From positions 1 through 14,608 of the forward strand of contig CAZSKP010000064.1 in assembly GCA_964607485.1 (NCBI GenBank): a stretch of 14,608 nucleotides of DNA, in the 5' to 3' direction. Shown piece after piece: positions 1 to 14,608 of the stretch; the stretch's first letter is position 1, and each line of letters starts with the position of its first letter. Below the pieces are notes generated by a model that was not told where the DNA came from, did no database searches, and saw only the letters and a program-made list of their open reading frames with translations. The DNA comes from an uncultured bacterium (lineage in GTDB: Bacteria; Abyssobacteria; SURF-5). The translations under genes were made by a program, and so were the position numbers.

Positions 1-21
1 CTTTTCCATGTTCTTATCCAT
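1..21 (-). CDS. 5' end of an unidentified gene running off the left edge (MDKNMEK...)
   Basis: On the minus strand, a strong Shine-Dalgarno (GGGAGGAG, 36-29) lies 7 nt before an ATG at 21-19, and the frame is open to the window edge. It starts 45 bp after the stop of the anti-sigma-like gene. The product cannot be judged from 7 codons. Confidence 0.6.
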
Positions 22-66
22 AAAGTTTCTCCTCCCTTTCCTCTCCCGGTTGGTTCAGAGCTCGGC

Positions 67-957
67 CTATCGGCCTCTGCCGACGTGCCTCTTCCTCTCC
101 CGGTCCGATTCGGCCTCTTTCCTCAGTGACTTCAATATTTCATTGTATATCCTGAAATGCGCCTGGTCCAGAATCCACTTCGCTCCGAAAAGGAGTCCCA
201 GGGCAGTGAATTGTATGAAGTAGCGATGGGTGAAGAACGAAACGCCGATTGTTATGAGGGCGGCCGCGAGCCAGACGTGCGCGCGAATGATTTCCCCGAT
301 GCTCCTGCGCCGGGCAAATAGGAACCCCAGGCTCTTTCTTGGCGGCGCGATCACCGCGCCGCAGGTCGGGCAGAACCGGCTGGCCGCAGGAATCGGCTGA
401 CGGCAGGATATGCACAGGAGCGCGACGGTCGCCGGCTTGAGCTGAGCGCCGCAGCTCGAGCATGTGGACGCTTCGCGCGCATTCTCCTCATGGCACAGCG
501 GGCATCTCACGTGCGCAGGGGGAAGAGTGGATTTTATGAGGCGGAGCGTTTTTTCTCGCGTATCGCTGTCGGGTTCTGCAAAACCCTCTTCCTCTTGTTT
601 TTCCAGCGCCCTACGAATCTGGATAAGGTTGTCCCGACACGCAGGGCAGTCGGCAAGGTGCTCCTCGGCTCCCGTACGCTGCTCGGGTGAGAGCAAGTCT
701 TCGAGGTAGTTCGCCAGCACTATCGGTGGCAAGCAGCCTGAAGCCGTGCCTCCCGGGGGAGCGGCCTTGGAGTCGAGCGCGACGAGGCTGCTCCGCACGA
801 GAGAATCGAAGCGCTTGAACGACTCAACCTTTTTCGCGCAGCGAGGACAAGACCGGATGTGCTCCGCGAGTTTGCCCTGGCGCAACTCATCCGACTGTGC
901 GCTTGCGTATTCGCTCAGGTCTTTTAATGATGGATGGCGTCGCAGCACTTTTCTCAC
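67..957 (-). CDS. Putative zinc-binding anti-sigma factor: tandem zf-HC2 (ZAS) domains, double zinc ribbon and C-terminal transmembrane hairpin
   Basis: 296-aa ORF directly downstream of an ECF sigma gene. Two HxxxCxxC motifs (HIRSCPRC, HLADCPAC); two CxxC-x10-CxxCG ribbons (CPLC..CSSCG, CISC..CPTCG); two hydrophobic segments (VWLAAALITIGVSFF, YFIQFTALGLLFGAKWIL). GGGAGG lies upstream; the start could be GTG 957 or GTG 948. Confidence 0.8.
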   Translation of the reverse strand: MRKVLRRHPSLKDLSEYASAQSDELRQGKLAEHIRSCPRCAKKVESFKRFDSLVRSSLVALDSKAAPPGGTASGCLPPIVLANYLEDLLSPEQRTGAEEHLADCPACRDNLIQIRRALEKQEEEGFAEPDSDTREKTLRLIKSTLPPAHVRCPLCHEENAREASTCSSCGAQLKPATVALLCISCRQPIPAASRFCPTCGAVIAPPRKSLGFLFARRRSIGEIIRAHVWLAAALITIGVSFFTHRYFIQFTALGLLFGAKWILDQAHFRIYNEILKSLRKEAESDRERKRHVGRGR

Positions 958-988
958 TTCCTCCCGGGTGCAGCCTTGAGGAGACGAC

Positions 989-1606
989 TCATGCGATTCC
1001 CACCTTGTTCAGACGCCTGAAGAGCTTTCTCTTTATTCGGAACAGCCTGGTCGAAACCGTATTTATTGGAATGTTCGCGACGTTGGCTATTTCCTTGTAT
1101 TTCAGGCTATCAACATAATACCATTTTAGCAGGAGTTGTTCATCGGGACGGAGTTGCTTCACGGCGTCCGACACCCGCTCCATCGTCTCCGAGTCACTCG
1201 ATTCGGAAGGAGAATATGAGGCTCTCTGTTCCGCCACACGGGAATGAGCGGCGGCGGAATGCGAGTTGCGGCCCTTCTTCCGAACGAAGTCGATCGCCTT
1301 GTGTAGGGCGACTGCGCAGAGCCACGACTCTATCCTGTCGCGATTTTTGATCGAAGCGAGCGCCCGGCAGTCGTTCTCCACGAGGTCCTTGAAAACCTCC
1401 TGGAAGATGTCGTCGGCATCGGCCTTTGCGTCGGCCAGCCCGAGCGAGGCCAATTTTCGGACCACCGTACCGTAAATCAGAGGACCATATCGGCGGAGGA
1501 ATTCGTCCCACGCATCTTGTTCGTACTGTGTGCATTTCTCCACGAGGGAACTGGCAGGCAGGGATGCCAATTGAGAATGGGAGTCCTTGTGAGTGGCTGA
1601 AGACAA
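989..1606 (-). CDS. RNA polymerase sigma-70 factor, ECF subfamily
   Basis: 205 aa with region 2 (AWDEFLRRYGPLIY...DADDIFQEVF...WLCAVALHKAIDFVRKK) and a region 4 HTH (LRPDEQLLLKWYYVDSLKYKEIANVANIPINTVSTRLFRIKRKL). TTG start is approximate. Confidence 0.93.
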   Translation of the reverse strand: MSSATHKDSHSQLASLPASSLVEKCTQYEQDAWDEFLRRYGPLIYGTVVRKLASLGLADAKADADDIFQEVFKDLVENDCRALASIKNRDRIESWLCAVALHKAIDFVRKKGRNSHSAAAHSRVAEQRASYSPSESSDSETMERVSDAVKQLRPDEQLLLKWYYVDSLKYKEIANVANIPINTVSTRLFRIKRKLFRRLNKVGIA

Positions 1607-1689
1607 AGGCTTTCACCACATCTCTTGACTGCGGTTTGCCGCTCTCGCGAGTGAAAACAGCACCCGCCCCTTGCGAGCGTCAGGGAAGA

Positions 1690-1718
1690 ATATTAACAAA
1701 AATGTGACGAATTGTCCA
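1690..1718 (-). promoter_or_regulatory. sigma70-type promoter for the ECF sigma/anti-sigma unit
   Basis: Minus strand reads TGGACA (1718-1713), a 17-nt spacer, then TAATAT (1695-1690) preceded by a TGn extended -10, in an AT-rich patch about 85 bp upstream of the ECF start. Confidence 0.55.
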
Positions 1719-1823
1719 CACCTTTTAGGGGCGACCTCTATTGTAGAATCATCTGCGCACCTTCTTTCGATATTCCTCTTTTTCCACAACATATTTCCCT
1801 CGATAAGACCGGTCACCCCGCAG

Positions 1824-1895
1824 CGAGCGGCGAAGGCGCATCCTCACTATGGGCCGCGAAAGGGGCAGCCGAACGCCGCTCGATATTTTTTCTTC
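1824..1895 (+). other. GC-rich stem-loop followed by a T tract (terminator-like) between the divergent promoters
   Basis: Perfect 9-bp inverted repeat CGAGCGGCG (1824-1832) / CGCCGCTCG (1874-1882), further inner pairing GGC/GCC, followed by ATATTTTTTCTTC. The enclosed region is long for a classical terminator. Confidence 0.4.
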
Positions 1896-1913
1896 TCCCA
1901 CCCGCGTAAGCCC

Positions 1914-1942
1914 TTGACATTATCCACGAAAAATGCTATAAG
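1914..1942 (+). promoter_or_regulatory. sigma70-type promoter for the sfrB-sfrA-nuoJKLMN-atp unit
   Basis: TTGACA (1914-1919), a 17-nt spacer, then TATAAG (1937-1942) with a TGn extended -10 (TG at 1934-1935). Predicted TSS about 1949. Confidence 0.8.
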
Positions 1943-2098
1943 GTAATGCTGTGACTTTTGGGGATGCGCCGCCGCTTGCGACATCACCGAAGCCGGCCTT
2001 TCCCAAAAGAATACCCCCACCTCCTCGTACCGGCACAGATGCCGTGCAGTCGCCCCATATGTTGCACGGCAGTTAGAGTATTAGGAGATACAATCACA

Positions 2099-4057
2099 TT
2101 GGCGGAAATATTCTTCGACAGTTGGTTTGTGGAACCCTGCGGCAAACTCGTCGGCGAGCAGACGCTTGCCTCCGTCCCGGAAGCCCATAAGAAATTCTTT
2201 CTGGGCACGAAGTGTCCCGCCGACTTGAAAGCGGTCGTCGGATGGGGAGGCTTGGTGCTTCTGAGCGAAGAGGTATGCCCCGTGCAGCTTATGGTGAGCT
2301 TCTTCGAGCAGGTCCAGGCCAAATCCTGCGGCAAGTGCTTTCCCTGCCGTGTGGGCTCGCGGGTCGTATACGACCTCCTATGCCGCATAGCAGCCGGCGA
2401 AGGGGAGGCCCGTGATATCGAAAAGCTGAAGCCGCTTGTGACCGACATACGAAGCGCGGCACTGTGCGGCTTCGGGATAGCGATGGAAAAACCGCTCGTC
2501 GATGCGCTGGAGAATTTCAGAGCCGAATTCGAGGCCCATCTGAACGGGAAGAAGTGCGACGCGCCCAAGACCGAGTCGATAATGATAGCTCCCTGCAACG
2601 TCGGCTGCCCCGCCTCGACCGATGCGGCCCGCTACATCGAGCTCATCAGGGAGCGTAAGTACGTCACCTCGATTGATGTGGCGCGAGCACCCAATCCGTT
2701 TGCCGCAGTGTGCGGGCGCGCCTGTTTCCATCCGTGCGAAACTCTCTGCAAACGCTCGACCGTCGACGAGCCGATTTCGATAGCATACCTCAAACGCGTC
2801 GTCTCGGATTACGAAAAGAAGCTGATAAAACAGAAACAATACCGTTTCGCGCCCCACGTCTCCACGGGCGAGAAGGGCAAGGTCGCCGTCATAGGAACTG
2901 GCCCGGCCGGCGCCACGTGCGCCCGCGAGCTTGCCGCGTGGGATTACGATGTCACGATATTCGAGGCCGCCCCGGTCGTCGGCGGCACCACGCACCTGGG
3001 CATCCCCGCGTATCGTCTGCCGCGCGATATCGTAAACGGCGAGATAGAACAGGTACAGGCTTATGGCGTCAAGGTCAAGACCAACACAGCCCTTGGAAAA
3101 GATTTTTCGATTCAGGACCTGTTCGACCAGGGCTTCAAGGCGGTCTTCCTCGCCATCGGCGCCATGAAGGGCAGAAAGCTCGGCATCCCCGGCGAAGAGG
3201 AAAACGAGGGCATAATGGACGCCATGGATTTTCTGCGGCGCGTCAACCTCGGCGACGAATCGCGCATCGGCAGGAAGGTGATAGTCATCGGGGGCGGCAA
3301 CTCCGCCATCGATGCCGCACGCGTGCCGGCCCACCTCGGTTATGAAGACGTGAACATCGTGTACAGGCGTACCCGCAAGGAGATGCCCGCCAGCCCGTGG
3401 GAGGTCGAGGAGGCCGAACACGAAGGCGTGAAACTGCATTTTCTGGCGGCGCCCACGCGCGTCCTCGGCAAGGACGGCAAGGTCACGGGGCTCGAGTGCA
3501 TTCGGATGGAACTGGGCGAGCCCGACGAGAGCGGACGCCGCAGGCCGGTGCCCATCAAGGGCTCCGAGTTCACGATAGAGGCCGACCTCGTCGTCGCCGC
3601 CGTGAGCCAGGCGCCAGACATGGAATATTTCAAGAAGATCGACGGGTTGGGCGTGACCAAGTGGAGCACGTTCGAGATCGATCCCGATACGATGCAAACG
3701 ACGTTGCCCGGCGTGTTCGCGGGCGGCGACGCCGCCACCGGCCCCCAGTCGGTCATCATGGCGGTCCAGACCGGGCTGCAGGCGGCCGTCTCGATAGACA
3801 AGTACCTGAGCGGCGGAAAACACGAAGAGTTTGACACGCTGATGCGGATGCGCAAGATCGTCCAAGCGCTCGGGCCGGTCGAGGATTCGGAGCACTGCGC
3901 GGGAGTGAGCGGCCTGGAACGGGCGAAGATGCCCGCCATTCCGCCCAAGGAGCGCATCGGCAATTTCAACGAGGTCGAGCTGGGCTTCAGCGAGCAGACC
4001 GCCGTCGCCGAGGCCGAGCGCTGCATGAGGTGTTATAGGATTATCATGACCGCCTGA
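2099..4057 (+). CDS. sfrB: SfrB-like NADPH-dependent FAD/Fe-S oxidoreductase (NuoF-type 4Fe-4S domain fused to a GltD/NfnL-like domain)
   Basis: Start re-assigned to TTG 2099 (AGGAGA at 2083-2088), giving MAEIFFDSW..., 652 aa. NuoF N3 motif SCGKCFPC...LCGFG; GltD-type APCNVGCP and CGRACFHPCETLC; FAD GxGxxG (GTGPAG); NADPH-type GGGNSA followed by YRRT; MELGEPDESGRRRPVP; GVFAGGD; C-terminal EAERCMRC. Architecture and the N-terminal F-x-S-W and GWxG motifs match my recollection of Geobacter SfrB. Confidence 0.82.
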   Translation: MAEIFFDSWFVEPCGKLVGEQTLASVPEAHKKFFLGTKCPADLKAVVGWGGLVLLSEEVCPVQLMVSFFEQVQAKSCGKCFPCRVGSRVVYDLLCRIAAGEGEARDIEKLKPLVTDIRSAALCGFGIAMEKPLVDALENFRAEFEAHLNGKKCDAPKTESIMIAPCNVGCPASTDAARYIELIRERKYVTSIDVARAPNPFAAVCGRACFHPCETLCKRSTVDEPISIAYLKRVVSDYEKKLIKQKQYRFAPHVSTGEKGKVAVIGTGPAGATCARELAAWDYDVTIFEAAPVVGGTTHLGIPAYRLPRDIVNGEIEQVQAYGVKVKTNTALGKDFSIQDLFDQGFKAVFLAIGAMKGRKLGIPGEEENEGIMDAMDFLRRVNLGDESRIGRKVIVIGGGNSAIDAARVPAHLGYEDVNIVYRRTRKEMPASPWEVEEAEHEGVKLHFLAAPTRVLGKDGKVTGLECIRMELGEPDESGRRRPVPIKGSEFTIEADLVVAAVSQAPDMEYFKKIDGLGVTKWSTFEIDPDTMQTTLPGVFAGGDAATGPQSVIMAVQTGLQAAVSIDKYLSGGKHEEFDTLMRMRKIVQALGPVEDSEHCAGVSGLERAKMPAIPPKERIGNFNEVELGFSEQTAVAEAERCMRCYRIIMTA

Positions 4058-4092
4058 TGAGGCGGTCACTTTGTGAGGCAAAGAAGTTCCCG

Positions 4093-6663
4093 ATGGTCAA
4101 CCTGACGATAGACGAAAAGAGCGTGAGCGTTCCCAAAGGCACGACGATTCTCGCGGCCGCCGCCTCGGTCGGGATCGAAATCCCGACCCTCTGCTATCAT
4201 CCCAAGCTGTCTCCTATAGGTGCCTGCAGGGTGTGTCTTGTGGAAGTAGAGGGCGAAAGCAGGCCGGTGGCCTCATGCGACACTCCGGTGCGTGAAGGCA
4301 TGGTCGTGCGCACGAACACCGACGAGATTGCGCGTCAGCGAAAGCAGATGCTGCAGTTCGTGCTCCTGCACCATCCCCTCGATTGTCCCGTCTGCGACAA
4401 GGCGGGCGAGTGCGAGGTGCAAGATATCACCGTGGACATGTGCATACTGGAACAGCCCTTCCGGTCGGCCAAGCCTGAGAAGGCGAAGGAAGAGCTTTCA
4501 CCCGTCGTCGACCTGTGGCACACGCGCTGCATCATGTGCGGGCGCTGTGTGCAGATCTGCAAGGAGGTCCAGGGCGCGCGTGCGGTCGACTATGTTGTCC
4601 GGAGCGGCTTTGTCTCGAAGGTGGGCCCGACCGAGCATGGCGGCTATCCGTGCGAGAGCTGCACGCAGTGCCTTTCCGTGTGCCCCGTGGGCGCGATACT
4701 CGACTCGACGTTCCGCTACAGCGCGCGCGCATGGCAGCTCACGAAGGTAGATTCGATATGCACGTTTTGCGGCGTCGGGTGTTCGTATGAGCTGAACGTT
4801 CGCGAGAATAAAGTTTACAGGGTTACTGTCCGCGATTTTCAAGGATACAACAGGGGCAATCTTTGCTCCGTCGGCAGGTTCGGCAGAGACGTGGCCCACA
4901 GCGAATCGCGCCTGACGAGCCCGGCAGTCCGTAAGAACGGCGGCCTGCTGAACGTGGGTTGGGACGAAGCTCTCGACTATGCGGCCGACAGGCTGAAGGA
5001 GATAGTTGCCGCGCAGGATGGCAACAGCGTCGCCGGGCTGGCATCGGCTCGATGCTCGAACGAGGCGCTCTTCGCGTTCCAGCGACTGATGCGCGAAGGG
5101 CTGGGGACCAACCGCCTCGACATGCCCACTCATCTGAACAATCTCGCGCTCATAGAGACCATGACCGACGTGTACGGCGTGCCCGCCCCCACCGCAACCC
5201 TATCGGACATCGACGAAGCCGACGCCGTGCTCGTCGTCGATTCGAACATCATCTGCACTCATCCGGTCGCCGCGCTGGAGGTTTTGCGCGTTCATAACGC
5301 GGGCTCCGCGAACGTATTCGTCGTCGGTCACCGTTCGAATAAGCTCAGCACACAGTGCGTCCAGTTTGCCAGAACCATGCCCGGGTCGGAAACGGCTCTT
5401 TTGAACTGTCTGGCGAACCTTCTGGTCGAAAAGGGCGTCCTGGACGACGATGCGCTCGCGCATCGCGCCGATGGCTACGACAAGCTGAAGCTGCACCTGG
5501 TGAGATACTCACTCACCGAAACGGCCGTCCGAACCGGAGTCGATCCCTCGGTCATCTCGGAGATTGCCGAAGGGATCGCGAGAGCGAAGAACTTCCTGCT
5601 GGTCCTCTCGCCGGGAAGTCTGCATTCCGCCGTGAACTCCTCGATTGCCCGCGCCGCCGTGAACCTCGCCGTGCTGAAGGGCGGCAAGGTGCTCTCGCTG
5701 GTGCGCGAAGGCAACGCTCAGGGCGCTCTCGACATGGGAATTTCACCCGATTTTCTTCCGGGCTACAAAGAGGCCGCCGGGACGGGCAACGGTCCTCTCG
5801 GCGTCTTTGACGTCCTGCGGGGCGTGGAATCGGGCGAGATAAAGGCACTTTACCTCATGGGGGGCGACATCCGGCGGGAGATGGCCCTGCTCGGCCTGCC
5901 TCTGGAGACGCTCCAGTCGCTCGAACTGCTCGTTGTGCAAGATGTCTTCGGCGGGCCGGTGAGCGAGATGGCGCATGTGGTCCTACCCGCGTGCAGCTTT
6001 GCCGAACGCGACGGCTCCTACACGAGCGCCTATCGTATCCCCCAGCACAGTGCGCGCGCCATAAGACCCATCGGACAGTGTCGGCCCGACCTCGAGATCC
6101 TCTCCGACCTCGGACACAGATTGGGCCTGGCGGCGCTGGATTCGGCGGAGGCCGTCAGAGACCAGATTGCTTCGTCGGTTCCCATATACGGATTCATGGC
6201 GGGCTCGCGCGGGCTGCAGGGAGTCGGCGCATGGGACTACTCGGAGGTCGCCTCAGGCGCAAGGCATAAGCTCTCCGCGGTGACGGAAAGCCGGTCGGAG
6301 ACTGATGGGGCATATCCTTACGTTCTGACTTTTGACAACATGCTGCACTTCGGCGGCGCGACCTCTATTCATTCGCCCAGCCTGGCAAAGATCAGGGCGG
6401 ATGGGGTGGTCGAACTCAGCGAGGACGATGGAAGAGCTTTGGGAGTGAAGGACGGAACGATCGTGGAGTTGAAGGTAAAGGGGGCCGGTTCCGCAGCGTT
6501 GCCCGTACGAATCAGCAGGGAACTGCCGCAGGGTGTCGTCAGCGTCCCCGCGCATGATTTTGAGGTTATTCAGAAACTGATATCGAAGCTGGACGCCTCG
6601 ACCTTCAGGGCGGAACAGGGCGCGCCCGTGTGGTTTGCCGGCATCGTCGCGGCAAAGGATTGA
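4093..6663 (+). CDS. sfrA: SfrA/NuoG-like multi-Fe-S protein of the molybdopterin oxidoreductase fold, lacking the catalytic metal ligand
   Basis: Likely start ATG 4093 (MVNLTIDEKSV), 856 aa. 2Fe-2S motif IPTLC..GACRVC..C; HPLDCPVCDKAGEC; CIMCGRCVQIC and CESCTQCLSVCP; CTFCGVGC..GNLC; later motifs VVLPACSFAERDGSYT and a molybdopterin-dinucleotide-like C-terminal domain. NRLDMPTHLNN replaces the FDH 'NNxDxCARxC/U-H' site. Confidence 0.82.
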   Translation: MVNLTIDEKSVSVPKGTTILAAAASVGIEIPTLCYHPKLSPIGACRVCLVEVEGESRPVASCDTPVREGMVVRTNTDEIARQRKQMLQFVLLHHPLDCPVCDKAGECEVQDITVDMCILEQPFRSAKPEKAKEELSPVVDLWHTRCIMCGRCVQICKEVQGARAVDYVVRSGFVSKVGPTEHGGYPCESCTQCLSVCPVGAILDSTFRYSARAWQLTKVDSICTFCGVGCSYELNVRENKVYRVTVRDFQGYNRGNLCSVGRFGRDVAHSESRLTSPAVRKNGGLLNVGWDEALDYAADRLKEIVAAQDGNSVAGLASARCSNEALFAFQRLMREGLGTNRLDMPTHLNNLALIETMTDVYGVPAPTATLSDIDEADAVLVVDSNIICTHPVAALEVLRVHNAGSANVFVVGHRSNKLSTQCVQFARTMPGSETALLNCLANLLVEKGVLDDDALAHRADGYDKLKLHLVRYSLTETAVRTGVDPSVISEIAEGIARAKNFLLVLSPGSLHSAVNSSIARAAVNLAVLKGGKVLSLVREGNAQGALDMGISPDFLPGYKEAAGTGNGPLGVFDVLRGVESGEIKALYLMGGDIRREMALLGLPLETLQSLELLVVQDVFGGPVSEMAHVVLPACSFAERDGSYTSAYRIPQHSARAIRPIGQCRPDLEILSDLGHRLGLAALDSAEAVRDQIASSVPIYGFMAGSRGLQGVGAWDYSEVASGARHKLSAVTESRSETDGAYPYVLTFDNMLHFGGATSIHSPSLAKIRADGVVELSEDDGRALGVKDGTIVELKVKGAGSAALPVRISRELPQGVVSVPAHDFEVIQKLISKLDASTFRAEQGAPVWFAGIVAAKD

Positions 6664-6667
6664 GAGC

Positions 6668-7213
6668 ATGGTGTTGTCGTTTTACATATTGGGAGCGGCG
6701 ATGCTGTTCTCCTCGTTGATGGTTGTGACCCGCCGTAACCCGATGCACTCGGCTCTGTGGCTGCTGGTGACCTTCCTGAGTCTTGCGGGCATATACCTTC
6801 TGCTCAACGCGGAGTTTGTGGCCGCAGTACAGGTAATCATATACGCCGGCGGAGTGCTCGTGCTGTACATTTTTGTTATGATGCTCGTGGACCTGTCGAA
6901 AGAGGCCGCATTGCGGGCCGCGTTCAGCAAGCCGAGGCAGCTTCTGTTCGCCATCGTGTTCGCGGGCCTGCTGCTGGCCGTCGTTCTGTGGGTCAGCATC
7001 CAGGGCATCGTGCCCTTCACGATCGAAGAGACGGCGAGCGTGACGGCAGCGGCCGACACGACGCGCGCCTTTGCAAGGGAACTATTCCTTACGTATCTGT
7101 ATCCTTTCGAGATTGCATCGGTATTGTTGCTGGTGGCGATGATAGGTTCCGTCGTCCTGGCGCGCCGGGGGGTGACGCCCCCGAAATCCTCGGAGGAGAG
7201 AGAGACCGGATGA
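6668..7213 (+). CDS. nuoJ: NADH-quinone oxidoreductase subunit J
   Basis: ATG 4 bp after the upstream stop; motifs RRNPMHSALWL, LNAEFVAAVQVIIYAGGVLVLYIFVMML, YLYPFEIASVLLLVAMIGSVVLAR. Confidence 0.95.
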   Translation: MVLSFYILGAAMLFSSLMVVTRRNPMHSALWLLVTFLSLAGIYLLLNAEFVAAVQVIIYAGGVLVLYIFVMMLVDLSKEAALRAAFSKPRQLLFAIVFAGLLLAVVLWVSIQGIVPFTIEETASVTAAADTTRAFARELFLTYLYPFEIASVLLLVAMIGSVVLARRGVTPPKSSEERETG

Positions 7214-7512
7214 TTCCGCTTACCCATTCCATGGCGCTCGGGGCAGCCCTGTTCTGCATTGGGATGCTCGGCTTCCTCATCAGGCGCAACATCATAGTGA
7301 TTTTCATGTCGATAGAGCTGATGCTCAATGCGGTCAATTTGAATCTTGTTGCTTTTTCCAATCAGTTCCATTCCGCTCACGGACAGGTGTTTGCCGTTTT
7401 CGTGATAACGGTGGCCGCGGCCGAGGCCGCTACCGGCCTGGCCATACTCATTGCGCTTTACAGAATCAGTCGCGCGGTCAATGCCGATGAGGCAAGCGCG
7501 TTGAAATGGTAA
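7210..7512 (+). CDS. nuoK: NADH-quinone oxidoreductase subunit K
   Basis: 100 aa, ATGA overlap with the nuoJ stop; RRNIIVIFMSIELMLNAVNLNLVAF and GQVFAVFVITVAAAEAATGLAI with both conserved glutamates. It is the 3' part of track ORF 6757..7512. Confidence 0.96.
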   Translation: MIPLTHSMALGAALFCIGMLGFLIRRNIIVIFMSIELMLNAVNLNLVAFSNQFHSAHGQVFAVFVITVAAAEAATGLAILIALYRISRAVNADEASALKW

Positions 7513-7536
7513 TTCCTAAGCGATAGAGCCCGAACG

Positions 7537-9681
7537 ATGGTGCAAGTACTCGACTATATCTGGCTGATTCCGTTGTTCCCCGCCGTCGGATTTGCCACGA
7601 TAGGACTGCTGGGCAGGAAGTTCTTCAAGGGCAAGACGGAGATAGTCCCCTCCGTTATCGGCTGCACGTCCGTTTTTCTTTCGTTCGCGTTGTCTTTGCT
7701 GTGTGTGCTCGCCCTTCGACATGTCGCGCCCAACGAAGACGGGGTGCGCGTGTTCACGCGCGAGGTCTTCACGTGGATAGACGTCGGCGCCTTCAAGGTC
7801 CCGTTCAAGCTCCAGCTCGACGCGCTGTCGTCGGTCATGATCCTCGTGGTCTCGGGCGTCGGCTTCCTGATCCACGTGTATTCGCACGGCTACATCCACG
7901 GAGATGAGGGCCAGTACAGGTTCTTCTCGTACATGAACCTGTTCACGTGCGCGATGCTCATCCTCGTTCTGGGCGGCAACTTTCTCTTGATGTTCATCGG
8001 ATGGGAGGGAGTGGGCCTGTGCTCGTACCTGCTCATCGGATTCTGGTTCGAGAAGGATTCGGCGGCTAACGCGGGCAAGAAGGCTTTCGTCGTCAACCGG
8101 GTCGGCGACTTCGGGTTCGCCATAGGGATGATGTTTATCTTCTCCGTGTTCGGCACGCTTGACTATCAGACGGTGTTCGCCGATGCACCCGAAAAGCTCG
8201 TTTTCGGCGGCGCCACCGTAACAGCTATCACAATGCTCCTTTTCGTCGGCGCGATGGGTAAGTCGGCTCAGATTCCGCTGTACGTGTGGCTGCCCGACGC
8301 GATGGAGGGCCCGACCCCCACCAGCGCGCTCATTCACGCCGCCACGATGGTCACTTCGGGTGTTTACATGGTATCGCGCTGCAACGTGCTTTACACGATG
8401 GCGCCCGCCAGTCTGCTCCTCGTCGGGGGTGTAGGAGCCGCCACGGCGTTTTTCTCCGCGACCATCGCCATGGCGCAGTACGACATCAAGAAAGTTCTGG
8501 CATATTCCACCGTCAGCCAGCTCGGGTACATGTTCCTCGCGTGCGGTGTGGCGGCATATGCGACCGGCATATTCCATCTCATGACACACGCCTTCTTCAA
8601 GGCGCTCCTGTTCCTTGGGGCCGGCAGTGTGATTCACGGGATGAGTGGCGACCAGGACATGCGCAACATGGGCGGGCTGTCCAAGTATATGAAGCATACG
8701 ACGTGGACGTTCTTGTTCGCCTTCCTTGCCATCTCGGGAATTCCGCCGTTCGCGGGCTTCTTCAGCAAGGACGAGATACTGGAGAAGGCGTTCGTGTACA
8801 GCTCGCCGGTGCTCGGACCGATGTGGGGCAAGCTCCTTTGGGCGGTGGGCTCCGCCGCCGCCTTCATGACCGCGTTCTACATGTCACGCCTTGTGTTTAT
8901 GACTTTCTTCGGCGAGTCCCGCGTATCGGACGAGGCCAAACACCATCTGCATGAATCTCCCCGCTCGATGACGTATCCGCTCATGGCCCTTGCCATCCTG
9001 TCGCTCGTCGGCGGATGGGCCGGCATTCCGGCTTCGCTCGGCGGTTCTCACCATTTTCGCGCTTTTCTAGAGCCGGTGGTCGAAAGGGGAGGGGGTGGCC
9101 ACGGAGCAAGTCATGCCGTGTCGGCTGTCCACCATGAAGCTGAAACGCTCGTCACCGAAGAGGAACTGGCTGTCGAAGACGTGGAGATAGGCGCCGAGCA
9201 TGCTGAGGCGCATTCGCGGTGGATGGAGATTCTCATGATGGCGGTATCGGTCCTGATCGGAGCTCTGGGAATCTCCCTTGGGTACTATATGTACATCAAG
9301 AATACGAATATCCCGCTTCTGGTTCAATTCAAGCTGCCCCGGCTCCACAGGACTCTTCTGAATAAATGGTACGTCGATGAGGTTTACAACTTCACTATTG
9401 TGGGCGGGACCAAGCAGTTCGCAAACCTGCTCTGTTGGTTCGACGCTCACATAATTGACGGTATCGTCAACGGGACCGCATTCATGGCGCGGGCGCTGAG
9501 CAGTGGCAGCATCCTTTTCGACGGTGGGATAATAGACGGCATCGTGAACCTCGTGGGCAGAATCATCGAGGTTGGCAGCGGCGTGCTCAAGCGGCTTCAG
9601 ACCGGATATGTTCAGAATTACGCGCTCGTGATGGCGATCGGAATATTTGTGCTCTTGAGCATTTACATACTTCTGAGGTGA
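7537..9681 (+). CDS. nuoL: NADH-quinone oxidoreductase subunit L, with His/acidic loop and extended lateral helix
   Basis: 714 aa; FIGWEGVGLCSYLLIGFW, KAFVVNRVGDFG, GKSAQIPLYVWLPDAMEGPTPTSALIHAATMV, DIKKVLAYSTVSQLGYM, FHLMTHAFFKALLFLGAGSVIH, C-terminal LQTGYVQNY. Confidence 0.97.
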   Translation: MVQVLDYIWLIPLFPAVGFATIGLLGRKFFKGKTEIVPSVIGCTSVFLSFALSLLCVLALRHVAPNEDGVRVFTREVFTWIDVGAFKVPFKLQLDALSSVMILVVSGVGFLIHVYSHGYIHGDEGQYRFFSYMNLFTCAMLILVLGGNFLLMFIGWEGVGLCSYLLIGFWFEKDSAANAGKKAFVVNRVGDFGFAIGMMFIFSVFGTLDYQTVFADAPEKLVFGGATVTAITMLLFVGAMGKSAQIPLYVWLPDAMEGPTPTSALIHAATMVTSGVYMVSRCNVLYTMAPASLLLVGGVGAATAFFSATIAMAQYDIKKVLAYSTVSQLGYMFLACGVAAYATGIFHLMTHAFFKALLFLGAGSVIHGMSGDQDMRNMGGLSKYMKHTTWTFLFAFLAISGIPPFAGFFSKDEILEKAFVYSSPVLGPMWGKLLWAVGSAAAFMTAFYMSRLVFMTFFGESRVSDEAKHHLHESPRSMTYPLMALAILSLVGGWAGIPASLGGSHHFRAFLEPVVERGGGGHGASHAVSAVHHEAETLVTEEELAVEDVEIGAEHAEAHSRWMEILMMAVSVLIGALGISLGYYMYIKNTNIPLLVQFKLPRLHRTLLNKWYVDEVYNFTIVGGTKQFANLLCWFDAHIIDGIVNGTAFMARALSSGSILFDGGIIDGIVNLVGRIIEVGSGVLKRLQTGYVQNYALVMAIGIFVLLSIYILLR
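9439..9594 (+). repeat. Degenerate 78-bp (26-aa) tandem duplication inside nuoL
   Basis: FDAHIIDGIVN... at 9439 and FDGGIIDGIVN... at 9517, exactly 78 bp apart; DNA ttcgacgctcacataattgacggtatcgtcaac versus ttcgacggtgggataatagacggcatcgtgaac. Confidence 0.88.
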
Positions 9682-9744
9682 ACGAAGGATGAGGGGACTG
9701 GTCGCATCGATCACGGAACCTTCCAGAGAAGGGAGAGTTGAGCG

Positions 9745-11559
<1,815 letters not shown>

Positions 11560-11568
11560 CGGAGTGGA

Positions 11569-13077
11569 ATGATGCAACTCCCGGCTATCGATTTTACATC
11601 TGTCTATCCCGAGGTGACCATTGCGTTGGTCGGGCTGCTCGTTCTGTCGGTTGACATATTCATCAAGCCGAAGCGCAAGACGTCGCTCGCCGTGATCGCT
11701 CTGGCAGGGTTGTTCCTGGCGATGCTGACCACGATGGCCATATGGGACAGAAACGAGACCAGCTTCAGCGGGATGGTCGCCGTGGATCCCTATGCTCAGT
11801 TCTTCAAGCTGATATTCATCCTGTCGGCCGCCTTCACCGTGCTCATGTCCCCTCGATACCTCGAGCTCTATAACATCAGCGTGGGCGAATTTTACGAATT
11901 GATACTGTTCTGCACGTTGGGAATGATGGTGATGGTGGCCGCAAACGACTTCGTCACCATCTACATCGGGCTCGAACTCATGGCCATCTCGATATACCTC
12001 ATGGCCGGATTCCAGAGGGAGAGCCCGCGCTCGTGCGAGGCGTCGATGAAATATTTTCTGCTGGGCGCCTTTGCCTCGGCGTTACTGCTCTACGGGATGT
12101 CTTTCTTCTACGGGATCACGGGCACGACCAATCTTCATGGCATCGCCCGGTACCTCGATTTCACGCAGAACATGCTCAACTCCAGGCTGATAACTCTCTC
12201 GCTGGTGCTGATGACCGTGGGATTCGCGTTCAAGATCGCCGCAGTGCCGTTTCACATGTGGACTCCCGACGTGTACGAAGGGGCGCCGACGCCGTTGACC
12301 GCGTTCATGTCGGTCGGCCCCAAGGTGGCCGCATTCGCCGTCATCATGCGCGTCTATATGACCGCCTTCGACACACTCGTTCCCGACTGGACGCAGCTGT
12401 TCTGGATGCTCTCGGTGCTTACGATGATCGTCGGCAACGTCGTCGCCGTCGCTCAGCAGAACATAAAGCGAATGCTCGCCTATTCGAGCATCGCGCATGC
12501 CGGTTACCTGCTCATAGGGATCGTGTCGGCCGGTTCGGCCACCGCGGTAACCAACAACGACGCCCTCGCCGCCTCGCTCACCTCCGAATCGATGATGAGC
12601 GTGATGGTGTACCTGTTCGCTTACATGTTCATGAACCTGGGGGCCTTTGCCGTCGTCATAGCGCTGGGGAAGGCCGGCGACCCGTGCGAGTCGCTCCAGG
12701 ATTACGCGGGCTTGGCCAAGCGCAGGCCGTTGACGGCGATGTTGATGGCGATACTCCTGTTCTCGCTCGCCGGCATACCGCCGACCTTTGGGTTTGTGGG
12801 CAAACTGTACATATTCAAGGCGGCGATACTGACCGACCACGTGCCGCTCGCCGTAATAGGCGTGCTCGCCAGCGTTGTGGCCGCCTATTATTACGTCCGG
12901 GTCATCGTGTACATGTACATGCGCGAGCCCGAGGGCGAGGCGCTGGTCGAGGGCGACGCGACCGGCTCGACCATGTACGCGGTCATAGCCAGCTCGATTT
13001 TCACACTCCTGTTCGGGATCGCTCCCGGCACGATAATCGGAATGGCTCGGTACACGATACAGCAAATGCTGTCATAG
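11569..13077 (+). CDS. nuoN: NADH-quinone oxidoreductase subunit N
   Basis: 502 aa (start 11569 or 11572, GGAG at 11561); GLELMAISIYLMAG, EASMKYFLLGA, FKIAAVPFHMWTPDVYEGAPTP, NIKRMLAYSSIAHAGY, SLAGIPPTFGFVGK, AYYYVRVI. Confidence 0.96.
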   Translation: MMQLPAIDFTSVYPEVTIALVGLLVLSVDIFIKPKRKTSLAVIALAGLFLAMLTTMAIWDRNETSFSGMVAVDPYAQFFKLIFILSAAFTVLMSPRYLELYNISVGEFYELILFCTLGMMVMVAANDFVTIYIGLELMAISIYLMAGFQRESPRSCEASMKYFLLGAFASALLLYGMSFFYGITGTTNLHGIARYLDFTQNMLNSRLITLSLVLMTVGFAFKIAAVPFHMWTPDVYEGAPTPLTAFMSVGPKVAAFAVIMRVYMTAFDTLVPDWTQLFWMLSVLTMIVGNVVAVAQQNIKRMLAYSSIAHAGYLLIGIVSAGSATAVTNNDALAASLTSESMMSVMVYLFAYMFMNLGAFAVVIALGKAGDPCESLQDYAGLAKRRPLTAMLMAILLFSLAGIPPTFGFVGKLYIFKAAILTDHVPLAVIGVLASVVAAYYYVRVIVYMYMREPEGEALVEGDATGSTMYAVIASSIFTLLFGIAPGTIIGMARYTIQQMLS

Positions 13078-13164
13078 GGCACAAGGTCTTTTTCATAACG
13101 TTGCGGATGAACTTGTCGCCGGTGGAAACAGGGACGCCTGATCGTTATGGACGGATGAAGTGCA

Positions 13165-13455
13165 GTGGCGTACCCCCGACGGACGAAACAGGTAGGCAGC
13201 TTCTCCAAGTTCTATTCGCTGGCCGTCGAGATGGCCATCGCCGTGATCGTTCCGATACTCATCGGACGATGGCTGGACGCGCGGACGGGCAAGGAGCCGT
13301 GGTTCACCATCATCGGCATGATTCTCGGAGGCGCAGCGGCCATTCGGTCGGCATACAGGACGCTCTCCGAGACGCTCGAGAGCGCGAAGAAGGACGAGGG
13401 CTCACCAGAGGAGAGCCCCGGCGAGGATTCTGAAACGGAAGAGTCGCAGAAGTGA
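13165..13455 (+). CDS. atpZ: AtpZ/AtpI-family (ATPase gene 1) small membrane protein
   Basis: 96 aa with two TM segments and the G-x-W-L-D..G..PWF motif (IGRWLDARTGKEPWFTIIGMILG), in the expected position upstream of atpB. Confidence 0.85.
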   Translation: MAYPRRTKQVGSFSKFYSLAVEMAIAVIVPILIGRWLDARTGKEPWFTIIGMILGGAAAIRSAYRTLSETLESAKKDEGSPEESPGEDSETEESQK

Positions 13456-13772
13456 TCACAATACCCACGATAGTCGGCGTGACGGTCGGCGTCATCATCG
13501 GCGCGATGGATTTTTCGCTGGCAAAGGCCGTGGCGTCCATGATTCGGCCCTCCAACGCCCGCGCCGCTCAGGCCGTCATAATGGCGGGATTCATGTTTCG
13601 GCTCGGCGTCATAGGGGTTCTGCTCTGGACGCTCTCGCGTGCGAACAACGTGAACTTCCTGGCGGCGTGCATCGGGCTGACCGGCACGTTCACCGTCCTC
13701 ACACTGGGGCACGCCCTCAGGTCGATTGCCGGCGTCGGTCGGGAACAGAAGCAAGTGTCCGATAGGAGGTAG
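13452..13772 (+). CDS. atpI: ATP synthase protein I-like membrane protein
   Basis: 106-aa hydrophobic ORF with a GTGA overlap with atpZ, an Arg in FMFRLGVI as is typical of this family, and located immediately before atpB. Assignment rests mostly on position. Confidence 0.7.
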   Translation: MITIPTIVGVTVGVIIGAMDFSLAKAVASMIRPSNARAAQAVIMAGFMFRLGVIGVLLWTLSRANNVNFLAACIGLTGTFTVLTLGHALRSIAGVGREQKQVSDRR

Positions 13773-13777
13773 TGACT

Positions 13778-14515
13778 TTGGAAATCAAGCACGAACATCT
13801 TCGCAATCTCACCGAGTGGGGGATATTCTCCATCAATAAGGCGGTCATATGGATGTTCATCGCCGGCTTTGTCGTCTTCCTCGTGATCTATCTGGCCGGT
13901 AAGAGATCCATGGTGCCGAAAAGATACCAGGGGTTCATGGAACTGATTCTGACACTCATCCGCGAAAAAATGGTGCTCGACACCATGGGGCATGAAGGGC
14001 TGCCCTTCTTTCCGTTCATTGCATCTCTGTTCTTCTTCGTATTCTTCTGCAATATAGTGGGCATATTCCCCCTGGGTCACTACGGGTTCACGGCCACGTC
14101 GAACATAAACGTGACGGGCTCCCTCACCGTACTGGTCTTTGCCGTCGTCGTAGTGACGGGTCTTCGGAAGAAAGGGATTGGAGGATACATCAAGAGCTTC
14201 GCACCCCACGGAGTGCCCGTCTGGCTGCTTCCGCTGATCTTCCCCGTCGAGGTAATCAGCCTTTTCGCCAAACATTTCGCCCTGGCCGTTCGTCTTTTTG
14301 CGAACATGCTTGCGGGCCACACCGTGATACTCGTGTTCGCCACCATGACGGCCGCGCTCCTGGGGGCCGGGCTGTGGGTCGTGCTCTTTCCGCTTCCTTT
14401 CGTCGGGGTCGTGTTAATGCTCATATTCGAGATATTCGTTGCTCTGATTCAGGCGTTCATCTTTGCGATACTCGCTGCGCTGTATATCGGCGATTCGCTT
14501 CGGGAACATCACTAA
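13778..14515 (+). CDS. atpB: F0F1 ATP synthase subunit a
   Basis: PKRYQGFME, FFPFIASLFFFVFFCN, TATSNINVT, PVEVIS...LAVRLFANMLAGH (essential Arg), FEIFVALIQAFIF. AGGAGG at 13764-13769 is best spaced for TTG 13778; GTG 13772 is the alternative. Confidence 0.96.
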   Translation: MEIKHEHLRNLTEWGIFSINKAVIWMFIAGFVVFLVIYLAGKRSMVPKRYQGFMELILTLIREKMVLDTMGHEGLPFFPFIASLFFFVFFCNIVGIFPLGHYGFTATSNINVTGSLTVLVFAVVVVTGLRKKGIGGYIKSFAPHGVPVWLLPLIFPVEVISLFAKHFALAVRLFANMLAGHTVILVFATMTAALLGAGLWVVLFPLPFVGVVLMLIFEIFVALIQAFIFAILAALYIGDSLREHH

Positions 14516-14560
14516 ACGTTTCGGGAACATTCGGCTGAATCAATCAAGGGAGGAAAAGAA

Positions 14561-14608
14561 ATGGATCTGACTGGACTTGGCGCGCTCGGCGCCGGCATAA
14601 GCATCGGC
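14561..14608 (+). CDS. atpE: F0F1 ATP synthase subunit c, N-terminal fragment truncated by the window edge
   Basis: Strong SD GGGAGG then ATG: MDLTGLGALGAGISIG, a Gly-rich first helix typical of subunit c, directly after atpB. Confidence 0.85.
   Translation, partial: MDLTGLGALGAGISIG

Follow-up and report, generated by a model that had tools for sequence, protein, structure and literature searches.

We propose that the window, i.e. the entire 14.6-kb contig C64 of a draft genome assembly (93 contigs; completeness 97.5%), probably encodes one half of a two-locus NADP(H)-type complex I, with the nuoABCDHI genes of contig C3 as the other half, and that this enzyme operates mainly in the direction of NADPH oxidation. 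Judging from the gene and domain content, NuoE and NuoF alone appear to be replaced in this complex I, by a single SfrB/GltD-type flavoprotein, which would dock on the NuoG-type subunit (NuoG2) in the manner of NuoF, since it retains the C-terminal N3 cluster domain of NuoF. The electrons would be sequentially transferred from NADP(H) to FAD, the two GltD-type [4Fe-4S] clusters, an N3-like cluster and NuoG2 (N1b, N4, N5), and then to NuoI (N6a/b), NuoB (N2) and the quinone. This transfer would be coupled to proton translocation via NuoH/A/J/K/N/M/L, making the enzyme an energy-coupled NADP(H):quinone oxidoreductase able to work in both directions, of which we infer the physical assembly, the NADPH specificity and the direction in this organism. 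The split variant is new, while the complex I type to which it belongs is already known, as a hypothesis in print.

The earlier note on this DNA had described a promoter followed by an sfrB-type gene, a NuoG-type gene, nuoJ only 4 bp further on, and then nuoK, nuoL, nuoM and nuoN, a layout borne out on the plus strand by the open frames and the profile matches. The putative sigma-70-like promoter (1914..1942), which was read by eye, comprises TTGACA (1914-1919), a 17-nt spacer and the extended -10 element TGcTATAAG (1934-1942); it is unlisted by the automatic promoter scan because the last base of its -10 hexamer is a G. The gene of the SfrB-type NAD(P)H flavoprotein (2099..4057) lies in an open frame extending over 1958-4057. 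Its likely start, TTG 2099 (652 aa), is preceded by AGGAG at 2083-2087 and fits the orthologues, the alignments of which begin at residue 47-48 of the long frame. It is followed by the gene of the Fe-S subunit NuoG2 (4057..6663; 868 aa from ATG 4057, or 856 aa from ATG 4093), nuoJ (6668..7213; PF00499, E 1.8e-40), nuoK (7210..7512; PF00420, E 9.5e-27), which shares 4 nt with the end of nuoJ, nuoL (7537..9681; NF005141 NuoL, 736 bits for a cut-off of 556; PF00361 and PF00662), nuoM (9745..11559; TIGR01972, 629 bits, above cut-off) and nuoN (11569..13077; TIGR01770, 472 bits, above cut-off). The successive intergenic distances are -1, 4, -4, 24, 63 and 9 nt; the genes from sfrB to nuoL are tied by stop/start overlaps or gaps of 24 nt at most, and the scan of the plus-strand intergenic regions between 2099 and 13077 returned no terminator-like site. 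A search for this DNA among RNA runs gave no match. Upstream of the operon, an anti-sigma gene (67-957) and the divergent ECF sigma gene already recognized there (989-1606) occupy the minus strand. As previously stated for nuoA-E, the contig carries no nuoA-F, nuoH or nuoI according to its open frames and the Pfam search.

The joint between the NuoG2 gene and nuoJ reads TGA-gagc-ATG, with AAGGA 8 nt ahead of the nuoJ ATG. An assembly break at 6663-6668 had been envisaged. The gene order is not an assembly artefact, because it was found in 10 other genomes and because two further contigs bridge the joint: one from run X1, possibly the source sample, which spans 3500-6845 with zero differences, and one from run X5, from another study and about 94% alike, which spans 6202-7643. 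The order sfrB-G-J-K(-L-M-N-atp) was retained in all ten related loci that we fetched, and the 4-nt spacing was preserved across the 10 other genomes. Gene content, spacing and order thus agree with the earlier view of an input module directly joined to the pumping arm.

A whole-genome search located the quinone module that had been supposed to be encoded elsewhere: contig C3 carries nuoABCDHI as a stand-alone set, with no further nuo genes. The profile search placed NuoA, B, C, D, H, J and K at three places each in the genome, and NuoN also occurs in three sets. As the nuo sets of contigs C10 and C9+C68, the two clusters that carry nuoE/F, are linked in cis, C3 (A, B, C, D, H, I) and C64 (G, J, K, L, M, N) are left as partners, and together they complete the eleven core genes (A, B, C, D, H, I on C3; J, K, L, M, N on C64). 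The C3-encoded NuoI possesses both CxxCxxCxxxCP motifs, and the C3 NuoB the tandem-Cys motif of N2. The bolder idea that JKLMN couple to a different partner found no candidate: the NuoD/HycE-type and NuoH-type families match only three places of the genome, all of them nuo clusters. That the quinone module might be exchangeable is a speculation.

This two-locus arrangement recurs in related genomes. An orthologue of NuoG2 and a C3-type NuoH on a separate contig occur in 9/9 genomes of the same family and in one genome of the same class, and nuoABCDHI are followed by nothing nuo-like in 10/10 loci, as far as the contigs reach. In the same-class genome (G010; 96% complete), the split set is the only complex I found, because there is a single NuoH match, the three antiporter-like matches all lie inside the sfrB-G-JKLMN operon, and the sole Complex1_51K match is RnfC, within an rnf cluster. 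No NuoF was found in G010 with the queries used.

In the flavoprotein of the window, the Pfam search identified PF10589 (the NuoF C-terminal N3 [4Fe-4S] domain; residues 112-194 of the long frame), PF14691 (Fer4_20, GltD-type 2x[4Fe-4S]) and PF07992 (Pyr_redox_2, FAD/NADP(H)), and returned no match to the FMN/NADH-binding domain Complex1_51K (PF01512). The top NCBIfam match is PRK12771 (464.8 bits, under the cut-off of 516). The SCGKCFPCR...CGFG, GxGxxG, GGGNSA and YRR motifs are preserved in all eight members of the window clade. Consistent with the NADP-type site previously attributed to this protein, its GGGNSA (GxGxxA) and Tyr-Arg-Arg motifs could be aligned with chains of NfnB, StnA and NfnA that bind NADPH, Y422/R423/R424 corresponding to Tyr310/Arg311/Arg312 of Thermotoga maritima NfnB (chain 4ylf_B). 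Both features are named as NADP(H) markers (PMC7483475; bioRxiv 10.1101/717884), and the flavoprotein is predicted to be specific for NADPH. In the flavoprotein tree, the window clade stands apart from the other nuo-linked SfrB-type proteins, at a weakly supported position (0.22-0.54), and its nearest neighbours, also with weak support, are paralogues of the soluble type; it may represent a separate recruitment, or simply be far diverged.

According to the earlier note, an SfrBA pair replaces NuoEFG. This view holds for NuoE and NuoF but not for NuoG, as trees and motifs assign the second gene to the NuoG lineage. NuoG2 matches PF13510, PF10588, PF22117, PF04879, PF00384 and PF01568, and its Fe-S sites comprise N1b, N5, N4, one extra [4Fe-4S] and an N7-type site. 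The ligands of N1b (4 Cys), N5 (HxxxCxxCxxxxxC) and N4 are all there and invariant in an alignment of 25 sequences (A1). The N5-region motif HPLDCPVCDKAGEC is common to NuoG2 and the operon NuoGs, whereas the rows of the formate dehydrogenase (FDH) type differ. The extra cluster corresponds to a full second CxxCxxCxxxCP motif (8-Cys ferredoxin-like), which is missing in the C68 and C10 NuoG proteins of the same genome. The molybdopterin fold of NuoG2 is devoid of the catalytic Cys/Sec-His pair, Cys386/His387 of FdsA being aligned with Asn361/Asn362. This pair is gone in 8/8 clade members, as well as in the operon NuoGs L030, L057 and C68, and is retained in the FDH-type alpha subunits of the set (a paralogue on contig C4 of the same genome, L020 and others). 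NuoG remains the best-scoring family of NuoG2 (TIGR01973, 407.1 bits, below the cut-off of 470.05); its relatives bear no other public names than "molybdopterin-dependent oxidoreductase" or "YjgC".

The trees place NuoG2 in the same lineage. In a quick IQ-TREE analysis of 36 rows, which carries a long-branch warning, the window clade falls with the operon NuoGs, and a branch with an SH-aLRT of 99 separates them from all FDH/SfrA-type rows. When the three longest rows were removed, FastTree paired the window clade with two operon NuoGs (local support 0.995). In a 55-row tree it remains among the CPxCDKAGEC-type G proteins with another sister than in the earlier trees, adjacent to three G genes that are preceded by nuoE-nuoF and have no nuoH downstream; the exact sister of the clade is unsettled. 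SfrA as the identity of the second gene was rejected on account of the grouping with operon NuoG, the NuoG-type N5 motif and the loss of Cys/Sec-His, Geobacter SfrA itself lying outside the sequence set.

The proposed link between SfrB-type proteins and complex I also emerged from lineages in which the operon is contiguous. Of 80 metagenome loci, seven have a full-length SfrB-type gene directly 5' of the G gene, and all seven have adjoining nuo genes; one of them (L124) reads nuoA-B-C-D-SfrB-G-H-I-J-K by its Pfam domains. In a survey of 401 genomes, nuoC/D-SfrB-G was observed in 7/22 loci fetched outside the family of the window, and the five loci that were extended are all contiguous nuoABCD-SfrB-G-HIJKL(MN) operons, with the flavoprotein gene at the position of nuoE/F. 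Modules of the SfrB/NADP-formate-dehydrogenase type are thus genuinely linked to complex I in evolution. The synteny survey proposed earlier thus found sfrB-G-nuoJ in the related loci, and the flavoprotein gene linked to nuo genes in metagenomes and other genomes; it is kept beside the G gene in every genome examined. In some contiguous operons of several other families, the G subunit is of the selenocysteine formate-dehydrogenase type.

This link is not new to print, as it was described for Nitrospina NUO-2 (PMC3578206) and Sulfurimonas (bioRxiv 10.1101/717884). A second complex I is reported for Nitrospina gracilis (NUO-2), and a similar complex, encoded by one operon, for Ca. Kuenenia stuttgartiensis (PMC3578206). 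As described there, and similarly to the present proteins, the NuoF2 of this complex has no FMN site but possesses N3, a nucleotide-binding domain and extra [4Fe-4S] clusters, its NuoG2 has one additional [4Fe-4S] cluster, and the Nitrospina genes are scattered over several loci. The Nitrospina split differs, however, in consisting of nuoACHIJKLMN, nuoEGD, and lone nuoB2 and nuoF2 (PMC3578206), i.e. nuoE is included, whereas here it is nuoABCDHI and flavoprotein-G-JKLMN, neither locus having nuoE. Furthermore, a [2Fe-2S] site is mentioned for NuoF2 (PMC3578206), and none was found by Pfam in the window flavoprotein. In the non-canonical complex I of Sulfurimonas and Sulfurovum, the NfnB-like Suden_1824 takes the place of NuoF (bioRxiv 10.1101/717884); by its description it is, like the present protein, an NfnB/GltD-type flavoprotein with Tyr-Arg-Arg binders of the NADP phosphate and Fe-S cysteines, encoded at the nuoF position beside nuoG. 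The cluster described there is contiguous and holds two copies of NuoG, unlike the single NuoG-type gene and split operon found here, and the host phylum is unrelated to Sulfurimonas (in public records, its close relatives go under the names Ca. Abyssobacteria/Poribacteria/Hydrogenedentota). The metagenome loci L193 and L196 resemble the Sulfurimonas/Sulfurovum arrangement. From the descriptions and from loci of like order (L193, L196, L229-L233), we infer that the window flavoprotein is related to NuoF2 and Suden_1824.

Other systems share parts of this organization. The NuoE/F replacements of Campylobacter and Helicobacter, according to what Weerakoon and Olson are said to have reported in 2008, serve flavodoxin and are not of the GltD type. 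The 12-subunit complex I of these bacteria resembles the present one in keeping NuoG, replacing NuoE/F and using a donor other than NADH, as far as it is described (PMC3144371, PMC4453560). Mbx-like operons of complex-I-related membrane complexes also comprise a GltD-type NAD(P)-binding flavoprotein, but this gltD-related protein is described as the substitute of NuoI in a complex of the Mrp/Mbx type that has no NuoG (PMC4758237), whereas here NuoI is encoded on C3 and the flavoprotein has an N3 domain and is paired with NuoG.

The same enzyme might run backwards, the proton motive force pushing quinol electrons energetically uphill onto NADP+, and perhaps also onto ferredoxin via the extra Fe-S clusters, to supply reductant for biosynthesis instead of respiration. 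We regard this reading as a serious but unlikely one. Reverse transport to ferredoxin is a printed proposal for Nitrospina/Kuenenia NUO-2 (PMC3578206), as is the reduction of NAD(P)+ and ferredoxin for Sulfurimonas (bioRxiv 10.1101/717884); both the extra cluster and the N7-type site are kept in NuoG2, and flavins of the GltD/NfnB type can bifurcate electrons (the PDB relatives being NfnB, StnA and NfnA). However, the organisms of the published cases live chemolithoautotrophically and require such reductant, G010 has an rnf cluster, the usual ferredoxin:NAD+ link, and lacks another complex I that could catalyse the forward reaction, and our analysis identified no ferredoxin-binding feature.

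Geobacter sulfurreducens SfrAB and the NADP-linked formate dehydrogenases are soluble two-subunit enzymes. Their beta subunit has the build of the window flavoprotein (N3-type domain, GltD 2x[4Fe-4S], FAD and NADPH site), and their alpha subunit shares with NuoG2 the N-terminal Fe-S domain and the molybdopterin fold, as described (PMC7483475, PMC9888536). It is thus conceivable, but quite improbable, that the window pair is a soluble NADPH oxidoreductase merely co-transcribed with nuoJKLMN, the 11-subunit complex I being fed by another donor such as ferredoxin. Eleven-subunit complexes with unknown donors are indeed described as common (PMC11238625, PMC3144371), and the soluble-type neighbours of the flavoprotein point the same way, albeit weakly. 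Nevertheless, the window clade has lost the Cys/Sec-His pair that the FDH-type alpha subunits of the set keep, and without it NuoG2 would have no substrate site beyond NADPH in a soluble enzyme; moreover, NuoG2 groups with operon NuoGs, the same gene pair lies between nuoD and nuoH in other lineages, and the pair is no stand-alone two-gene unit but is bound to nuoJ by the joint conserved across 10 genomes.

Although nuoE/F are present in the two other nuo clusters of the genome, and a sharing of nuoEFG by two isozymes was suggested for Syntrophobacter (PMC4453560), neutral operon shuffling, with a C3+C64 complex I that borrows NuoE/F and a flavoprotein of unrelated role, is highly improbable, for the split set is kept in G010, where NuoF was not found, and the flavoprotein bears the N3 domain, the docking domain for NuoG-type proteins, and its gene adjoins the G gene in every genome examined.

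The electron donor of complex I lacking NuoE/F is described as a long-standing question (PMC11238625, PMC3144371). To it, the two-locus NADP(H)-type enzyme adds a whole lineage of phylum rank whose gene order connects an NADP(H) flavoprotein of the GltD/SfrB type with NuoG and the pumping arm, the genome G010 with the split set as the only complex I found, and a link to contiguous operons of like kind across several other families. The loss of Cys/Sec-His provides a clean sequence marker of the electron-wire form versus the possibly formate-active form. If the enzyme were an energy-coupled NADP(H):quinone oxidoreductase, the redox-balance models of many uncultured anaerobes would need it. To our knowledge, no member of this flavoprotein-headed type has been purified or biochemically tested, so that the present value of the proposal is that of a sharper, testable hypothesis and not of a new principle.

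With considerable doubt, we also suggest that the pumping-arm operon could be a shared module, its NuoL/NuoM completing both an NADPH-type and an NADH-type complex I; if true, this would represent a naturally occurring example of exchangeable modules. Alternatively, and equally unusually, the NADH-type enzyme would work with one antiporter-like subunit. A third cluster of nuo genes, nuoBCDE-AFGHIJK-N, encodes NuoE/F of the NADH type and has neither nuoL nor nuoM of its own; it occurs in the genome of the window and in the 5/5 relatives fetched, and in several of these genomes the window-type operon holds the only nuoL and nuoM.

The enzyme encoded in part by the window is a new split variant, from a little-known phylum, of a type of complex I that is known so far from genomes alone. 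Its window half opens with the gene of an SfrB-type flavoprotein (open frame 1958-4057), which most likely starts at TTG 2099, because the orthologue alignments begin there, with AGGAG at 2083-2087 ahead of this start. The operon continues on the same forward strand with a nuoG-type gene (4057-6663; product, NuoG2), nuoJ (6668-7213), nuoK (7210-7512), nuoL (7537-9681), nuoM (9745-11559) and nuoN (11569-13077). From the flavoprotein gene to nuoN the intergenic gaps are −1, 4, −4, 24, 63 and 9 nt; the nuoG/nuoJ joint reads TGA-gagc-ATG, and AAGGA lies within the 3' end of nuoG. A near-consensus promoter is readable ahead of the flavoprotein gene (TTGACA at 1914-1919, 17 nt, TGcTATAAG), which is absent from the list of the automatic scan because its hexamer has a final G. 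The scan of the window found no terminator-like site on the forward strand, either between the flavoprotein gene and nuoN or between nuoN and the following atpZ-like gene, and no Rfam family matched the window at gathering scores. The gene calls thus agree in every particular with the layout described in the earlier note, namely an sfrB-like gene, a G gene, nuoJ 4 nt further on and K to N, with a promoter and a divergent ECF gene ahead of them.

The other half of the enzyme was sought in the draft genome (93 contigs, 4.70 Mb, 97.5% complete), of which the window is the entire 14,608-base contig C64. Using tblastn, NuoA, B, C, D, H, J and K were found at three places each, and the antiporter-like genes number seven, of which C64 and C68 carry three each and C10 carries one; likewise, the family matches fall at three places for NuoH (C10, C68 and C3) and at three for NuoD (C10, C9 and C3). 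The end of C9 (nuoA-B-CD-E) and the start of C68 (nuoF-G-H-I-J-K-L-M-N) are one ordinary nuo cluster split by a contig break; C10 carries nuoB-C-D-E, a TPP enzyme gene and nuoA-F-G-H-I-J-K-N; and C3 carries nuoA-B-C-D-H-I with no other nuo-like gene. Since the other sets are accounted for, C3, which is left without J to N of its own, and C64 belong together by elimination. Combined, they provide A, B, C, D, G, H, I, J, K, L, M, N and the flavoprotein, so that the quinone module which had been expected elsewhere in the genome is the one on C3. This pairing fits the identities: to their C10 counterparts the C3 and C64 subunits show 47% (A), 52% (B), 46% (D), 53% (H), 57% (K) and 46% (N), which is more than to those of C9/C68. 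Two ORFs after nuoI on C3 (304 and 150 amino acids) are not counted as parts, as neither belongs to a Pfam family or has a match at the loci of the relatives. Directly upstream of the C3 nuoA, on the minus strand, lies a response-regulator/HD-GYP-type gene (Response_reg and HD_5 domains; 14001-15074 of the fetched locus L007). The bolder proposal that JKLMN couples to a different partner, for which a group 4 hydrogenase was considered, is rejected as unsupported, as the three NuoD-type and three NuoH-type places all belong to nuo clusters and the genome holds no further NuoD/HycE-type or NuoH-type gene.

Both half-operons are conserved. The window gene order recurs in five of five close relatives in the scan of species genomes and in all ten related genomes in the genome search, and the ten fetched loci all have the order flavoprotein-G-J-K(-L-M-N-atpZ-orf-atpB). 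Similarly, nuoABCDHI with no nuo gene behind, within contig reach, was found at 10 of 10 fetched loci. The NuoG-type orthologue occurs in nine of nine genomes of the same family (69-77% identity) and in G010, the only genome of the same class (41%), while a C3-type NuoH lies on a separate contig in all ten genomes (81-91% identity; 62% in G010). An assembly break at 6663-6668, named earlier as a possible objection, is ruled against by this recurrence and by two contigs that cross the joint: one from run X1, possibly of the source sample, matches 3500-6845 with no difference, and the other, about 94% alike, is from a different study (X5) and spans 6202-7643. G010 (96% complete) has one NuoH match and three antiporter-like matches, every one of the latter inside the window-type operon; its sole Complex1_51K match is RnfC, in an rnf cluster, and family queries found no NuoF in it. 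With the queries used, the split set is the only complex I found in this genome. The extra antiporter-like genes of the relatives (for instance on contig C19 of the relative G005), considered as spare nuoL/M genes, belong to an mrp operon instead.

Pfam assigns three domains to the flavoprotein: PF10589, which in NuoF is the C-terminal domain with the [4Fe-4S] cluster N3; Fer4_20, the domain with two clusters known from GltD/DPD; and Pyr_redox_2, for FAD and NAD(P)H. It found no FMN domain. Its nucleotide site reads GGGNSA...VYRR. PMC7483475 gives GxGxxA as a marker of NADP(H), and in a gapless alignment with Thermotoga maritima NfnB (chain 4ylf_B), Tyr310, Arg311 and Arg312, given as binders of the NADP phosphate in bioRxiv 10.1101/717884, correspond to Y422, R423 and R424 of the flavoprotein. 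All eight clade members examined retain the N3 cysteines, both GltD clusters and the FAD and NADP motifs. In a FastTree phylogeny the nuo-linked metagenome flavoproteins group together (support 0.92 and 0.89) and the window clade stands apart, with weak support; its flavoprotein may be a separate recruitment.

Judged from the following lines of evidence, we regard the second protein of the window as a NuoG. First, it has N1b, N5, N4 and N7-type ligands, plus one further ferredoxin-type [4Fe-4S] motif. Second, its N5 motif, HPLDCPVCDKAGEC, is shared with the operon NuoGs and absent from FDH-type (formate dehydrogenase-type) proteins. Third, the catalytic Cys386/His387 pair of Rhodobacter FdsA aligns on Asn361/Asn362 of NuoG2, and the Cys/Sec-His pair is missing in 8 of 8 members of its clade but kept, as Cys or Sec then His, by every FDH/SfrA-type row, including the paralogue on contig C4 of the same genome. 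Fourth, a tree of 36 rows, subject to a long-branch warning, places the NuoG2 clade on the operon-NuoG side of a branch with an SH-aLRT of 99, and in FastTree, after removal of the three longest rows, the clade pairs with two operon NuoGs (0.995). Against this identity, the score under the NCBIfam NuoG model, 407 bits, falls short of the 470 that the model requires, and against a settled placement, a larger tree changes the exact sister of the clade. The reading of the gene as a formate dehydrogenase fails on the missing active-site pair. As to the claim of the earlier note that an SfrBA module replaces NuoEFG, the replacement of NuoE and NuoF therefore holds, whereas the second gene is better read as NuoG than as SfrA.

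We propose that NADP(H) exchanges hydride with the FAD of the flavoprotein, as its family relations suggest, and that single electrons would then pass from the FAD to the pair of GltD-type clusters and on to the N3-like cluster, seated on the N-terminal domain of NuoG2 as in NuoF-NuoG. The onward path would lead through N1b, N4 and N5 to NuoI, NuoB and quinone, with translocation of protons by the membrane arm. Such an enzyme should work in both directions. In the published proposals the main direction is the reverse one, which may also prevail here: PMC3578206 proposes for NUO-2 a reverse electron transport to ferredoxin, and bioRxiv 10.1101/717884 proposes for Sulfurimonas that the proton motive force powers the reduction of NAD(P)+ and ferredoxin. 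That the two half-sets assemble, which nucleotide is preferred and which way the enzyme runs are all inferred; we favour NADPH oxidation as the main direction here, because the split set is the only complex I found in G010 and Rnf is already present there to serve ferredoxin.

The flavoprotein and NuoG2 could instead form a soluble enzyme merely co-transcribed with nuo genes. This is unlikely, because the same head pair occurs within unbroken nuo operons, in a gene order independent of the window lineage. A metagenome scan that started from the NuoG N5 motif gave 80 loci, of which seven have a full-length SfrB-type gene directly ahead of the G gene, and nuo genes adjoin the pair in all seven. 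L124, confirmed with Pfam, reads nuoA-B-C-D-flavoprotein-G-H-I-J-K and L128 reads A-B-CD-flavoprotein-G-H-I-J-L; L193 and L196 have two G genes. L127 (nuoM-N-flavoprotein-G, with no nuo-like gene after) and L120 (flavoprotein-G-I-J, with no nuoH in between) are rearranged forms, in which the two head genes seem to move together among the nuo genes. Of 401 species genomes sampled, 78 matched the L124 flavoprotein at E ≤ 1e-120; 30 loci were fetched, eight of them from the window family, and 7 of the 22 others, in three families, have nuoC/D-flavoprotein-G. Five of these seven loci were extended, and each proved to be a contiguous operon, nuoA-B-C-D-flavoprotein-G-H-I-J-K-L(-M-N), that lacks nuoE/F; one ends at nuoL with its contig. 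The synteny survey suggested earlier thus found the window order in 10 of 10 related loci and the same head in contiguous operons elsewhere.

The G subunit is degenerate, as in the window, in L119, L120 and L124, and keeps the FDH-type site CARL-Sec(TGA)-His in L122, L127, L128 and four of four alignable genome operons. In L229, L230, L232 and L233, which are contiguous nuoABCD-flavoprotein-G-HIJKLMN operons of species genomes, as in L122, L127 and L128, the in-frame TGA followed by His (CARL-X-HS) stands together with a NuoG-type N5 motif. The complex I enzymes that these operons encode may have a functional formate site.

Enzymes of this kind are already in print under other names (PMC3578206; bioRxiv 10.1101/717884). 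PMC3578206 reports that the NUO-2 genes are scattered across the Nitrospina gracilis genome, that NuoF2 lacks the FMN site but contains N3 and a nucleotide domain as well as additional Fe-S clusters, that NuoG2 has an extra [4Fe-4S] cluster, and that Kuenenia has a similar complex in one operon, formerly annotated as formate:quinone oxidoreductase. In Sulfurimonas denitrificans the NuoF substitute is an NfnB homologue with NADP-binding residues (bioRxiv 10.1101/717884). Other papers mention a gltD-related flavoprotein in mbx-like operons (PMC4758237) and treat the donor of NuoE/F-less enzymes as an open question (PMC3144371 and PMC11238625). Our literature search found no paper naming an SfrB-/GltD-type protein in the nuoE/F slot, although figures or supplements of PMC4758237 and PMC3144371 might show such operons, and nothing direct on SfrAB with complex I, on the gene strings or on GltD with nuo genes. 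The present enzyme is the clearest genomic case so far of a GltD/SfrB-type NADP(H) module as a regular complex I head; it does not overturn established views, and the stranger possibility in the same genomes is a sharing of NuoL/M with the C10 cluster.

This cluster (C10, about 52,290-64,330; L008, 4293-16334) lacks nuoL and nuoM and has a TPR protein gene behind; its nuoG is short (569 amino acids), and in the own genome the TPP enzyme gene lies between nuoE and nuoA. The order without L and M is kept in five of five fetched relatives (L113-L117). For this NADH-type enzyme there are two possibilities: NuoL/M borrowed from the window operon, or operation with one antiporter-like subunit.

The nearest soluble kin of the window head module are two paralogous units of the own genome (C4, about 123,000-130,209; C1, about 49,100-52,500), which comprise a NuoE-like gene, a long NuoF-GltD-type frame (1058-1061 amino acids) and the gene of an FDH-type alpha subunit in which Cys-His is retained. 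They look like soluble Bfu/NADP-formate-dehydrogenase-type enzymes.

Upstream of the window operon and divergent from it, on the minus strand (67-1606), are the genes of an ECF sigma factor and of an anti-sigma protein that has zf-HC2 and double zinc-ribbon domains. The sigma factor is rejected as a conserved regulator of the operon, and the pair is probably unrelated to the nuo genes, because it was found next to the operon in none of the 10 related loci. Downstream, on the forward strand, an atpZ-like gene (PF09527), which starts 87 nt after nuoN, is followed by a 106-amino-acid ORF without family and by atpB (F0 subunit a), the three spanning 13165-14515. Control of expression may be shared by the pumping arm and part of F0; the atpZ-orf-atpB neighbourhood after nuoN is kept in the related genomes wherever their contigs extend.
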